In this document: positions 1-64,000 of the stretch, piece by piece
Position numbering within the stretch: the first letter of the stretch is position 1
Layout: every line of letters begins with the position of its first letter
From: Patescibacteria group bacterium
GTDB lineage: Bacteria > Patescibacteriota > Minisyncoccia > Ryanbacterales > GWA2-47-10b
Assembly: GCA_038064855.1 (NCBI GenBank)
Contig: JBBTSE010000007.1
Location: 87,699-151,698 of the forward strand
Length of the DNA stretch: 64,000 bases
Direction of reading: 5' to 3'
Notes under the pieces: model-generated
Told to the model about the DNA's origin: nothing
Database searches by the model: none
What the model saw: only the letters and a program-made list of their open reading frames with translations
Made by a program: the position numbers and the translations under genes

Positions 1-7
1 GAGTCCC

Positions 8-712
8 GTGTTGTTTTCTACATATAATGCAGGTGGTGCCAGTAACAAAATTAAGATGAATGGTCCGCACATATATCTTGCAACAGGGAATAATACTCAA
101 GAACTCCAGGTTGTAAATCCACTTGTTCCACTACGCATTTTAGATATTAACAATGATGGCATTATACGCATAGGATGTTTAGGTGACTCAAATACATTCA
201 ATTGGAGCAGGGCAAGATGGTGTGATTTTCTTGTTCAACAAATAGCCGTACAAACACCTGTGGGGAACAATAGCCCCGCATTTACGGGAGCTACTGTTAC
301 GCATAATCCAAAAGGGGGGCTCTGGGATGCATATGGACAAATGCCTATGGTATTGGCTGCCGGAGTTGATGTGATTATCTTACCCTTCGGCACTAACGAT
401 ATTAATTTGTTCCACCGAACTCCAGAGGAAATTGTTGCCGCATATTCTGAGAATAAAGCAACCGCAGAGGCGGCTGGATTCCCGGTATTTATCGCACTTA
501 CTCCGCCTTTGCAGGATGGAATTTTAGGGATTCCTCAGCCAGAGCGAGAGGCAACCAATAATCTTATCAAGCAAACATTTCCTTCTGAGTATATTATTGA
601 TTTTTCTTCCACTATGATCCCCGAAGATTACGGAGATTTGGTGCACATGAATAATTACGGTCAATTTGAGCGTGCCCGCAAGGCATACGAAAGATTCCTG
701 TACTCAGATTAG
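8..712 (+). CDS. SGNH/GDSL-family hydrolase (possibly 5'-partial at window edge)
   Basis: Translated ORF contains GDSNT (block I Ser) and GTNDI (block III) motifs typical of SGNH hydrolases; ORF starts 8 nt from window edge. Confidence 0.55.
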   Translation: MLFSTYNAGGASNKIKMNGPHIYLATGNNTQELQVVNPLVPLRILDINNDGIIRIGCLGDSNTFNWSRARWCDFLVQQIAVQTPVGNNSPAFTGATVTHNPKGGLWDAYGQMPMVLAAGVDVIILPFGTNDINLFHRTPEEIVAAYSENKATAEAAGFPVFIALTPPLQDGILGIPQPEREATNNLIKQTFPSEYIIDFSSTMIPEDYGDLVHMNNYGQFERARKAYERFLYSD

Positions 713-726
713 ATAACTATCTACGA

Positions 727-2010
727 GTGAAATATTTCTTTGTCGGCATCAAAGGCGTTGGCGTTGTGGGCATTGCCACGCTCTATAAAGAATGGGGGCA
801 TGAGGTTCTTGGCTCTGACACCGAGGAGGTATTTTTTACTGCCGAGATTTTGAAAAATCTCGGCATTTCGGTTGTTTCGTTTGATGTCTCTCATATAACC
901 GTTGATATATCGAAGGTTATTTACTCAAGCGCATACGGGGTGGATCATCCACAAGTGGCACGCGCCCGTGAACTTGGTATTCCCGTCGCCTCATATTCAG
1001 AGGCGCTTGCAGAACTTTTTAATACAAAAAAGGGGGTTGTAGTAACGGGAACGCATGGCAAGACGACAACGAGCGCGATGCTCGCGCGCGTTCTTGAAGA
1101 CGCGAGTTTTGACCCTACTGCCGTTATCGGCGGCGAGCTGGTCGAGTGGGGGCGCACGGTGCGTACGGGTTCTAGCGAGTGGATGGTGGTGGAGGGCGAT
1201 GAATATCAAGCAAAAATTTTAGCGCTCAAACCATATGCGGCACTGATTACCAATATCGAATACGATCATCCCGATTTCTATAAAAACGAAGAAGAATATA
1301 GGGCAGTATTTAGGCAGCTCGTGGCTTCAATGCCGCCCGAAGGTATTGTGGTAGCACACCAGAGTACCAAAGATCTTATTGAGGCATCCGGCACGAAAGC
1401 GCGTACGATATTTTTTAGCGAACTTGATCAATCAATCAATTTGACGCTTTGGGGCAAGCACAACCGTGAAAATGCTGCGGGCGTGTTGGCGCTTGCTGAT
1501 GCGTTGGGCGTCGAGCACGCGATCGCCACGAAGGCGCTAGCAGGTTTTCGCGGCACCAAACGCCGTATGGAACTCTATACTGATGCCGACGCACCGGTAG
1601 TCGTGCTCGATGACTATGCGCACCATCCGACCGAGATTCGCGCGACACTCTCTGCGTTGCGCAACCACTATGGCAATCGGCACATCATCGCTCTTTTTCA
1701 GCCACATACCTATTCACGCACCAAGACATTTCTTGCCGATTTCGCGACAGCGTTTGGTGATAGTGATGAGGTCGCGATTCTCGATGTCTATAGCTCCGCG
1801 CGCGAACAGGCAGGTGAGGTGACAGGGAAAAATCTTTTTGAAGAAGTAGCTAGGCACCATGCGCATGTGTCGTTTGCCTCTACTGTTGATGATGCGTTGG
1901 CATTTGTACGCGACAAGGCAAAGCAAGACTGCGTGGTAGTCACCATGGGTGCTGGCGACATATGGCGTGTAGCGGAGGCACTTTCTCGCGATCTACAGCA
2001 GGGGAATTGA
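727..2010 (+). CDS. murC: UDP-N-acetylmuramate--L-alanine ligase
   Basis: N-terminal FVGIKGVGV Rossmann motif and Mur-ligase P-loop GTHGKTTTSAML; ~427 aa Mur ligase architecture. Confidence 0.85.
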   Translation: MKYFFVGIKGVGVVGIATLYKEWGHEVLGSDTEEVFFTAEILKNLGISVVSFDVSHITVDISKVIYSSAYGVDHPQVARARELGIPVASYSEALAELFNTKKGVVVTGTHGKTTTSAMLARVLEDASFDPTAVIGGELVEWGRTVRTGSSEWMVVEGDEYQAKILALKPYAALITNIEYDHPDFYKNEEEYRAVFRQLVASMPPEGIVVAHQSTKDLIEASGTKARTIFFSELDQSINLTLWGKHNRENAAGVLALADALGVEHAIATKALAGFRGTKRRMELYTDADAPVVVLDDYAHHPTEIRATLSALRNHYGNRHIIALFQPHTYSRTKTFLADFATAFGDSDEVAILDVYSSAREQAGEVTGKNLFEEVARHHAHVSFASTVDDALAFVRDKAKQDCVVVTMGAGDIWRVAEALSRDLQQGN

Positions 2011-2913
2011 AAAGAGTGTTCCTTCCGAGAGTATAAAGAGTAGCTCGTTTTCGGGTGATACGAGAATATGAGGTTTTTTGCCACGAAAAATAGTAAATAT
2101 ATTGTGCCGGTCGCGCCCGTCAAGCTCGATAATATCTACGGTAGTGTCTGTAGCAACGACCAAAGCTTCTCGGTTAGGATAGAAAGCAATATTTCGTATC
2201 GTTTCCGCAAGAGTGATGAGCTTCGATTCATCGCGATCGGCATAGGTTGGTAGATACGCTTCGCCATCAAGCCATTTGATCCAGATGCTATGGTCGTCCC
2301 ACCAGACGATGCGTGACGGCTCGTAAGCAAAGGTTTTTATTTTTTTTGATGCGACAAAATCGCGAGCCGTTTTTGTATAGGTAGTGGTTGCCGTACTTAC
2401 TGCGTTTGCTGGTGGGAGCTTGGTGGTCGTCTGGGTATCGAGTGAAAAGAGATCAAAAGCGCGGCGCGGCTTCGTAAGGATCAGCGCTTGTTCATCGTCA
2501 TTGAGGAATTGTATGGAAATATATTCTCCGTGTGTGAGTTTTTGTGGTTTTTCAGTTGATACAAGTAAAGCTTCCGCGCGCACAACCTGGGCAGGATAGA
2601 CACGCAATGTTTTTTCCCATGTATGATAGCCATCTTTTTCAAGACGCACGCGGTATTTGCGCGGTGTGAGGCCCTGCAAAAAGAGCTCGCGCGAGAAAAT
2701 ATTTGTCTCCCGCTCGAGTGTGTTGTCGACAAAAATACGCACGCCGGTAGTGGGTGTAGGTGCTAGAGACAAGCCGCCCGCACGCACAATGCGCCATTTG
2801 ACAGACTCACGATCAAGTCGATATCCAAACGAATAGAAGATAAGAGGTATTCCCGAGAGCAAGAAGAGGCTCGTCAGCGTCCAAAAGAGGATTCTCCGGC
2901 GGTGCTTAGTCAT
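1993..2913 (-). CDS. membrane-anchored hypothetical protein with PEGA-like domain
   Basis: N-terminal TM helix (ILFWTLTSLFLLSGIPLIFY); segment YRVRLEKDGYHTWEKTLRV resembles PEGA domain; convergent 18-nt overlap with murC end. Confidence 0.4.
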   Translation of the reverse strand: MTKHRRRILFWTLTSLFLLSGIPLIFYSFGYRLDRESVKWRIVRAGGLSLAPTPTTGVRIFVDNTLERETNIFSRELFLQGLTPRKYRVRLEKDGYHTWEKTLRVYPAQVVRAEALLVSTEKPQKLTHGEYISIQFLNDDEQALILTKPRRAFDLFSLDTQTTTKLPPANAVSTATTTYTKTARDFVASKKIKTFAYEPSRIVWWDDHSIWIKWLDGEAYLPTYADRDESKLITLAETIRNIAFYPNREALVVATDTTVDIIELDGRDRHNIFTIFRGKKPHILVSPENELLFILSEGTLFSIPLL

Positions 2914-2972
2914 TACTATTGACTATAGGAATTCTTGCTCACAAGCGCAAGAACCCGTATGATGGGGCAACT

Positions 2973-4253
2973 ATGACAAAAGCTACTTTTCACATTTCTG
3001 GCTCATCAAAACCTTTGCGCGGTAGCATTGATGTGCGTGGCGCTAAAAACGATATTTTAAAAGGGCTCGCTGCAGTGTTACTCACAAAGGGCGATATCGC
3101 ATATAAAAATATGCCTCAAATAGAAGATGTTGATCGTACGCTCGAATTGCTTGCTGCGCTCGGTGTGCGAATGACTGGCAAAACCGCTCGCGCATGCATG
3201 CTCAACGCTTCACATATCAAAGGGCATATATTGCGTCGCGATATTGCTGAGCAAATTCGCGCATCCATTGTACTTGCGGGTCCGCTACTCGCGCGCCAAG
3301 GCAAGGTACGATTTCCATTTCCTGGCGGCTGTGTTCTTGGCAAACGACCCATTGATCTTTTTGTGCGGGGTTGGCAGGCGATGGGCGCGCGTGTACGCGT
3401 GGTCGATGATGAGTATGAGTTTTCCGCAAGCCGATTACACGGTGCGGATATTACTTTTTATAAAGTAAGCGTGACGGGTACTGAGGCAATGATGCTCTCA
3501 GCAGTACTCGCACATGGTACTACGACGCTTCGCAACGCCGCGCTCGAACCTGAGATCCCGCATCTGGCTGATTTTCTTAACTCGCTTGGCGCGCATATTA
3601 GTGGCGCTGGTACATCAACTATTGTCATTGAGGGTACGGGTGGGAGTGTACTCGAAGGCCCTGGTGAATTTGTGACATTACCCGACAGAATCGAAGCGGG
3701 AAGTTTTGCGGCACTTGCTGCGGCACGCGGTGGCAAGGTGAAAATTACTTCATGCAATCCCGAACATTTGGCGGTACCGATAGAGATTTTGCGTGAGATG
3801 GGTGTGCGCGTGACTGTTGGCAAAGATTTTATGCTTATCGAGCGTACGGGTAAGATAAAGCCTATCGATATGATTAAGACGCGTGAATATCCTGGATTCC
3901 CTACCGATCTACAAGCGCCATTTACGGTATTGCTTACGCGTGCTCAGGGCGCGAGCCTTGTGTTTGAAACAATCTTCGAAGGAAGGCTCGCGTATGTTGA
4001 CGATTTAAATCGCATGGGGGCTTATATCACTCCTTGCGATCCCCATCGCGTGTTGGTCAACGGTCCTACCGAACTTCGCGGAAGACGCGTGGAAAGCCCC
4101 GATATCCGCGCTGGTCTTGCATTCGTCATCGCGGCTGCTATTGCCAAGGGACCCTCGGTGCTCGAAGGTATTTATAAAATTGATAGGGGATATGAAAAAA
4201 TAGAGGCGCGTTTGCGCCGTATCGGGGTTGATATAGAGCGCAAAAAATCATAG
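2973..4253 (+). CDS. murA: UDP-N-acetylglucosamine 1-carboxyvinyltransferase
   Basis: EPSP-synthase-fold enzyme; N-term ATFHISGSSKPLRGSIDVRGAKNDIL matches MurA; start placed at internal Met (MTKATFHI) of the 2919 ORF. Confidence 0.88.
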   Translation: MTKATFHISGSSKPLRGSIDVRGAKNDILKGLAAVLLTKGDIAYKNMPQIEDVDRTLELLAALGVRMTGKTARACMLNASHIKGHILRRDIAEQIRASIVLAGPLLARQGKVRFPFPGGCVLGKRPIDLFVRGWQAMGARVRVVDDEYEFSASRLHGADITFYKVSVTGTEAMMLSAVLAHGTTTLRNAALEPEIPHLADFLNSLGAHISGAGTSTIVIEGTGGSVLEGPGEFVTLPDRIEAGSFAALAAARGGKVKITSCNPEHLAVPIEILREMGVRVTVGKDFMLIERTGKIKPIDMIKTREYPGFPTDLQAPFTVLLTRAQGASLVFETIFEGRLAYVDDLNRMGAYITPCDPHRVLVNGPTELRGRRVESPDIRAGLAFVIAAAIAKGPSVLEGIYKIDRGYEKIEARLRRIGVDIERKKS

Positions 4254-4266
4254 GGTAAGAACACGA

Positions 4267-5280
4267 ATGGGCTTTTTTACTAAACAACTGGGTATCGATC
4301 TCGGCACGGCAAACACACTGGTGTTTATACCGCGCAAAGGTGTCGTTCTCAACGAGCCATCAGTCGTTGCTATTTCCGTTTTAAACCATAGGGTGCTTGC
4401 GGTAGGTGATGAGGCAAAAGAAATGATTGGCCGTACACCCGAAAGTATCATTGCATATCGGCCACTTCGTGATGGCGTGATTGCTGATTATCGCGTAACC
4501 GAAGCGATGCTGCGCTATTTTATAAACAAGGCGCTCTCAAGTCCGCGTATTTTTAAACCCGAGGTGATGGTATCAGCACCCGCGGGCGTGACATCGACCG
4601 AGCGGCGAGCGGTGGTAGAGGCGGCTCTCAAAGCAGGCGCAAAAAACGCTTATGTGGTCAAGGAACCTATCTTGGCTGCTATTGGTGCAGGTATTCCTAT
4701 CCAAGAAGCGCGTGGCCATATGGTGGTAGACATTGGCGGTGGTACTACTGATGCCGCAGTCATTTCTTTGGGTGGTATCGTCGCCTCGACCTCGGCAAAA
4801 GTTGCGGGCAATAAAGTTGATCAGGCAATCACTGACTATATCAAAGAACGGTTTAACCTCGCGATTGGCGACCGTACCGCGGAAGATCTCAAAATTAGTA
4901 TTGGTTCGGCAGTACCGCTCAAAGAAGAGCTTGTCACTATCGTAAAGGGTCGCGACTATTTGACGGGTCTTCCACGGAGCGCTGAGATTAAGACCAATGA
5001 AATCGTAGAAGCCATCAAAGAGCCAATGGCCGAGATCATGAAGGCGATTAAACTTGTGTTGCAAGATACTCCTCCAGAACTTGCCGCAGATATAACGACT
5101 ACTGGCATCATGTTGACTGGTGGCGGGGCACTCTTACGCAATATTGATGAGCTGGTATATCGCTCGACCGGTGTGCCCGCACACATCGCCGAAGACCCAC
5201 TGTTATGTGTTGCGCGCGGCACGGGCAAGGCACTCGAACACCTCGAAACTTATAAAAAGAGTATTATGACCAAGCGCTAG
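4267..5280 (+). CDS. mreB: rod shape-determining protein MreB (paralog 1)
   Basis: Actin-fold motifs LGIDLGTANTLVF, VVDIGGGTTD, GIMLTGGGALL. Confidence 0.9.
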   Translation: MGFFTKQLGIDLGTANTLVFIPRKGVVLNEPSVVAISVLNHRVLAVGDEAKEMIGRTPESIIAYRPLRDGVIADYRVTEAMLRYFINKALSSPRIFKPEVMVSAPAGVTSTERRAVVEAALKAGAKNAYVVKEPILAAIGAGIPIQEARGHMVVDIGGGTTDAAVISLGGIVASTSAKVAGNKVDQAITDYIKERFNLAIGDRTAEDLKISIGSAVPLKEELVTIVKGRDYLTGLPRSAEIKTNEIVEAIKEPMAEIMKAIKLVLQDTPPELAADITTTGIMLTGGGALLRNIDELVYRSTGVPAHIAEDPLLCVARGTGKALEHLETYKKSIMTKR

Positions 5281-5281
5281 C

Positions 5282-5809
5282 ATGGCGCGCTCTCACGCAT
5301 ATTTTTTCTACGGCAGTGATACTCTAGCGCGTGACGCGGCACTCGTGGCCGCGCTTGACGAACTGGAGCCGCGTTTTCGTTTTCGCTTTGGTGAAGAAAA
5401 AGCCCTTGGTATCGATGACGCGCACGAAATCGCACGCAAGGCAACGCTCTCGGTAGGGGGCGATACACAAGCATTTGTGATACTGCAGGCAGATATGATG
5501 ACACACGAGGCCACGCAAGCCATGCTCAAGATACTTGAGGAGCCGCCGGCGGGTTCCGTGTTTTTTCTTGTTTCTGATTCTACGGATATTCCCGCTACTC
5601 TTCTGTCGCGTCTTACCACGCAATCTTTTTTGGGGCAGGGTGTATCGGGGGCACTCGCGCGCTTTGAAGACACGATACGCAAGACTGGCAAGGTGTCGCG
5701 CGCCAAGGCAGATAGTCTGCGTCGCCAGGGGCGTGTGGATATACTCCGTACCAACGCGCGCATAAGTGCACAATCTTTGGTAGAATATGAAGAGATATGC
5801 CGCGAATAG
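5282..5809 (+). CDS. short DNA polymerase III delta-prime (HolB)-like protein
   Basis: HAYFFYG N-terminus and LKILEEPP motif typical of HolB/DnaX clamp-loader subunits; only 175 aa, no P-loop, C-terminal domain absent. Confidence 0.45.
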   Translation: MARSHAYFFYGSDTLARDAALVAALDELEPRFRFRFGEEKALGIDDAHEIARKATLSVGGDTQAFVILQADMMTHEATQAMLKILEEPPAGSVFFLVSDSTDIPATLLSRLTTQSFLGQGVSGALARFEDTIRKTGKVSRAKADSLRRQGRVDILRTNARISAQSLVEYEEICRE

Positions 5810-6873
5810 TTATTGTATTTCTTATCATTATCGGTGTGGCGTTGGCGGGCACTTTGGTGACCTTTATTGTATTGCGTAACCAGCCAGCCACACCAACGCC
5901 CGTAAAAGAAACATCCGTCGTCAAAGACGCTCACCTTTTTTTCTCTGATGACGGCGGTGCAGCATGGAAGGGTGTCGCAGGTTTGGGTCAGGGAGTTCCT
6001 CGAGTTCTCGCCTTTAAGTCCGGTGGATCGGGGCAGCTCTATATTGGCACTGAACGAGGAGGTCTCTTTATTGTACGCGCGGGATCAGATAGCGCAGAAC
6101 ATGTGCGTGATCCCAAGGGCGTTCTTGCCGATGACGCGCGTATCACTGCACTCGCCCAAAATGCTAGCGGCACGCAACTTTTTATTGGTGCTACGCAAAA
6201 TAATCGCGCGCGTGTGATACGACTTACCGAAGAGACGGCGCAAGAAATTTTTACGGCCGCGCTCGACCGTTTTGATGTGATAGGACTTGCGGTAGATCAA
6301 GGGGATGCCGCGCATATCACTATTGCGGTTGCCGATGGTACGATTTTTGAAACGCGCGACGGAGGCAAGTCGCGTTCATGGGAGCCCATCTCACGCATCG
6401 GTACGGGCATCGCGCGTTTTTGGGATGATGGTGAGCCTGATGGTATTGTGTGGGCGCTTGATAGTAAGGGGTCCTTGTTTCAATCCGATAGTCGTGGAAG
6501 ACTATGGAAGGAATTACCCCGTGTCGCGTTTGATGGGGTCAAGGTTTCAAAAATATATCAGCTTCTCTTCCACCCCATGCGTCGAGCACTTTTTGCCGCT
6601 ACCAATTATGGTTTAGGTGAGTCGCGCGACGAGGGCTTCTCGTGGGTCTCCATCCGTATGCCCATACCTGCGGGTGCAGTACCCATCACGACTATTGTTA
6701 CGCATCCTCATTTCGCCGAAGTCTTTTGGACGACATCGGGCAATCAAATATATCGTACTGACGATAGTGGCATCACCTGGCGCCAAACCGCATTGCCTGA
6801 GAAAAAAGATATTATCATACTCGCACTCGACCCTAATCAACCAAAACATTTATATGCAGGAACTGCTCAATAA
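5797..6873 (+). CDS. membrane-anchored BNR/Ycf48-like beta-propeller protein
   Basis: N-terminal TM helix; repeated BNR-like motifs SDDGGAAWK, TRDGGKSRSW, TDDSGITWRQ. Confidence 0.5.
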   Translation: MPRIVIVFLIIIGVALAGTLVTFIVLRNQPATPTPVKETSVVKDAHLFFSDDGGAAWKGVAGLGQGVPRVLAFKSGGSGQLYIGTERGGLFIVRAGSDSAEHVRDPKGVLADDARITALAQNASGTQLFIGATQNNRARVIRLTEETAQEIFTAALDRFDVIGLAVDQGDAAHITIAVADGTIFETRDGGKSRSWEPISRIGTGIARFWDDGEPDGIVWALDSKGSLFQSDSRGRLWKELPRVAFDGVKVSKIYQLLFHPMRRALFAATNYGLGESRDEGFSWVSIRMPIPAGAVPITTIVTHPHFAEVFWTTSGNQIYRTDDSGITWRQTALPEKKDIIILALDPNQPKHLYAGTAQ

Positions 6874-7405
6874 TACAAAAAAAGAACTCGAATCAACACT
6901 CGCGCGCCTCAATGCTGATATTTCAGTGATTCATTCGGCACGCGCTACCCCAGCGCTTGTTGAAAATATTTTAGTGCCTGCCTATGGCAACAAGATGCCG
7001 CTTCGCGAGCTTGCCTCGTTGTCGGTGCCTGATGCGCGCACCATTATCGTACAGCCATGGGATGTATCAGTATTGTCCGAGATTCAAAATGCTTTTGCCT
7101 CGTCAAATTTTGGTTTCGGCGTGACGGTCGAAGAGAAGTTTATCCGTCTTACATTGCCACAGCTTTCCGAGGAGCGTAGAGGTGAGATTTTAAAAATACT
7201 CGGGCGCAAGGTGGAGGACATACGCATTAGTGTGCGTAGGATACGCGATCATGCGATGAAATCAGTCGAAGATATGGAGCGAAGTAAAACTATTTCTGAA
7301 GATATGAAATTTCGCACTAGAGAAAGCGTACAAAAACTCGTCGATGAGTTTAATAAAAAAATTCTTGCCGCAGAAGAAAAAAAGGCAAAGGAGATTGAAG
7401 GTTAG
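6854..7405 (+). CDS. frr: ribosome recycling factor
   Basis: 183-aa product from internal Met (MQELLNNTKKELES...) matches RRF length and sequence pattern; upstream part of the 6617 ORF overlaps previous gene and is not RRF-like. Confidence 0.85.
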   Translation: MQELLNNTKKELESTLARLNADISVIHSARATPALVENILVPAYGNKMPLRELASLSVPDARTIIVQPWDVSVLSEIQNAFASSNFGFGVTVEEKFIRLTLPQLSEERRGEILKILGRKVEDIRISVRRIRDHAMKSVEDMERSKTISEDMKFRTRESVQKLVDEFNKKILAAEEKKAKEIEG

Positions 7406-7407
7406 AT

Positions 7408-8457
7408 ATGGGCATCATCGAAGGAGCTCTGATTTTTATCGTTGTCGTACTACTGCTGGTAGTATCACACGAGCTTGGGCATTTTTTGACGGCCAAATGG
7501 TTTGGTATACGCGTTGATGAGTTTGGCGTGGGTCTCCCTCCGCGCATGTTTGGTATCAAGAGAGGCGAGACGCTCTACTCAATCAATTGGTTGCCGTTTG
7601 GCGGGTTTGTGCGCATTTTTGGTGAAGACGAGGACAAGGACGATCCGCGCAGTTTTTCGTCACGCGGTATCGGTGTAAAGTCGCTTATTGTAGCCGCGGG
7701 CGTTATCGCTAATGTTGTCGTCGGGTTTTTGATTTTATCGTATATCTCGTGGTACGGCGTACCGCGCTTTGAGGTTGCTATCGAAGAAGTTATGCCAGAT
7801 ACACCCGCCCAACTCGCAGGTTTTCTTCCCGGAGATCGTATCGTAGGGTTTGAGGGTAATCGTCTTGAGAGCGTCAATGTCGCTGAGGTCCATATGTATA
7901 TCGATAGCAAGCGAGGCCGTCAAGCTGAATTTTTGGTAATGCGTGGGTCTAGTGAGCTCCGTGTGTTCGCGGGTCCCCGCATAACCCCGCCCGAAGGCCA
8001 AGGCGCGCTCGGCGTGCGCATCAACAATATCCAAACTGATATTATTCGCAAATCGGTTTTAGAGGCACCGTTCGCCGGCGCGAAAATGACGGGCAATTTC
8101 TTGAAACTTATCGCAGAGGGTATGGTCGCGTTTTTCGGTAGTCTGTTTACCGGCGCCGAAGTACCGGGTGAGGTGGTAGGACCGATAGGTATCGCGGGTG
8201 TCGCACAGGAAACCTTTCGTATCGGTGTTCGTGAGTTCCTGTTTCTTATTGCATTGTTGTCATTACACTTGGCTGTCATCAATATCTTACCGATTCCAGC
8301 GCTCGATGGCGGGCGCATCGCATTCTTTGTAGTTGAGAAAATCATTCGCCGACCCATCCCGCCGCGCGTTGCGGGGTATATCCATTCGTTTTTCTTCTTG
8401 ATCCTTATTGGGTTTCTTCTCTGGGTAAGCTGGCAGGATATCGCTCGGCTGATATAA
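7408..8457 (+). CDS. rseP: RIP metalloprotease RseP (site-2 protease, M50)
   Basis: HELGHFLTAKWFG zinc-binding motif at N-terminus, PDZ-like middle, C-terminal LDGG motif; 4 TM segments. Confidence 0.85.
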   Translation: MGIIEGALIFIVVVLLLVVSHELGHFLTAKWFGIRVDEFGVGLPPRMFGIKRGETLYSINWLPFGGFVRIFGEDEDKDDPRSFSSRGIGVKSLIVAAGVIANVVVGFLILSYISWYGVPRFEVAIEEVMPDTPAQLAGFLPGDRIVGFEGNRLESVNVAEVHMYIDSKRGRQAEFLVMRGSSELRVFAGPRITPPEGQGALGVRINNIQTDIIRKSVLEAPFAGAKMTGNFLKLIAEGMVAFFGSLFTGAEVPGEVVGPIGIAGVAQETFRIGVREFLFLIALLSLHLAVINILPIPALDGGRIAFFVVEKIIRRPIPPRVAGYIHSFFFLILIGFLLWVSWQDIARLI

Positions 8458-8504
8458 GTTATTCAGGTATTTTCAATTTGGGGGGTGGGTGCTACTATAC
8501 CCCC

Positions 8505-9731
8505 ATGCTGCAGTCACATTTGTTTGCAAAAACGCTTCGAGAAGCACCAAAAGATGATGTAAGTGTCAATGCCGAACTTTTGATTCGAGGTGGATTTGTC
8601 GATAAATTGGTTGCCGGTGTTTGGACTTTTTTGCCGCTGGGTTGGCGCGTTCTTGAAAATATCAATACCATCATTCGCGAAGAGATGAACGCTATTGGTG
8701 GGGTAGAGCTTCATATGCCGACCTTGCAACCGCGTGATTTGTGGGAAACCACTGATCGTTGGAAGGTTGAAGAAATGTACAAACTACAAGACCGAAGCGG
8801 ACGCAACATGGGTCTCGGTTGGACGCACGAGGAAGCGGTGACAAAAATCGCACTTTCACATATCAGTTCGTATCGTGATCTTCCGCAGTATGTCTATCAG
8901 ATACAGACAAAGTTTCGTGATGAGCCACGCGCCAAATCAGGCGTCATCCGTGGACGCGAATTTTTGATGAAAGATTTATATAGTTTTAGTAAGACGCGTG
9001 AAGAGCTCGATGCGTTTTATGAGATTACAAAAGGCGCGTATTATAAAATATTTGAACGCGTGGGGCTTACTGCCTACTGTGTAGAGGCGTCAGGTGGTGC
9101 GTTTACCAAAGAATATTCCCATGAGTTTCAGGTGGTATCCGAGGCAGGTGAGGATGAAATTATTTATTGCAAAGAATGCGCCTTTGCCCGCAACAAAGAG
9201 GTGATTGGTGATGTGACCGCATGTCCAAATTGTAAAAAACCGCTTTCGTCAAATAAAAGCATCGAGGTAGGCAATATCTTTAAGCTCGGTACCAAGTTTT
9301 CCGAGGCATTTGGCCTTTCGTTTACCGACGAAAAAGGTGAGAAAAAGCCCGTGGTGATGGGGTCGTATGGCATTGGCCCTGGCCGGCTTGTAGGTACCAT
9401 CGTAGAGGTTTCTCACGATGATCGCGGTATTATTTGGCCTGAATCGGTAGCGCCATTTCGCGTGCATGTACTTGCCCTGTCACCATCAGTAAGGGAAGAG
9501 GCGCAAAAAGCGATCTTTGATCTTGAACAAAAAAGCGTTGAGGTTCTCTTTGACGATCGCGAAGGCAAGACGCCGGGCGAGCGATTTTCCGATGCGGATC
9601 TCATCGGTATTCCGTGGCGCGTGGTGATTTCTGAGAAAACGGTTAAGGAGGGCAAGATCGAGGTAAAAAAACGAACAGAGTCCGATGCAACATTAATGGA
9701 TACCGCATCGTTTATAAAGTTAGTATGCTAG
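8505..9731 (+). CDS. proS: prolyl-tRNA synthetase (INS editing domain replaced by Zn-ribbon)
   Basis: AKTLREAPKD N-term, class II motif 2 FRDEPRAKSGVIRGREFLMKDLYSF, motif 3 GIGPGRL; Cys4 ribbon CKEC...CPNC where bacterial INS domain normally sits. Confidence 0.85.
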   Translation: MLQSHLFAKTLREAPKDDVSVNAELLIRGGFVDKLVAGVWTFLPLGWRVLENINTIIREEMNAIGGVELHMPTLQPRDLWETTDRWKVEEMYKLQDRSGRNMGLGWTHEEAVTKIALSHISSYRDLPQYVYQIQTKFRDEPRAKSGVIRGREFLMKDLYSFSKTREELDAFYEITKGAYYKIFERVGLTAYCVEASGGAFTKEYSHEFQVVSEAGEDEIIYCKECAFARNKEVIGDVTACPNCKKPLSSNKSIEVGNIFKLGTKFSEAFGLSFTDEKGEKKPVVMGSYGIGPGRLVGTIVEVSHDDRGIIWPESVAPFRVHVLALSPSVREEAQKAIFDLEQKSVEVLFDDREGKTPGERFSDADLIGIPWRVVISEKTVKEGKIEVKKRTESDATLMDTASFIKLVC

Positions 9732-10777
9732 AAAAATTTCTCCCGATGACGCGCAGTGATATCGGTATCGATCTCGGCACTGCAAATACACTCGTGTATG
9801 TGAGTGGGCGCGGTATTGTTATTGATGAGCCATCCGTTATTGCTATCAACCAAAAGACGGGTCATGTCGTAGCGGTAGGCGCGGAGGCAAAGCGTATGGT
9901 GGGGCGTACACCGAGTCATATCGTAGCAGTCAGACCGCTCGTCAACGGTGTTATTTCTGATTTTGAAATAACCGAAGAAATGCTTCGTTATTTCATCAAA
10001 CGGGCTCTGGGCGGTCGTTCATCAATGTTTACCCGTCCGCGTGTTGTGATAGGTATCCCTTCAGGCATTACGGAGGTTGAGCGCAGAGCTGTACGCGACG
10101 CCGCGCTCTCTGCAGGTACCAAAGAGGCCTATCTCGTAGAAGAACCCATGGCCGCGGCTATCGGCGTGCGTCTCGAGGTGCAAGATCCGATGGGCAGTAT
10201 GATCGTCGATATTGGTGGAGGTACGACTGATATTGCGGTCGTTTCTCTCGGCGGTATTGTGGCTGCAAAAAATCTTCACGTGGCCGGTGACCGACTTAAT
10301 AACGATATTATTCAATATGCTCGCGATGAGTTTAAACTGCTTTTGGGTGAACGCACGGCAGAAGATTTAAAAATTGCTATCGGTTCGGTATTACCTCAGC
10401 CAACAGCGCTCGAGGCGACGATGCGTGGCCGCGACTTGGTCACAGGTCTCCCTCGTGAAGTTCTTGTCACTGATGTTGATATTCGTGAGGCGATGCGCGG
10501 CTCTATCGCAACGCTGATAAAAGCAGTACGAGAAACAATCGAAGTGACTCCGCCCGAGCTTGTCGCTGACATCATCCATCGGGGCGTTGTACTCGTTGGC
10601 GGGGGTTCGCTCTTGCGCGGACTCGCTACGCTTATTGAGCGCGAGACGCGTATTCCTGTGCGTGTCGCTGAGGATCCATTGACTGCTGTTGTGCGCGGTA
10701 CCGGTATTATTCTTGAAGATCTTGATATGTTACGACCCGTGCTGGTTGAGACAGACTATGAAACGGCAATCAGTTAG
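9725..10777 (+). CDS. mreB: rod shape-determining protein MreB (paralog 2, heads mreBCD-mrdA operon)
   Basis: IGIDLGTANTLVYV, IVDIGGGTTDIAV, GVVLVGGGSLL actin-fold motifs; followed by mreC, mreD, mrdA. Confidence 0.9.
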   Translation: MLEKFLPMTRSDIGIDLGTANTLVYVSGRGIVIDEPSVIAINQKTGHVVAVGAEAKRMVGRTPSHIVAVRPLVNGVISDFEITEEMLRYFIKRALGGRSSMFTRPRVVIGIPSGITEVERRAVRDAALSAGTKEAYLVEEPMAAAIGVRLEVQDPMGSMIVDIGGGTTDIAVVSLGGIVAAKNLHVAGDRLNNDIIQYARDEFKLLLGERTAEDLKIAIGSVLPQPTALEATMRGRDLVTGLPREVLVTDVDIREAMRGSIATLIKAVRETIEVTPPELVADIIHRGVVLVGGGSLLRGLATLIERETRIPVRVAEDPLTAVVRGTGIILEDLDMLRPVLVETDYETAIS

Positions 10778-11387
10778 CGTACGCATTGTCATCATCGCGG
10801 TTGTTCTTTTTTTGGCGACAATCGCTCTTTTTACAAAAATTCTCGTTCCCGCACAACGCATCGTGCTTGATGGATTGGGTAGTGTTGTTCTCGGCGTGCA
10901 CCTGTTTTCAGACGCCGTCTCGGGAGATAGTCCCATTCCGCAAGACGCCGTGCGTATCATTGCGCGTCGTGCCGATGAATTCCAAAATACTTTTATTATC
11001 AGTATGAGTGCTACCGAAGGCGCAAAAATTGTTTCTGGCGATACACTAGTAGGCGTCGTGGTTGCGAAGGGTAGCATGGTATCAAAAGGTGAGGCGATCA
11101 CCGCACCTGGCTTTATCGTTCATGGTATCGTGAGCCGCTCAGGCGTGCCCGCCGAATTGCACGGCAAGGGGGCGATGTTGCTCGAGACGCGTCTCCCGCG
11201 CGGCACTGATGTACGCGTAGGTGATAGGGTTATCGAGGATCAGGGTGTTCCGCTCGGAATCGGCACCGTTGTCAATATTATTGATAGCGCGTCGGATCCT
11301 TTTATAACGGTTGTTGTACAAAGCCCAGTCAATCTCTACACTCTTTCTTTTGTTCAGATACAAGAAGAAATTGTAAATGCTCTATGA
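10758..11387 (+). CDS. mreC: rod shape-determining protein MreC
   Basis: N-terminal TM anchor plus beta-rich periplasmic domain; position between mreB and mreD; start at internal Met overlapping mreB end. Confidence 0.7.
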   Translation: MKRQSVSVRIVIIAVVLFLATIALFTKILVPAQRIVLDGLGSVVLGVHLFSDAVSGDSPIPQDAVRIIARRADEFQNTFIISMSATEGAKIVSGDTLVGVVVAKGSMVSKGEAITAPGFIVHGIVSRSGVPAELHGKGAMLLETRLPRGTDVRVGDRVIEDQGVPLGIGTVVNIIDSASDPFITVVVQSPVNLYTLSFVQIQEEIVNAL

Positions 11388-11827
11388 ATACCCTTGTCGA
11401 CATGATACTGGTAGCTCCCTTTGTCGCATTGTTGGCGCCCGGCATGCGTTGGATTTTTTGGGCAAGCGTATGTTCGGCGCTCCTTGTAGCTGAGTTTTTC
11501 TCCCCTTTTTCTTTTGGTTTATTATCACTCGCGCTTTGTGCGGGGTGGTTGTTTACGCGCACACTCATCACTTTTTTTAATACATCGTCGATCATGAGTA
11601 TTATGGTCGCATTCGTAGTAGGTATCACTATTGAAGTTTCGTTGGTACTTTCTCTTTTTGTTTTTGAGCAAGGCACCATGAGTGAGGCATCCGTGTTTCG
11701 CGGTGGTATTTTTGCCTTGCGACAATTTCTCGCAGGCCTTTTTGTGTTCGCGCTTATTATGGGAATGCGTGCGGCGTATGCTGTAGGTATCTATGCGGTG
11801 GCTGAAGAAAAAAATCCATTCGCATGA
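11384..11827 (+). CDS. mreD: rod shape-determining protein MreD-like membrane protein
   Basis: Small polytopic membrane protein in canonical mreBCD position; 4-nt overlap with mreC stop. Confidence 0.5.
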   Translation: MNTLVDMILVAPFVALLAPGMRWIFWASVCSALLVAEFFSPFSFGLLSLALCAGWLFTRTLITFFNTSSIMSIMVAFVVGITIEVSLVLSLFVFEQGTMSEASVFRGGIFALRQFLAGLFVFALIMGMRAAYAVGIYAVAEEKNPFA

Positions 11828-13508
11828 TGGCCTTACTCCCGATGAGGTTTTTCTTGACGCCCATGAGATTCCAGGATTCTCACGAGAACGCCTTGAAGGA
11901 CTCATCGAGAAGCCGATAGGCAAAGGAGCGTTTTTATCATTTAGTGTCCTTCTTACGCTCTTTGGTCTGCTTCTTGTTGGCCGCGCCTTTTGGTTGCAAG
12001 TTGTACGCGGCGATGAGCTCACGATGCGCTCAGAGCACAATTATATCGAGACGACTTATGTCGATCCGCCGCGAGGTGTTATCTATGACCGCACGGGAGC
12101 CGTTATCGCTACCAATGAAGCATACACTGATGAAAAAGGCGAGATTCGGTATCGGAGATCAATGCGCCACCCGTATGCATTTAGTCACCTTGTAGGATAT
12201 GTAGGCACACCCTCAAAAGCTGAAAAAGATGCAGGTCGTGATGCGGTCGGCGTTTTAGCTATTGGTAAAACGGGGCTTGAGAGTAGATATGATATACCAT
12301 TGCGTGGTATCGCGGGGAGACGCGACCAAGAACTTGATGCGGCAGGATCCACCGTCTCTCGAGGTCTTATTGTGAGACCAGAAGAAGGTGAAAATATGAA
12401 GACCACCATCAATGCGCCTTTGCAAGAAGCGATGTGGGAAATACTTGACCGTATTATGCGCGAGCGAGGTTTTCGTGGCGGCGGCGGGATTATCTTTTCT
12501 GTAAAAGATGGATCGGTGGCATCTTTGGTGAGCGTACCGAGCTATGATGCAAATGCATTCGCGCGTGGGCTCACACAAGAAGAAGCAACAGAACTTTTCT
12601 CAAGTACGCGCGCTCCGCTTTTTAATCGTGTACTTTCTGGTACCTACGCCCCCGGTTCTATTATCAAGCCGTTTGTAGCGATGGCCGCGCTGGAAGAAGG
12701 CGTCATTGATGAACATAAAAGTTTGTATAGCTCTGGCGCACTCGAGCTGCCAAATCCATTTAACCCGAGCCAGCCGAGTAGATTCCTCGACTGGAAGGCA
12801 CACGGCTATGTTGATTTGCGCCGTGCGCTTGCCGTTTCGTCCGATGTCTATTTTTATACCGTTGGCGGTGGCTTCGGTGATGTCAAAGGGCTGGGGATTG
12901 CGCGTATTAAATTATGGCTTGAGAAGTTTGGATTTGGTAAAACGACTGGCATCGATCTCGATGGTGAAAAAATAGGTTTTTTACCCGACCCTGAATCAAA
13001 GAAAACACTTCACCCAGAAAATCCTATCTGGCGTATTGGTGATACCTATCATGCAAGTATCGGACAAGGCGATGTGTTAGTCACACCGCTTGAAGCTGCG
13101 CGCGCCCTTTCCGCTATTGCCACCGGCGGTACTCTTGCAGAGCTTCATATCGCCGAGAATGCCGCCAAGTCGCCAGAACAATTTGAGAAGCTTGCGTTTA
13201 GTGAGAAGAACTTGAAGGCTGTTCGTGAAGGGATGCGCTCGGCGGTCGCTGATGGGGGCACCGCCGCTGCGGTGTCATGGGTCCAGACACCCATTGCTGG
13301 TAAGACAGGTACCGCGGAGGTAGGGAGCAAGAAAGACCGTGTACACTCATGGTTTATGGGCTTTGCGCCCGCGGATGACCCACAGATTGGCATTGTGCTC
13401 TTTTTAGAGTCAGGACCACGCGCAAACCTTGTGGGAGCCCCATTTGCTACATCCGAGGTATTTCGCTGGATTATGGACCACGGAGGGGTCGAGGGCATTT
13501 TGCGTTGA
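11793..13508 (+). CDS. mrdA: penicillin-binding protein 2 (elongasome transpeptidase)
   Basis: TM anchor; transpeptidase motifs SIIKPF (SxxK), SSDVYF (SxN/D), KTGTAE (KTG); follows mreBCD. Confidence 0.85.
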   Translation: MRWLKKKIHSHDGLTPDEVFLDAHEIPGFSRERLEGLIEKPIGKGAFLSFSVLLTLFGLLLVGRAFWLQVVRGDELTMRSEHNYIETTYVDPPRGVIYDRTGAVIATNEAYTDEKGEIRYRRSMRHPYAFSHLVGYVGTPSKAEKDAGRDAVGVLAIGKTGLESRYDIPLRGIAGRRDQELDAAGSTVSRGLIVRPEEGENMKTTINAPLQEAMWEILDRIMRERGFRGGGGIIFSVKDGSVASLVSVPSYDANAFARGLTQEEATELFSSTRAPLFNRVLSGTYAPGSIIKPFVAMAALEEGVIDEHKSLYSSGALELPNPFNPSQPSRFLDWKAHGYVDLRRALAVSSDVYFYTVGGGFGDVKGLGIARIKLWLEKFGFGKTTGIDLDGEKIGFLPDPESKKTLHPENPIWRIGDTYHASIGQGDVLVTPLEAARALSAIATGGTLAELHIAENAAKSPEQFEKLAFSEKNLKAVREGMRSAVADGGTAAAVSWVQTPIAGKTGTAEVGSKKDRVHSWFMGFAPADDPQIGIVLFLESGPRANLVGAPFATSEVFRWIMDHGGVEGILR

Positions 13509-13567
13509 CAGAGTGCCCCCGGTCTTTTACAATAAAAACCTTATAGCTAGCATAAAAACTATATACT

Positions 13568-14038
13568 ATGACACTTTCAGACGACCGCGAATATCTTTCA
13601 GCCGAAGGACTCAAAGACATCGAAGGACGACTCAAGAATCTCAAGACGACTCGTCGTGTTCAGATTGCAGAGCGTCTCGAGTTTGCGAAGAGTCTCGGTG
13701 ATCTTTCAGAGAACGCTGAATATTCAGAGGCGAAAGAAGAACAAATGGTAAACGAAGCCGAGGTGGCAAAGCTCGAAGATATTTTGTCGCGCGCTTCTGT
13801 TATCTCAAATACCGATTCTTCTGAGGTTCGCCTCGGCTCAAATGTTAAATGTCGCAAGATTGGCAACGGCGATGAACAATTTATGATTGTAGGACGCGAA
13901 GAAGCTGATCCGTTCAAGGGCAAGGTTTCAAATGAATCACCACTCGGCAAGGCATTTTTGGGCAAGCGCAAAAACGAAAAAGTGCTCGTCTCAACCCCTC
14001 GAGGCCAGATCGAATATTCTATTATCGAAATTGCTTAG
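13568..14038 (+). CDS. greA: transcription elongation factor GreA
   Basis: Coiled-coil tip with acidic residues LGDLSENAEYSEAKEEQ and C-terminal FKBP-like domain SPLGKAFLGKRKNEKVLV. Confidence 0.9.
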   Translation: MTLSDDREYLSAEGLKDIEGRLKNLKTTRRVQIAERLEFAKSLGDLSENAEYSEAKEEQMVNEAEVAKLEDILSRASVISNTDSSEVRLGSNVKCRKIGNGDEQFMIVGREEADPFKGKVSNESPLGKAFLGKRKNEKVLVSTPRGQIEYSIIEIA

Positions 14039-14059
14039 TAGCCGATGCGTATTGTCGCG

Positions 14060-14095
14060 TGCTCAGTTGTTAGTAGAACAGCTGAGCATTTTCGG
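14060..14095 (+). terminator. putative rho-independent terminator after greA
   Basis: Stem TGCTCAG...CTGAGCA followed by TTTTCGGTT. Confidence 0.5.
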
Positions 14096-14125
14096 TTATA
14101 CTGAGAATTATAAGACTTACTGTTT

Positions 14126-15586
14126 ATGTCTGCCGAAGATATACGATCTGAGCGCCTCAAAAAGCTCGCAATATTAAAAGAACGGGGTATTGACCCATAT
14201 CCTGCCGAATCTTTTCGCACGCATGAAAATGCTTTGTTTTTGAAGTCTTATGAGTCTCTCGCAAGTTCTCAAGAAAAAGTAACACTTGCGGGTAGAATCA
14301 TGTCGCAGAGAGATCAGGGAGGCATTATCTTTGTCGATCTTTTTGATGGGACTGAGCGCGTTCAGGCGCTGATTAAAAAAGATGATATCGGCGAAGAGTC
14401 ATTCGATCTTTTTTTGGAGACGGTGAGCGTGAGCGATTTTATAGAGGTTTTGGGTGTCGCATTTACGACAAAGCGGGGGATGAACTCACTTTTGGCCAGT
14501 AGTTGGCGTATGCTGGCAAAAAGTCTCAATCAAGTTCCTGATGAATGGTTCGGCCTCAAAGACGAGGATGAACGATATCGCAAGCGATATCTTGATATGT
14601 TGCTCGATCCAGAGGTCGCGAATCTCGCAAAAAAACGCTCAATATTTTGGAACACTATTCGTTTGTTTATGTTAAAGCGCGGTTTTATAGAAGTAGAGAC
14701 GCCAATCTTGGAGACAAAAACTGGTGGAGCAGAGGCTCGGCCATTTGTGACCCGTCACAATGCACTTGATATGGATGTATATTTGAGAATTTCGCACGAA
14801 CTTTGGCATAAAAAACTCATCGTAGGCGGTCTCCCAAAAGTTTTTGAGATAGGAAGGGTATTTAGAAATGAAGGTATGTCGTTTGAGCATGCTCAAGACT
14901 ATACGCATTTTGAGTTTTATGAAGCATATCAAGACGCTCGCCAAGGCATCCCTATGCTTATTGATTTGTATCGTACCGTTGCTCAAGAGACTTTTGGAAC
15001 GCTTAAGTTTCAAATCGGCAAGCATGAAGTTGATCTCGGCGTAGAGTGGGAACAGATCGACTACAACAAGTGTATACAGGACAAGTACGGATTTGATCCA
15101 CGCGATGTTGATCAATCAGCGGGCGCAGGACGCAAGCTTCTTAAAAAACATATTCCTGATTATGAAGGCGATATCACGGAGACGGGTCGTGCAGTTGATT
15201 TCTTATGGAAACAGGTGCGACGGACTATTAGCGGTCCTGCGATTTTGACCGGTATACCTGTATATCTTGAACCCCTCGCTAAGAAAAACAAAGACGATCA
15301 GCGTGTGGTAGATCGTTTTCAGATTATTTTGGCAGGTAGCGAGATAGGTAAGGCTTTCAACGAGCTCAACGATCCTATTGACCAGCGTGAGCGTTTTGAA
15401 AAACAACAGGCACTCAGAGACGCAGGAGATGAAGAAGCTCAGATGATCGATCTTGAATACATCGAAGCCATGGAATACGGTATGCCACCTATTTTCGGGT
15501 TCGGGTTTTCTGAGCGACTATTTAGCTTCTTGGTGGGTAAGAGTATACGCGAATCACAGCTCTTTCCGTTAATGAAGCCAAAATAA
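14126..15586 (+). CDS. lysS: lysyl-tRNA synthetase, class II
   Basis: N-terminal OB-fold anticodon-binding domain and class II catalytic core (FRNEGMS, GGAEARPF, ELNDP motifs); 486 aa. Confidence 0.9.
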   Translation: MSAEDIRSERLKKLAILKERGIDPYPAESFRTHENALFLKSYESLASSQEKVTLAGRIMSQRDQGGIIFVDLFDGTERVQALIKKDDIGEESFDLFLETVSVSDFIEVLGVAFTTKRGMNSLLASSWRMLAKSLNQVPDEWFGLKDEDERYRKRYLDMLLDPEVANLAKKRSIFWNTIRLFMLKRGFIEVETPILETKTGGAEARPFVTRHNALDMDVYLRISHELWHKKLIVGGLPKVFEIGRVFRNEGMSFEHAQDYTHFEFYEAYQDARQGIPMLIDLYRTVAQETFGTLKFQIGKHEVDLGVEWEQIDYNKCIQDKYGFDPRDVDQSAGAGRKLLKKHIPDYEGDITETGRAVDFLWKQVRRTISGPAILTGIPVYLEPLAKKNKDDQRVVDRFQIILAGSEIGKAFNELNDPIDQRERFEKQQALRDAGDEEAQMIDLEYIEAMEYGMPPIFGFGFSERLFSFLVGKSIRESQLFPLMKPK

Positions 15587-15618
15587 AACTCTCTTTTCAC
15601 GGTTGATAAGCTGTGCAT

Positions 15619-15650
15619 AAAACACCCCCGAGAGGGTGTTTTGCTTTTAT
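15619..15650 (+). terminator. rho-independent terminator after lysS
   Basis: AAAACACCC-ccgaga-GGGTGTTTT hairpin followed by GCTTTTAT. Confidence 0.7.
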
Positions 15651-15684
15651 CCACAAGGATTTTTGTTTCTTTTCACAAAGGTGT

Positions 15685-15750
15685 TGTGAGTGGATAGGTT
15701 AGTGGTGTATATTGAGTACATAGTGGTAGAAAAGTGGGAAGAAGTGGGTA
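15685..15750 (+). promoter_or_regulatory. putative MraZ operator: direct GTGG(G) repeats upstream of mraZ
   Basis: Several (A)GTGG(G/T) copies at ~10-11 bp spacing, including GTGGG at 15734-15738 and 15744-15748, 25-40 nt upstream of mraZ start; MraZ is known to bind GTGGG direct repeats in its own promoter. Confidence 0.5.
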
Positions 15751-15772
15751 ATTTGACGGATATTCTATACCA

Positions 15773-16207
15773 ATGTTTTTAGGCGAATATGTACACACGA
15801 TAGATCAAAAAAGGCGTCTTTCGATACCCACGCGTTTGCGCAAAGAACTTGGTAAGGAAGCAGTCGTGACAAAGGGGCCCGATCATTGTCTCTTTCTCTT
15901 CCCAATCAAAACATGGGAGGCGATGGCCGAGAAACTTTCACACTTGCCATTAGGCCAAGCAGACACACGAAACTTTGTCCGCTTTATGCTCTCGGGTGCC
16001 GCCGAATCAGAACTCGATAATCTCGGACGCATTTTGATCCCCGACACGCTCAAAGAATACGCGGAGCTCGGATCAAAAGCAGTCGTAGTAGGAGTATTTG
16101 ATCGAATCGAAGTATGGTCGCCCGAACGCTGGGCAGATGTACGCAAACACACGCAAGACAACGCCGATAGATTAGCCGAACGATTGGGAGAACTAGGGAT
16201 GTACTAA
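15773..16207 (+). CDS. mraZ: division/cell wall cluster transcriptional regulator MraZ
   Basis: Two MraZ/SpoVT-AbrB repeats (DQKRRLSIP..., LDNLGRILIP...); first gene of dcw cluster. Confidence 0.9.
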   Translation: MFLGEYVHTIDQKRRLSIPTRLRKELGKEAVVTKGPDHCLFLFPIKTWEAMAEKLSHLPLGQADTRNFVRFMLSGAAESELDNLGRILIPDTLKEYAELGSKAVVVGVFDRIEVWSPERWADVRKHTQDNADRLAERLGELGMY

Positions 16208-17068
16208 ATGATTCACAAGCCCGTACTGGTAGCAGAAGTGATGGAATACTTGCAGCCACATAGAGGAGGAACTTATATCGACGCGACGCTAGGGGCTGGA
16301 GGGCATACGCGAGCGATACTCGAAAAGATCGGATATGAGGGTACGGTACTCGGCATCGAACAAGACCCCGAGCTTGCCGAAAAAATAAAAAAAGAACATA
16401 TCAAAAATCTCATCATTGAAAATACTTCATATATTGCCATGGAAAAGCTTACGACACTTCACAAATTAGACCGCGTTGATGGCGTGCTTTTTGATTTTGG
16501 CATGAACTCATGGCATGTCGATGCGTCAGGGCGAGGCTTTTCATTTCAAAAAGACGAAGTGCTCGATATGCGTTTTGATCCTTCAAACACCACATCAGCA
16601 GCGCACATCATCAACCAATCGACAGCGCACGAGCTCGAAGATATTTTCCGTACTTACGGGGAAGAGCGCAGGGCTCGCCAGATCGCTGAGGCGATTGTCG
16701 AGGAGCGTAAGAATGGGCGCATTTTAACCACTGAACGGCTTTGCTCAATCATTGGTCGCATCGTACCCAAGAGCGCGAGGCATCCGGCAACGCGCGTGTT
16801 TCAGGCGCTTCGTATCGCGGTCAATCGTGAGCTTGATAATGTAGCAGAAGGTCTGTCAGCCGCGTTTCGATTGCTCGCGCCGGGTGGCAGGGTAGTGGCT
16901 ATCGCGTTTCATTCACTTGAGGACAGGATCGTCAAACAAGCGATGCGTAATACTGAAGGTGGGCAGGTGCTTACCAAAAAAGCTGTGCGTGCGACGCGCG
17001 CCGAATATCTAGTAAACCCAAGATCACGGTCGGCAGTACTTCGCGCATGGGAGAAAAAAAGTATATGA
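16208..17068 (+). CDS. rsmH: 16S rRNA (cytosine1402-N4)-methyltransferase
   Basis: N-term HKPVL...DATLGAGGH SAM-binding motif typical of RsmH/MraW; follows mraZ. Confidence 0.9.
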   Translation: MIHKPVLVAEVMEYLQPHRGGTYIDATLGAGGHTRAILEKIGYEGTVLGIEQDPELAEKIKKEHIKNLIIENTSYIAMEKLTTLHKLDRVDGVLFDFGMNSWHVDASGRGFSFQKDEVLDMRFDPSNTTSAAHIINQSTAHELEDIFRTYGEERRARQIAEAIVEERKNGRILTTERLCSIIGRIVPKSARHPATRVFQALRIAVNRELDNVAEGLSAAFRLLAPGGRVVAIAFHSLEDRIVKQAMRNTEGGQVLTKKAVRATRAEYLVNPRSRSAVLRAWEKKSI

Positions 17069-17337
17069 AACGCGCGATATATTTTTTGTTAGCCGTCGGT
17101 GTTGTCTCAGGTATCACTTCAATTATCTTTGCTAACGCAACATATACGGAAAGTCATGATATGCGCAAAGCGCGCGCCGAACTTTCTGAACTCGATGACC
17201 AGTATACAGAACTTAAATCATCCTATTTGCGTCTCGCGCTCGAAGAGTTGGAGCCTCAGGCCCGCGCCCAAGGTTTTATAGCGCTCGAAAGCCCTCGTTA
17301 TATTCGTCACAATACCGCAGTCGGTTTTGCCCGCTAA
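17065..17337 (+). CDS. ftsL: cell division protein FtsL-like
   Basis: Small single-TM protein followed by coiled-coil, in canonical position between rsmH and ftsI. Confidence 0.45.
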   Translation: MKRAIYFLLAVGVVSGITSIIFANATYTESHDMRKARAELSELDDQYTELKSSYLRLALEELEPQARAQGFIALESPRYIRHNTAVGFAR

Positions 17338-17339
17338 CC

Positions 17340-19067
17340 ATGAACGCGTTTTTGAAACGCGTGACCTCTCTCACGATTTTTGTGGGAGGGCTATTGTTTG
17401 TTGTCTTGTCACGCGTTGCTTGGTTGCAAGTGGTCCGTGGCGCAGAGTATCGTGAGCAGGCATCGCGCCAACAATCAGTATCAGAAATTTTTAAGGCGAA
17501 CCGCGGTGAAATCTTGGCGCATGAAAAAAACGCACTCGTGCCGGTGGCAACTACGAAAGAGGGCTGGCTTATGCATATCAATCCAAAGCTTATACAGAAT
17601 CCAGTAGAACTCTATGAGAAACTCTCGCATATCGCGAGTACTACCATGCCTAAAGATGAGTTTGTTGAGCGCGCAAGTAAATCAAACGATCCATATGAGA
17701 TCATCGAACATCGGATATCGCCTTCGGTAAAGCGAGCTATTGAGGCTGCCGAGCTACCAGGTGTCGAATTTTCGCCTGAGCGTTGGCGGTTTTACCCTGC
17801 GGCTGATTTTGCCTCGCAGGTCATAGGTTTTGTGGGTGCTGATGATACGGGGCAGTATGGCCTTGAGCGCTTTTACAATGAAGATTTGTTAGGGCGCGAT
17901 GGTGTTTTTGTAGGCGAAAAGACATCAGGAAAAAAACTTCTCTGGTTTGGTAACGCGAGCTTGACGCCCGTCAAACACGGTGCCTCTATCATTTCCACGC
18001 TCGATACCGGCGTACAGACCAATCTTGAGGGTGTATTGAAAAAAATACGAGAAGAATACCATGCCACATCAGCTGGAGGCATCATCATCAATCCAAAAAC
18101 AGGCCAGATACTAGCGATGGCATCAGTACCATCGTTTGACCCAAATAGATATTCGGATGTAGAAGACATCGCTATTTTTAAAAACCCTCTCGTCGAAGAT
18201 CTTTTTGAAATGGGTTCGGTAGTAAAGCCTCTTACTATTGCCGCCGCCATTGATGCAGGGGTCGTCACAACACAGACCACTTACAATGATACGGGTACGC
18301 GCACGATTGATACGGCGACTATCGCAAACTTCGATGGTAAGGCGCGCGGTGTCGTACCGATACAAGAAATTTTATCGCAGTCACTCAATATCGGTGCCGT
18401 GTTTGTTATGGAGCAACTCGGAAAAGATCGTTTTCGTGAATATATGCATGGTTTCGGGTTAGCAGAAAAAACAGGTATCGATGTGCCGGGCGAGGCGAGT
18501 GGTAAGTTGGCAAATCTCGAGAGCTCACGACTGATTGAATTTGCAACCGCATCATTTGGCCAAGGTATTTCGATGACTGGCGTAGAATTTGTACGGGCTC
18601 TCTCGAGTATTGCCAATGGAGGGTTTTTAGTTGATCCTTACCTTATAGAGGAAGTTCGTGACGAGGACGATACAATAGTCGAGAAAAAGCGTGGCGCACC
18701 ACGCCGTGTCCTGAAAGAAGAAACATCAAAAACAGTAACTCGTATGTTGGTAGAAGTAGTCGATAAAAAACTCGCGAACGGCAAAGGTAGAATCCCCGGG
18801 TATTCGGTGGCTGCAAAAACGGGTACTGCGCAGATCGCATCAAAAAACTCGCGTGGATATTCCGGTGAATTCATGCATACTTTTTTTGGATACGGTCCTG
18901 CCTACGATCCGCAATTTTTAGTATTTTTATATATCGAACGCCCTCAGGGTATTCGGTACGCGTCAGAGTCACTCACACAACCATTTCGCGTTGTCATGAA
19001 GCATCTATTTTCATATTTTGAGATTATTCCTGATAGGCCGCACGAGCTTGAAGCAAAAACACCATGA
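17340..19067 (+). CDS. ftsI: penicillin-binding protein (FtsI/PBP3-type transpeptidase)
   Basis: TM anchor; SVVKPL (SxxK), SQSLN (SxN), KTGTAQ (KTG) motifs; dcw position. Confidence 0.85.
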   Translation: MNAFLKRVTSLTIFVGGLLFVVLSRVAWLQVVRGAEYREQASRQQSVSEIFKANRGEILAHEKNALVPVATTKEGWLMHINPKLIQNPVELYEKLSHIASTTMPKDEFVERASKSNDPYEIIEHRISPSVKRAIEAAELPGVEFSPERWRFYPAADFASQVIGFVGADDTGQYGLERFYNEDLLGRDGVFVGEKTSGKKLLWFGNASLTPVKHGASIISTLDTGVQTNLEGVLKKIREEYHATSAGGIIINPKTGQILAMASVPSFDPNRYSDVEDIAIFKNPLVEDLFEMGSVVKPLTIAAAIDAGVVTTQTTYNDTGTRTIDTATIANFDGKARGVVPIQEILSQSLNIGAVFVMEQLGKDRFREYMHGFGLAEKTGIDVPGEASGKLANLESSRLIEFATASFGQGISMTGVEFVRALSSIANGGFLVDPYLIEEVRDEDDTIVEKKRGAPRRVLKEETSKTVTRMLVEVVDKKLANGKGRIPGYSVAAKTGTAQIASKNSRGYSGEFMHTFFGYGPAYDPQFLVFLYIERPQGIRYASESLTQPFRVVMKHLFSYFEIIPDRPHELEAKTP

Positions 19068-20335
19068 TACAAGTATTGCGTCTCGTCATTTTTTGGATAT
19101 TGCGCGTTCAAGCTACGCTTGTTATTCGTCGCTTCAGGCCGATTGTTATTGGTGTCACGGGTAGTGTTGGCAAAACATCCGCTAAAGAAGCTATCGCGGC
19201 TGTCTTAGCAGAGCATTTCAGAACACGCAAAAGCCCCAAGAGTTACAACAGTGAGCTAGGGCTACCATTGACCATCTTGGGTTTAGAGAGCGCGTGGAAC
19301 TCTCCGTTGGGTTGGTTAAAAAATATTGTGAAAGGTGCGTTGCGCTTCATCTCGCGTAACGAATATCCGGAGCTTTTAGTGCTCGAGATGGGGGTTGATC
19401 GGCCGGGTGATTTTGACAAGATATTGCCATGGCTCAAACCTGATATAGGCGTGGTGACGATGATTGGCGACATGCCAGTACATGTCGAATTTTTTGATGG
19501 ACCTGACGCAGTTGCCGCAGAAAAAGCAAAGCTTTTAGGCGCGCTCGGAGAGCAGGGGACCGCTATCATCAATGCTGATGATCCACGCGTATTCGCTATG
19601 CGCAAGGCAACCAAGGGGAAGGTTATCACCTATGGATTTTCGCGCCATGCAGAAGTACGCGCGTCCGGCGTGCGCATGAGTCTCAAAAAAGGACGGCCCG
19701 ATGGTATGACATTTAAGATTGATTATCAGGGCAAGACGATGCCTATGAGGGTACCGGGAGTAGTCGGTGAGCAAAGTATTTATGCGTTTTTAGCGGCGGC
19801 CGCTGTCGGTCTCGCGCAAGGTCTTAATCTTATCGAGATTTCTGAAGCGCTTCTCAAATACGAGCATCCACCCGGCCGCCTGCGTCTACTTGACGGTCGA
19901 AAAGATTCATTGATTTTAGACGATACCTATAACTCTTCACCACTTGCTGCACTCGCCGCGCTTGAGGCGCTCTCAAAAATGCCAGCCCTGCGCCGCATCG
20001 CCACACTCGGCGACATGCTTGAACTTGGTAAATACACACCGGAGGCACATCGTATGATCGGTAAACGCGCAGCCGAGGTTGCTGATGTAGTTATCGGTGT
20101 TGGTGTACGCTCAAAATTTATGGACACGGGAGACGCGGCCGAATTTCATTGGTTTGCAAAATCGGGAGAAGCGGCTGATTTCCTGGGGCATTTTGTCAAA
20201 GAAGGGGACGCAATTTTAGTAAAAGGATCGCAGGGTGTTCGCATGGAGCGTGTCACTAAAGCACTCTTGCTTCATTCAGAAGATTCCCATCGGGTACTCG
20301 TACGCCAAGAAGACTATTGGCAAAAGCGCCCATAG
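19064..20335 (+). CDS. murF: Mur ligase (UDP-MurNAc-tripeptide--D-Ala-D-Ala ligase-like)
   Basis: GVTGSVGKTS P-loop, Mur ligase middle and C-terminal domains; shortened N-terminal domain; follows ftsI. Confidence 0.7.
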   Translation: MIQVLRLVIFWILRVQATLVIRRFRPIVIGVTGSVGKTSAKEAIAAVLAEHFRTRKSPKSYNSELGLPLTILGLESAWNSPLGWLKNIVKGALRFISRNEYPELLVLEMGVDRPGDFDKILPWLKPDIGVVTMIGDMPVHVEFFDGPDAVAAEKAKLLGALGEQGTAIINADDPRVFAMRKATKGKVITYGFSRHAEVRASGVRMSLKKGRPDGMTFKIDYQGKTMPMRVPGVVGEQSIYAFLAAAAVGLAQGLNLIEISEALLKYEHPPGRLRLLDGRKDSLILDDTYNSSPLAALAALEALSKMPALRRIATLGDMLELGKYTPEAHRMIGKRAAEVADVVIGVGVRSKFMDTGDAAEFHWFAKSGEAADFLGHFVKEGDAILVKGSQGVRMERVTKALLLHSEDSHRVLVRQEDYWQKRP

Positions 20336-20356
20336 GCTGGATTTTTAGTATTTTTT
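20283..20356. repeat. direct repeat copy 1 (murF 3' end plus 20 bp downstream)
   Basis: ~75 bp segment ...cgccaagaagactattggcaaaagcgcccataggctggatttttagtattttt repeated imperfectly at 20733-20808. Confidence 0.6.
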
Positions 20357-20365
20357 TCGAATTTT

Positions 20366-20734
20366 ATGATTACGTATCATTACAGTTTGTGGGAAGATAT
20401 CAAGATGGCGATACAGACGTTTGGGCGTTTTTTTTGGCTTAAAAAACATCGACTGATTTTTTTTATGCCCACTCTGAAACGGTTTCGCGAAATTCGGAGT
20501 TTTCAAAAAAATATTTTTATTGATATCAGCGACGATATCCAGTGTTACTGGGTATCTTCCGGGACTTGGGGATCTTATAAGGCGCCAAATAAAATTTATA
20601 TTTGTCCGTGGGAGATTGAGCAGGCTGGGGGCATAAACAGTGTTATTAATCATGAGATTAAACATCTGCAGCTCTTTGACAAGACAAAACATATGAGCTA
20701 TGAGGAGCGAGAAAAAATCATCGATGAGAGCTGA
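20366..20734 (+). CDS. small HExxH protein (ImmA/IrrE-like putative metallopeptidase)
   Basis: 122-aa ORF in AT-rich islet with NHEIKHLQL HExxH motif; flanked by direct repeats; weak call. Confidence 0.35.
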   Translation: MITYHYSLWEDIKMAIQTFGRFFWLKKHRLIFFMPTLKRFREIRSFQKNIFIDISDDIQCYWVSSGTWGSYKAPNKIYICPWEIEQAGGINSVINHEIKHLQLFDKTKHMSYEEREKIIDES

Positions 20735-20808
20735 AGACTCGCATCGCATGTTGGTGCGCCAAGAAGAGCATTGGCAAAAGCGTCCCTAAGGCTGGATTTT
20801 TGGTATTT
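20733..20808. repeat. direct repeat copy 2 (degenerate duplicate of murF 3' end)
   Basis: ...tgcgccaagaagagcattggcaaaagcgtccctaaggctggatttttggtattttt; roughly 85% identical to copy 1 over its 3' ~55 bp, lower over the 5' part; immediately upstream of tRNA-Glu. Confidence 0.6.
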
Positions 20809-20833
20809 TTGTGGTATAGTGGCAGGCAATTAC

Positions 20834-20905
20834 GGCCCTATCGTCTAACGGCTAGGACAAGCGGTTCTCATCCGCTAAATCGGAGTTCGATTCTCCGTGG
20901 GGCTG
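20834..20905 (+). tRNA. tRNA-Glu (anticodon CUC)
   Basis: Cloverleaf readable by eye: acceptor GGCCCUA/UGGGGCU, 3-bp D-stem GTC..GAC as in tRNA-Glu, anticodon stem AGCGG/CCGCT with loop TTCTCAT (CTC), T-arm CGGAG-TTCGATT-CTCCG; CCA not encoded. Confidence 0.85.
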
Positions 20906-20912
20906 CTGACAA

Positions 20913-21203
20913 ATGTACATTAAAATTTCAGTTCCACAAAACCACAATCGTATGGAGGTCGTGATGGTTGTTGATCGTGCGTCGTTTTTAGAGATAACCC
21001 AGCATCTCGAAGTTGCTTCAGTAGAGCTCTTGGACCTGACTAGAGCCTTTGCCAATTGGGTAGAGCAGGGCGCGTCAAGTACCGAGGTTCACGAATTCCT
21101 TGCAGCCACCAAGCACCTGATCGGCGCCAATGAGGCACTCGGTGCGATCCAAGAAACGCTCCGTGCGCTTCTCGAGGCGAACAGGGCCGAGGGGGTATTT
21201 TAG
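20913..21203 (+). CDS. hypothetical small helical protein
   Basis: 96-aa ORF with good coding appearance, followed by terminator; no recognisable motif. Confidence 0.4.
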   Translation: MYIKISVPQNHNRMEVVMVVDRASFLEITQHLEVASVELLDLTRAFANWVEQGASSTEVHEFLAATKHLIGANEALGAIQETLRALLEANRAEGVF

Positions 21204-21211
21204 CCGGATAG

Positions 21212-21247
21212 GCCGCAATCCCACAGGGTATGCGGCTTTTTTCTTTT
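21212..21247 (+). terminator. rho-independent terminator
   Basis: GCCGCA-atcccacagggta-TGCGGC hairpin followed by TTTTTTCTTTT. Confidence 0.6.
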
Positions 21248-21280
21248 AGTGAATACTTATTTTTTGGTACAATAAACCCA

Positions 21281-23875
21281 ATGAATGATCAGTGGCATGT
21301 TTTGAGCGCTGATGCGGCGTTGGCTCGTTTTTCGGTAGTACGCGCGCGTGGTTTGTCTGATGATCGTGCCGAAGAAATCCGCAAAGAATATGGAACAAAC
21401 GAGATCACGCGCAAGCGTCCTTGGCGGCTGTTAAATTTGATACTGGGGCAACTCGCGAGCCCGCTCGTTGCTATTTTGCTCATCGCCGCGGGCATTACTT
21501 TTTTTATGTTAGACGACGCGCCCGAGGCGTTGATCATTGTCATCGCGGTGGTGATCAATACAGCCATCGGCGTCATTCAAGAAGGTCGGGCATCGCGTGC
21601 ATTTGAAGCGTTACGCAAAACCATTGAGCGCAAAGCGCATGTATTGCGCTCAGGTGTGTTGCGCGAGATGGAGGCGCGCGCTTTGGTACCGGGTGATATC
21701 ATTGAGATTGACGCGGGCATGAGTATCGAGGCGGATGGCCGTCTCATTGAGGTTCAGCGTCTCAAGGTTAATGAGTCGGCTCTCACCGGTGAGTGGATAG
21801 GTCAAGAAAAAAGCATCCATGAACTGCCCGCGCATACGCCGGTTGCTGATCGTGACAATATGATTTTTGCAGGAACCCTCTGCGAGGCGGGTCGCGCACG
21901 AGCGGTGGTGACAGCAACCGGTATGCATACCGAGCTTGGTAAGATCGCGCAACTTGTCTCCGATACGCGCGAACCACTCACGCCATTTCAAGAAAACATC
22001 AGAGATCTTGCGCGCGTGATTGGCGCTGGCGCGTTTGCGTTTTCGTGCGTTATTTTCGCGCTTGGTGTTACGCGCGGAGAGAGTGTCGAGACAATGTTCT
22101 TGACCGCGGTAGCACTCGCCGTATCTGCGGTACCCGAGGGGCTTCCGATTGCGGTCACCGTCATCTTGGCATTGGGTGCGGAGCGTATTTTAAAAAAAGG
22201 AGGACTCCTCAAGCGCCTAAAAAGCGCGGAGACATTGGGGCTTACGACAGTTATTTTGACAGATAAAACAGGTACCCTTACTGAGGGTAAGATGGAAGTA
22301 TCACAAATCATGCCACGCAAAGAAGGTCCGCGTGCCAAAGATGATTTACTATTGGCAGGCGTACTCACCTCAACTGCATTTATTGAAAATCCTGAAGCAC
22401 AGCTCGCCGAGTGGCATATACGAGGTGAGGCGACTGATGCAGCGCTGCTCAAAGCGGGTATAAGCTCTGGTATCAATAAAGATGAGTTTGAGCGAACGCA
22501 TATCAAAATCGAGACAATGCCGTTTGATACCGAGCTTCGTTTTTCAGCGGCAATATATCAAAAAGGCGGAGAATATTTTGTATTTGTCAGCGGCGCGCCC
22601 GAGGCAATTCTTGCGCGTTCACATCTACCTGCCGATGAGCGTAGAGAGCTTGAAGCTCTCTATAGCAAGGCAGCGGAGACTGGCGCGCGTCTTATCGCGT
22701 GCGCGCGCAAACATCTACACAGTCATACTCCTCCGACGGTTGAGCATTTTACTGGCATGGAGTTTTTGGGATTTTTAGGTCTTCATGATCCACTTCGCGC
22801 GGATGCCAAGGTCTCTTTGCATCTCGCCCAGGTCGCGGGAGTGCGTCCGGTAATCGTGACGGGTGACCATCAGCTGACGGCCCAGCGTGTAGCACGCGAG
22901 CTTGAGTTTGGCGGTAACCCTGAACATATATCAACAGGACAATTAATGGAGGATGGTAAGGTCGATATCACACATATCGATGTATTTGCGCGCGTCTTAC
23001 CGCATCAAAAATCTTTGATAGTAGAAGCGTGGCAAAAGCGCGGCGCGGTAGTCGCTATGACGGGCGATGGCGTCAATGACGCGCCGGCATTGCGTAGGGC
23101 CGATATTGGCATTGCGCTCGGGTCTGGGACTGATGTCGCTAAAGAAGCGGCTGATTTGGTGTTGATCAATGATAGTTTTTCGACGATCGTCGGTGCTATC
23201 GAAGAAGGCCGTGCCGTTATCGATAATATCCGCAAAGTGATGACCTTTTTGCTCGCGACTGCGTTTACCGAGATTATTCTGGTTGGAGGCGCATTTGTAT
23301 TGGGGCTACCCTTACCACTTTTGCCCGCGCAGATTTTATGGATGAATCTGGTAGGTGAAGGTTTTTTCAATTTTGCGTTTGCGTTTGAAAAACGCGAGAA
23401 AGATGTGCTTACGCGTCGGCCCCAAGAGCATGGTGCGTTTTTCACTTCTGAGATGAAAGCGATGGTGTTTATCGTAGGTATTTCAGCAGATCTTTTGCTG
23501 CTCTCGGTGTTTGTAAAATTACTCGGTGCGGGCATCCCGCTCGATACCGTACGCACGGTCATGTTTTACGGTCTTGCGATCAACGCGTTTTTCTTTGTAT
23601 TTTCTATTCGTAGTCTTCGCAGACCTATCTGGAAGATCAATTTCTTTTCAAATCCTTATTTGTTACTTGCTTTTAGCGCAAGTATGCTCATGTTGCTCCC
23701 AACACTATTTGTAGAACCCTTACAAAAACTCTTGCATCTTCAACCACTTGAGCCAATGTATTTTGCAGCGCTTCTTTTGCTCGGGCTCGTTGATCTCTGT
23801 ATTATTGAGGCGGTGAAATATATATTTATCATCCGACGCTTGCGCGGGGGTATAGAGGTTGTGCTACAGTCGTAA
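21281..23875 (+). CDS. P-type cation-transporting ATPase (Ca2+/Mg2+ type, P2-like)
   Basis: DKTGTLT phosphorylation motif, TGES-like actuator region, MTGDGVNDAPAL hinge motif, 10 predicted TM helices; start at Met MNDQWHV. Confidence 0.9.
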   Translation: MNDQWHVLSADAALARFSVVRARGLSDDRAEEIRKEYGTNEITRKRPWRLLNLILGQLASPLVAILLIAAGITFFMLDDAPEALIIVIAVVINTAIGVIQEGRASRAFEALRKTIERKAHVLRSGVLREMEARALVPGDIIEIDAGMSIEADGRLIEVQRLKVNESALTGEWIGQEKSIHELPAHTPVADRDNMIFAGTLCEAGRARAVVTATGMHTELGKIAQLVSDTREPLTPFQENIRDLARVIGAGAFAFSCVIFALGVTRGESVETMFLTAVALAVSAVPEGLPIAVTVILALGAERILKKGGLLKRLKSAETLGLTTVILTDKTGTLTEGKMEVSQIMPRKEGPRAKDDLLLAGVLTSTAFIENPEAQLAEWHIRGEATDAALLKAGISSGINKDEFERTHIKIETMPFDTELRFSAAIYQKGGEYFVFVSGAPEAILARSHLPADERRELEALYSKAAETGARLIACARKHLHSHTPPTVEHFTGMEFLGFLGLHDPLRADAKVSLHLAQVAGVRPVIVTGDHQLTAQRVARELEFGGNPEHISTGQLMEDGKVDITHIDVFARVLPHQKSLIVEAWQKRGAVVAMTGDGVNDAPALRRADIGIALGSGTDVAKEAADLVLINDSFSTIVGAIEEGRAVIDNIRKVMTFLLATAFTEIILVGGAFVLGLPLPLLPAQILWMNLVGEGFFNFAFAFEKREKDVLTRRPQEHGAFFTSEMKAMVFIVGISADLLLLSVFVKLLGAGIPLDTVRTVMFYGLAINAFFFVFSIRSLRRPIWKINFFSNPYLLLAFSASMLMLLPTLFVEPLQKLLHLQPLEPMYFAALLLLGLVDLCIIEAVKYIFIIRRLRGGIEVVLQS

Positions 23876-23876
23876 C

Positions 23877-24926
23877 ATGCAGATTGAACTTATCGGAATT
23901 TTTCTTGCGGGCGCGGTTCTTGCGTTTGCTGTAGCGTGGGTGATATTGCGAGGGCGCAAATCGGGGCCTGCCGGCGAGAGCATGCTGATGCTTCAGAGTC
24001 AGATTAGCGACATTGAGCGCAAGCTCGACGCGCGGCTTGGCGAGTCAACGCGGCTCATTCAGTCACAAGGGGAGTCATCATTTAAAATTATTCGCGATGT
24101 CACCGAAAAGCTTACCAAGCTTGATGAGACAAACCGTCAGGTGGTGAACTTTGCCGATCAGCTTCAGTCACTTCAAGATATTCTCAAAAACCCCAAACAG
24201 CGCGGCGTGCTGGGCGAATATTATCTGGAGACCGTACTTAAAAATATTTTGCCGCCGTCTGCCTATCAAATGCAGTATAAGCTCGGTAAGAGCGACGAAG
24301 GGCGTGATTTGATTGTTGACGCTGTTATCTTGGTAGGCGAAAAGGTAATACCTATCGATTCAAAGTTTTCGCTTGAAAATTATAACCGCGTAGTAGAAGC
24401 AAAAGGTACTGAAGAGCGCGAGCGCTTTGAGAAGGCTTTCAAGCAAGACTTAAAGATGCGTATCGATGAGACTTCCAAGTATGTCCGTCCACAAGACAGC
24501 ACGATGGATTTTGCGCTTATGTTTATCCCATCAGAAGCAATCTATTATGATCTGACGATCAATCAGGTAGGTACTATCAAGGTAAACACGCAAGATCTGA
24601 TCCAATACGCTCTGACAAAGCGCGTGCATATCGTCTCGCCAAACTCGTTTTATGCGTTTTTGCAGACTATCTTGCAAGGGCTCAATCAGATGAAAATCGA
24701 GAAATCTGTAGGCGAAGTCATCAAGCGCGTGGGTGATCTCGGCCGACATGTAGCCGCCTACGAGCAGTATTATATCAAGCTCGGCACTTCCCTTGACTCA
24801 ACTATCAATCATTACAATACCGGTTATAAAGAGCTTAAAAAGATAGACAAAGATGTCACCCGCATAGCGGGCGAGGGCATCGGAATTGACCCTCAACTTC
24901 TTGACACAACAGACAGAAACGGGTAG
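23877..24926 (+). CDS. rmuC: DNA recombination protein RmuC
   Basis: N-terminal TM helix, long coiled-coil, C-terminal RmuC nuclease-like domain; start at internal Met MQIELIG. Confidence 0.8.
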   Translation: MQIELIGIFLAGAVLAFAVAWVILRGRKSGPAGESMLMLQSQISDIERKLDARLGESTRLIQSQGESSFKIIRDVTEKLTKLDETNRQVVNFADQLQSLQDILKNPKQRGVLGEYYLETVLKNILPPSAYQMQYKLGKSDEGRDLIVDAVILVGEKVIPIDSKFSLENYNRVVEAKGTEERERFEKAFKQDLKMRIDETSKYVRPQDSTMDFALMFIPSEAIYYDLTINQVGTIKVNTQDLIQYALTKRVHIVSPNSFYAFLQTILQGLNQMKIEKSVGEVIKRVGDLGRHVAAYEQYYIKLGTSLDSTINHYNTGYKELKKIDKDVTRIAGEGIGIDPQLLDTTDRNG

Positions 24927-24938
24927 TATAGAGCAATT

Positions 24939-25250
24939 ATGATCGCAGTTATTGAAACAGGCGGCAAGCAATATCTTGTTGGTGCCGGCCAGAAATTCAA
25001 GATTGAAAAGCTCCCTGAGTCAGAAGGGGATACGATTGTGTTTGATAAAGTTTTGCTCGTGATCGATGGTGAGACAGTATCTATCGGCAAGCCGTATTTG
25101 AAAGGCGTGAGTGTCGAGGCGGATATCATGCGCCAAGGCCGCCTCCGCAAGATCAAGATTCTCCGTTACCACTCAAAGACTCGCCGCCGTAGACGCAAGG
25201 GTCATCGCCAACACTTCACCGAAGTAGCTATCAAGACCATTAAAAAATAG
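24939..25250 (+). CDS. rplU: 50S ribosomal protein L21
   Basis: MIAVIETGGKQYLVGAGQKFKIEKL... matches L21; 103 aa. Confidence 0.9.
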   Translation: MIAVIETGGKQYLVGAGQKFKIEKLPESEGDTIVFDKVLLVIDGETVSIGKPYLKGVSVEADIMRQGRLRKIKILRYHSKTRRRRRKGHRQHFTEVAIKTIKK

Positions 25251-25275
25251 CCCTCTCGAGGGCTATTTTTTTTTA
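25249..25275. terminator. bidirectional rho-independent terminator (rplU / recR convergent)
   Basis: AGCCCTC-tc-GAGGGCT palindrome flanked by A-run upstream and T9 downstream. Confidence 0.65.
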
Positions 25276-25890
25276 CTTTCTATTTTTTAGCGCGTTTTTG
25301 AGAGTTTGTGGATCGGCAAATTCCATCTCGGTGCCGGTAGAGATTCCTCGTCCGAGGCGAGTGAGTGTGATTGATTTATTTTTTATATAGGGTTCGAGTA
25401 CACGCTCAATGTAGAGGCCAGTTGCGTCGCCTTCAGTAGTTAGTGATGTCGCGAGTACTATTTCGAGTGGCGCTTCGCGTCCTTTGGCACGAACGCTCAC
25501 GCGGTCATACAGTGCACGGATGCGTTCGGTTACTCGCGTTTTTTCATTGAGCAGTGATATGGTGCCGCCGAGCACATGGTAGCCGCCGTCCCACAATCCG
25601 CTTTTTGATACCGTTTCAAAGTCTTGATCTTTCTCGACTATCAGGAGTGCGTTAAACGCACCAAGTTTACAGGTCGAGCACTTTGTGCCATCAGCGGTCT
25701 CAACACTACGAAAACATTCCTCACATCTCGAGACCTGCAAGGCGAGCGCTTCGAGTGCGCGTGCGAAACCCTTGAGCGTTGAGCCATCTTCGTCGAGAAG
25801 TGTATAGGCAAAGCGAGACGCTTGGCGCGGCCCAATACCGGGAAGGCGCGTGAAGAAGTCTATCAGACGCTTGATGGGTTCGGGGTGCAT
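25273..25890 (-). CDS. recR: recombination protein RecR
   Basis: HhH N-term (LIDFFTRLPGIGPRQASRFAYTLL), C4 zinc finger CEECFRSVETADGTKCSTC, Toprim domain. Confidence 0.9.
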   Translation of the reverse strand: MHPEPIKRLIDFFTRLPGIGPRQASRFAYTLLDEDGSTLKGFARALEALALQVSRCEECFRSVETADGTKCSTCKLGAFNALLIVEKDQDFETVSKSGLWDGGYHVLGGTISLLNEKTRVTERIRALYDRVSVRAKGREAPLEIVLATSLTTEGDATGLYIERVLEPYIKNKSITLTRLGRGISTGTEMEFADPQTLKNALKNRK

Positions 25891-27228
25891 CTAAGTGAAT
25901 GATTCATCGAGCGATGAGAAGCTCGCTTTCTCTGGGTTGAAGTAAAGCTCTACTTTACCAGTGGGACCATTACGATGTTTCTCTACTAAAATTTCGGCGA
26001 TATTGGGGCGTGCCGAATCTTTCTTGACTCGGTCTTCACGATAGATAAACATAACCACATCAGCGTCTTGCTCGATGGATCCTGATTCGCGAAGGTCTGA
26101 GAGCTTGGGTATTGGTGGGTGACGCTGTTCTACCGCGCGCGAGAGCTGCGAGAGAGCAAGTACTGGCACATTGAGTTCGCGCGCGAGTTGTTTGAGTGAG
26201 CGCGAAATTTCGGTGATTTGTTGCACCATATTGTCGGTATGTTGGCGTGGCTGCATGAGCTGAAGATAGTCAATGATGATAAGGCCCAAATTTGATTCAG
26301 ATTGCAGGCGCCGCGCCATCGCACGCATCTGCAACACATTTGAGGTGGCGGCGTCATCGATATAGATGGGGGCTTCAGCAAGGCGCGCGAGCGCATCATT
26401 GATACGCACAAAATCATTTGAATGTTCAGAGAGTCGCCCCGTACGCAGTTTCCAAAGATCTACATGAGCTTCAGCCGCTATAAAGCGGTCGATGAGCTGT
26501 TGATTCGACATTTCCAAACTAAAAATACCAACGGGGATTTTGTGTTGTACTGCCGCATTGCGCGCGATATCGAGAGCAAGCGATGTCTTACCGAGCGAAG
26601 GCCGTGCCGCCAAAATGACAAGATCAGAGTTTTGAAGACCCGAGAGAAGGTTATCAAGTTTATCAAAGCCGGTTGGTACACCACGCACGGCACCATCTCC
26701 CTTGTGCAGATTATCGATGCGCTCCCACGCTTCTTGCAGTGCGTCGCGCACGGGGAAAAACTTTTGGCGCAGTGAGCGCTGAGAGATACCAAAGATATGG
26801 CTTTCTGCCTGGTCGAGTAGTATATCTACATCTTGGTCTTCTCGGTACCCCATCTCGCCAATGGCGTATGATGCCGAGATGAGATCGCGAAGTACTCGTT
26901 TACGGTTTACAATTGATGCATAGTGGCCAGCACTCGCAGGGCTTGCGACCGCATTGATGAGGCCTGCTAGATAACTTGGGTTGCCTGCACGCTCCAGTTG
27001 GCCCTTTTCTTCCAGGTAGGTTTGTACTGACAAAACATCGAGCGGTGCGTTGCGTTCAAATAGATCCAGCATCGCGCGGAAAATGATAGCGTGTTCCGTT
27101 ACATAAAAATCATCAGCCGTTACCACATCAACCACGCGAATCATGGCGTTGCGATCAATCATAACCGAACCAAGTACTGCCATCTCGGCATCACGGTTAT
27201 GAGGAGGTATTTTGAGCGGATCGGTCAT
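25891..27228 (-). CDS. dnaB: replicative DNA helicase DnaB
   Basis: N-terminal DnaB domain (PPHNRDAEMAVLGSVMID) and RecA-like Walker A ARPSLGKTSLALD; 445 aa. Confidence 0.9.
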   Translation of the reverse strand: MTDPLKIPPHNRDAEMAVLGSVMIDRNAMIRVVDVVTADDFYVTEHAIIFRAMLDLFERNAPLDVLSVQTYLEEKGQLERAGNPSYLAGLINAVASPASAGHYASIVNRKRVLRDLISASYAIGEMGYREDQDVDILLDQAESHIFGISQRSLRQKFFPVRDALQEAWERIDNLHKGDGAVRGVPTGFDKLDNLLSGLQNSDLVILAARPSLGKTSLALDIARNAAVQHKIPVGIFSLEMSNQQLIDRFIAAEAHVDLWKLRTGRLSEHSNDFVRINDALARLAEAPIYIDDAATSNVLQMRAMARRLQSESNLGLIIIDYLQLMQPRQHTDNMVQQITEISRSLKQLARELNVPVLALSQLSRAVEQRHPPIPKLSDLRESGSIEQDADVVMFIYREDRVKKDSARPNIAEILVEKHRNGPTGKVELYFNPEKASFSSLDESFT

Positions 27229-27296
27229 ATCAATAATTTACTCGTCTTTGCCGTTGCGAGCAATTGCCAAAAAGGCGATTTGTGTTGTCAGACGAC

Positions 27297-28679
27297 TTAT
27301 ATCTTGTGGACTACGGGCCCACGCGGCGTATCTTCTACGCGCCAACCCTGGGCGGCTAGTTTTTCGCGCAGTTCATCAGATTTTTGCCAGTCTTTTGTTT
27401 GTCGATATATCTCTCGCTGGTCAGCGAGCGCCCGAATATGTGTGGGAACAGGAGAGGCAATCGCATCATAAGCAAGATTGAGTCCAAAAAGTTTATCAGC
27501 CCACAATACCGCGGGGCGAGACGCGCTCTCGTGGATACCCTGCCAAAGGCGCGCGAGCGCCCGAGGAGAGGCGAGATCATCAGCAAATGCGGCAAGAATA
27601 TCTTTTTTCATAGCATCGTCAGAGCGAGCTTTTCTCTTTGGGAGGTTTCCCAAAGATGCTACGAGTTTAAGTCGTGCAGCACGAGCGCCCCCAAGCGCCT
27701 CCCAGCTAAACGAAACGGGTTTACGGTAATGGGTACCGAGGGTAAAGTATCGAAAATCGAGCGGATCAAATCCGTGTTCGCGAAGCGTGGCTATAGTGAT
27801 ATTGCTTTCGGGTGATGATTTGGCCATCTTCTGACCCTTGACGGTTAGAAACGCACTATGCATCCAAAAGCGCGAAAAGAGTTTGCCAGTAGCCGCCTCC
27901 GATTGCGCAATTTCATTGGGGTGATGAATCTCGCGATGATCTGCCCCTCCGCAGTGAATATCAATCGTTTTACCGAGATATTTCATGCTCATTGCCGAAC
28001 ACTCGATATGCCAGCCGGGGAATCCCACTCCCCATGGCGAGGGCCATTCCATTTGCCGTTTTTCGCCGCTTTCTGCAAATTTCCAAAGCGCAAAATCAGT
28101 AGCATTTTGTTTCTCACCTATGGCTACGCGTGATCCGGCTTGTATAGTATTTTGGTCGCGTCCTGCAAGTTCACCATAATTTGGTAGTTTTGAGGTGTCA
28201 AAATAAAGACCATCAGTAGTACGATAGGTAAATCCTTTTTTTTCAAGTGTCTTGATGAGCGCTATTTGCTCGACGATATGTTCGGTCGCGCGTACCAATT
28301 TGACCGGATGCAAGATATTGAGCGACGCGATATCTTCGAGAAATTCTTTCTCAAAATATTTTGCAATATCCCAAGCAGTCTTGCCCGTACGGCGAGCCTC
28401 GCGTTCTACTTTGTCTTCACCTTCGTCAGCATCAGATGCCAAGTGCCCTACATCGGTGATGTTCATGACATGTTTGACGCGCCAACCTGATGCGACAAGG
28501 GTACGGCGCAACATATCTTCAAAAAGAAAGGTACGATAATTGCCGATGTGTTGCGAGCGATATACCGTAGGCCCGCAGGTATACAGACGCACGGTAGCAC
28601 CTACAGCTGGCGCAAAAGGCCGTTCGGCACGCGCGAGCGAATCATAGAGCGTTACAGCCAGTCTTTCTGTCTTAACCAT
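27297..28679 (-). CDS. cysS: cysteinyl-tRNA synthetase
   Basis: Class I HIGH motif (SQHIGNYRT), KMSKS variant KMAKSS, CGPTVY; start placed at internal Met MVKTERLAVTLYDS by comparison with typical CysS N-termini. Confidence 0.9.
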   Translation of the reverse strand: MVKTERLAVTLYDSLARAERPFAPAVGATVRLYTCGPTVYRSQHIGNYRTFLFEDMLRRTLVASGWRVKHVMNITDVGHLASDADEGEDKVEREARRTGKTAWDIAKYFEKEFLEDIASLNILHPVKLVRATEHIVEQIALIKTLEKKGFTYRTTDGLYFDTSKLPNYGELAGRDQNTIQAGSRVAIGEKQNATDFALWKFAESGEKRQMEWPSPWGVGFPGWHIECSAMSMKYLGKTIDIHCGGADHREIHHPNEIAQSEAATGKLFSRFWMHSAFLTVKGQKMAKSSPESNITIATLREHGFDPLDFRYFTLGTHYRKPVSFSWEALGGARAARLKLVASLGNLPKRKARSDDAMKKDILAAFADDLASPRALARLWQGIHESASRPAVLWADKLFGLNLAYDAIASPVPTHIRALADQREIYRQTKDWQKSDELREKLAAQGWRVEDTPRGPVVHKI

Positions 28680-29599
28680 TGCAAGATGATGATACCAACC
28701 ACGCCATTTAGTGCAAGTAAAATCCAAAAGGCATTTGGATGATGAGCGAGTGGGATATTGGTAATATTCATACCAAAGAGATTAATGACCACTTGCAACG
28801 GAAGCAATATAAAAGATACTGCTGTCAGAAATCTCACCGCTTCGTTGACACTTACTGACAAGAGCGAGACATTGGTCTCGTAGATGACATTGAGTGTCGC
28901 GCGCAGATCTTCGACGATGTTCCAAAGTTGTGTATACTCGCCGAGGATATCATTGAAATAAGGGGACGCATCAGGTCCAAAAAATTTCTTGCCGTGTTCA
29001 GCGAGCGATTTGAGCACCGTCTCTTGTGGCTTGAGGGCTTTTTGAAAATTGAGAATATCACGACGCAATCCCGATATTTCTTGGAGCGCCGAGCGTTCGT
29101 TGCCACTAAATACTTTTTCTTGCACGGCGTCTATTCGTTTTTCAAGCACACGAAGCTCGTCGCGCGATGCGGCAAAAAGCTGTTTAATGATCTGGTAGAG
29201 GAGCTGACCTGATGATCTGCCAAATTTGCGTTCCCGGACCGCTTCGTGCCCTGCCAAAAATTGCTGGAAATCATCGAGATGGGGGATGTCCTCATAATGG
29301 ACCGTGATGAGCGTATAGGGAAAGATGACAAAATCAATCTCACGACTCAAAGTAGCGGTTGTTTTCTTGTCGCACACAGGAAAATGCAACACCAAATAGA
29401 GATGATCGTCGTAGTCTTCAAGTTTTGGGCGATAGGTCGCCGTCAAAAGCTCTTGGGCAACGAGTGGATGAATACTATACCGGTGAACTAAATCACCGAT
29501 TTTTTCTTCCGTCGGTTGCTCAAGATCTATCCAAGAGACATGTCGTGATGACACTTTGTCCATGGCTCCAGTATACCCGATATTTTCCCTTGCCCGCAA
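28652..29599 (-). CDS. corA: magnesium/cobalt transporter CorA
   Basis: Cytoplasmic domain plus two C-terminal TM helices with GMN signature (LFGMNITNIP). Confidence 0.85.
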   Translation of the reverse strand: MRARENIGYTGAMDKVSSRHVSWIDLEQPTEEKIGDLVHRYSIHPLVAQELLTATYRPKLEDYDDHLYLVLHFPVCDKKTTATLSREIDFVIFPYTLITVHYEDIPHLDDFQQFLAGHEAVRERKFGRSSGQLLYQIIKQLFAASRDELRVLEKRIDAVQEKVFSGNERSALQEISGLRRDILNFQKALKPQETVLKSLAEHGKKFFGPDASPYFNDILGEYTQLWNIVEDLRATLNVIYETNVSLLSVSVNEAVRFLTAVSFILLPLQVVINLFGMNITNIPLAHHPNAFWILLALNGVVGIIILQWLRQKDWL

Positions 29600-29628
29600 T
29601 ACAAAAGTATGGGAAACTAGTGAGGATT

Positions 29629-30849
29629 ATGGGTAATGAGCGGCGTTTTTTTGTTTTTGTTACAGCGTTGGTGATTGTCACTAGTTCTTTCGGCATTGGC
29701 GCATGGTTCGGATTCAATGAGCGCGCTTCGATCGAGCGAGTGTTGGGCGTCGTAAACCAATTGCCATCGGGCGATCTTACTGAAAAACTAAAAGAGGTTG
29801 ATTTTGAACCATTTTGGAAGGCATGGGAGGCAGTCGAGCGCAAACATATCACTGATAATCCTATCGATCGGCAGGCGATGGTGTGGGGTGCTATTCAAGG
29901 TATGGTGGGGAGCTTAGGCGATCCGTATACCGTCTTTTTTCCACCCAAAGATCATGAAGATTTTCAGAGTGAAATCAAGGGCGAGTTCTCGGGTATCGGC
30001 GCGGAGATTGGTATCCGCAAAGAAATTTTGACTGTTATCGCGCCAATCAAAGGTTCTCCGTCAGAACGCGCGGGACTCAAAGCGGGTGATAAGGTGCTCA
30101 AGATTGATGATGCCTACACTGAAAATCTTACGCTCGATCAAGCAATTCATAAGATCAGGGGTGAGCGAGGCACGAAAGTCGTGCTTACGATAGCGCGTAC
30201 CGGTGAAGATAAACCGCGCGAAATTTCTATCATGCGTGATGTTATCCGCATGCCCATTATCGTTACAGAAAAGAAAGGCGATGTCTTTGTGGTTACACTC
30301 TTTAGTTTCTCGCAGAATTCGAGCGAAGAATTTCAAAAAGCCGTCCGCGAGTTTTTGCGATCAGGTGCTAGCAAGTTTGTGCTCGATCTTCGTAATAACC
30401 CCGGTGGGTATCTCCATAGTTCAGTCGATATCGCAAGCTGGTGGTTGCCCGAGGGCGAGGTGGTTGCGCGTGAAGAATTTCGTAATCGTGAAGCAACTAT
30501 TTACCGTAGCGCAGGTTTTGGAGCGCTCGAAAAAATACCTACGGTTTTGCTGGTCAACCAAGGTTCCGCGTCAGCGTCAGAGATTCTGGCAGGAGCACTC
30601 CAAGAGCACAAAAAAGCGACCATTATTGGTGAACGAACATTTGGCAAGGGCTCAGTACAAGAGCTTGAAGACATTACCGACAAGACTTCGCTCAAAATCA
30701 CCATCGCACGATGGACGACACCATCAGGTAAGTCGATTTCCAAAGAAGGACTCGCGCCTGATATCGAGGTTAAGTTCGATCCCCAAGGCGATCCTGCAAA
30801 AGACATACAGCTCGAACGCGCCCTTGAGCACTTGCGCACCACGCGCTAG
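29629..30849 (+). CDS. ctpA: carboxyl-terminal processing protease (S41) with PDZ domain
   Basis: Signal anchor after internal Met MGNERRFFVF; PDZ (GAEIGIRKEI...GDKVLKIDD) and S41 catalytic region (GSASASEILAGAL, K dyad partner). Confidence 0.85.
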   Translation: MGNERRFFVFVTALVIVTSSFGIGAWFGFNERASIERVLGVVNQLPSGDLTEKLKEVDFEPFWKAWEAVERKHITDNPIDRQAMVWGAIQGMVGSLGDPYTVFFPPKDHEDFQSEIKGEFSGIGAEIGIRKEILTVIAPIKGSPSERAGLKAGDKVLKIDDAYTENLTLDQAIHKIRGERGTKVVLTIARTGEDKPREISIMRDVIRMPIIVTEKKGDVFVVTLFSFSQNSSEEFQKAVREFLRSGASKFVLDLRNNPGGYLHSSVDIASWWLPEGEVVAREEFRNREATIYRSAGFGALEKIPTVLLVNQGSASASEILAGALQEHKKATIIGERTFGKGSVQELEDITDKTSLKITIARWTTPSGKSISKEGLAPDIEVKFDPQGDPAKDIQLERALEHLRTTR

Positions 30850-30858
30850 GATACTTCT

Positions 30859-31308
30859 ATGAAAGTCATTCTCCTCAAAGATGTTCCTCAGCTCGGCCAA
30901 CAGGGGAGGATTCTCACGGTAAAAGATGGCTACGGGCGCAATTTTTTGATACCCCAAGGCCTCGCTCGCGAGGCAGATAAAAAAGCAGTAAAAATGGTGG
31001 AAGACACCAAAGTAGCTCAAGCGCGCCGGCTTGCCGAAAAGGCTGAAGCTCTCGAAGCAGAGAAGAAAGCTTTGAGTCAGGTGGCATTAGTATTTCATAA
31101 GCCAGCAAATGAGCACGGCCATTTGTTTGCCGCAGTCACTGCCGATGATGTCATCGCTGAACTCCGCCGTCGCCGGTTTCATACCATTGAAAAAGATCAG
31201 CTTTGGGGCTTGCCGATCAAGCTCGTGGGCAAACACGATGTAGAGATCAAGATGAAAAAAGAGCGCATGTATATTTCGGTGCGCGTCGAGGCGGAAAAGA
31301 AAAAATAA
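30859..31308 (+). CDS. rplI: 50S ribosomal protein L9
   Basis: MKVILLKDVPQLGQQGRILTVKDGYGRNFLIPQGLA matches L9 N-domain. Confidence 0.85.
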   Translation: MKVILLKDVPQLGQQGRILTVKDGYGRNFLIPQGLAREADKKAVKMVEDTKVAQARRLAEKAEALEAEKKALSQVALVFHKPANEHGHLFAAVTADDVIAELRRRRFHTIEKDQLWGLPIKLVGKHDVEIKMKKERMYISVRVEAEKKK

Positions 31309-31310
31309 AT

Positions 31311-32939
31311 ATGCGTAAATATATCTTTGTAACTGGCGGGGTTATGTCGGGTATTGGCAAGGGCGTCGCTACCGCATCGCTTGCCAAGATTTTACAGTCC
31401 TATGGCTTTCGGGTGTCGGCGATGAAGATCGATCCGTACATCAATATCGATGCCGGTACGATGAATCCGACCGAACACGGTGAGGTATTTGTGACGGATG
31501 ATGGTCTTGAATGCGATCAAGACATTGGCAACTATGAGCGTTTTTTGGGTATTTCACTCCATCGCGTCAATTATATGACGACAGGCATGGTGTATCTTTC
31601 GATGATTCAGAAAGAACGCAACCTCGAATACGGTGGTAAATGTGTACAGGTGGTACCTCATGTGCCCGAAGAAGTTATCATGCGCGTTGAGAAAGCTGCC
31701 GAGAGTACCAAATCAGATATTATGCTTATCGAGATTGGCGGTACGGTAGGGGATTATGAAAATCTTTTGTTCTTGGAGGCGGCGCGCATCATGAAGTTGC
31801 GCAAACCTGGTAATGTGCTTTTTGTACTTGTTAGCTATTTGCCGGTACCAGGTGTCATTGGTGAGATGAAGACTCGCCCAACCCAACACGCCTCGCGCGC
31901 GCTCAATGTCGCTGGTATTCAGGCAGATATTATTCTTGCGCGTTCGGCCGTACCCATCGATAAACCTCGTAAAGAAAAGCTTTCGTTTGCGCTCAACTTG
32001 CGTGACGAAGATATTATATCGGCACCGGATGTAAAATCTATCTACGAAGTTCCACTCAATTTTGAAAAAGATCAGCTTGGTACTATTGTGCTCAAGAAGC
32101 TCGGTCTCAAAAAGAAAAAAACGGATCTGCGTGAATGGAAAAAACTTGTATCTACTATCCGCAATACTAAAAAACCTCGTGTGCGTGTCGGTATCGTAGG
32201 TAAATATTTTACCACCGGTGCGTTTGTACTTTCTGATTCATATCTCTCGGTCATTGAAGCACTCAAACATGCCGCATGGTCTTGCAAGCATGAGGCAGAA
32301 ATTTTATGGCTTGATGCTGAAGAATACGAAAAACATCCCGAAAAACTCAGCGAGCTCAAAGTGCTTGATGGCGTGGTAGTACCGGGCGGGTTTGGTTCAC
32401 GAGGTATCGAGGGCAAGATCAAAGTGATCGAGTTTTGTCGTAAAGAGAAGATACCGTTTTTTGGTCTTTGCTACGGTCTTCAGCTTGCGGTCGTAGAATA
32501 CGCGCGCAATGTAGCCAAGCTTGAAGGTGCGCACACCGAAGAGATCACCAGAAAAAGCGAATATCCGGTGATTCATATCTTGCCCGAACAGCAAGCACTT
32601 TTGGATAAGAAAGATTACGGCGGCTCAATGCGTCTAGGCCTTTACGATTGTAAGATTACTAAGAACACGATTGCCGCGCGTGCGTACGGCAAAGACAAGA
32701 TCAAAGAACGCCATCGCCACCGCTACGAGGTAAATGCGCAGTTTTTGCCGAAGCTGATAAAGAGGGGACTAGTAGTTTCTGGTATCAACCCTCAGCGCAA
32801 TTTAGTAGAAATAATCGAACTTGTAGGTCATCCATTTTTTGTAGGTACGCAATTTCATCCTGAACTTATATCACGCCCACTCACACCACATCCGCTCTTT
32901 TGCGAATTCATCCGCGCAGCCATCAAGAGGCATAAATAG
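31311..32939 (+). CDS. pyrG: CTP synthase
   Basis: MRKYIFVTGGVMSGIGKGVATASL synthetase N-term and C-terminal GATase domain (GLCYGLQ, H..E triad); start at internal Met. Confidence 0.9.
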   Translation: MRKYIFVTGGVMSGIGKGVATASLAKILQSYGFRVSAMKIDPYINIDAGTMNPTEHGEVFVTDDGLECDQDIGNYERFLGISLHRVNYMTTGMVYLSMIQKERNLEYGGKCVQVVPHVPEEVIMRVEKAAESTKSDIMLIEIGGTVGDYENLLFLEAARIMKLRKPGNVLFVLVSYLPVPGVIGEMKTRPTQHASRALNVAGIQADIILARSAVPIDKPRKEKLSFALNLRDEDIISAPDVKSIYEVPLNFEKDQLGTIVLKKLGLKKKKTDLREWKKLVSTIRNTKKPRVRVGIVGKYFTTGAFVLSDSYLSVIEALKHAAWSCKHEAEILWLDAEEYEKHPEKLSELKVLDGVVVPGGFGSRGIEGKIKVIEFCRKEKIPFFGLCYGLQLAVVEYARNVAKLEGAHTEEITRKSEYPVIHILPEQQALLDKKDYGGSMRLGLYDCKITKNTIAARAYGKDKIKERHRHRYEVNAQFLPKLIKRGLVVSGINPQRNLVEIIELVGHPFFVGTQFHPELISRPLTPHPLFCEFIRAAIKRHK

Positions 32940-32945
32940 GTGTAT

Positions 32946-32974
32946 ATTGACAAATATATAAAAATCTGATATAA
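32946..32974 (+). promoter_or_regulatory. consensus sigma70-type promoter
   Basis: TTGACA (32946-32951), 17-nt spacer, TATAAT (32969-32974); downstream GGAGAGAGGA Shine-Dalgarno 7 nt before ATG at 33041. Confidence 0.65.
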
Positions 32975-33040
32975 TGTATATCAGGTAACTTTGGCATGCT
33001 CTGGCGGCGGATGCTGTGGAGCGAGAGAGGAGAGAGGATC

Positions 33041-33343
33041 ATGCTGTTCTTTGCAACTTTGGGATATGGGGTCGTGGTGCTGGTGGCGATGCTGCTCGTG
33101 CCGCGTACGGCATTTGTGACGGGTACCATCGCTACTGCGATGGGGATGGGCTGGATCGGCTGGCCCATCAGCGACTTCCCGACATTTGTGCTCGCGCATA
33201 TTCTCGTCTTCGGTATTGGCGGACTCGCCGCCTGCCTCGACGGTCACTACTGGTACATGCGTCACAAGCACCGGCAACAGGCGATTCTTCTCGATGAGGA
33301 GGATGTCGATGGGGAGCCCGAGGCTGCGGACGCACGCGCCTGA
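33041..33343 (+). CDS. small polytopic membrane protein, hypothetical
   Basis: ~100 aa, three hydrophobic helices then acidic tail; strong SD; start chosen at SD-preceded Met within the 32996 ORF. Confidence 0.4.
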   Translation: MLFFATLGYGVVVLVAMLLVPRTAFVTGTIATAMGMGWIGWPISDFPTFVLAHILVFGIGGLAACLDGHYWYMRHKHRQQAILLDEEDVDGEPEAADARA

Positions 33344-33381
33344 CCTCACAACCAATCGGCGCCTACAGGCGTCACAACAGA

Positions 33382-33413
33382 AAAGGACCTTTCGCATCAG
33401 CGGAAGGTCCTTT
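33382..33413. terminator. putative bidirectional terminator between small membrane gene and rpmA
   Basis: AAAGGACC...GGTCCTTT inverted repeat with T-rich flanks on both strands. Confidence 0.5.
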
Positions 33414-33434
33414 TAACTTTTATATGAGAAGTAT

Positions 33435-33707
33435 TTAGACAACGCTGACCAATTTTCTGATGACCGTGGTGCCATCAAAGTGGCGTTTACGCATGTCAGA
33501 AAATTTTACTTTACCTGCATGCATTGCGAAAAGGGTGTCGTCCTTGCCTTTACGCACACCAAGTCCTGGGATAAAGTGGCTACCGCGCTGACGGATGATA
33601 ATCGAGCCGGTTTTGGCAACCTGCCCACCAAAAAGCTTCACCCCGAGGTATTGGGGGTTTGAGTCGCGTAGGTTTGTCGTTGATCCACCTGCTTTTGTAT
33701 GTGCCAT
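33435..33707 (-). CDS. rpmA: 50S ribosomal protein L27
   Basis: [29 protein letters not shown]... matches L27; 90 aa. Confidence 0.9.
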
Positions 33708-33751
33708 AGTTAAATATTAGCGATAAAATATAACTCAATTACAATAGATAT

Positions 33752-34084
33752 ATGCTACATCAGTTTATCGAAAAGATCAAGGGCTTGATAGAAATGTATT
33801 TTTGGGGATTCGCTCTCTTTTTGGCGGTTGTCCTTTTGGTGGGGGTATGGCGCCTTTTTGCGGTACAACAGGCCCTATTTGAACCAAAACTGGTACCAAA
33901 TGCCTTTGAAATACTACTTGATGGACGGGTTGAGGGGGATTTTGTGGCGAGCAAAAATGGCACCGTATATTACCCCAAAGCGTGCAAATCAGCCTCACGG
34001 ATCAAGGAAGAAAACCGCCTCTTTTTTGCCTCTGCACTAGAGGCCGAGGGCGCCGGCTTTCGGCGTAGTGCGCAGTGCAAATGA
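33752..34084 (+). CDS. membrane-anchored Ada zinc-binding-domain-like protein
   Basis: N-terminal TM helix; C-terminal segment FVASKNGTVYYPKACKSASRIKEENRLFFASALEAEGAGFRRSAQC parallels Ada N-terminal metal-binding domain (FCRPSCRAR...ENVSFYANASEALAAGFRPCKRC), with some Cys substituted. Confidence 0.45.
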   Translation: MLHQFIEKIKGLIEMYFWGFALFLAVVLLVGVWRLFAVQQALFEPKLVPNAFEILLDGRVEGDFVASKNGTVYYPKACKSASRIKEENRLFFASALEAEGAGFRRSAQCK

Positions 34085-34091
34085 TAAGACA

Positions 34092-35264
34092 CTAGGCGGG
34101 GCTCTCTTCATCGGGTAGTGCGTTTTTGGTAGACGCTTTGAGCATCGTAAATCGTTTGACGATGCGTGCTTCAGCGAGCAGGCGCTCATGAAGATCTTCG
34201 GGCAGTTTTGGTAAAAGTTTTTTTAGTTTTTTATCATCGGGGGATAGTATATGTTGCCAAAAGTCTGTAGGCTCAAGGATTGAGGTGATTTTAGTCGCAT
34301 CCCAGCTGGTGCGCTCTTGTGTCGAGCGTGCGAGTGATCCACCCTCACCAAACACACGATCAAGTTTTTGTGCATCAAGATATTGGTTGATGCTAGCGGT
34401 GATCTCTGAAAGTCTATCTTCCCGTTCGCCAATCTCGCGTTTGAGCGTAAAGTATTCTTTGATCAGGGGACGCGCATCATCAGGCGGCGCATCTTTTTCT
34501 TGCGCACGGTACAGATGCCGCCACGCGGGGCAGATGGATTTATATCCACACCAATCGCAAAGCGCGTTTGGCTTGGCGGGGAATTCCTTTGTCTCAATGC
34601 GCGCTTCGATCGAATGGATGGTATCTAAAATTTGTTGGCGTGTGTTATCAAGATCTTGGCGCGTGCGGCGGGTGACAAGCTTTTCGCCTGCTTTCATAAA
34701 GTAAAGTGCGAGCGTTACATGTTCGGGATCGATATGTGGCCACTTTTTTTCGAGTGCCAGCTGGTAGATGGCCAGCTGCATATTGGCATCGACTGTTTCT
34801 TGGGCGGGAAGTTTGCGCGAAGTTTTATAATCAATAATTTCAAATAAACCTTCACCGGTTTTATCGATGCGATCGATACTGCCGGCGATGGTGTGGGTGA
34901 TGCCCGTCTTCGGGTCTTCGAGCGGTACCTCAAAGCGTGATTCTAGATCTATAACATCAAAGTTCCACGGTGGATTTTTTTCATAATACACGCGTATCAT
35001 GCGCTCACCAGATTCCAAGTACCGCGCCTTGTCAGCATCAGCGACTGATTGGCTATCAGCAAATGATTCACGAAAATGCGCCAATACCTCTTCAAGAGTC
35101 GGAAAGAGGGGATCCCGAGAAAACATAAAGCGCATAGCACTATGTATAGAAGTACCAAAAATAGACTCTTTGCCTTTGGGTACGCGTTTGTGCTCAATAT
35201 GCTCGTACTCATATTTCTGCGGGCACTGATTGTATGTTTCGAGCGCTGAAAATGAAACTCTCAT
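34092..35264 (-). CDS. PD-(D/E)XK nuclease family protein (RecB/Cas4-like fold with Cys cluster)
   Basis: Motifs D..IDRID...EIIDYKTS (PD-D/ExK) and C-terminal CDWCGYKSICP plus N-terminal Cys; no CRISPR nearby. Confidence 0.7.
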   Translation of the reverse strand: MRVSFSALETYNQCPQKYEYEHIEHKRVPKGKESIFGTSIHSAMRFMFSRDPLFPTLEEVLAHFRESFADSQSVADADKARYLESGERMIRVYYEKNPPWNFDVIDLESRFEVPLEDPKTGITHTIAGSIDRIDKTGEGLFEIIDYKTSRKLPAQETVDANMQLAIYQLALEKKWPHIDPEHVTLALYFMKAGEKLVTRRTRQDLDNTRQQILDTIHSIEARIETKEFPAKPNALCDWCGYKSICPAWRHLYRAQEKDAPPDDARPLIKEYFTLKREIGEREDRLSEITASINQYLDAQKLDRVFGEGGSLARSTQERTSWDATKITSILEPTDFWQHILSPDDKKLKKLLPKLPEDLHERLLAEARIVKRFTMLKASTKNALPDEESPA

Positions 35265-35317
35265 GTACCTAGTCTACAGGAAAACCAGCGGCAGGGAGAA
35301 GGGCTTTCTCAATAGAT

Positions 35318-35346
35318 AACAGGTCGCACAAACCTAGTTTGTCGAC
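35318..35346. repeat. palindromic element copy A (TAACAGGTCGCACAAAC-CTAG-TTTGTCGAC)
   Basis: Imperfect inverted repeat centred on CTAG; 15-mer TAACAGGTCGCACAA repeated at 36128. Confidence 0.4.
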
Positions 35347-35352
35347 ACTCGT

Positions 35353-35384
35353 ACAAAAACAAGCAAAAACCGCCTTTCGGCGGT
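35353..35384 (-). terminator. rho-independent terminator oriented on minus strand
   Basis: On minus strand: ACCGCC-gaaa-GGCGGT hairpin followed by TTTTTGCTTGTTTTTG. Confidence 0.5.
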
Positions 35385-35632
35385 ATTGCTTCAAATCATC
35401 TCTTGATTTCTCGTACTAGGATGATCAAGAGAATTAGTGTAAGTATCGTCATATTGGTTTTTACCAAAATGGCGAACTGTATGGACTGGAAACCGATCTT
35501 CCTTCAAAACGGTTTCCAAAACAAATAGTAAATCAATCTTGACCTAGGTCAATATGCTGAGGGTCTTTAGCTGCTAATATATTTGTCGGGTTAAAAAGAG
35601 CAAAAAACTAGGAAAAATTGTAGTATGAAAGA

Positions 35633-36106
35633 ATGCAAAACTTCTTCTTATACTTGCAGCAGCTCGCGCTCTTGGCAAAAGATGATCCAGCCTCCATTTT
35701 ACTCTTACTCACGCTACTTTTTAGTATGTTGATTGTATGGTGGGGACGAAAGAAGACAAGATTGGAACTTATTAAAACAGAATCATTATTCTCAATTAGC
35801 ATAACCAACGCAAGTAAAGATTGGCGTATACAAATAGGCGAGTACGGCTATAAGACTTGGAACGGCCTGATACGTCGCAAGGGGCGTGATTCTGTAAACA
35901 TTGATGGATACCTCGGTCCAAGCAATCAGATTAATTTAGATTTTTTTGAAGATGGCCGGCCTGAGTTGATAGATACTAAAGCTATTTATTATATCTATGC
36001 CGAGGACACAACAGGAAAAGTTTACAGGAAATATAGTAAATTTTTTCTGATCAGTTGGATCATAAGATTATTCTTCTGGGTAAAAAGTAAGACCAAAACT
36101 CCCTAG
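35633..36106 (+). CDS. hypothetical membrane protein in AT-rich islet
   Basis: 157-aa ORF with one TM helix; low-GC relative to flanks; a minus-oriented terminator downstream makes strand assignment uncertain. Confidence 0.3.
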   Translation: MQNFFLYLQQLALLAKDDPASILLLLTLLFSMLIVWWGRKKTRLELIKTESLFSISITNASKDWRIQIGEYGYKTWNGLIRRKGRDSVNIDGYLGPSNQINLDFFEDGRPELIDTKAIYYIYAEDTTGKVYRKYSKFFLISWIIRLFFWVKSKTKTP

Positions 36107-36127
36107 GGGAGTAGGTTTTCGAGAAAT

Positions 36128-36160
36128 GTAACAGGTCGCACAACATAGATTTTGCGACCT
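36128..36160. repeat. palindromic element copy B (TAACAGGTCGCACAAC...TGCGACCT)
   Basis: Perfect 8-bp inverted repeat AGGTCGCA/TGCGACCT with 12-nt spacer; shares 15-mer with copy A; lies between hypothetical + ORF end and NUDIX stop. Confidence 0.4.
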
Positions 36161-36608
36161 ATCTACCATCTACTGTAATAACAAAGAACTTTTTATTTTT
36201 TACCCACGCAGTAATTACTTTGAATAAAGGCTTGGGTAATGCACTCACCTTTTGTGTCTTGGCTACAGGAATCCAATGAAATTCCAAATGATCTTCTTGT
36301 GAGCGTATTTCGTATTTTGACGGTTTTACTAAATACACCATATTTATCTCGTGGCGGTTTTTCTTTCCATCGTAGTAAAAGTTCTCGACCATACCTACAA
36401 GAGTCTGTTTTTTGACTGAAATTCCTAATTCTTCTTTTATCTCTCTTTTTAACGCGTCATCGCATGTCTCAAACATCTCAATATGACCGCCAGGCAAAAA
36501 GTATCGTTTGGTACCTATGCCAGTGCATAGTAGAATTTTTCCACGATGAATGATGATCGCGCGCGTTATAAGTTCTGGGTTTTTAGCTATACTATGATTT
36601 GTCTTCAT
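36159..36608 (-). CDS. NUDIX hydrolase
   Basis: Nudix box GGHIEMFETCDDALKREIKEELGI (Gx5Ex7REUxEExGU). Confidence 0.8.
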   Translation of the reverse strand: MKTNHSIAKNPELITRAIIIHRGKILLCTGIGTKRYFLPGGHIEMFETCDDALKREIKEELGISVKKQTLVGMVENFYYDGKKNRHEINMVYLVKPSKYEIRSQEDHLEFHWIPVAKTQKVSALPKPLFKVITAWVKNKKFFVITVDGR

Positions 36609-36937
36609 TGTCTAGGGGGTTATTAATCCTTTAATAACCGATTATGAACATTTTATCAACCTCCAGCACACAAGAATCGCTAAAATAGGGCTTGCAAGGT
36701 ATTTTTGGCGGGTTGATAGTGAGGGTAGATAAGGTTCCTTTTTTGCACGAGGGTCTCCCCTAGCGACCAATAAAAGAGGCTAGAAAATTGCATACTTTTG
36801 CAGGCTCGCACTCGAGCGCAAAGCTCATGAGCGCACAAAAGCTCGCGAAAAGCTCTGCACCATTCGCCTACAAACTTATTTTCGTATTTATTTGGGAGCC
36901 CTCATGCAAGAACGGGACTTTTTTTATTTATCCGATT

Positions 36938-37177
36938 TTACTTCCAGAGTCCTGATACGAGATCCCAAACTTTCCAAAAGAGTGCGGCCGCATAGTTTAT
37001 CCAAACCCATTTAATACCTTCCCAGAGAAACATAAAGTTTTCGGAAAGAGTTTTGTTGTTTACTAGTGAGCTTAAAGATACGCCAAGTAAACTCAAAATC
37101 ACCACCGAAAGGACGATGATAATGCCGAGCTGTATGATGCCTTTGCTGTAGCGTGTGGCGCGATTGGTACGGTTCAT
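36938..37177 (-). CDS. possible small membrane protein
   Basis: 79-aa ORF from internal Met with two hydrophobic segments, downstream of M23 peptidase gene; weak. Confidence 0.2.
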   Translation of the reverse strand: MNRTNRATRYSKGIIQLGIIIVLSVVILSLLGVSLSSLVNNKTLSENFMFLWEGIKWVWINYAAALFWKVWDLVSGLWK

Positions 37178-37199
37178 TGGTTTTAGTATATCAAGTATT

Positions 37200-38450
37200 T
37201 TAGAGGTATTCGAGTGGATTGAGATAACCACCAGCTGGTACCATACCGCAGTGTTTGGTCTTGGCGAGCCGATACGTATTGGTGGCATATACCGTAAAAT
37301 GCAGGTGCGGACCCGTCACATAGCCGGTATCACCCGCAAATCCTACCAGATCTCCCCTCTTGACCTCTTGTCCCTTTTTGACCGAAATTCCCGAGAAGTG
37401 CGCATAGAGTGTCGAGAGATTATTGGGGTGCTCAATGATCACCCACCGACCGTAAGAGCCTCCCGGGCAGAGGGTGTCGGTATTACCGAAGTCTTTGATT
37501 ATACCCGCCTCCGAGGCCAAAATTCGGGCTCCTATGGCCGCCTTAAAGTCGACACCGTTGTGACCATTACCTTTATAGACATCAGATCCTTGGGTTGTCG
37601 CAAACTCAGTAAACCCAAAGCCCTGGGTTACTTTGGGGTCTTCAACCGGCCAGCCCAGCACTCCTGCCCGTTTTGAGGGCAATAGTGACGGGTCGATAGA
37701 GCGGCGCAATTCGTCTTCAACAGCTTGAAGCTCTTTTTGTATGAGTGCGCGTTTTTCTGCCCGTTCGCGCAAAAGTTGTTGGTATTTTGTTTCTTGGTTT
37801 TTGCTCTCGGAAAGTAGTTTTGATTTTGATTGGTTGATAGTTTCTTGTACTGATTTGCGTCCAGTCAAATTTTTGCGTTGCGAGAGGAGTTCTTCTTCTT
37901 CGCGTTTTTTGCGCTCCGCCTCGGTCTCTAAGCTTTCTTTGTGTTTGCGGAGTGAGACCAAGCTTTGACCAAGTTGTTCTTGTACCGCTTCAGATGCTTC
38001 GCGTTTTTCAAAAAATTCAGAGAGCGATCCATATCCTGCCAATATCTCAATCATAGAGGTATCGTCTTCTTCGTACAAAGATCTGACGAGCGAACCGAGT
38101 ACTTCTTTTTCTGTATCTATTACTGCTTTTTTCTCACCAATCTCAATATCAAGTTCTTCGAGGCGTAGTTCGGTGCGCTGTATCTGCTGTTCGGTGAGCT
38201 TGATGTCAGTATTGATCTTCTTTATCTGTGTCTCAAGTTTTTTAATCTCACCTTTGAGTGTTTGTGATTGATTTGATTGTTTGTCGAGCGCGTCTTGGTA
38301 TTGGGCGATTTCGGCTTCAAGTTTTTTTATTTCTGACTCTCTGCCAGATATTTTTGTGCGTAGTTCGTCTACTGATGCGGAGCCAGCGATAAACGGAAAA
38401 ACAACAAGAACAAGCGCGGGAATGATAGCGAGACGGTGTAAGCTACGCAT
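37200..38450 (-). CDS. M23/LytM-family peptidase with N-terminal coiled-coil (EnvC-like)
   Basis: Signal peptide, long coiled coil, C-terminal M23 motifs HNGVDF ... GDTGYVTGPHLHF. Confidence 0.8.
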   Translation of the reverse strand: MRSLHRLAIIPALVLVVFPFIAGSASVDELRTKISGRESEIKKLEAEIAQYQDALDKQSNQSQTLKGEIKKLETQIKKINTDIKLTEQQIQRTELRLEELDIEIGEKKAVIDTEKEVLGSLVRSLYEEDDTSMIEILAGYGSLSEFFEKREASEAVQEQLGQSLVSLRKHKESLETEAERKKREEEELLSQRKNLTGRKSVQETINQSKSKLLSESKNQETKYQQLLRERAEKRALIQKELQAVEDELRRSIDPSLLPSKRAGVLGWPVEDPKVTQGFGFTEFATTQGSDVYKGNGHNGVDFKAAIGARILASEAGIIKDFGNTDTLCPGGSYGRWVIIEHPNNLSTLYAHFSGISVKKGQEVKRGDLVGFAGDTGYVTGPHLHFTVYATNTYRLAKTKHCGMVPAGGYLNPLEYL

Positions 38451-39819
38451 CGAGTTTCTCGATAGCGTATTGTATGCGCCTATGTATCTCGTCGAGTCCA
38501 AAGGCGCTCAAAAGTTCGTAGGGTCCGGGTGAGACGGCGCGACCCGAAAGAGCCGTGCGTAGCGGCCAGAGTACTGTGCCTGTGCCTTCTTTTTCTATAA
38601 GGGGTTTCAAGTTTTGTTCAGCGGTTTCTGGGTCAGTGAGAGTTTCTAAAATAGTTTTTAGTATCTCTTTTGCTTTTGCATGTCCCAATTTTCCTTTCCA
38701 TAAAAGTAGATCAGCATCATAGTCAGGTAGTTCGAGTATATCTCTTATCGCTAAGTCTACTTCGGTAAGTTTGGTGATGCGTGGCAGTACCGCAAGTATA
38801 TATTGTGAGACGCGCAATCCGAGCTTTTGTTTGGTAGTAGGGTTTATAAAGGGTTCGGCACGCCTTACTTTTTCTTCGGGCGAGAGTCGTTTGATATGTT
38901 CGCGGTTGAGCCAATCAAGCTTTTGGGTATCGACAATGGCGCCACCACGCTGCGCGCGTGTGATATCAAATTCTTTAATAATAGTTTCGAGATCTAATAT
39001 CTCGCCTACTTCGTCTTTAGGGTGCCAGCCAAGCATGGCAATAAAATTAATCAATGCCTCGCGGATATATCCTGCATCACGATACTCCCCTACTGATACC
39101 GCTCCATTGCGTTTTGAAAGTTTGGTACGATCTTTGGCAAGCAACAATGGCAAGTGCGCCCACGCAGGCTCACTAAAACCCAGTGCGTGGCCAATCATGA
39201 TTTGTTTCGGTGTGTTGGTAATGTGGTCATCGCCTCGGATAACATGTGATATTTTCATCTCATAGTCATCAATAGTTACTACAAAGTTATAGAGCGGTTC
39301 GTCAAGATTTTTTGCAAGTGAAATATCACCAAATAACTGTGGGTCATAGGTAATATCACCGCGGATCATATCGTGGATAACGATGGGTTCGCGCTCATCG
39401 TTACGAAGGCGTATGATGCCCGCGGTTTTACCTTCATCACGATGCTTACAGATGTGACGCGGAGGTTCTTTGGCTTCGCGCTGGCGCTCACCCTCTGCTT
39501 CAAGCTCTTCAGTAGTATGTGCGCACCAAAATGCCTTTTTCTCGCTTAGTAGGTTTTGTAAATACTCCCTATGGCATATGATGTTTTCGGATTGACGATG
39601 AAATTCATCGTTATCGAGTCCAAGCCACGCGAGGCCTTGTATGATGTCATCTTCAAATTCTTTTTTAGATCGCTCTTTATCGGTGTTCTCGATGCGTAGT
39701 AAAAAAATGCCTCCATGTTGTTTGGCAAAAATAAAATTGAAAAGCGCGGTGCGTGCCGTACCGATATGCATAAAGCCAGTCGGAGAAGGCGCGATGCGTA
39801 CGCGTACTGGTTTATTCAT
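38443..39819 (-). CDS. gltX: glutamyl-tRNA synthetase
   Basis: Class I HIGH (SPTGFMHIGTART) and KMSKS (KLSKRNG) motifs; start at internal Met MNKPVRVRIAPSPTG. Confidence 0.9.
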   Translation of the reverse strand: MNKPVRVRIAPSPTGFMHIGTARTALFNFIFAKQHGGIFLLRIENTDKERSKKEFEDDIIQGLAWLGLDNDEFHRQSENIICHREYLQNLLSEKKAFWCAHTTEELEAEGERQREAKEPPRHICKHRDEGKTAGIIRLRNDEREPIVIHDMIRGDITYDPQLFGDISLAKNLDEPLYNFVVTIDDYEMKISHVIRGDDHITNTPKQIMIGHALGFSEPAWAHLPLLLAKDRTKLSKRNGAVSVGEYRDAGYIREALINFIAMLGWHPKDEVGEILDLETIIKEFDITRAQRGGAIVDTQKLDWLNREHIKRLSPEEKVRRAEPFINPTTKQKLGLRVSQYILAVLPRITKLTEVDLAIRDILELPDYDADLLLWKGKLGHAKAKEILKTILETLTDPETAEQNLKPLIEKEGTGTVLWPLRTALSGRAVSPGPYELLSAFGLDEIHRRIQYAIEKLDA

Positions 39820-40936
39820 GGATACCAAGACGAATGAGCTCAAGGGCGATTTTGCGTGACGCATCAATACGGGCAAAGGTACCAGCGGCCTGCTTCATCT
39901 CTGCTGCGCGTGCAGTGTCCGTAAGAATTTTCTGGATTTCCGATATCAATATGTGCGGAGTGAGATTTGCTTCTTCGATGACGATGGCCGCACCCGTGCG
40001 CGCGTAGTTATAGGCATTTTCGCGCTGATGATTTTGAGCCGAGTCAGTGATGGGTACGAGAATTGCTGGCAAGTGCCACGCAGCAAGCTCAAAAATACCA
40101 CCAGCGCCCGCGCGCGATACCGCTACATTGGACACAAACGCGGCATTGCGTAGTTGGCTTGCGGTCATGAGTGGAAAATGATGGTAGCGTGATTTGTGAG
40201 GCGAGCTACCCAATGCCACTTCTGCTTCTTTGGCAACCATGTCATGGTTGAGGAGTCCTGTCGAATGAATAATCTGAAACTTTTCTACCATCTCAGGAAG
40301 TACTGAAAGTAGTAGATCGTTTATTTTTTGCGCACCCAGTGATCCACCCAACACAAGTACGATGGGTACGCCAGTCTCAAGATTAAAAATACCATACGCC
40401 TCATCTGATGACCCGCCCAAAATACCAGGGCGTATCGGATTACCCAAGAGCGCTACCTTGTCGGGCGGAAAATGTTTGGCCGCTTCAGGAAATGACACGC
40501 CGATACGCCGTGCGAATTTTGCCGCCCAGGTATTAACCACGCCCGGTATCGCATCTGACTCGTGGATCATGACGGGTATGTGATAGAAGCGCGCAGCAAC
40601 AAGTACCGGAAACGCGTCGTATCCACCTTTTGAAAAAATAATATCAGGTGGACGAATAGTAAACTTCCAGAGCGCACGAAAAATACCGCGCAGTGTTTTG
40701 ATACTGTCAGAAAAATTGAGCAGTGAAAAATATCGGCGCATTTTGCCCGCGGGTATCATCTCAAATGAGATTGATTCTTCGCGCATCACCTCGGGGTCAA
40801 AAGGTTTATCGCCCATCAATACGAGATCGAGAGATACGATGCGTTCCTCTTCTGCGATATCACGGAGCGAGCGAGCGACCGCCATAAGGGGGTAAAAATG
40901 TCCGCCCGTACCTCCGCCCAAGAGTACTATTTTCAT
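39812..40936 (-). CDS. murG: UDP-GlcNAc:undecaprenyl-PP-MurNAc-pentapeptide GlcNAc transferase
   Basis: MKIVLLGGGTGGHFYPLMAVARSL N-terminal GT28 motif; dcw position. Confidence 0.9.
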   Translation of the reverse strand: MKIVLLGGGTGGHFYPLMAVARSLRDIAEEERIVSLDLVLMGDKPFDPEVMREESISFEMIPAGKMRRYFSLLNFSDSIKTLRGIFRALWKFTIRPPDIIFSKGGYDAFPVLVAARFYHIPVMIHESDAIPGVVNTWAAKFARRIGVSFPEAAKHFPPDKVALLGNPIRPGILGGSSDEAYGIFNLETGVPIVLVLGGSLGAQKINDLLLSVLPEMVEKFQIIHSTGLLNHDMVAKEAEVALGSSPHKSRYHHFPLMTASQLRNAAFVSNVAVSRAGAGGIFELAAWHLPAILVPITDSAQNHQRENAYNYARTGAAIVIEEANLTPHILISEIQKILTDTARAAEMKQAAGTFARIDASRKIALELIRLGIHE

Positions 40937-42024
40937 AGGTGTTTGCGTTTTGAAATTTGCACAAGCACGCCCATTTCAAAAAGGAGAAATGCGACAGCAG
41001 TGCCGCCCAAGCTCATAAAAGGCAACGGAATGCCGGTAAGCGGCAAAAGGCCAGAGAGTGCCGCAGTATTGATAATAACTTGCGTGACAACCAGCAGGGT
41101 GATGCCAGATGCGAGAAGCTGGGTAAAGGGATCGCGCGTATGTGCTGATGCCAGCATACCACGAACGGTAAAGAGAAAAAAGGCGCCGATGAGTATGATG
41201 ACTCCTATAAATCCGTACTCTTCGGCGAACACTGCGAATATCGCGTCACCGTCAGGTTCAGGTAAATAAAATTTCTGTCGCGAAAGACCGACTCCCCTAC
41301 CCCAGAGCCCACCTGATCCTATCGCGAGTCGCGCTTGATTTATTTGATAACCGATACCTTGCGGATCAATGTCGGGATCCATAAACACAAGCAAGCGATT
41401 TATCCGGTAGGGTTCGATAGATATCGCTACCCCTAACAAGAACGCACCCAAAAGAAAAATAAGTCCCACCTGTCGCATGCGCCCACCACCCATAATAAAC
41501 ATACCAAGCGCGGTACATGCGATAACCCCAAAGGTTCCCAGGTCAGACTCAAACAACACAAAACTTCCTACAATACCGGTGATAGCAAGAAAAGGTATGA
41601 GGCCTGATAGAAAGCTGGTAAGGTCTTTGCGCCGCGAATGAATCCAAGCAGCAAGATACGCGATAAAGGTAAATTTGAGTACCTCGGAGGGTTGAAATGA
41701 AAATCCACCAATCACAATCCAACGCGTTGATCCGCCCACCGTAAGACTGATACTTGGGATGGTAAACATCGCGAGCATGATAAGGAGACTTCCGATCAAG
41801 AGCAACGGCGCACTTTTTTTCCATAGTGCTAGTGGTGCGCGGAGACCTATCATAAAAAAAATACCACCGAGTCCGAAGCCAAAGACGAGCTGGCGCAAAA
41901 AATATGAATACGAATTGCCAAAATGCCGTACTGAACGCGGCGCCGATGCTGATGCAAAAGTAATAATGCCTACCAGGAGAAGAAAGGCGATCACACCCAA
42001 CAATAGTTTGTCCGTGTGTTTCAT
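40933..42024 (-). CDS. ftsW: SEDS-family peptidoglycan polymerase FtsW/RodA
   Basis: 10-TM SEDS protein, 363 aa, between murD and murG. Confidence 0.85.
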   Translation of the reverse strand: MKHTDKLLLGVIAFLLLVGIITFASASAPRSVRHFGNSYSYFLRQLVFGFGLGGIFFMIGLRAPLALWKKSAPLLLIGSLLIMLAMFTIPSISLTVGGSTRWIVIGGFSFQPSEVLKFTFIAYLAAWIHSRRKDLTSFLSGLIPFLAITGIVGSFVLFESDLGTFGVIACTALGMFIMGGGRMRQVGLIFLLGAFLLGVAISIEPYRINRLLVFMDPDIDPQGIGYQINQARLAIGSGGLWGRGVGLSRQKFYLPEPDGDAIFAVFAEEYGFIGVIILIGAFFLFTVRGMLASAHTRDPFTQLLASGITLLVVTQVIINTAALSGLLPLTGIPLPFMSLGGTAVAFLLFEMGVLVQISKRKHL

Positions 42025-43451
42025 TATCGTTGCAAGCGTTTTACTGCTTTTTGAAATTGAGCGCTCCGGTCGTATTCATTACGAAACATATTGAAGCTCG
42101 TAGCGCCCGGCAAAAGTACTACTGCGCCTTTGGTGTGTTGAGCTAGACGCACCGCCTCTGTCATAGTTTTCGCACGCTCTACGGTACCGATATATTTCTT
42201 GAGCTTCACACTCAATGATCCTGGAAAGAGTATGACGCGCGGATGATATTTTTTGATAGCATCGCCGTACACACGGATATCTTTATCGGGAAATTTTTTG
42301 TCTTCACCTCCAGCGATAATTGTGATCGTCTCCCACTTTTTGGCAATCGCGGCAAGAGAAAACGCTGCAGCCCCCGGACTCGTCGAGGTAGTGTCATCGA
42401 TAAATACGGTAGTGCGCGTTGTGCGTATTATCTCAAGTCTACTCGCGGGTGCATTAAATGATACGAGGCGCTTTTTGATAACGCTATCTGACATGCCGAA
42501 TGACCGTGCGACAGCAACTGCGAGTGCTATCGCGGGGCGCGAGACGCGCCATGATACTTTTTTCTCATAGTTTGGAAGTTGGTGCCCGCTGACCCACAAG
42601 CGTTTTCCTCGGTATGCTTTGGGAAAGTGACGCGCAAGCTCAGAGTCGTACCACACAAACGCGCGATCTTTTTGTGTGTGTTTCGCCACGATATGCATTT
42701 TTGCTTTTGCGTACGCGGCAAACGATCCGTAGCGATTAAGATGGTCAGCAAAGAGTGATGTGATGACAGCATTGGAAGGTCCGCGCGAGACAAGATCAAG
42801 ATCAAAGCTTGAAAATTCAGCTACAATCCAACGAGGGAGCGTGCGTGTTTTGAAAATATCAAAAAACGATACGCCGGGTGTACCGACAGCGATCGCATCT
42901 TTACCTAAGAGGTGTTTGATTAAAAGAGTTGTCGTCGTCTTGCCCTTGGTACCCGTGACACCAATAATGCGTCCGTGTGATACGAGTGTCAGAAAAAGAT
43001 CGGCATCGTTAGTGATAGGAATCTTTTTCTTTTTTGCCGCGCGGATAAATGGCGATTCGAGTGGCACGGCAGGATTTTTAATGATAAGATCTGCGTCGCG
43101 TATATCCTGCATAGTATGTTTGCCGAGCGTATAGCGTATGCGTGGATATTTTTTGAGTTGTGCGAGTGATGTCGCAAGTTCTTTTTTTGATCGCAAATCA
43201 GTGACTGTGAGTGTATAGCCAAGGTCAGCCAAAAAACGCGCGACGCCAACTCCCCCACCGAGCGCGCCGAGTCCTAAGATGAGTATATGTGGATCGCGCT
43301 TACCCGCGACGAAGAATTTTGCCCGCAAGCGCTCCCGTAGGAACTCCTTTTTCGATTGCAAGCCGTCCGTTGATGAAGACATGTTCGATGCCCGTTGGAT
43401 ATTGATAAGGTGCGCTGTAGGTCGCGATATCGCGAATACCGTCAGGGTCAA
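42024..43451 (-). CDS. murD: UDP-N-acetylmuramoylalanine--D-glutamate ligase
   Basis: Rossmann ILILGLGALGGGV then Mur P-loop GVTGTKGKTTTTLL; true start may be internal (Met at ~43382) because the 43451 start overlaps upstream gene by ~150 nt. Confidence 0.85.
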   Translation of the reverse strand: MTLTVFAISRPTAHLINIQRASNMSSSTDGLQSKKEFLRERLRAKFFVAGKRDPHILILGLGALGGGVGVARFLADLGYTLTVTDLRSKKELATSLAQLKKYPRIRYTLGKHTMQDIRDADLIIKNPAVPLESPFIRAAKKKKIPITNDADLFLTLVSHGRIIGVTGTKGKTTTTLLIKHLLGKDAIAVGTPGVSFFDIFKTRTLPRWIVAEFSSFDLDLVSRGPSNAVITSLFADHLNRYGSFAAYAKAKMHIVAKHTQKDRAFVWYDSELARHFPKAYRGKRLWVSGHQLPNYEKKVSWRVSRPAIALAVAVARSFGMSDSVIKKRLVSFNAPASRLEIIRTTRTTVFIDDTTSTSPGAAAFSLAAIAKKWETITIIAGGEDKKFPDKDIRVYGDAIKKYHPRVILFPGSLSVKLKKYIGTVERAKTMTEAVRLAQHTKGAVVLLPGATSFNMFRNEYDRSAQFQKAVKRLQR

Positions 43452-44877
43452 TGACTACGATATCTGCCAGCGCGCCTTTTTTAATCGACCCGCGTTCTCC
43501 CGCGATACCAAGATGTGCCGCAGGTACCGCTGTCATACGCTTGATAGCTTCTTCCCATGAAAATATTTTTGACTTTCGCACGAGACGATCGATATACCGA
43601 GGCGCAGCACCATACGAGCGCGGGTGCGTCAAATCTTTGCGTCCCTTTGGATCGCCTACGCCGTCGGAGGCAAACATACTATAAGACTCCTTGGCGATGG
43701 TGACGAGATGTCTACTTTTGAGTGTTTTTGAAAAAATAGTGACACTCAAACCATTGACGATCAATATCTGGATGAGGGTTTCTTCTGGCGAAAGTCCTGA
43801 TTGGGCGGAGATCTCCGCGATACTTTTACCGATTATTTTTTTGTCTTTTTGCGCTTCGGCTATCACAATATTGTCGTAATGGAGTGTCAGACTGCGCACC
43901 GTTTCAAGGATTGATTCGCGCTTGTGCTGATCAGAAAGCATTGCCATACTCTTTGCTTGATCTCCCTCCATAATCCATTCGGGTAGAAGATTTGAAAGAA
44001 GCGATCCAGTGCGAAGATATGGAAAAAAGTCCGCTGATATCGGCAAGTTTTCATATTTACGCGCCTTACGGATGATGGCGAGCACTTTGGGAAAATCTTG
44101 CCATGCCTTTCTGCCAATCGCTTTGAAATGAGCGATGTGTACCTGCGCGCCCGAAGACCGTGCGAGATTGATGACTTCAGCGACCGACGAGAGGATCCTA
44201 CGACCTTCGTTGCGCATATGGACACTCACTACTTTGCCTGCGTCCGCGACAATGCGTGCAAGCTCGATGATTTCTTCTTGAATGGCAAGTGTATTTGGTA
44301 TGTGCGCCAAGCCGATTGAAAGCCCAAACGCGCCTTCATCGAGCGATCGTTTGAGTAAAAGTTTCATTGATTCGAGCTCTTGACGCGTGAGCTCACGCGC
44401 GTCATCGTCAGTGATGTTGTGGCGAAGCGTTGAATATCCAACCAGACTGCCCATGTTGACACCCATCGGATGCTTATCAAGTTCGCCATAAAATTCTTCC
44501 ATACTGCGCCAGTTGATATTAAAATTTGATATGTCGGTCCATTTTTGGATGGAGCTTATAGCTTTCTGATCGACAAGAGGAGCGAGTGACGATCCACATG
44601 CGCCGCCGATGACAGTGGTAATGCCTTGCGCGAGCAAATTTTCTTGCGCGGGGTAGGTAAAGATCGTCCAGTGTGTATCCGAATGATTGGTCACATCAAT
44701 AAATCCAGGCACGATGTATTTGCCCGCGGCGTCGATGACACGCGTTGCCCGCCCCCTACCTACTGCGCCAACTTCTTTTATAATCTCGCCGGAAATACCA
44801 ATATCACCGCGGTACATAGGAAAACCCGAACCGTCGATGATGGTGCCCCCTCTAATGATATATGAATACGCTGCCAT
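43300..44877 (-). CDS. amidohydrolase-3 family enzyme (N-acyl-D-amino-acid deacylase/D-aminoacylase-like)
   Basis: N-term IIRGGTIIDGSG...PGFIDVTNHSDTHW metal-binding HxH-like motif and overall 525-aa D-aminoacylase architecture; inserted between mraY and murD. Confidence 0.7.
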   Translation of the reverse strand: MAAYSYIIRGGTIIDGSGFPMYRGDIGISGEIIKEVGAVGRGRATRVIDAAGKYIVPGFIDVTNHSDTHWTIFTYPAQENLLAQGITTVIGGACGSSLAPLVDQKAISSIQKWTDISNFNINWRSMEEFYGELDKHPMGVNMGSLVGYSTLRHNITDDDARELTRQELESMKLLLKRSLDEGAFGLSIGLAHIPNTLAIQEEIIELARIVADAGKVVSVHMRNEGRRILSSVAEVINLARSSGAQVHIAHFKAIGRKAWQDFPKVLAIIRKARKYENLPISADFFPYLRTGSLLSNLLPEWIMEGDQAKSMAMLSDQHKRESILETVRSLTLHYDNIVIAEAQKDKKIIGKSIAEISAQSGLSPEETLIQILIVNGLSVTIFSKTLKSRHLVTIAKESYSMFASDGVGDPKGRKDLTHPRSYGAAPRYIDRLVRKSKIFSWEEAIKRMTAVPAAHLGIAGERGSIKKGALADIVVIDPDGIRDIATYSAPYQYPTGIEHVFINGRLAIEKGVPTGALAGKILRRG

Positions 44878-44878
44878 A

Positions 44879-45949
44879 TTATTTGCCGATGAGATGTATC
44901 ACCATACCCATAATCGCACATACAACGCCTACCACCCAAAAACGCATAGTTACTTTGTAGTGAGGCCACCCGAGCGCTTCAAAGTGATGATGAATAGGAG
45001 CCGCCAAAAATACTTTTTTGCCGCGAAATCGCTTTGATGCAATCTGGATGACATTTGAGGCAACCTCGGCTACGAGTGGAAATGCGATGATAGGTAAGAC
45101 CGCGACCGCGCCCGTAAGAAATGCGATAACCGTAAGCATTGAGGTAAGCCCGAGCATACCCGTCTCACCCATATAAAAACGGGCAGGCGGGATGTTGTAC
45201 CAGAGAAAAGCGAGTAGCGCACCGACCGTAACGCCAAGAAAAGTAGCAAGATCAAGTTGCTGCTGAAAAAATGCAATACCACCATAGGCGGCAAGTATTG
45301 AGGCAAATACACCACCAGCCAAACCATCAAGTCCATCAATAACACCGCCCGCAAAGACCGCAAGCATAGTGAGCATAAAAAATGGAATAAAGAGAATACC
45401 AAGCGTTAGATCTCCCCAAAATGGTATATGGATGCCGCGCATCTCGAGTGGCCCATAAAACCACCACGCGCCAACTGCGCCGATGACGAGTACCGCACCA
45501 ATGCGCGCCTTGAGATCCAATCCTCCGCCTACATAGGTATCACGGCCCCGTACTGCCATCCAGTCATCGACGAGGCCTGTGAGCGCGCCCGCGAGTAGGG
45601 CTGCGAGCGGCAGCCATGTTTGGTTTCTTGAAAGGAAATTGAGTTTTGAGAAAAGTGGCCCGCCATACATCCCACCAAGCGCCCAGAGCGCAAGAGTAAT
45701 ACAAACGACAGTACCCCAGATGAGAATACCGCCCATGCGTGGCGTCTCGATACGCGTGCGTTCTTTGAGAATGCCGGAAATAACGAGCGCCTCTTCACCT
45801 GTAGTAGCCCTGCGCGCTATTTGTGGACGCCACATTTTGTACGCGTACAAATAATGTGTCAAAAGCGGAGTCACCAAAAAAGCTACAAAAAAAGAAAGAG
45901 CTGAGAGACCAAAAACCTTTAAAACATCGAGCAATATCGCCTCTTGCAT
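44879..45949 (-). CDS. mraY: phospho-N-acetylmuramoyl-pentapeptide transferase
   Basis: 10-TM protein with MraY-like loops (DDxxD-like region GLVDDW, HHHFE motif PIHHHFE). Confidence 0.9.
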   Translation of the reverse strand: MQEAILLDVLKVFGLSALSFFVAFLVTPLLTHYLYAYKMWRPQIARRATTGEEALVISGILKERTRIETPRMGGILIWGTVVCITLALWALGGMYGGPLFSKLNFLSRNQTWLPLAALLAGALTGLVDDWMAVRGRDTYVGGGLDLKARIGAVLVIGAVGAWWFYGPLEMRGIHIPFWGDLTLGILFIPFFMLTMLAVFAGGVIDGLDGLAGGVFASILAAYGGIAFFQQQLDLATFLGVTVGALLAFLWYNIPPARFYMGETGMLGLTSMLTVIAFLTGAVAVLPIIAFPLVAEVASNVIQIASKRFRGKKVFLAAPIHHHFEALGWPHYKVTMRFWVVGVVCAIMGMVIHLIGK

Positions 45950-45954
45950 ACTCC

Positions 45955-46860
45955 TTATGGTAGCATACCTCCGGTCCGAAGGAGGAGGGATGACGCCTCA
46001 ACGACTCGCTGACTTGGCTCGGCGCCCAAAAGTATGAGTACTTGGGGCCTTCCGAGTATTGGTTCGTAAATAATGATGATTGATTCACCAGCGGTTTCCG
46101 TGGTACCGGTCTTGCTACCTACAAAATTGATAATATACGGCGTCAGAACATTGCTGTTGGTAAGCAGGTGGCCATCTTGTCCAAATGAAACAATTTTTTT
46201 GTCTGCTTCGCGCGATGGTTCCCATAAAATCGGCGTTTTCATCGATGCGCGTATAAGTTTAAGAAGATCGTTTGCTGAAGAAAAATTACTTGACTCGTAG
46301 GTCGGTAAATCAAGGCCAGTAGGATTGCGGTAGAGCGTATCATGCATATCGAGCGTGCGTGCACGCCCATTCATCGCTACTACAAATCGTTCTATCTTTT
46401 CATCAAAGGTCTTACCGCCAAGCCTCTCGCCTACAGTCTCGGCTATCGCCATCGCCATATCATTTGATGATGGCATCATGAGCGCATAGAGTGCATCACG
46501 CAGGGCAAATACTTCGCCTTCATGAAAATTTCCCACCTCACCTTGCGTCCCTACTGCTTCTTTTGAAAGAATGATCGGCGTGTTGAGTGGCAAAATCTCA
46601 AGTGCCAATAAACCCGTCATGACTTTGGTGATGCTCGCGATTGGCCTGCGTTCACCCGTGGCCCGCTCTGCTGTACGCCAGGTGCCACCAAGATCCGCTA
46701 CCAGCACGCTTTGTGCGGTATAGGTGCTATCGAGTACCACATGGGCTGGCGGAGGCAATGGTACCAACGGCTCTGCGGGAGGTGCGAGTGCAGGAATGAT
46801 AATACCAAAAGCGGCCAAAAAGCCCGCGACAACCGTGACAGCACTTGGAAAATCACTCAT
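45955..46860 (-). CDS. D-alanyl-D-alanine carboxypeptidase (S11, PBP5/6-like)
   Basis: Signal/TM N-term; SITK (SxxK), SSN (SxN), KTGTT (KTG) motifs. Confidence 0.8.
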   Translation of the reverse strand: MSDFPSAVTVVAGFLAAFGIIIPALAPPAEPLVPLPPPAHVVLDSTYTAQSVLVADLGGTWRTAERATGERRPIASITKVMTGLLALEILPLNTPIILSKEAVGTQGEVGNFHEGEVFALRDALYALMMPSSNDMAMAIAETVGERLGGKTFDEKIERFVVAMNGRARTLDMHDTLYRNPTGLDLPTYESSNFSSANDLLKLIRASMKTPILWEPSREADKKIVSFGQDGHLLTNSNVLTPYIINFVGSKTGTTETAGESIIIIYEPILGRPQVLILLGAEPSQRVVEASSLLLRTGGMLP

Positions 46861-47395
46861 GGTCTTTGAGGTCTTTTGCTATATCGTCGTAGCTGGGTAA
46901 CTCCGCGCTTGATGTAATACCAAGGTATTTGAAAAGATCGAGTGTCGGGCGATACAAAAAGACGCGCGCATCTTGTTCGTCTTGTGAGCGTTCGATGAGT
47001 CCGCGAATGAGAAGCGCGCGGAGTGCAAATGCCGAGTTGACGCCACGCACATAATCAATAGCTGAGCGTGATACGCGGCCTTTCCATAAAATAATCGCGA
47101 GCGTCTCGAGCTGTGAGCGCGTCAGATCCCCCTCGAGTCGTTCTTTAGCGATGCGGCCTGATACTTCACTAGTCTCGGGCGCGGTGACGAGCGTATAAGT
47201 ATCTTCACTCTGCAAAAGCCGTATACCGTGATCGGCAAGACTTTCTTTGAGTATCTCGAGTGTCTTGGCTACCTCGCGCTTGTCAGCGCGAGAAAGACGC
47301 GCCAAATCTTTGAGTGCCAATGGCTCGCCTGACACAAATAAAAGCGCTTCGAGTGACTGGGGTAGATTATTGTTATTCTGTTCGTCCATGTTCAA
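46853..47395 (-). CDS. scpB: segregation and condensation protein B
   Basis: Two winged-helix repeats (LEALLFVSGEPLALKDLARL...); downstream of scpA. Confidence 0.85.
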   Translation of the reverse strand: MNMDEQNNNNLPQSLEALLFVSGEPLALKDLARLSRADKREVAKTLEILKESLADHGIRLLQSEDTYTLVTAPETSEVSGRIAKERLEGDLTRSQLETLAIILWKGRVSRSAIDYVRGVNSAFALRALLIRGLIERSQDEQDARVFLYRPTLDLFKYLGITSSAELPSYDDIAKDLKDHE

Positions 47396-48098
47396 TATGT
47401 ATTAAATCAAAATTTGACGACTGACGCACGGCAATGGCGCCAAGCTTGATAAGTTCGAGCATCGCCAAAAAAGTAACCACGACTGTCACCCGTTCTGCCT
47501 TACTGCCCACAAAATCATGAAAGGTTTTTACCATGCCGCTCGAGATACGCTCTTCGAGTTCTTTGATTTTCTCTTCGATTGAAATAATTTTCTTAACGGT
47601 GCGCTGGGGTAATTCATTTTTTTGCGGGATTGCGGCGATAATCTCACGCAACAAAAAGATCATGCGATTGAGATCAATACCTTTTGCGGGCGGTAGAAAT
47701 GACGGTGCGACAAGCACTAGGGGTTCACGCCCAAAGAGCTCTTGGCGAGCTTTGACGCGTGCGCCGAGCGCGTCAGCCATATGTTTGACGATTTGGTAGG
47801 CCCGCAGACGCTCTTCGAGCTCTTTAATATCACCCTCTTCTTCATGCGTGAGTATGAAGCCCGGCAAAAGCGAGCGCGATTTGATGAGGATAAGAGTCGA
47901 GGCGATGACCAAAAAATCAGCAAGCTCTTCGTGGTAGCTTTCACCAAGCTTTGCTTTGAGATCTTCGATATAACGAAAATAATCCTCAGTGACGGTACCG
48001 AGTGATATCTCATTGATCGAGAGTTTTTTGGTCTCGATTAGATCGTAGAGGAGCTCGAGTGGCCCTTCAAATTTTTTGACGCGTACTTTGTATGCCAC
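47373..48098 (-). CDS. scpA: segregation and condensation protein A (kleisin)
   Basis: FEGPLELLYDLIETKKLSINEISLGTVTEDYFRYI N-terminal kleisin motif; 241 aa. Confidence 0.85.
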   Translation of the reverse strand: MAYKVRVKKFEGPLELLYDLIETKKLSINEISLGTVTEDYFRYIEDLKAKLGESYHEELADFLVIASTLILIKSRSLLPGFILTHEEEGDIKELEERLRAYQIVKHMADALGARVKARQELFGREPLVLVAPSFLPPAKGIDLNRMIFLLREIIAAIPQKNELPQRTVKKIISIEEKIKELEERISSGMVKTFHDFVGSKAERVTVVVTFLAMLELIKLGAIAVRQSSNFDLIHIEHGRTE

Positions 48099-48112
48099 GC
48101 GTGTAGTATAGC

Positions 48113-49513
48113 CTATGCGGCGGGTTTTTTCTTTATTTGGATTCCAAATTCGAGAAGTTGTTCTGGTGATACATCAGTGGGCGCGTCCATCACAGCAGTT
48201 TTACCACCCGCAGTCATAGGAAATGCCTGCACTTCGCGAAGTGCGGTCTCTCCCGCGAAACACATGGTGAGGCGATCAATGCCAAGCGCAATGCCGCCGT
48301 GAGGCGGCGTGCCTCGGCGAAATGCTTCTAACATGTGACCATATTCGCGTTTAATCTTTTCATCATCAAAGCCCATCACCCCCAATACTTTTTTAAGCAC
48401 TTCGGGTTCATGCGCACGGATACTGCCGCCACCCGCCTCATAGCCGTTAAGTACCAAGTCATACTGGTCAGCGATGATTGACTCGATCTCACCTGCCAAA
48501 AGTTTTTCGCGATGCTCGGGTACGGTGTTTGAAAACGGGTTATGGGTAAAGGTCCACCCACCGCCATCAGTATGTTCAAAAAACGGAAAGCGCGTCACCC
48601 AGGCAAACGCAAGCGTGCCATCTTTCTTGTCCTCTTCGGTTCGGAGATCAAATTTATCTGCGCCAAATTTTTCCATAGCTTCAGCATAGGTAAAGCGCGG
48701 AAACGGTGTTTCTTTTATTTTTTTGCCGAGTTTGTGCGCAACCTCAATCATCGTACCCTCAATGATATCGAGTACATCTTCTTGTTTTACAAAACTCATC
48801 TCAACATCAAGTTGGGTATGCTCAAATCCCCTGTCTGCACGCAAGTCTTCATCGCGAAAGCATCGGGCGATTTGAAAATATCGTTCAAAACCTGATGCCA
48901 TGATCAGCTGTTTATACTGCTGTGGGCTTTGCGGGAGTGCGTAGAACTGGCCTTGCTGAAGGCGTGATGGAACCAAAAAATCTCGTGACCCTTCGGCGGT
49001 GGCTTTCGTCAGATACGGCGTTTCAATCTCGACAAATGATTTTGCAAAAAGGTACTGGCGGATAGAGTCTACGAGTTTTGATCGTAGACGGATGTTGTGT
49101 TGGAGACGCGCACGACGGAGATCGAGATATCGATATTTGAGGCGCACTTCCTCACTTACTTCGTAGCCATCACCTGCTAATTCAAATACCGGAGTTTCCG
49201 CGGAGTTCAGTATGGTGATACCTTTGACTTCGATCTCAACACCGCCTGTTGGCAATTTATCATTTTTCATTTTAGCGGGGCGCTCTTTGACAAGTCCTTG
49301 CACACCAATCACCCATTCGGTGCGTACTTGGTCGGCCGTATCGTGCAAATCTTTGTTGTCCGGTGGTACTACCATCTGTACTACGCCTGATTCATCACGC
49401 AGATCGATAAAAATCAATTTGCCATGATCGCGGCGTACATCAACCCAGCCCGCAAGCTCGACTTCTTTGCCTACATGATTTGGCGTATCTATAATATGAA
49501 TCCGCTGTTCCAT
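48113..49513 (-). CDS. aspS: aspartyl-tRNA synthetase, bacterial-type core lacking GAD insertion
   Basis: OB-fold N-domain; motif 2 FYALPQSPQQYKQLIMASGFERYFQIARCFRDEDLRADRGFEHTQLDVEMSF; motif 3 GGIALGIDRL; region where GAD domain normally sits reduced to ~20 aa; start at Met MEQRIHI. Confidence 0.85.
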   Translation of the reverse strand: MEQRIHIIDTPNHVGKEVELAGWVDVRRDHGKLIFIDLRDESGVVQMVVPPDNKDLHDTADQVRTEWVIGVQGLVKERPAKMKNDKLPTGGVEIEVKGITILNSAETPVFELAGDGYEVSEEVRLKYRYLDLRRARLQHNIRLRSKLVDSIRQYLFAKSFVEIETPYLTKATAEGSRDFLVPSRLQQGQFYALPQSPQQYKQLIMASGFERYFQIARCFRDEDLRADRGFEHTQLDVEMSFVKQEDVLDIIEGTMIEVAHKLGKKIKETPFPRFTYAEAMEKFGADKFDLRTEEDKKDGTLAFAWVTRFPFFEHTDGGGWTFTHNPFSNTVPEHREKLLAGEIESIIADQYDLVLNGYEAGGGSIRAHEPEVLKKVLGVMGFDDEKIKREYGHMLEAFRRGTPPHGGIALGIDRLTMCFAGETALREVQAFPMTAGGKTAVMDAPTDVSPEQLLEFGIQIKKKPAA

Positions 49514-49532
49514 AGATTTCAATATATCAGGA

Positions 49533-49565
49533 AACAAAAACTCCGCATAGTGCGGAGTTTTTGGT
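49533..49565 (-). terminator. rho-independent terminator after giant surface-protein gene
   Basis: AAAAACTCCGCA-ctat-GCGGAGTTTTT hairpin then GTTTCC; 22 nt upstream of aspS ATG. Confidence 0.6.
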
Positions 49566-49584
49566 GCCTGCGCCGAAAGGAAAA

Positions 49585-52500
49585 CTATTGCCCGAGAGCT
49601 GACTGCAAGCCCAGTAGCATGTTGCGAAGGCCTTGCAGGGTATCTGCAAGAGCATTCACATCATTACCGTTCACAGCTGCCGTTGGTCGTGGGATATTAA
49701 ACTGCGTTTCTGAACAAAGGATATTAGTTGCATCACTCGTACCCCATTTCCAGAAACTCGCTTGATACCTACCGTAGGCGTTTGCGTGATCCGCCGCGCT
49801 CAATGTCACATCATAGGTAGTTGAGTTGATCACAGTCCATGATCCGCGGCCAACCCATGTGGCGGTACCGACACCGCGCGAGAGATTCCAGAAACCAACT
49901 GAATCAGGTAGGGCGGTACCTTTGACGACACGGAGTTTTACCAAGCCACCGCCAAGTTGAGTGACACTCGTCACCGAACATTCACGGTTATTGTATGTTG
50001 GCGCTTGAACTGCCGCAGGAGGTGGCGGAGGTGCTACGGGTGGTGGGGGCGGCGCTACGAGAGTACCAGTGCCAGTGATAGTAAGAGTGCAAGATGATCC
50101 AGATGTTCCATCATTGCGCTTTGGCGTGATGGTTACGCGCGCGGTACCCGCTTCACGCATGTAGAGATTACCCCATTGCCCCGTTGAACGAAGATCGTAC
50201 GGAGTTGGAGAGGACATGAAATCTCTAAAACACTTGTATGGGTACGGGAAGTAATTTGGATCAAAGGTGCCATCAGTGCGCTTACCGCAATCAACCGTTC
50301 CAGCCCATGGAGTTGAGACGGTGATATAATCAGCATTTTCCCATGCCCATGGAACTTCAAATCGATCACCTACGGTTTTTGTAACAGACGAATTGCCAAG
50401 GGTTCCATTGAGGCGACAGCGAGGTGCTGCGGGAGCCGGCGGCGGAGGTGGAAGTGTCGCACCTTGGCCACTACCTGCTGGTGGATAACATTGCTGCGGA
50501 GGTGTAGGACTTATCACTGAATTACGATTGTGATCAAAGTGTACACACGCGCAAGTAGTACCAGCACCATCGCCATCATATGTACCGCCAGTTGTACTGC
50601 TCCAGTCGTTGGCACATGCAGTAGGTGCTGGAGGCGGAGGTGGAGGGGTTGGGCCGCCTCCTGATGTAGTGATAGTAAGCGCACATGGTGCGCCACTAGC
50701 GCCGTCATGACGCTTTGGTGTCGCGGTTACATTGGCACTACCCGCTTCACGCATATAGAGATTGCCCCACGTGCCCTGCGTACCAAGATCATATCCACCG
50801 CCACTTGCAGTACGTAAGAATGCCGCGCGACATGAATACGGAGTTGTATAGCTTGGATCAAACCGGTCACCTACTCCATCACCATTATCATCGTAGTATC
50901 CGCAATCAATTGTGCCACTCCAACCAGGGCCTGCGACTGAAATATAATCAGCGTTGGTAGCCGCCCACGTTACGCCAAAGCGCGTATTGATTGCTTTGGT
51001 AGTACCGCCTGGAGTTGGTGTGAGTGTACATGATGGAGGTGGCAAAGGGCCTGCGGGAGGTGGTGGTGGCAGTGGCGCTGGTGGAGGGGGCGGAGGTAAG
51101 TCAGGTGTGGGGATAGTGATGGTATTACCTGATTTTACAAAGTCATATGTCACGCACTGTCTGTCATCGGTCGCGTCGTTGGGCCTCCCCCAGAGCCAGA
51201 TATTGACACCGTACCGACCATTGCCAAAGTTGCCATCAGAGAGTTGTGTTGCGGTCAGTGTACCTTGGAAAGTATTTGATGCGCCAATGCGTGTACCTTG
51301 CGGCCACTTGGCGAGCTCATATTGGCGAACACCATTGCGTACTGGATAGACACCAAACGACATCGAGTTACCACCGGTCACATCAAATGCGCGAAGGGTT
51401 ACTGTGCCTGCCACAGTACCTACGGCCGCATCACCACCTGAACAGTTCAAAGGTCCTGCGGGTGGTGGGGGCGGCGGTGGAGGTGCTGGGTTTGGATCGT
51501 AGAGCAACACACTACAGCTCTCTGATTGGATACTGCCATCCGTACGATGTAAGAAACTTACACCTTGGTTCATAGAACCGTTGACTGATTGCCAAGTAAC
51601 CGTAAAGGTCTGACCGCCAGACTGTTGGCGTGGTACCGCACCCAAAGGCGAATTCCATTCTACGGGAGTTGCGCCGTATGCAGTAAAGGTCACTGACTCA
51701 CTAATCGCTGCAGTTGATTTGTTTGCTGTGCAATAAAACTGCTCCTCTACAGATCCACACGCTACTTCATCGGCGGTACTAGTAGGACCACCGCAACTAC
51801 CATTTGCGGCACCGGGGCCAGGGCCACCGGTATATTGAGGGATCGCATCAATACCAGGTCTCCACGATCTCCAGTCAGGTACGCATTTACCAGTTTGCGA
51901 GATGCGTCGCCCAGGGCGAGAGCCATCGGGGTTTTTATCAGTGCCCGGCAAGCTCCACCATCCTTGTGCCATACCGTATACTTGCGCGTTCACACTATAG
52001 TCCTGCATGCAGAGTGGCAATTGGCCGGGACCGGTAGCAAGAGATTCAGGCGAGGCATAGGTGCTCGCGTGTGATTCTGGTAAAAAGTCAGCGTACGCAG
52101 GAGGAATGCCCATCCATTTGTAAGGGCCATCTTGTCCAACGCGTCGCGCGATATAGCGTGCGGCAAGATTCCATTGACCTGACCTTGTTGGGATACCATT
52201 GAGATTGAGTGCGCGTGTCCAGTTTGAATTCCACGCCTCTGCTACGAGATGCGCGTAGCCGTACGCATCTTGACCGTCATTAAATGTCGGAGTACTCGGT
52301 GCACTTGGTGAAGTTTTGTCGCCACCGTTTGGCCAGTTATATTTACCGGAGCATCCGCCTGCGTTAATACCACCGACAGGAAGATTGCTGATATTGCACG
52401 CATGATAGGGACCCCAGGGGTTTCCAGAACTACCGCCTGTAGTACCCCAAGTAACTTTAGTTGGATCAAAGCCGGGTGGGCAGAATCTACCAAGGTATCG

Positions 52501-54096
52501 TTGTTGCGCGCCCGTATCACAGCCAGTGGTACCTCCTTGGCGAATATCTGCGGTGATATTGTCACACGGCAATATAAAGGGTGCGCAAAATTGAAGCTGA
52601 TAGTTGCCACGGCTCGGAAACACTACGGTGGGATCTTGCCCTTGGTTGTTTGGCTCAAAGGTTACGCCGCAGTTACCGTCACCACAGGCTGCGCCATCTT
52701 TTGAGGTGACTTTCCACATCACAAAGCCATTGTTTTGGATATCGTCACGCTTTGCTCCATTTACATACACTGAACCATTGAGATACGCATAGAGTTTGCC
52801 ATCGTCGCGCGAGAAGGTACCCGAGACATTGCCACCAGCGTTCACATAGGTGTTTGCCGCGCTACCACCGGGACGCAAAAAGTCTTCAGCTACCCAGCCG
52901 AGTAAGCTACCAAAATTTACCTTCCACCATTGATACCAAACTCCTCCAAGCTTTGCCGGTATTGCGGGACTCGCAGCGATAGTCCCTTGTGCCCCTGCAT
53001 TGCGCGTCGCTGTCCAGGAGCCGCCGGGCGCGCCGCGTACATTGACGCCGTTTTCTGTTGTCTCAACACTCTGACCATTTGAGAAACTAGTCGATGGTGT
53101 AGGACCGGCGAGTGCCGTAGTACATACGGGAGTATCGTTGGCATTGTTAACATCGTCGACAATACTGTCACCAGTGCCACCATTACAGATAGGTGCTGCT
53201 ACCGGACATTGAGCCGGTGCGTTCCAACAGTAGATAGCGAAGCCATCACCGTTGGTATCTTTTCTTTCACACTTTTGATAGTTAATTGCGTTTCTACAGC
53301 GATAGGTATTTACCTGACCTGCTGAGCATGAGCCGTAGGTCGCGTTACAAGTTTCTGGTTCAGTGCCTCCACCAGGCAAGGGAACTCCTTGGCGATTGGT
53401 TGCCAAAAATCGAAAATATATGGTCGCAATGTTTCCTTCCGTTACAGTAAAGGTCGCGGTATCGCCACGCGTCCAACTACCAGAGCGTCCACAGTCAGCG
53501 CCACCACTACATACATTGTATTCGGGGTCGCGATATTCTACATCACCTTGCGTGCGCGGAGTCAGCGCGGTGATTGTGTGTTGTCCGGGTTCGAGATCAC
53601 GCGTTTCGTAAAACCCACCGCTCGTGGTGATGCGCGTACGCGAGTCGACATCAAGCGCGGCTTCTACATATTGAAATGAGTTTTGTGTTTGTACCACATA
53701 GCCATGCACACCTGCTGGATTTTCTGTGGTACGGGTGACGCAGTATGTTTCTTCCAAGCTTTGTTTACCGTTGACCATGACATACACGCGGTATCCGCAG
53801 CTCGAGCGAAAATCGCGCGTGACAGTAAATACATCAGAGACCCATCGGCCATCAGCGTTGGTGCGACCAAGACTCATCTGAGGGTTTGAATAATTTCCTT
53901 CCCAATTTGATGCGACGACGATCACGTCAGCGGTTGTGTCCGCGCCCGTGACAGTGAGCGTGATCGAATCGCCTGTGCTGTATCTATCCGCATTAAGTTG
54001 AAGGCGTGGAGTGCCCGCCCATGCGAGTTGCGGCGCCAACATGGCTACGGCAACAATACCGACCAAACCCCATCTCGTGAACAATCGTGTACTCAT
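49585..54096 (-). CDS. giant secreted/cell-surface protein (1503 aa) with polyproline linkers and repeated modules
   Basis: Signal peptide MSTRLFTRWGLVGIVAVAMLAPQLAWAG; five Pro5-10 linkers; two homologous ~120-aa modules (…NADYISVAGPGWSGTIDCG…GNLYMREAGSANVTATPKR… and …NADYITVSTPWAGTVDCG…GNLYMREAGTARVTITPKR…); Gly/Thr/Asn-rich beta-type composition. Confidence 0.8.
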   Translation of the reverse strand: MSTRLFTRWGLVGIVAVAMLAPQLAWAGTPRLQLNADRYSTGDSITLTVTGADTTADVIVVASNWEGNYSNPQMSLGRTNADGRWVSDVFTVTRDFRSSCGYRVYVMVNGKQSLEETYCVTRTTENPAGVHGYVVQTQNSFQYVEAALDVDSRTRITTSGGFYETRDLEPGQHTITALTPRTQGDVEYRDPEYNVCSGGADCGRSGSWTRGDTATFTVTEGNIATIYFRFLATNRQGVPLPGGGTEPETCNATYGSCSAGQVNTYRCRNAINYQKCERKDTNGDGFAIYCWNAPAQCPVAAPICNGGTGDSIVDDVNNANDTPVCTTALAGPTPSTSFSNGQSVETTENGVNVRGAPGGSWTATRNAGAQGTIAASPAIPAKLGGVWYQWWKVNFGSLLGWVAEDFLRPGGSAANTYVNAGGNVSGTFSRDDGKLYAYLNGSVYVNGAKRDDIQNNGFVMWKVTSKDGAACGDGNCGVTFEPNNQGQDPTVVFPSRGNYQLQFCAPFILPCDNITADIRQGGTTGCDTGAQQRYLGRFCPPGFDPTKVTWGTTGGSSGNPWGPYHACNISNLPVGGINAGGCSGKYNWPNGGDKTSPSAPSTPTFNDGQDAYGYAHLVAEAWNSNWTRALNLNGIPTRSGQWNLAARYIARRVGQDGPYKWMGIPPAYADFLPESHASTYASPESLATGPGQLPLCMQDYSVNAQVYGMAQGWWSLPGTDKNPDGSRPGRRISQTGKCVPDWRSWRPGIDAIPQYTGGPGPGAANGSCGGPTSTADEVACGSVEEQFYCTANKSTAAISESVTFTAYGATPVEWNSPLGAVPRQQSGGQTFTVTWQSVNGSMNQGVSFLHRTDGSIQSESCSVLLYDPNPAPPPPPPPPAGPLNCSGGDAAVGTVAGTVTLRAFDVTGGNSMSFGVYPVRNGVRQYELAKWPQGTRIGASNTFQGTLTATQLSDGNFGNGRYGVNIWLWGRPNDATDDRQCVTYDFVKSGNTITIPTPDLPPPPPPAPLPPPPPAGPLPPPSCTLTPTPGGTTKAINTRFGVTWAATNADYISVAGPGWSGTIDCGYYDDNGDGVGDRFDPSYTTPYSCRAAFLRTASGGGYDLGTQGTWGNLYMREAGSANVTATPKRHDGASGAPCALTITTSGGGPTPPPPPPAPTACANDWSSTTGGTYDGDGAGTTCACVHFDHNRNSVISPTPPQQCYPPAGSGQGATLPPPPPAPAAPRCRLNGTLGNSSVTKTVGDRFEVPWAWENADYITVSTPWAGTVDCGKRTDGTFDPNYFPYPYKCFRDFMSSPTPYDLRSTGQWGNLYMREAGTARVTITPKRNDGTSGSSCTLTITGTGTLVAPPPPPVAPPPPPAAVQAPTYNNRECSVTSVTQLGGGLVKLRVVKGTALPDSVGFWNLSRGVGTATWVGRGSWTVINSTTYDVTLSAADHANAYGRYQASFWKWGTSDATNILCSETQFNIPRPTAAVNGNDVNALADTLQGLRNMLLGLQSALGQ

Positions 54097-54188
54097 ATCT
54101 GTAAGAGTTTTGTAAATAAAAAATAAAAATGAATAGTGCGACCTATTGCTGTTTATTATATGGTAATTGCGCTCAAGCTTGCTTGTGT

Positions 54189-54228
54189 ATAAAGAAAAAA
54201 GATGATTTTTATAGAAAAACCATCTTTT
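54189..54228 (-). terminator. putative rho-independent terminator after histidine kinase gene
   Basis: On minus strand AAGATGGTTTTTC-tat-AAAAATCATCTT hairpin followed by TTTTTTCTTTA. Confidence 0.45.
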
Positions 54229-54277
54229 ACCCAGAAAAATCCGTACCAGCTTAAAGGTTTGTAAACCTTACTAATTA

Positions 54278-55906
54278 TTAATTCTTTTTCTCTATATCAA
54301 GCGGTAAGAGCATAAAGAAGGTGCTGCCTTTGCCTTTGCCGGGTGAAGTCGCGCCAATAGATCCGCCGTGAGCTTCTGCGATGAGTTTAGCGACATACAA
54401 ACCGAGGCCGAGACCTTCGGTATGAGTCGCCTTCTGTTCTTTGCCGCGTACAAATTTTTGGAAAAGCTTGCGTGATTCCTCTAAACTCAAACCCGGCCCC
54501 GTGTCAGTCACTGAAAATCTGATAGCATCACCTTCTTGCACGAGCTTTACTACTACGGTTCCTGACGGCGTATATTTAAACGCATTGTCTACAAGATTGA
54601 GTGCCACTTGGCGAAGCTTGTTGCTATCACCACTCATGGCATCAGTCTTAAAATCTTTTTCCCATACCAGTTTCATCTTTTTATTTTTTGCCACGATCTG
54701 AAAATCAGTGACGATGGGGTCAAGGATCTCATTGAGATGTACGGGCTTCATATCAAACTGCATGCGCCCACGCTCCATGCGTGAGAGATCGAGCAAGTCA
54801 TTGACCAAGGTGATCAGGCGCTCATTTGATACATATACTTTTTCCAGAGGATCATGAATCTTTGTCTCAAGCTTGCCGTAGGTGCCCTCGCGCATCATGG
54901 AGATATATCCTTTGATGATCGAGAGTGGCGTGCGTAGCTGGTGTGATGCGATAGAGATAAAGTCAGACTTGGCTTCATCAAGCCGTTTGAGATCAGCGTT
55001 TGCAACTTCAAGATCTACCGCCAACTTCTCCATCCGCTCACGAAGTTTTACTTCTTGAAGTACGGAGCGTATGAGGAGGATACCGAGAGCGAGAGATCCG
55101 GTGAATAGAATAGAACCTAATACAACATCATATGCATCTCGCGCCGCAAGTAGCCGTACTAGAAGTAAGACCCAAAGTGCAAAGGTTAATAATTCTGTAG
55201 CAATAACTTTTACATCAAGTAATCGGTATTTAATAATTGCATAGCTGGTAAAGATGATAAATGGGAAAAAGAAAAGTGGTACAAACGGAATAAAAACTAA
55301 AATTTCATATACTGTCGGCAGTATAAGATTAAAAGTCAGCACCAAAGAAAAAGTGATGACTGTACCGAAGAAGATAAGTTTATATTGAGTGCGTTCAAGA
55401 CCCACCGCTCGACGAGCTTTTTTAAATAATACTACCAAGGCGGCAAGAACCAACCCTAAAGATACAAAGCCAAAAACTGGGAAAGCAGGTCCCTGCACTC
55501 CCTTTGCTACTTGATCAATAGATGGTAAATGTTCTAATCCTTCAAATACATAAGGAGTAAGAGTCAGTCCCGCAGCTATAATGGTTATGGGCCAAAAAAT
55601 ATATTTATAGATAGGAGGAATTTTCTGTGCTTCGTTTGGAAACACAAGAAACAAGTAGAAAATAGAAAAGGCGTGCCAAACCGCGAAAAAGAGAGTTAAT
55701 CGTAAAAACCATAGTATATACAATGAAGACCAACCATCTTGGTTGCTCATAAAATTAAAAGTTGCGTAGACAATTGTTAGTAGTGTGAATAAAAGAAATA
55801 TTCTGTTCGTAATACTTTTCCGATTATTCACAAACACAACAATCCCAAGTATGGCGATAGCTATACTAACTAAGCTGATAGCAACAAGATTAAAATTACT
55901 CGCCAT
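54278..55906 (-). CDS. sensor histidine kinase with ~8 N-terminal TM helices (orphan, no response regulator in window)
   Basis: Polytopic N-domain; HisKA H-box SHQLRTPLSII; HATPase_c N, G1 (DTGPGL), G2 (GLGLGL) boxes. Confidence 0.85.
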   Translation of the reverse strand: MASNFNLVAISLVSIAIAILGIVVFVNNRKSITNRIFLLFTLLTIVYATFNFMSNQDGWSSLYILWFLRLTLFFAVWHAFSIFYLFLVFPNEAQKIPPIYKYIFWPITIIAAGLTLTPYVFEGLEHLPSIDQVAKGVQGPAFPVFGFVSLGLVLAALVVLFKKARRAVGLERTQYKLIFFGTVITFSLVLTFNLILPTVYEILVFIPFVPLFFFPFIIFTSYAIIKYRLLDVKVIATELLTFALWVLLLVRLLAARDAYDVVLGSILFTGSLALGILLIRSVLQEVKLRERMEKLAVDLEVANADLKRLDEAKSDFISIASHQLRTPLSIIKGYISMMREGTYGKLETKIHDPLEKVYVSNERLITLVNDLLDLSRMERGRMQFDMKPVHLNEILDPIVTDFQIVAKNKKMKLVWEKDFKTDAMSGDSNKLRQVALNLVDNAFKYTPSGTVVVKLVQEGDAIRFSVTDTGPGLSLEESRKLFQKFVRGKEQKATHTEGLGLGLYVAKLIAEAHGGSIGATSPGKGKGSTFFMLLPLDIEKKN

Positions 55907-55914
55907 AAAGAATA

Positions 55915-56976
55915 TTATATGGTGATAAATCTACTAATATCTAACCTCGTAGCCCTCGCCGTCGGCTCTCCCCCATCACCAATGCGAAACATAAAAGCAA
56001 TTGTTTTGTTTTCTGCGCCCAATGCTTTTTGAATACTTGTATATCCCCGCTGCATGAGATGAATATGTCTGTGTTCAAACGCCGCAAGATCACCGTGCTG
56101 TACGCGCAAGAAAAGATAGATGAGCCCTGCGAGCGGCTGAAAGCTCAAACCAAGCTTTGTGGTATTGAGCCAAATGCGCTCTGCCGCCATACCCGCCTGC
56201 ACAAAATGCTCGGGCGTTTCGTCATCAATAACCACCGCGCCCACCAGCGAGCCTGACGCGTAGAGCTGACCGTTGCCCAAAGCTACAAAACGCGGAAAGC
56301 CGACCATACCCAACACGCGCATGACCGGCCACCTGCGAAATAATTTAAAAAGCACTTTTACGGGTGGCGGCAACTCGAGCGTATCTATATAGAAGCCGAT
56401 GCTTTTTTTGTCATCTTCTTGTTTGGTCCAATTGATATGGCTAAAGAAAAAGCCGTGCATGAGTTTGTTTTCAAATATCACTCGCTCGTTTGATGTCGCG
56501 GCGTTGGCTACGATTTTGATAGCGCCCTTGTCAGTAGTAAGTATTATTTTTACTCCATCATCAGCCACGCCGTCAGTGAGCCATTTTTTCGTCTCGTCAG
56601 TGATATCTACTTTTTTGTATGGCTTGCGGTTTGTGGTGCGTTTAAAAATACCTTCAAAGAGCGGTTCTGTCTTGGGTTCGCGCCCGGTAAACTGTATTAA
56701 AGCCACAAGATTTGACTCGTGACCTTCTGGAAACAGTTGAAAGCGCATATCAAAGCCATGGTGTGATGCGGCGATGCGTATATTTTCTAGCAGTGCCCCA
56801 TGCGCAAAGTATGATGCACGCTGACCCCAGCTATACAGAGAATCATCACGCTCAGGTATATTGTAGAGTGCCAGTTCGCCATCACCGCGCACTTCAAAAC
56901 GCCACGGCTGGCAATTTTCACCAGACGGCGCATGAATACCCGCCTCTATTATCTTAAGCAACACAGCCCGATCCAT
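55915..56976 (-). CDS. tandem nitroreductase-fold (SagB/ThcOx-like) oxidoreductase
   Basis: N-terminal nitroreductase signature HAPSGENCQPWRFEV and second nitroreductase-like half; 8 nt upstream of HK gene on same strand; start at Met MDRAVLL. Confidence 0.6.
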   Translation of the reverse strand: MDRAVLLKIIEAGIHAPSGENCQPWRFEVRGDGELALYNIPERDDSLYSWGQRASYFAHGALLENIRIAASHHGFDMRFQLFPEGHESNLVALIQFTGREPKTEPLFEGIFKRTTNRKPYKKVDITDETKKWLTDGVADDGVKIILTTDKGAIKIVANAATSNERVIFENKLMHGFFFSHINWTKQEDDKKSIGFYIDTLELPPPVKVLFKLFRRWPVMRVLGMVGFPRFVALGNGQLYASGSLVGAVVIDDETPEHFVQAGMAAERIWLNTTKLGLSFQPLAGLIYLFLRVQHGDLAAFEHRHIHLMQRGYTSIQKALGAENKTIAFMFRIGDGGEPTARATRLDISRFITI

Positions 56977-56987
56977 TACCTCTATTC

Positions 56988-57024
56988 TAAAGAAAAAAAG
57001 GCGCACTGTCGCCCCTTTTGCTGT
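56988..57024. promoter_or_regulatory. terminator/attenuator-like hairpin in leader of nitroreductase-HK operon
   Basis: A-run, GGCGC-actgtc-GCC(CC) hairpin, T-run; sits ~20 nt upstream of nitroreductase start codon on the minus strand. Confidence 0.3.
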
Positions 57025-57148
57025 TATCTATCCACAGACTTGTTTCGCCAATAAGGCGTCTTTACTAAATCAATAAAATATGTTATTTATATGACAAACG
57101 TAAAAAACAAATTCATCCGTTCTTTTATAACTCAAGGGAGAGAATGTT

Positions 57149-57637
57149 GTGGAAAATACGAAGAAGCAGATTCTCGGTTGCGTTATCAAGGAGATCGCCA
57201 AGCAAACTGAGAACATGGAGCGCGGTCAACAGGGAGCTATCGAGGAGTCCAAGGCTCACAAAGGCGCGATGGCTTCCCGATATGACACCTTCAAAGAAGA
57301 AGCTCAGTACTTGGCTGGTGGTTTTGCCGCCAGAATCCAAGAACTGTCCTTACAGCTTGCCGCGTTGAAATCCATGCAAATGCGGCTTGCTGTAAACAAT
57401 AAAGTTTCGAGCGGCGCAATCGTCGAAATCGAAGATGTCGATACGGGCGTGAGAACGAAATATTTCCTGCTTCCCGTGGGAGGTGGGAATATCTACGAGG
57501 TGAATGGGAAGCCCTACTCAACACTGACAATCCGAGCGCCGCTCGCGCGCGCCCTGTTTGGCAAGACCGAAGGAGACGAGGTAGAAATTATAATCCAGGG
57601 GACGACAAAGCGCCTGCTTATCGTCTCTGTATCCTGA
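57149..57637 (+). CDS. GreA/GreB-family paralog lacking acidic catalytic tip (Gfh1/Rnk-like)
   Basis: C-terminal FKBP-like domain RAPLARALFGKTEGDEVEI resembles GreA SPxxRALLGKxxGDxV; coiled-coil tip reads GAMASRYDT instead of GDLSENAEY. Confidence 0.55.
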   Translation: MENTKKQILGCVIKEIAKQTENMERGQQGAIEESKAHKGAMASRYDTFKEEAQYLAGGFAARIQELSLQLAALKSMQMRLAVNNKVSSGAIVEIEDVDTGVRTKYFLLPVGGGNIYEVNGKPYSTLTIRAPLARALFGKTEGDEVEIIIQGTTKRLLIVSVS

Positions 57638-57648
57638 AGGAAGCTAAA

Positions 57649-58215
57649 GTGAAAAACACTAGTGTCTTCATCACCATCGACGGAGTCGATGGTGTCGGAA
57701 AGACCACGGTGGCGCATCTTTTGGCCTCCGATGGTATATTCCACTACTATAAGTCGCCGGCTGGGCCATTCGCTCAGCTTAGGAAAGAAGTTGACAACCA
57801 CGCAACACCAATTGAGCGGTACTGCTTCTATCGAACAGCGACACAGTATGACTCAACCAAGATCGGCCAGCTACTGGAGAGAACTTCGGTAGTGTGTGAC
57901 CGCTACATCACATCCACAGCTGCCTACCATATCGCTATGGACGCAAGGATTCGAGTCGTTCATAACGATGAGGGGCTACTCAAGCCACACTTCGCGTTTT
58001 TGCTCGGTGCCCGTTCCGAAGTCCGCGACAAACGGATACTTGAACGTGCGGAACTATTGAGTGACGCAAAACTTGAAGGAGACAGCGCACTGCTTGATCG
58101 GGTCGCTCAAATCTTCATGTCGTTTGGTCTGATCTACATTGATACCAGCGACATCACCGCGGAGAAGGTAGCCATAGAAATCAAACGCATTGTTTCGCGG
58201 GGAGGACGAACATGA
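57649..58215 (+). CDS. thymidylate-kinase-like P-loop nucleotide kinase
   Basis: FITIDGVDGVGKTT Walker A, DRYITSTAAYH (Tmk DRY/lid region) similarity; 188 aa. Confidence 0.6.
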   Translation: MKNTSVFITIDGVDGVGKTTVAHLLASDGIFHYYKSPAGPFAQLRKEVDNHATPIERYCFYRTATQYDSTKIGQLLERTSVVCDRYITSTAAYHIAMDARIRVVHNDEGLLKPHFAFLLGARSEVRDKRILERAELLSDAKLEGDSALLDRVAQIFMSFGLIYIDTSDITAEKVAIEIKRIVSRGGRT

Positions 58216-59210
58216 ATATTAAACCTCTCTCATATGCTCATATCATATCTATCGCTGACGCGTGGCGTGATATGGGGGGTAATGCCGAAGTGGAAATCGG
58301 TGCGCTTGAACCGCTTTTGTGGCGGGATGGGCAATACCGTATCCACGACGTCATCGGCATACTTACAGAACGTGGTTTCAAGGTCTCGATGACCACCAAC
58401 GGTCAACTGCTAGACGTCTTCGCAGAAAACTTGAGCCGTGCTGGTCTGTCGCTCATACGGACAAGTTGGCACTCAACCGATCCATTGATGTTCAAAGAAA
58501 TCTCCGGAGGTTATGGCGATTATGCTCGGTTTATGCGTGGAGTAACACTCGCGCTTGAATCAGGCATCAAGGTCGCTTTCAACCGAGTCCTCTTCAGAGG
58601 GTATACGGATGATATCTCGGAACAACTGACGTTTGTCGAACGCTACAAAAGCCGACTCAAGCTATATACCCTCATGTGGACACCGCAAAGCGCGTCTACA
58701 CACAAGAAGTTCTATCAAGACTGGCGTCCAGTGGTGCGAACATCGGTATTGCCACGCACCATTCAGATTGTCAGAGTGAAAAAGCAACTCGGGCGCGGTC
58801 GTCTTCGGTTCCATTTGGCTGCCGGCGGATCTGTTGAGGTAAAGTTGGGAGACGCGCTGGATCGTAGTATTAACCCCTGCTCGTCGTGTTCATTTAAAGA
58901 TGAATGTGAAGAGGGGTTCGGTGACTATATTCGGGTTGACCCACGACTACATCTCTACTTCTGCTACATGCGTAGGGATATCGGTTTCCAAATACCCGAG
59001 TATTTCGGAAGACCGGAGAATCTGAAGCAGAAGTTGCAAGAGGTGCTTGGGGATACGAATGTCAAGAATCTCCTTGCGACTGCACCTTTACGTCTCACTG
59101 TGACACCGTTCTGCAACTTCAACTGCAGATCGCCTGGAGAAGAGCGGGGGTGGTGCATGGAGGAACCGGGTGAATATGCTTATCCGAAAATCCGCCCTTC
59201 TCTCCTGTAG
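58212..59210 (+). CDS. MoaA-like radical-SAM-fold protein, apparently circularly permuted (Cys-loop strand at C-terminus)
   Basis: N-terminus aligns to MoaA region after the cluster loop (…EVEIGALEPLLWRDG ~ LTGGEPSLRRD; SMTTNGQLL ~ TTNG; twitch-like CSSCSFKDEC…FCYMRRD); C-terminal 80 aa resemble MoaA N-terminus (EYFGRP ~ DNFGRKI; LRLTVTPFCNFNCRSP ~ LRISVTDRCNFRCTYC) with third Cys displaced (C-x3-C-x9-C); 4-nt overlap with kinase gene. Confidence 0.5.
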   Translation: MNIKPLSYAHIISIADAWRDMGGNAEVEIGALEPLLWRDGQYRIHDVIGILTERGFKVSMTTNGQLLDVFAENLSRAGLSLIRTSWHSTDPLMFKEISGGYGDYARFMRGVTLALESGIKVAFNRVLFRGYTDDISEQLTFVERYKSRLKLYTLMWTPQSASTHKKFYQDWRPVVRTSVLPRTIQIVRVKKQLGRGRLRFHLAAGGSVEVKLGDALDRSINPCSSCSFKDECEEGFGDYIRVDPRLHLYFCYMRRDIGFQIPEYFGRPENLKQKLQEVLGDTNVKNLLATAPLRLTVTPFCNFNCRSPGEERGWCMEEPGEYAYPKIRPSLL

Positions 59211-59243
59211 TAAGAAAGTCTCGATGCCGTGTAAGTTTCAAAC

Positions 59244-59822
59244 TTATGCGGCCTTTTTCTTTGGTGGATTTGCAAACGTAATTTCCGGTAATTTGATTAT
59301 CGTGGTAGCAGGAATACCTAATTCTTTTTCGTATACAAGATCGATGCTTCCGAAAATAGCCTTTTCAAAATCAAAACCAAGCTCTTTCGAAACTCCTCGT
59401 ACTATTCCTTCCGTCCCTGCTTCTATCTCCACAAACGGGTTAAGACCTGGCCACGTATCAATGGTAACCTCTGATCTCTCACGCATCCATACTTCGCGCT
59501 TATTTTCTTGAGATGCTTTTGCAGGAATATTACATGCCTCAAAAAAAGCTGAGGCAGTCTCAAAATCATTCACAATAAGTTCGACTTCAAAAGTGTCATC
59601 AATGCCCGATCCGCGAACCTCTTTGACGGTCATGGTAATTTTATTGGATTCTTGTCGAACCCGCCCCCATTTATTTTTCCCAGGTGCAACGTGCGAAAAG
59701 TCAAAGGTTTTTCTGCGCATCACATACTCCGGTATTTTCAATTCAAAGCCTATCTCTTTTAACTTAGCGCGAACTAAATCTTTATTAATTGAAAGAAATT
59801 TTGCCTCAATTTCATTTTGCAT
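59244..59822 (-). CDS. CYTH-domain protein (CyaB/class IV adenylyl cyclase or triphosphatase-like)
   Basis: N-terminal EIEAKF signature (ExExK) and overall ~190-aa CYTH beta-barrel pattern. Confidence 0.6.
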   Translation of the reverse strand: MQNEIEAKFLSINKDLVRAKLKEIGFELKIPEYVMRRKTFDFSHVAPGKNKWGRVRQESNKITMTVKEVRGSGIDDTFEVELIVNDFETASAFFEACNIPAKASQENKREVWMRERSEVTIDTWPGLNPFVEIEAGTEGIVRGVSKELGFDFEKAIFGSIDLVYEKELGIPATTIIKLPEITFANPPKKKAA

Positions 59823-59864
59823 AGCTATACCCTAACATAATCCTTTAATGAAAACCATATTGAT

Positions 59865-61460
59865 TTACTTTACCAACACAGACGCCTTTGCCTGAGAATC
59901 GGCGGCGATATATTTGGGTTTCATGCCTACTTTGAAGTATTTTTCGTCTTGGTAGGTGCGTAAAACAATGACGGGTCGAGTGCGTTTCTTGGTATTTTTT
60001 GAAGACATGTCGAGATATTCTAAATTGATGCGTTTCAACATTTGCACAACAGCATTTTCTAGCTCTTTTGCAAAAATCTTGCTCGGATGTACGCCTACGC
60101 GAAGCTCAATATTGATCTCAAAATATTCGTCCATATTTTTCAGATAGTGCTTGTGCATCACAAATTTGCCCGTGATTTTCTCCAAAAACGGTTTATGGTT
60201 GAGTGCGAGGTGAATATGCTCGGGGTAAATATTGGCGGCATAAAAAATCATCGTCTGGTCAGTGCGGCCGCCCAGCTTTACAAACGGCAATTGCCACATA
60301 AAATTGCGCGCGTCTTCTCGCACAAATTCACCGCGCCAGTTTTTGTGTGATGTATCGAGTGCTTCTGTCGCCTTACCAAACGGCACTACTGCTCCCCCAT
60401 CATGTAGGTTGTAGCGGATGAGCGGCAAACCGCTGGCTGATGTAAATACCAAACTTCCCTCTTCTGATTCAATCCAGCGCATCAGTGGGTTGTATTGGAA
60501 AATACTCGGCACCCAACGCGTGTCGGTAAGCTTTTTTTTGAAATCAACGCTCTTTTGCATGAAGTTGCGTACATATACCGAGAGTGGTGTCTCCCACGCC
60601 ATCAACAAAAGCTCTGATGAGCCGTAGGTACTGACAGCCGTACGCAGGCCAAAATCTTGACCTGATTCTTTGATGACATATTTGCGCCAGATTTCATTGA
60701 ACCCTTCGCTGCAAAACATAAAGCGCAATTTGGTCTTTGCCCAGCGAATCCCCTCGCGTCTACCGGTCTCAACGACATCTTTGATAAAAAATGGATGGCC
60801 TACGAGCACTATTTGATCATATTCGCTTTGCAAATTTTTAACAGTACGCAAGATCTCAGCTTTGTTGTTACCCGCGCTCACCACCGTCATATTGTACTGG
60901 GGTTTGTCAGCTACCATCATGCTCGGCATAAAAGTGGCGATGCCTGATACATACACACCCATAGGAAACCCAATCACCAGTAGCGTGCGATGCCGGTCGA
61001 TATCAAATGAGTAGCGATAAATAAGCTCATGGATGATAGCCGCCTCGTATTCTTGGTATGACCCGCGCGGCCAAAAAGTTGGCTCACCGGTAGTACCCGA
61101 GCTGACAGCGGCAATCTTGGCGCCTTCTACTTTGCCGTCCCAACTACGATCTTTGAGCGAGTAGGCGTTGATATAGTTGCGCTTGTCAGTAGTAGGTACG
61201 CGCGCAAAGTCTTTGATCGTGCGGATTTTGGCTGGATTGATTTTGTGTTTTTTCAAAAAGTCTTTGTAGGCAGGTACACGCTTTGCCGCCTCATGAAATA
61301 TCTGCAAGGCGCGGCGCTCCCCTGCGCGCACCCAAAATGATTCAGGTGCGGTCTCGAGTAAGCGCGCAAAAGCACTCGTATCAAACGAGGAAAATTCCGA
61401 AATCCAATTTTTCTTTTTGCGAAAGTCGAGCTTTTTGAGAATGTCAGACCCGCGTATCAT
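59865..61460 (-). CDS. adenylate-forming enzyme of PaaK/GH3-like (ANL superfamily)
   Basis: AMP-binding P-loop-like VSSGTTGEPTFWPR (cf. PaaK SSGTTGKPT), downstream YNLHDGG motif; 531 aa. Confidence 0.6.
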   Translation of the reverse strand: MIRGSDILKKLDFRKKKNWISEFSSFDTSAFARLLETAPESFWVRAGERRALQIFHEAAKRVPAYKDFLKKHKINPAKIRTIKDFARVPTTDKRNYINAYSLKDRSWDGKVEGAKIAAVSSGTTGEPTFWPRGSYQEYEAAIIHELIYRYSFDIDRHRTLLVIGFPMGVYVSGIATFMPSMMVADKPQYNMTVVSAGNNKAEILRTVKNLQSEYDQIVLVGHPFFIKDVVETGRREGIRWAKTKLRFMFCSEGFNEIWRKYVIKESGQDFGLRTAVSTYGSSELLLMAWETPLSVYVRNFMQKSVDFKKKLTDTRWVPSIFQYNPLMRWIESEEGSLVFTSASGLPLIRYNLHDGGAVVPFGKATEALDTSHKNWRGEFVREDARNFMWQLPFVKLGGRTDQTMIFYAANIYPEHIHLALNHKPFLEKITGKFVMHKHYLKNMDEYFEINIELRVGVHPSKIFAKELENAVVQMLKRINLEYLDMSSKNTKKRTRPVIVLRTYQDEKYFKVGMKPKYIAADSQAKASVLVK

Positions 61461-61466
61461 ACAAAA

Positions 61467-63032
61467 TTAGACGATAGTACGAAGTGGAGCAGTTGAGCGC
61501 GCCAGGCGCACGATACGAGGTAGCTCTGCGGTCAGTACGCGATCTTCAATAATCACGGGCATTTGTGTACGCACCGCGTCATACAGACTGCGTGAGGTGG
61601 TCGCAAGATCGTCTTGAATTTTCATAAAATCAACAGTTTGAGCGAGCGTAATCATCTCGATAGCCAATACCACAAATGCGTTGTCGATGACTTTTGCAGC
61701 CATGAGCGCGGCATCGGTACCCATACTCACTATATCTTGGTTGTCGCCATTGGTCGAGATTGAATGCACATTGTGCGGATATGCGAGTGTCTGATTTTGC
61801 GCGGTAGTCGAGGTAGCGACAAACTGTAAACCTTGGAGGCCAAGCGTAAGCCCCGGCTTTTTAAGATTCATAAATGGTGGGAAGGTCTTGTTGATCTTGT
61901 CATTGAGGAAAAAATTGGTACGACGCTCAGCGAGCATCGTGAGCTTGGCAATACCGGCTTTGAGCTGGTCAATAGCTACAGCAACATAATCACCATGAAA
62001 GTTACCGCCGTGTAAAAAGGCACCGCGCTCAACATCTACGATTGGGTTGTCAGTCACCGCGTTCATCTCAACCTCAACATCGCGCTTTACGCGCGCGAGA
62101 GTATCGAAGATGGGCCCGAGTACCTGTGGGATGCACCGGATAGAATATACTTGCTGTACTTCTTCGGGGATCTGATAGACGCTATGATTGACCTCAAACT
62201 TTTCTTGAAACTCGTGGCGGTCACGCAAAAGTTTTGATGAGCGCAAAATATCACGCATGAGTTTTGCTACCATCACCTGCCCCGCGTGTGGGCGGAGGTC
62301 GTGAAGTTTTTCTGAAATAGCGTCGCTAAAACCGTGTACAAGCTCGAGTGCGAATGCACCGTTTTTGATGGCGAGCGCCATAAGCTGTTCGGCCTCGCGG
62401 CAAAGTACCGCAGAGATACCGGCCATGACCGAGGTACCATTGATGAGCGCAAGACCTTCTTTTGGTTGGAGCTTATATTCACCAATACCCAGGCGCGCAA
62501 ATATATCAGCAGACTTTTCGCGCTTGCCTTCATACATCGCTTCGCCCTCACCAATGAGTGCGAGTGCGATATGTGCGAGCTGTACCAAGTCACCACTGGT
62601 ACCGACAGCGCCGTGCTCGGGTACTATCGGGATGATGCGCTTGTTGATCATCATGAGGAGGCGTTCGGCAAGCGCACGAGAAATACCCGAGTATCCTTTG
62701 ATGAGCGTATTGAGGCGCACGATCATCGAGGCGAGCACATACTCGTCACGAATAGGGCGGCCAATGCCTACCGCATGACTGCGCACGAGATTATACTGGA
62801 GTTCTTCGAGTTCGGTCGCGCCAATGATATACGAAGCCATAGGCCCAAAGCCGGTATTGATGCCGTAGATGACTTTCTTATCAAGCGAGCTATCGACAAA
62901 TGCCTTTGAACGCTCGATTTTAGCGAACGCTTGGTCAGCAATCTCAATAGTCACCTCGGAGTTAGCGAGGACTGCGTTGATATCGTCAATCGTCAGATTT
63001 TCACCAGTGAGTACGATGCGTCGTCCAGACAT
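61467..63032 (-). CDS. MIO-dependent ammonia-lyase/aminomutase (histidine ammonia-lyase-like)
   Basis: YGINTGFG, LVRSHAVGIG (HAL-type Ser-His), MIO-forming triad region GAVGTSGDLVQLAHIAL (Thr-Ser-Gly instead of Ala-Ser-Gly), NGT, DNP, GGNFHG motifs; no hutU/hutI/hutG neighbours. Confidence 0.8.
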   Translation of the reverse strand: MSGRRIVLTGENLTIDDINAVLANSEVTIEIADQAFAKIERSKAFVDSSLDKKVIYGINTGFGPMASYIIGATELEELQYNLVRSHAVGIGRPIRDEYVLASMIVRLNTLIKGYSGISRALAERLLMMINKRIIPIVPEHGAVGTSGDLVQLAHIALALIGEGEAMYEGKREKSADIFARLGIGEYKLQPKEGLALINGTSVMAGISAVLCREAEQLMALAIKNGAFALELVHGFSDAISEKLHDLRPHAGQVMVAKLMRDILRSSKLLRDRHEFQEKFEVNHSVYQIPEEVQQVYSIRCIPQVLGPIFDTLARVKRDVEVEMNAVTDNPIVDVERGAFLHGGNFHGDYVAVAIDQLKAGIAKLTMLAERRTNFFLNDKINKTFPPFMNLKKPGLTLGLQGLQFVATSTTAQNQTLAYPHNVHSISTNGDNQDIVSMGTDAALMAAKVIDNAFVVLAIEMITLAQTVDFMKIQDDLATTSRSLYDAVRTQMPVIIEDRVLTAELPRIVRLARSTAPLRTIV

Positions 63033-63109
63033 AGGGTTAAAATGCTTATCTGCGAGGCCTTTTTGGCCGTATATATTAATGGGCTTTACTATACACTATT
63101 TTTGCTATT

Positions 63110-63931
63110 TTGTCTAGTATGCCCGTTCACAAAGAAATACGGCACCTGCGCCATATTTTTGCCTATATCTATTGTACCACAACGCTTATAGCCCAAAGAC
63201 TCTATAGACTTTTGAAAAATGGATATCTTACTATATGCTTATCGATAGCTATGGCAGTTACCACCCTACACAAGAAAATTAAAGAAAGACACTTGATAGA
63301 AAAATTGCTCAAGATGGAAGGGCTTATCACTGATCAAGAAATAGTTGATCTTCTTTTGGTTTGGTGCGCGTTCAAGCCTACGGCAATGATTGAACTATCA
63401 TATTACCCGCGCTCGAAATTCTCTCGAAAGGACTTTCTGGAAAAAACTGGCGAGCTTGAAAAAATCTTTAAAAAAATAGGTTTTCATTATCAATTATATA
63501 TTAACCACCCAAAGAATAAAAAAGAGATTACACGTTATAGTTGCGTAGCAAGAAGTGAGAAAAAACTCAACGAGCTCCTCGCCGCATATTCTGAAAAAAA
63601 TATAAAAGTAAGACGCCTTAAACTTGGCGCATTGCTCGGCTACCCTGTAACGGCGGTGAGAGCCTTTGCAAACGGCACATCATTGCGTTTGGAGGATTTG
63701 CCTACAAGTATCTTGCGAAAAGACGAGTTAAAATTTCTAAACTTTCGATTATCAAAGCATTGGGACGCAGAGCTTGCGTATCTCAAGAGAAAAGCCGAAA
63801 CCATACGAAAAGTAGCCCCTGATTTTTTTACAAAAATCATCAATAAGCCCAAAAAGGTCTACAGCCCGAAGATTTTACGAAATCCGTCAGCTACTTCAAC
63901 TCGTTTTTCTGTTGCCTCGGGTGTGTTGTAG
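63110..63931 (+). CDS. hypothetical protein (AT-rich)
   Basis: 273-aa ORF, Lys-rich, no recognisable motif; likely real start at an internal Met. Confidence 0.3.
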   Translation: MSSMPVHKEIRHLRHIFAYIYCTTTLIAQRLYRLLKNGYLTICLSIAMAVTTLHKKIKERHLIEKLLKMEGLITDQEIVDLLLVWCAFKPTAMIELSYYPRSKFSRKDFLEKTGELEKIFKKIGFHYQLYINHPKNKKEITRYSCVARSEKKLNELLAAYSEKNIKVRRLKLGALLGYPVTAVRAFANGTSLRLEDLPTSILRKDELKFLNFRLSKHWDAELAYLKRKAETIRKVAPDFFTKIINKPKKVYSPKILRNPSATSTRFSVASGVL

Positions 63932-64000
63932 TTGGGTTCTAGCGGCGCATCGAGTGATACAATAGCGCGATTGTTCTCGAGTGGCTGATTATTTAAAATC

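Follow-up and report, generated by a model that had tools for sequence, protein, structure and literature searches.

The window, the whole 64-kb stretch of Patescibacteria DNA analyzed here, contains an intact murF gene followed by a small islet and a tRNA-Glu gene (Table 1). The islet encodes a single small protein, ORF122, and lies between two direct copies of the murF 3′ end. Copy A is the final 57 nt of murF, stop codon included, with 21 nt of downstream sequence, and copy B repeats this segment, its murF frame running to a TAA stop at 20787–20789. The copies are 82% identical over 78 nt (blastn against the 64-kb window, E=1.2e-16), differing at 13 positions and by one 1-nt indel; within ±1.5 kb, all other repeats are 22 nt or shorter. 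A preliminary description, which placed the duplication at 20283–20356 and 20733–20808 with ~85% identity, was essentially right, and the low-GC segment that it reported, with a 122-aa HExxH ORF and tRNA-Glu directly after, is also present: positions 20357–20732 have 38% GC, compared with 50% for murF and 48% for the whole window.

Table 1. Features of the murF–tRNA-Glu region, with positions in the window
Feature	Position	Strand	Evidence
murF (UDP-MurNAc-pentapeptide synthetase), 423 aa, intact	19064..20335	+	Pfam Mur_ligase_M 1.6e-26, Mur_ligase_C 7.7e-15
Repeat copy A: functional murF 3′ end (EDSHRVLVRQEDYWQKRP, then stop) plus 21 nt spacer	20279..20356	+	
Left junction ttcgaattt, from copy A end to ORF122 start	20357..20365	+	Window/L083 alignment
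ORF122, 122-aa small HExxH protein (H96, E97, H100, E116), 38% GC	20366..20734	+	
Repeat copy B: displaced murF 3′ fragment, frame kept (EDSHRMLVRQEEHWQKRP), plus 21 nt spacer	20733..20810	+	
TGgTATAGT, putative extended -10 box of the tRNA-Glu promoter	20812..20820	+	Read from sequence alignment
tRNA-Glu (anticodon CTC), intact, outside the duplication	20834..20906	+	ARAGORN; Rfam tRNA 53.2 bits

The TGA stop codon of ORF122 spans the junction with copy B, the T belonging to the ORF side and the GA to the repeat. A gap of 23 nt separates the repeat end from the tRNA gene, which is single-copy; the duplicated target is the murF 3′ end plus the 21-nt spacer upstream of the tRNA. Immediately to the right of copy B is the TGgTATAGT sequence, kept in all empty-site relatives (see below), which may act in the tRNA promoter; a promoter consensus scan did not detect it. 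Terminator, promoter, and Rfam RNA scans of the islet returned the tRNA as the sole result, and expression of ORF122 probably depends on read-through from murF.

Four Candidatus Ryanbacteria relatives (L003, L004, L005, and L007) have an empty site, in which the murF stop is followed after ~45 nt by tRNA-Glu(CTC), as the preliminary description had proposed to check. The tRNA gene is found at an equal relative position in these four loci and in L083, a further relative that carries an insertion. By MurF identity to the window, the order of relatives is L003 (92%), L004 (87%), L083 (85%), and L005 (80%). The insertion is absent from all 80 other murF loci checked. It is also absent from L003 and L004, both of which are nearer the window than L083 by MurF, RsmH, and ATPase.

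L083 belongs to an independent metagenome contig of another species, with equal geometry: its murF–tRNA-Glu site, likewise bracketed by the duplicated murF end, holds a 1.8-kb version of the islet. The order in L083, L101, and L102 is murF, copy A′, a radical SAM/SPASM gene, a peptide gene (MKSVVTKKFFGNLKGLKIEAVRDPRVVAQNVSPLCQCQCRPPQ), ORF122, copy B′, and tRNA-Glu. The islet in the window is a reduced version of this larger arrangement. The two ORF122 orthologues are 92.6% identical in amino acid and 91.8% in nucleotide sequence, and the left junction in the window (20357–20365) is the counterpart of the 9 nt directly upstream of ORF122 in L083. Two genes that L083 has between copy A′ and these 9 nt, those for the radical SAM enzyme and the precursor peptide, are missing. 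A tblastn search of the 64-kb window found no radical SAM cassette enzyme, and the window has no small CxCxC ORF that could be the precursor. Within these 64 kb, ORF122 is thus an intact orphan with no substrate gene in sight, although a maturase and precursor could be encoded elsewhere in the genome.

The radical SAM enzyme of L083 matches the Pfam models Radical_SAM (7.9e-25) and SPASM (0.02) and contains a CNSRCTWCY motif (CxxxCxxC) and a CxxCxxxxxCxxxC tail. Against NCBIfam it shows partial matches to SPASM peptide maturases, the best of which include the PapB, StsB, ScmE/F, ACGX, and WgkB maturases; all are below cut-off, with best scores of 54–80 bits compared with cut-offs of 180–650 bits. 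The cassette enzyme lacks the N-terminal PqqD-like recognition domain found in more distant homologues. In complete cassettes the precursor is ~43 aa long and has the conserved end N-x-SPLCQC(Q/K)CR; that of L083 has 43 aa and ends in SPLCQCQCRPPQ. Neither the precursor (with SPLCQCQCR or CQCDC core) nor the HExxH protein matches an NCBIfam or Pfam model.

This trio, consisting of a radical SAM/SPASM gene, a Cys-rich precursor gene, and an HExxH gene, was found in at least 14 further loci, representing at least 10 distinct contexts. Of 20 loci examined, 12 (L083 and 11 others) have a radical SAM gene directly preceding the ORF122 homologue, and 10 of these 12 encode a Cys-rich CxCxC precursor between the two genes, as observed in L083, L084, L103, L106, and others. 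L097 and L098, with a gap of just 28 nt, yielded no peptide ORF of this kind. L103–L107 and L110 contain the trio as well. Its flanks vary: the L103 cassette is bracketed by a duplicated 3′ end (88 nt, 94% identical) of the upstream histidine-kinase gene, the L001 cluster by an intergenic 73-nt repeat (95% identity), genome-specific modules of intergenic repeats accompany the cassette in L090 and L110, L086 has flanking paralogues, and L084, L106, and L111 have no flanking repeats. The duplicated-end geometry is therefore recurrent across cassette loci without being universal. A search of the literature on radical SAM RiPPs, ranthipeptides, CQCQC, and SPASM in Patescibacteria, CPR, or Parcubacteria returned nothing specific.

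We also asked whether GCTGGATTTTT serves generally as a promoter or target motif. Exact occurrences in the window are limited to the two that lie in the repeats, and the window has seven matches with up to one mismatch, compared with 2.1 expected. The motif recurs in intergenic DNA of L103 and L104, where its position relative to the cassette ends is inconsistent, and it was rejected as a candidate.

ORF122 is more similar between the window and L083 than is the DNA around it. The flanking core DNA of the two genomes is ~78% identical. Across 980 sliding windows of 366 nt in the flanking syntenic DNA, identity has a median of 77.9% and a maximum of 87.4%, below the 91.8% of ORF122 in every case. 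Likewise, pS is 0.30 for ORF122 and 0.64 for murF from the same two genomes, and dN/dS for ORF122 is 0.11, a joint value over both lineages. This excess similarity, together with the absence of the cassette from the nearer relatives L003 and L004, indicates horizontal transfer, probably from a related Candidatus Ryanbacteria lineage.

In copy A, sub-part a1 (20279–20305) is diverged from L003, while sub-part a2 (20306–20356) agrees with L003 in 51 of 51 positions; the background identity of the window and L003 is ~80%. In copy B, sub-part b1 (20733–20759) resembles L083 (2 differences in 27), and sub-part b2 (20760–20810) differs from L083 at background level. High identity to L083 thus extends from ORF122 through b1 and falls to background in b2, which places a recombination joint inside the repeat. 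Differences between copies A and B are mostly synonymous (pS 0.71, pN 0.10; binomial p=5e-4 for the synonymous excess), a signature of selection indicating that the copies derive largely from two functional murF alleles and not from decay of a copy made in place. The window and L083 share in copy B the derived codons cgc ATG TTG gtg (Met) and an identical ORF122/copy B junction, the right boundary of copy A agrees between them within ~3 nt, and a universally conserved 12-nt block lies inside the repeat.

Based on these observations, we think it probable that the islet is a reduced remnant of a small, horizontally moved three-gene cassette that entered between murF and tRNA-Glu, and we favor homology-anchored insertion as its route. 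The layout of the full cassette would be that of an operon for a ribosomally synthesized and post-translationally modified peptide (RiPP), in which the radical SAM enzyme would modify the Cys-rich core of the precursor and the HExxH protein, a metallopeptidase resembling a minimal zincin or gluzincin, would most likely cleave off the leader peptide. The window would have kept only the HExxH gene; the maturase and precursor genes may have been lost after insertion or may never have been imported. The 78-nt repeats would be the two products of an insertion-duplication, copy A completing murF and copy B being the displaced 3′ fragment, with the recombination joint within the repeat, near the universally conserved GCGCCAAGAAGA block (~20756–20767). 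The most likely process would be homology-anchored recombination of imported DNA, either by a single crossover of the Campbell type, in which a circular fragment brought in a murF 3′ end together with the cassette, or by homology-facilitated illegitimate recombination. Several observations weigh against this account. Neither a circular or excised form nor, within the same population, an empty-site variant was seen. The copy A boundary shared within ~3 nt argues against a random illegitimate join; it favors either a site-specific process or common descent of the whole structure, with a later internal deletion up to the junction. The complete identity of a2 to L003 calls for an extra step, which may have been gene conversion or import from a donor with an L003-like allele.

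A site-specific process is the basis of the alternative that survives best, which we nevertheless consider rather unlikely. In this explanation, the islet is the remnant of an integrative element whose attL and attR are copies A and B, made by a recombinase of the tyrosine or serine type with the murF 3′ end as its target. A replacement murF end would come with the element and keep the gene intact, and the cassette would be a non-autonomous passenger, similar to a CIME, mobilized by an integrase supplied in trans. The direct repeats with matching boundaries in two species, the empty sites, and the murF frame kept in both copies all fit, and the conserved 12-nt block could serve as the core. 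The murF–tRNA spacer of L102 holds a second, unrelated 970-bp insertion, which suggests that the site is a hotspot, and the repeat that brackets the L001 cluster is also compatible with att sites. However, an integrase was found neither in nor next to any cassette examined: the islet in the window is too short to encode one, the 12 kb around the L083 cassette contain no recombinase, and none is annotated in or beside the cassettes of L083, L101, L102, and L103. A single att specificity cannot explain both the murF site and the histidine-kinase site of L103, most other cassette loci have no flanking repeat, and the ORF122 stop made by the junction looks imprecise rather than like a defined attachment site. 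A trans-acting dedicated integrase is less likely, in our view, than homology-anchored insertion-duplication.

The preliminary description had itself likened the locus to a largely deleted integrative element with attL and attR next to a tRNA gene. The insertion, its larger version in L083, the direct, junction-like repeats, and the empty site bear out part of this reading, but the tRNA is not the duplicated target and the full-length version has no integrase. Scans of metagenomes and genomes for an integrase-bearing full-length element yielded solely the three-gene cassette lacking a recombinase, and a scan of viral contigs found no relative.

A decidedly improbable alternative is that the murF 3′ end was duplicated in place long ago and inherited vertically, and that the cassette was lost repeatedly by recombination between copies A and B (in L003, L004, and L005) with no transfer involved. 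The shared Met codons and identical ORF122/copy B junction do imply a single origin of that junction in the window and L083, and recombination between direct repeats would restore a clean empty site. Against this stand the similarity of ORF122, which exceeds the flanking maximum in identity and has less than half the pS of murF, and the need for at least three independent precise losses in the closest relatives. The mainly synonymous divergence of A and B in their first sub-part also corresponds to two functional alleles and not to a dead copy. These comparisons already point toward phylogenies of ORF122 and the radical SAM gene that are incongruent with those of core genes.

ORF122 is a member of an unnamed family of small zincin-like proteins, for which we identified 80 representative clusters. 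Its motif, N-HEIKH-LQL, occupies residues 95–103, and G69, H96, E97, H100, and E116 are invariant among 33 diverse members compared; the family thus has both the HExxH motif and the downstream Glu third ligand that define the zincin/gluzincin superfamily. In the AF2 model (pLDDT 96.4), strands 58–62, 69–72, and 76–79 are followed by a helix bearing HExxH (90–102) and a helix bearing E116 (112–121). No Foldseek match to this model is significant: the best has E=0.32 (TM 0.43; a phage SprT-like protein in BFVD), PDB matches have E>6, and the top neighbors are SprT-like proteins, aminopeptidase N, and BlaR1. Weak profile matches of the family are confined to zincin families (DUF6782 at 2e-6, DUF2268, M76, SprT, and YgjP), and weak, non-significant sequence matches in the PDB are to the minigluzincins selecase and proabylysin (E=0.24–0.36). 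Membership of M76 was considered and rejected, the Pfam and NCBIfam matches being sub-threshold at most. Named families lack any equivalent of the conserved CYWVSSGTWGSY..PN.I.ICPW segment. Based on its motif, family context, and predicted fold, ORF122 is most likely the leader peptidase of the cassette, a putative assignment.

The HExxH motif and small size had instead suggested, in the preliminary description, a likeness to ImmA/IrrE. That ORF122 is such an (M78) anti-repressor, or a SprT/WLM protease, from a prophage or ICE regulatory module is very unlikely. One of the 33 family members touches Peptidase_M78 (PF06114; E=0.015), three touch SprT-like (PF10263; best E=9.8e-4, below cut-off), and the best BFVD neighbor is the phage protein mentioned above. 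ORF122 itself, however, has no Peptidase_M78 match at E≤1, no SprT or WLM match in Pfam, and no NCBIfam match. There is also no Xre/HTH partner or phage gene nearby, its neighbors in the window being murF and tRNA-Glu, and no relative was found in viral contigs. The conserved neighbors in complete cassettes, a radical SAM/SPASM enzyme and a Cys-rich peptide, form a context that contradicts such a module.

The chance that an error of sequencing or assembly produced the duplication is negligible, and nothing speaks for it beyond the general risk of metagenome-assembled genomes: the copies differ from each other, four independent assemblies from different samples (L112–L115) are 100% identical to the window across the locus, and the architecture is repeated in another species and other samples. 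These identical assemblies together with the empty sites in relatives identify a true insertion.

The peptide natural products of CPR/Patescibacteria are little known. Taken alone, the islet is a small genomic scar, but it pointed to a conserved, unnamed three-gene cassette in ultra-small groundwater bacteria of this group. The cassette is of interest for its precursor family with a metallothionein-like CxCxC core, for a radical SAM/SPASM maturase that falls below every curated family threshold, and for a ~125-aa HExxH family with a confident model and no significant structural neighbor. It has also clearly moved between species without a recombinase of its own, and in two independent cases it follows a host gene that is intact and precedes a duplicate of that gene's 3′ end. 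We therefore offer, as a tentative proposal that we hold possible rather than probable, that the trio is an undescribed class of Patescibacteria RiPP and at the same time a recombinase-less mobile cassette that copies or carries the 3′ end of the host gene behind which it landed. The class would comprise a radical SAM/SPASM enzyme, a precursor of the SPLCQCQCR or CQCDC type, and a new minimal zincin family. The cassette would spread between species leaving the host gene intact (murF, or the histidine kinase in L103) and a 3′ pseudo-fragment downstream, and the window would represent a stage of decay in which the peptidase gene alone remains. Should this geometry reflect a general route of gene gain by homology-anchored insertion-duplication, that would be relevant to the way in which CPR genomes, reduced and presumably competent, add accessory genes beside essential operons without damage to them.

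Among known systems, the full-length relatives resemble radical SAM/SPASM RiPP operons of the sactipeptide/ranthipeptide type (SCIFF, PapB/freyrasin, ACGX, and SynChlorMet) in having a SPASM-type enzyme beside a short precursor, whose leader is conserved and whose C-terminal core is rich in Cys, followed by a protease-like gene. They differ in that the enzyme is below every NCBIfam and Pfam cut-off and the other two proteins are without a model, and the window itself encodes neither enzyme nor precursor. ORF122 is comparable to minigluzincins (selecase MJ1213 and proabylysin) and to minimal zincins (SprT-like, M48/M56, DUF2268, and DUF6782), with which it shares a size of ~110–130 aa, an HExxH on a helix, an invariant Glu 16 residues past the second His, a predicted β-sheet ahead of the active-site helix, and weak sequence matches; these are all non-significant, and the ICPW-containing segment sets the family apart.

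The insertion is similar to CIMEs and other integrase-less, att-flanked islets in that it is small and recombinase-less, duplicates the 3′ end of its target gene, leaves that gene intact, and has empty sites in relatives. Unlike CIMEs, the cassette has no known cognate integrase-bearing element and is flanked by varied host 3′ ends (murF and histidine kinase), and the copies in the window are just 82% identical. Campbell-type insertion-duplication and homology-facilitated illegitimate recombination are known from laboratory constructs and transformation of naturally transformable bacteria, whereas here such a process would have acted in an uncultured Patescibacteria lineage. The islet shares with their products the order of intact gene, foreign DNA, and 3′ fragment, as well as a joint inside the homologous segment and one imprecise-looking junction, at which the ORF122 stop was formed.

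Between murF and tRNA-Glu(CTC), the window encodes ORF122, a 122-aa protein with an HExxH motif, enclosed by two copies (A and B) of a stretch that includes the murF 3' end. The copies are 82% identical over 78 nt with one 1-nt indel (blastn of the 64-kb window, E=1.2e-16), and the tRNA is the only match in an Rfam scan of the region. GC content is 38% between the repeats versus 50% in murF. The low value is a property of the ORF122 gene itself, which is at 38% also in L083, a relative with a full-length cassette; in the L083 stretch compared (4656-5929) the radical SAM and precursor genes are at 51% and 61%, and the cassette as a whole is not low-GC. Sequence, blastn, Rfam and GC content all agree with the preliminary description of the repeat, low-GC segment, ORF and tRNA.

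A MurF scan of one genome per species also located the empty site in four relatives: L003 (annotated as Ca. Ryanbacteria), L004, L005 and L007, whose MurF proteins are 92%, 87%, 80% and 56% identical to that of the window. In each, the murF stop is followed by ~45 nt and then the same tRNA-Glu, and ORF122 is absent; other murF loci carry the insert in 0 of 80 cases. Aligned to the empty sites, copy A tracks native sequence as far as ...agtattttt and diverges after it, while copy B begins gaagac... right at the ORF122 stop and runs on natively into tggtatagtggcaggcaattac and the tRNA. Judged from these alignments, the ORF122 segment is an insertion between murF and tRNA-Glu. The 96-aa ORF directly 3' of the tRNA is kept in L003, has an 82-aa version in L083, and is missing from L004 and L005, whose tRNA is followed by different sequence; the tRNA's downstream side is therefore variable too.

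Features of the window locus and of related loci in other genomes and metagenomes
Feature	Sequence	Position	Detail
murF	window	19064-20335	
Repeat copy A	window	20279-20356	final 57 nt of murF with its stop, then 21 nt further
GCTGGATTTTT(T) motif	window	20336-20346, 20791-20801	
ORF122	window	20366-20734	122 aa
Repeat copy B	window	20733-20810	second occurrence of the 78-nt stretch
tRNA-Glu(CTC)	window	20834-20906	confirmed by Rfam
96-aa ORF	window	20913-21203	without Pfam family
Radical SAM/SPASM protein	L083	4656-5795	CNSRCTWCY; Radical_SAM 7.9e-25; weak SPASM match
43-aa ORF	L083	within 1.8-kb insert	MKSVVTKKFFGNLKGLKIEAVRDPRVVAQNVSPLCQCQCRPPQ
ORF122 orthologue	L083	within 1.8-kb insert	93% protein identity to window
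Extra insert in B'	L102	6599-7567	970 bp
Direct repeat	L103	2809-2896, 4885-4972	88 nt, 94% identical; histidine-kinase 3' end, downstream copy with own stop
GCTGGATTTTT(T) motif	L103	2959-2971, 5461-5476	
GCTGGATTTTT(T) motif	L104	2600-2615, 3009-3024	
Intergenic direct repeat	L001	4056-4128, 7025-7097	73 nt, 95% identical
Intergenic repeat modules	L090	1080-1360, 3095-3380, 5060-5420	
Intergenic repeat modules	L110	3507-3580, 4675-4718, 6818-6891, 7258-7331, 7892-7965	
119-aa ORF	L086	969-1328	directly upstream of cassette

L083, a metagenome contig, is syntenic with the window (rsmH, ftsL, PBP, murF ... tRNA-Glu, small ORF, P-type ATPase), and L101 and L102 represent its strain in two other samples. 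Its murF/tRNA-Glu interval spans 1.8 kb, contains three genes, and is bracketed by the same duplicated murF end (95% identity over 74 nt). Neither a radical SAM homologue nor a CxCxC small ORF occurs in the 64-kb window, indicating that, of the cassette, the window holds just the final gene. The feature had been likened to a largely deleted integrative element, for which an integrase-bearing full-length form was to be sought. The insertion (from the empty sites) and the remnant of a larger element (from L083) are upheld, but the integrase is not: the full-length version is a three-gene cassette with no annotated recombinase. In a comparison of the L083 radical SAM protein with homologues P0114, P0117 and P0118, the enzyme of the cassette (~365–380 aa) does not have an N-terminal PqqD-like peptide-recognition domain, whereas PF05402 is present in more distant homologues of 453–473 aa; some other part of the cassette, perhaps the HExxH protein, may therefore recognise the leader.

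By MurF, RsmH and ATPase, the window is nearest to L003, then L004, then L083; of these genomes, L083 alone shares the cassette with the window. ORF122 is 91.8% identical to L083 in DNA (pS 0.30, pN 0.032), compared with 77.9% for murF (pS 0.64, pN 0.090). In ~10.5 kb of syntenic DNA on the flanks, all 980 sliding windows of 366 nt stay below 91.8% (median 77.9%, maximum 87.4%), which argues that ORF122 is much younger than the divergence of the two hosts and horizontal in origin.

Copy B keeps the murF frame (ending EDSHRMLVRQEEHWQKRP and a stop), and the differences between A and B are chiefly synonymous (pS 0.71, pN 0.10; binomial p=5e-4), pointing to two functional murF alleles as their main source rather than a decayed local copy. 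High identity to L083 continues beyond ORF122 into copy B for 27 nt (2 differences) and is back to background past the block GCGCCAAGAAGA, common to all sequences examined with at most one mismatch; this drop locates a recombination joint within the repeat. In copy A, the right-hand 51 nt match L003 at every position, and the left 27 nt differ from it at 8 positions. The ORF122 stop, TGA, spans the ORF/B junction identically in the window and L083, and homologues at other loci are longer by one to several residues at this end. The junction looks imprecise, and the shared junction-built stop indicates that it arose once.

In L102, the extra insert lies inside B', the counterpart of copy B, exactly between tagGCT and GCTGGATTTTT, and contains two minus-strand ORFs (173 and 94 aa) without a Pfam family. 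Over its first 60 nt, B' is 100% identical to A' in this strain, versus 4 mismatches over 74 nt for L101 and L083; the murF/tRNA-Glu spacer is thus a site of active recombination at strain level. The motif GCTGGATTTTT(T) comes just past the murF stop in each repeat copy, and the window has no other exact occurrence of it. In Ryanbacteria relatives it recurs with a TGnTAnnnT box ~17 nt downstream, it is found also between genes of an unrelated genome that carries the cassette, and it may be a -35-like promoter element.

The trio of radical SAM gene, Cys-rich precursor gene and ORF122 homologue was identified in many unrelated contexts (loci L001, L084-L088, L091, L093, L096-L098, L103-L107 and L110). 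The peptides between the two larger genes end in SPLCQC(Q/K)CR or CQCDC-type cores; L097 and L098 have no such intervening ORF. The precursors matched no Pfam or NCBIfam model and form only four clusters in a 5.8-billion-protein collection, none (0/4) informatively named, and the maturases score far under every curated cut-off. Annotation shows no recombinase gene within or next to the cassettes examined. A cassette of the same family lies in L103 3' of a histidine-kinase gene whose end is duplicated, so that the geometry of intact gene, cassette and 3' fragment recurs at a target unrelated to murF.

Several loci contain other repeats. The L001 repeat surrounds a 2.97-kb block of a radical SAM gene, a Cys-rich peptide (...CACNNCRCICTGQCQCTS), an ORF122 homologue, and an opposite-strand methyltransferase. 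The genome-specific modules of L090 and L110 (75–230 nt) lie between successive small genes, each with a hairpin and possible promoter; in L090 one comes directly after the ORF122 homologue, and in L110 a pair surrounds the cassette. They may represent terminator/promoter units or mark the borders of cassettes. In L086, two paralogous secreted-protein genes (73% identical) enclose the cassette and a 119-aa ORF that by eye resembles DUF559/very-short-patch-repair-type endonucleases.

ORF122 has only sub-threshold Pfam matches (Peptidase_M76, E=0.014; DUF2268, E=0.05) and none in NCBIfam. An exhaustive profile search yielded a family of 80 representative clusters (110–180 aa), every named member of which is a "hypothetical protein", with invariant G69, H96, E97, H100 and E116 and a conserved block CYWVSSGTWGSY..PN.I.ICPW. 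Members weakly match zincin families only (DUF6782, DUF2268, M76, SprT-like, YgjP, M48), and in the PDB the family profile gives weak matches to two minigluzincins, selecase and proabylysin (E=0.24–0.36). The AlphaFold model, of very high confidence (pLDDT 96.4), comprises a small sheet, the HExxH helix and a Glu-bearing helix. It has no significant Foldseek neighbour in BFVD or the PDB, the best matches being a phage SprT-like protein (E=0.32, BFVD) and aminopeptidase N and BlaR1 (E>6, PDB). These profile and structure comparisons contradict the suggested resemblance to ImmA/IrrE, and ORF122 is predicted to represent a new, small zincin-like family of its own.

We propose, with moderate confidence in the account as a whole, that the cassette is a RiPP-type operon in which the Cys-rich core would be modified by the radical SAM/SPASM enzyme and the leader is predicted to be removed by the HExxH protein. 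The cassette would have arrived in the spacer through recombination that used the murF 3' end as its anchor, either when a circular fragment integrated by Campbell-type single crossover or by homology-facilitated illegitimate recombination after DNA uptake, both of which duplicate the anchor. The window lineage may have received only the distal part, or later deleted maturase and precursor, leaving ORF122 an orphan. A scan of the DNA separating murF from ORF122 gave neither a terminator nor a promoter, so ORF122 probably depends on murF read-through.

The main alternative, a site-specific integrase acting in trans on a CIME-like element, would fit repeat boundaries that nearly coincide in the two species, but the target differs in L103 and no integrase accompanies the cassettes examined. 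Vertical inheritance with repeated loss is contradicted by an ORF122 identity exceeding that of all flanks and by the nearer L003 and L004, which do not carry the cassette. An assembly artefact is contradicted by four independent assemblies from different samples (L112-L115), 100% identical to the window across the region.

The window feature is the scar of a decayed mobile cassette. Its significance lies in what it led to, an unnamed Patescibacteria radical SAM peptide cassette with a new small zincin family, and further in the recurrent, recombinase-less insertion behind a gene that duplicates that gene's end.

Follow-up and report, generated by a model that had tools for sequence, protein, structure and literature searches.

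The longest open reading frame in the window, that is, the whole 64,000-nucleotide stretch of DNA analysed here, encodes a protein of 1503 residues, and it raises the question of what a small-genome bacterium may use such a secreted, multi-module protein for. The closest named source of the gene's lineage is Candidatus Ryanbacteria, a group of small-genome Patescibacteria.

The gene and its surroundings

The gene lies at 49585..54096 on the minus strand and begins with ATG; the next longest reading frame measures 881 aa, in agreement with the initial annotation, which had taken this gene to be the largest of the window. Its own terminator and an AT-rich upstream region, both proposed at that stage, were also recovered. 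Between the stop codon and aspS, whose likely start is the ATG at 49513, there is a terminator-like hairpin (13-bp stem, 3-nt loop, then a U-tract; dG -20.3 kcal/mol, z -4.2), which was overlooked by a consensus scan, and the upstream gap of 181 nt has a GC content of 28.7% versus 48% for the window. This gap contains a perfect TATAAT at 54155-54160, but neither a good -35 element nor an obvious Shine-Dalgarno sequence, and the promoter scan returned no sigma-70-type site in it.

The neighbourhood is made up of housekeeping genes (aspS, scpAB, a PBP gene and an mraY-like gene) and is syntenic in related genomes, in which the order HK - gene - aspS - scpA - scpB is kept, and the GC3 of the gene equals that of its neighbours. 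With a reading frame intact in four lineages and a dN/dS (omega) of 0.08-0.13 overall, disruption or pseudogenisation is not borne out. The conserved synteny, together with a dN/dS of 0.04-0.25 in each of the modules, shows that the ORF is a functional gene, intact and conserved.

Module architecture of the protein

About 14 modules were resolved in the protein, which are listed here with the flanking signals in the direction of transcription.

54097..54277 (-): AT-rich intergenic region 5' of the gene
54016..54096 (-): Sec-type signal peptide, aa 1-27, predicted cleavage between A-W-A and G
53722..54015 (-): N1, aa 28-125, probable Ig-like beta-sandwich with a Cys100-Cys119 pair
53362..53721 (-): N2, aa 126-245, probable prealbumin-like beta-sandwich of CarboxypepD_reg / SdrD_B type
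53092..53361 (-): Cys-rich module, aa 246-335, 8 invariant Cys
52852..53091 (-): putative divergent bacterial SH3 (SH3b) domain, aa 336-415
52495..52851 (-): candidate PKD-like beta-sandwich, aa 416-534
51742..52494 (-): M4, aa 535-785 (~250 aa), conserved, mostly helical, family-defining
51493..51741 (-): M5, aa 786-868, probable Ig-like module
51457-51492 (-): polyproline linker 1, aa 869-880, before A1
51097..51456 (-): A1, aa 881-1000, paralog of A2
51034-51096 (-): polyproline linker 2, aa 1001-1021, before B1
50653..51033 (-): B1, aa 1022-1148, Ig/FN3-like, 4 Cys
50623-50652 (-): polyproline linker 3, flanking the C mini-module
50452..50622 (-): C mini-module, aa 1159-1215, 4 Cys
50431-50451 (-): polyproline linker 4, flanking the C mini-module
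50059..50430 (-): B2, aa 1223-1346, predicted Ig/FN3-like beta-sandwich
50011-50058 (-): polyproline linker 5, aa 1347-1362, before A2
49687..50010 (-): A2, aa 1363-1470, predicted beta-sandwich
49588..49686 (-): Ser/Thr/Ala spacer and conserved amphipathic heptad-Leu helix (…NALADTLQGLRNMLLGLQSALGQ-COOH)
49585-49587 (-): stop codon
49535..49563 (-): intrinsic-terminator-like hairpin

The signal peptide, MSTRLFTRWGLVGIVAVAMLAPQLAWA followed by G, combines a basic n-region with a hydrophobic core and an A-W-A site. The orthologs conserve it, and it contains the only hydrophobic 19-mer of the protein with a Kyte-Doolittle score above 1.6. Both the export signal and the Gly/Thr/Asn/Trp-rich composition described earlier stand (G 12.4, T 10.5, A 9.0, P 9.0, N 6.1, W 2.7 and C 2.8 %). 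Among the 42 Cys, 34 are invariant across all four orthologs, and the remaining eight are located in modules that one ortholog is without. Recognised anchors (LPXTG, SLH, LysM, lipobox, TM) were not found, nor was an LPXTG-like motif or a hydrophobic/basic C-terminal sorting signal; SLH and other S-layer anchoring or assembly domains gave no Pfam or NCBIfam match, and hence the sortase and S-layer motifs considered in the initial annotation are absent. Likewise, neither the whole protein nor its segments matched peptidoglycan hydrolase domains (NlpC/P60, M23, amidases, GH25/GH108/SLT) in Pfam or NCBIfam, and searches of Pfam, NCBIfam and PDB sequences revealed no homology to a known enzyme family. 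These results support a secreted, non-membrane, multi-module protein without a recognisable catalytic family; the earlier statement that there is no catalytic motif is thus upheld for these databases, but it does not equal a non-enzymatic protein, given the M4 domain discussed below.

The N1, N2 and SH3b copies of this protein all fall under Pfam thresholds. N1 is common to P0005 and P0006, and its profile match to the Ig-like domain of the Bacillus anthracis S-layer protein Sap is non-significant (E 0.16). N2 itself matches CarboxypepD_reg alone, weakly (E 0.65), and is homologous to stretches of P0005, P0008 and P0009, that of P0005 matching SdrD_B with an E of 1.8e-4, which misses the cut-off. 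P0005 and P0008 have the Cys-rich module as well. The family is very rare, with 49 matches among 1.84 billion cluster representatives, most of which fall on aa 336-415. The assignment of this stretch to the SH3b family is supported at the level of the family profile: Pfam SH3_3 is matched by 15 of the 34 aligned members (best 3.5e-6), the profile matches SH3 domains in PDB (E 0.004-0.02), including that of the phage lysin 4krt, and relatives of the same subfamily occur in NlpC/P60 and M23 wall hydrolases, while the window's own copy has no SH3_3 match at E<=0.1 and lies below Pfam detection. The PKD-like module likewise has no direct Pfam match, and its assignment is transitive through P0007, in which aa 28-131 align with aa 424-535 (E 2.9e-5) and match K319L-like_PKD at E 1e-6. 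M5, also present in P0005, P0006 and P0007, is probably Ig-like, judging from its sequence pattern.

In the C-terminal third, the modules follow the order A1-B1-C-B2-A2, with polyproline spacers between them. The five proline runs noted initially correspond to five linkers, which contain seven runs of at least four Pro (aa 870-880, 1001-1021, 1151-1158, 1216-1220 and 1348-1362). These runs are coded by mixed CCN codons and a DNA tandem repeat is absent; the mixed codons therefore point to selection at the protein level. The two homologous modules of about 120 aa with Cys pairs, also recognised before, are B1 (aa 1023-1147) and B2 (aa 1227-1344), which share 51% identity over 127 columns (E 2e-38) and four Cys (1023/1227, 1065/1270, 1089/1289 and 1138/1336) that are nearly invariant in the B modules of other proteins. 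A second duplicated pair, A1 and A2, which had escaped notice, aligns over its full length and has a conserved Cys pair. B modules are found in P0006, P0009, P0012 and P0013 as well, and the C mini-module in P0006, P0007, P0009, P0010, P0012 and P0025. In an AF2 model (pLDDT 75), B2 and A2 are both all-beta, and a Foldseek search of PDB returned 50 matches at E<=1e-3 (E about 1e-4), all of tandem FN3/Ig type, among them modules of adhesion, scaffold and S-layer proteins, with 2w1n at the top; phage tail-tip structures and the Ig-like domains of Sap are also in the list. By this modelling, the Ig/FN3-like beta-sandwich is the predicted fold of B2 and A2.

The protein closes with a helix that spans aa 1477-1501 in the AF2 model and was also followed by pattern scans. 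The same tail closes P0007, P0010, P0012, P0013 and P0025, with the consensus ...[LI]A[ND]TL[QED]G[LI][RK]xx[LI]xx[LI][QK]xxLxQ-COOH. Seven such tails are amphipathic rather than hydrophobic (mean hydrophobicity -0.04 to 0.24, hydrophobic moment 0.31-0.53), and the CTERM sorting-domain models of NCBIfam (PEP-CTERM, GlyGly-CTERM, PGF-CTERM, T9SS CTD and others) match neither the protein nor nine relatives. The tail helix is clade-specific and matches nothing known.

Orthologs share 72-82% identity, and entire modules distinguish them: P0002 has no C mini-module, P0004 carries an Ig-like module unrelated to B2 in its place, and the linkers vary in length. The variation between strains that had been anticipated is thus real for modules and linkers, whereas the identity, the omega values and the fixed synteny show that the gene is not hypervariable. 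In the H41 genome, the same aspS locus carries a different tail-bearing protein of 754 aa with another composition. Additional modules of binding type (CBM_4_9, Big_7, SH3_3) are present in relatives, which have no known catalytic domain.

The M4 domain and competing explanations

M4 is the most conserved part of the protein and the conserved core of the family. Alignments reveal nine invariant residues (P573, G576, G584, E620, N623, N633, Y659, G663 and P673), and E620, the only acidic one, is part of the motif (I/V)EAxNxNW and lies close to a helix's C-terminal end. The AF2 model (pLDDT 79, pTM 0.74) has no Foldseek match in PDB or in BFVD, a set of viral structures, and the sequence has none in Pfam, NCBIfam, PDB sequence profiles or PHROGs. 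In all large M4 proteins SH3b is present too, and a known catalytic domain is not. As for small homologs, the gene for the M4-only protein P0047 immediately follows one for a GH108 + PG_binding_3 protein with endolysin matches in 870 phage records, and P0042, a small M4-like protein, has a phage small terminase four genes downstream of it. This link to phages comes from two short metagenomic contigs, and searches of IMG/VR and of GenBank phages did not reproduce it. An enzymatic role of M4 stays open because of the invariant Glu, the constant co-occurrence with SH3b, and the small homologs beside a phage endolysin.

The main rival explanation, conceivable though rather unlikely, is that the protein is a wall-targeted enzyme. 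M4 would then be an undescribed catalytic domain that acts, for instance, on murein or glycans and uses Glu620 as its catalytic acid, and SH3b, PKD and the Ig stalk would carry it to a cell wall, to remodel the bacterium's own or to breach that of a host during epibiosis. Besides the features just named, the occurrence of the SH3b subfamily in wall hydrolases and a layout reminiscent of secreted, modular glycoside hydrolases that also have FN3 modules and linkers rich in Pro (2w1n again) favour such an enzyme. Against it count the want of any catalytic-family similarity in all of the above searches, the single invariant acidic residue, the narrow and unreproduced phage link, and the endolysin that the phage beside P0047 already has, next to which P0047 may be a spanin-like accessory.

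A structural envelope protein of S-layer type, forming a surface lattice instead of binding a partner cell, is improbable. The protein is large, secreted and Thr/Gly/Asn-rich, matches Sap by structure and profile, and has a C-terminal helix that could drive self-assembly; the Sap matches, however, reflect generic Ig-like folds and that of the profile is non-significant, anchoring domains are absent, and the mosaic, module-swapping architecture suits an extended fibre better than a lattice. Moreover, S-layer proteins do not typically have as many as 42 conserved Cys or such long polyproline spacers. Least credible of all, and strongly disfavoured, is the idea that the gene is cargo of a prophage or mobile element, for example for a receptor-binding protein or tail fibre, or that the ORF is in decay or a chimera: Ig-like modules, the tail-tip structures and the M4-like proteins on phage-like contigs hint at a phage, whereas the syntenic housekeeping neighbourhood, the matching GC3, the intact frame under low omega and the Sec signal peptide speak against cargo or decay.

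A proposed surface-tethered binding protein

On balance, the somewhat favoured explanation is a surface-tethered, adhesin-like protein that binds cell wall or glycan. In this view, a Ryanbacteria-like Patescibacterium would export a modular protein, stabilised by disulfides, through Sec to its cell envelope, oriented such that its head (aa 28-868), comprising two beta-sandwiches, the 8-Cys module, SH3b, the PKD-like module, M4 and the Ig-like module, presents ligand-binding surfaces, most likely to cell-wall or glycan material of the host cell or of its own wall. The C-terminal third would serve as a stalk of four Ig/FN3-like modules and the 4-Cys mini-module, held apart by the five polyproline spacers, presumably as rigid PPII rods, and the clade-specific helix is conjectured to tether the protein to the envelope or to oligomerise it there. 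The initial annotation had suggested a candidate adhesin or host-interaction factor, and the layout of the head and stalk agrees with this, although adhesion itself is deduced from that layout. Counted against an adhesin are the N1, N2 and SH3b copies under Pfam thresholds, the absence of a recognised anchor, the invariant Glu and the lack of a known fold in M4, which fit an enzyme too, the conserved, syntenic rather than hypervariable gene, and a Cys content lower than in the Cys-rich CPR proteins described below.

Among known systems, the sortase-anchored adhesins of Gram-positive bacteria (MSCRAMM / Sdr / Cna) have, like the protein as proposed here, a Sec signal, an N-terminal ligand-binding region, repeated Ig- or prealbumin-like 'B' modules as a stalk, Pro-rich sequence near the C-terminus and a C-terminal retention element, and weak SdrD_B-type similarity is seen in the N2 module of P0005. 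Unlike them, the protein lacks LPXTG, a sorting signal and family-level matches in Pfam or NCBIfam, carries SH3b, PKD and M4 in its head, and ends in an amphipathic helix; by analogy, it seems slightly more probable than otherwise that it works like these adhesins without belonging to their family. Among the hydrolases targeted by SH3b (lysostaphin/ALE-1, NlpC/P60 and M23 autolysins, and the phage endolysin Psm, PDB 4krt), NlpC/P60 and M23 proteins hold the nearest sequence relatives of its SH3b-type module and Psm is matched by the family profile, but the protein is far larger, has a polyproline/Ig stalk and contains no recognised catalytic domain. Modular secreted carbohydrate-active enzymes, such as the C. 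perfringens GH84C cohesin-FN3 (2w1n), share the beads-on-a-string FN3/Ig layout, linkers rich in proline and a small module at the C-terminus with the potential to dock to a partner, and the relative P0005 ends in a CBM_4_9-like module, whereas searches of the present protein gave no glycoside hydrolase, dockerin or cohesin domain.

In CPR bacteria, large Cys-rich exported proteins have been proposed as attachment factors (PMC4736985), and epibiotic growth of Saccharibacteria requires protein adhesins (PMC10633639). The former set, from Peribacteria (Anantharaman et al. 2016), resembles the present protein in several respects: both come from CPR, exceed 1000 aa, carry a signal peptide and many Cys, have a proposed role in attachment and vary between strains or lineages. 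It differs in being defined by composition instead of domains and in its Cys content (7.2 +/- 2.4% versus 2.8%). A bolder proposal, which we regard as unlikely, is that M4 represents a new muralytic or glycan-cleaving fold common to Patescibacteria surface proteins and endolysin-adjacent phage proteins, and that the tail helix is a new clade-specific anchoring or oligomerisation tag. If the former were true, the 1503-aa protein would be a surface-anchored tool that opens the host cell wall during epibiosis; if the latter, the tag would bring a genome's two or three different modular proteins together in one surface assembly.

The gene, its flanks and its conservation

The ORF at 49585..54096 (-), which starts at an ATG and encodes 1503 aa, is indeed the longest in the window, and its product carries a classical Sec signal at the N-terminus (MSTRLFTRWGLVGIVAVAMLAPQLAWA, followed by G) as its sole hydrophobic segment, in agreement with the initial annotation of this gene as the largest one, with a signal peptide. 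The composition is likewise as described (G 12.4, T 10.5, A 9.0, P 9.0, N 6.1, W 2.7 and C 2.8%), with 42 Cys in the whole protein, and the five proline stretches reported earlier correspond to seven runs of at least four Pro, located in five linkers:

aa 870-880, polyproline linker
aa 1001-1021, polyproline linker
aa 1151-1158, polyproline linker
aa 1216-1220, polyproline linker
aa 1348-1362, polyproline linker

As the proline runs are written in mixed CCN codons and the gene is devoid of DNA tandem repeats, the linkers are a protein-level feature, and slippage or a tandem-repeat source of the runs is ruled out on the same grounds.

A terminator of its own is borne out by a 13-bp hairpin with a U-tract at 49535-49563, 22 nt past the stop codon (dG -20.3 kcal/mol, z -4.2), which was overlooked by a consensus terminator scan. 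The AT-rich region upstream is a 181-nt gap with a GC content of 28.7%, compared with 48% window-wide, in which a promoter scan found no site. At 49511-49537 (-), the mechanical ORF of the neighbouring gene aspS begins at TTG 49537, within the terminator hairpin. Because the aspS orthologs are 466 aa long, the true start is probably ATG 49513, which would give a 71-nt gap upstream of aspS that contains the hairpin.

The four closest proteins (72-82% identity) are encoded by Patescibacteria MAGs, of which one bears the name Candidatus Ryanbacteria, and the gene order of the window (histidine kinase - gene - aspS - scpA - scpB - S11 peptidase - mraY-like - amidohydrolase) is kept in two ortholog genomes. 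For the whole gene, pairwise dN/dS amounts to 0.08-0.13, and each module stays within 0.04-0.25; dS (0.2-2.6) has reached or approached saturation in most modules and could not be computed for several. Moreover, 34 of the 42 Cys are invariant across all four orthologs, the remaining 8 being located in modules missing from one ortholog. The kept synteny, low dN/dS and invariant Cys rule out a pseudogene or artefact, and disruption of the gene is thus rejected; GC3 equals that of the neighbours, which together with the conserved synteny rules out horizontal or recent acquisition.

The upstream neighbour at 54278-55906 (-) codes for a histidine kinase whose sensor domain is of the 7-TM type (HisKA_7TM in the ortholog). 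It also lies beside the big gene in both related genomes examined, and no adjoining response regulator was seen. The rest of the window is housekeeping in nature (mreB-like, mur ligases, ftsW-like and several tRNA synthetases), and the sole Rfam match within its 64 kb is one tRNA at 20834-20905 (+).

Duplicated modules and a portable tail

The two homologous modules of ~120 aa recognized earlier, B1 (aa 1023-1147) and B2 (aa 1227-1344), are 51% identical (E 2e-38) and have four conserved Cys in common, and recent gene conversion between them is ruled out by a nucleotide identity of 59%. A further duplicated pair, absent from the initial annotation, is formed by A1 (aa 881-1000) and A2 (aa 1363-1470), which align over their full length and possess their own conserved Cys pair:

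51097-51456 (-), module A1
49687-50010 (-), module A2

With both pairs, the C-terminal third is ordered A1-B1-C-B2-A2, a mirror-like arrangement. No A-type module was found beyond the four orthologs, and C (aa 1159-1215) is a mobile 4-Cys mini-module found in six other proteins too. An AlphaFold2 model of B2 and A2 (15-row alignment, pLDDT 75), whose structure alignment is anchored by one chimeric row, comprises a pair of beta-sandwiches and, after them, a helix at aa 1477-1501, and its Foldseek matches in the PDB are tandem FN3/Ig modules at E about 1e-4, such as cohesin-FN3 2w1n, contactins, Sap, GhpA and RbmA.

The protein ends in an amphipathic helix of ~22 residues, ALADTLQGLRNMLLGLQSALGQ, whose Leu/Ile follow heptad a/d spacing and which has one basic residue only and no hydrophobic stretch; the consensus is [LI]A[ND]TL[QED]G[LI][RK]xx[LI]xx[LI][QK]xxLxQ-COOH.

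49588-49686 (-), tail; also at loci L003, L006, L007, L008, L013, L014, L016, L017 and L020

The same tail terminates five differently built secreted proteins (P0007, P0010, P0012, P0013 and P0025), all recovered via modules other than the tail, and is preceded in them by SH3b, not A2. A degenerate DNA pattern of the tail has four true matches in 185,579 species genomes, namely two proteins in each of two Patescibacteria MAGs, while in a metagenome collection five of its eight matches are true, again limited to those few lineages, and the remaining three are not C-terminal tails. Tail-bearing proteins number at least two per genome in a few Ryanbacteria-like Patescibacteria, and the NCBIfam sorting-signal models do not match the tail. 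Since it occurs on differently built proteins, in few lineages and with no sorting-signal model, the tail is a portable and clade-specific C-terminal module, which would most likely either oligomerise as a coiled coil or dock to a partner in the envelope.

The N-terminal modules and M4

Relatives of this protein are rare. An exhaustive HMMER search of 1.84 billion cluster representatives (query aa 28-1200) yielded 49 proteins at E<=1e-3, of which 11 reach E<=1e-10, most of the 49 falling on a single 80-aa stretch (aa ~333-415), and nine large secreted modular proteins, P0005-P0013, carry differing subsets of the remaining modules. Word-index protein searches had a low yield, with four proteins for the whole protein, two for the N-terminal profile and nothing at E<=10 for the tail profile. 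The protein had been described as lacking a recognisable catalytic motif, and no catalytic family was found by Pfam, NCBIfam or PDB sequence search of the protein, its segments and P0005-P0013, nor is there homology to a characterised enzyme family in these collections.

The stretch at aa 336-415 is a predicted divergent SH3b: SH3_3 (Pfam) matches 15 of 34 aligned family members (best 3.5e-6), and the family profile matches PDB entries with SH3 domains, among them phage lysin 4krt through its SH3b. Adjacent to it, aa 416-534 are PKD-like via transitive homology, the K319L-like PKD match being in P0007. N2 (aa 126-245) weakly resembles CarboxypepD_reg/SdrD_B beta-sandwiches.

M4 (aa 535-785) is found in all large relatives P0005-P0008 and P0010, as well as in the shorter P0011, P0042 and P0047, and is by this distribution the family's conserved core. 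Its AlphaFold2 model is reasonably confident and mostly helical (pLDDT 79, pTM 0.74), and has no Foldseek match in the PDB (best E 2.5) or BFVD (best E 5); likewise, nothing came from searching PDB sequences with a profile, from running Pfam on each of the 12 members, or from PHROGs for M4, P0042, P0047 and P0011. Among the nine residues invariant in a 12-sequence alignment, the only acidic one is E620, in the motif (I/V)EAxNxNW, located near the C-terminal end of a helix in the model.

Two loci encode small M4-only proteins:

L009, 173-1908, small M4-only protein locus
L010, 349-2767, small M4-only protein locus

P0047, with an N-terminal signal or anchor, is encoded directly 3' of a GH108 + PG_binding_3 gene, which matches endolysins in 870 phage records, mostly of phages with Gram-negative hosts; P0042, with a TM at its N-terminus, has a phage small terminase four genes downstream. 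This context, on two short contigs, is suggestive of a wall- or lysis-related role of M4. IMG/VR scans with M4 and the small M4-only proteins confirmed nothing, and tblastn of P0047 and M4 against 50,697 GenBank phages gave no match, so the lysis link is limited to these two contigs. P0047 is followed by a gene for a secreted protein that contains 13 consecutive prolines.

Proposed role, rival readings and variation between lineages

The earlier proposal of an adhesin or host-interaction factor is partly supported as an interpretation, the observation beneath it being confirmed. We lean, with reserve, towards a secreted surface-bound protein that binds cell wall or glycan in an adhesin-like manner. 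After Sec export and oxidative folding, the N-terminal head would bind cell wall or glycan as its ligand, the spacer would consist of Ig/FN3 modules and polyproline rods, and the C-terminal helix may serve in envelope retention or oligomerisation. The same mode of working is known from Gram-positive MSCRAMM-type adhesins, but their defining trait, the LPXTG sorting signal, is missing, and the protein is therefore not an MSCRAMM member. Large Cys-rich exported proteins have been proposed as attachment factors in CPR (PMC4736985), and epibiotic growth of Saccharibacteria needs protein adhesins (PMC10633639).

The main rival, that M4 is a new SH3b-targeted wall-active catalytic domain, appears rather unlikely. 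In its favour, the same SH3b subtype adjoins NlpC/P60 and M23 peptidase domains in relatives and E620 is invariant; against it, no catalytic family was detected. A catalytic Cys-His pair in 'GPYHACN' is ruled out as unconserved in P0005, P0010 and P0011. The joint reading of a new wall-active fold (M4) with a new anchoring tag (the tail) is more doubtful still. An S-layer or structural protein is improbable; the sole match of N1, to the Sap S-layer Ig-like domain, is non-significant, even with Sap among the structural matches of the stalk. Phage or mobile-element cargo is very improbable given the conserved synteny of this gene, although the small M4-only proteins have phage-like neighbours. 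As a whole, the protein varies the theme of modular surface proteins in a lineage-restricted way.

The expected strain variation holds for whole modules, which differ among orthologs; close orthologs are conserved, not hypervariable. Ortholog P0002 lacks module C, P0004 has an unrelated Ig-like module in place of B2, and linkers vary in length. Between the window gene and P0002 (locus L002), dS is about 1-2 over the N-terminal two-thirds and 0.3-0.5 in B1 and B2 (94-98% aa identity), a contrast which suggests a recombination event over the C-terminal stalk, with breakpoints predicted close to linker 1. A different arrangement is seen in H41, another Patescibacteria genome:

46853-54096, window segment compared with H41 loci L003/L014

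There, the 754-aa P0012 holds the slot upstream of aspS-scpA-scpB-S11-mraY and has only the B, C and tail modules in common with the window protein; M4 is carried by P0007, whose gene occupies a second conserved locus and precedes two paired genes for products of 396 aa and 681 aa. Modules have moved between two surface-protein slots. From this arrangement and the module differences among orthologs, the aspS locus acts as a site that houses tail-bearing surface proteins, with heads exchanged from lineage to lineage.

Much of bacterial diversity belongs to Patescibacteria/CPR, whose members seem to live on the surface of other cells. To our knowledge, few of their contact molecules have been identified beyond type IV pili and some adhesins of Saccharibacteria. 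For the Ryanbacteria lineage, the 1503-aa gene is a concrete, conserved and syntenic contact candidate, whose module boundaries are clear and which has two separately testable, unexplained pieces: M4, ~250 aa with a confident predicted structure for which Pfam, the PDB and viral structure sets hold no detectable relative, and the tail, a short C-terminal helix that these genomes also place on secreted proteins of otherwise different build. An enzymatic M4 would constitute a new wall-active family, and a tail that serves as a tag for envelope retention or assembly could be used to list the surface proteins of these uncultivated organisms; should neither hold, the protein is a further lineage-specific example of a modular surface protein.
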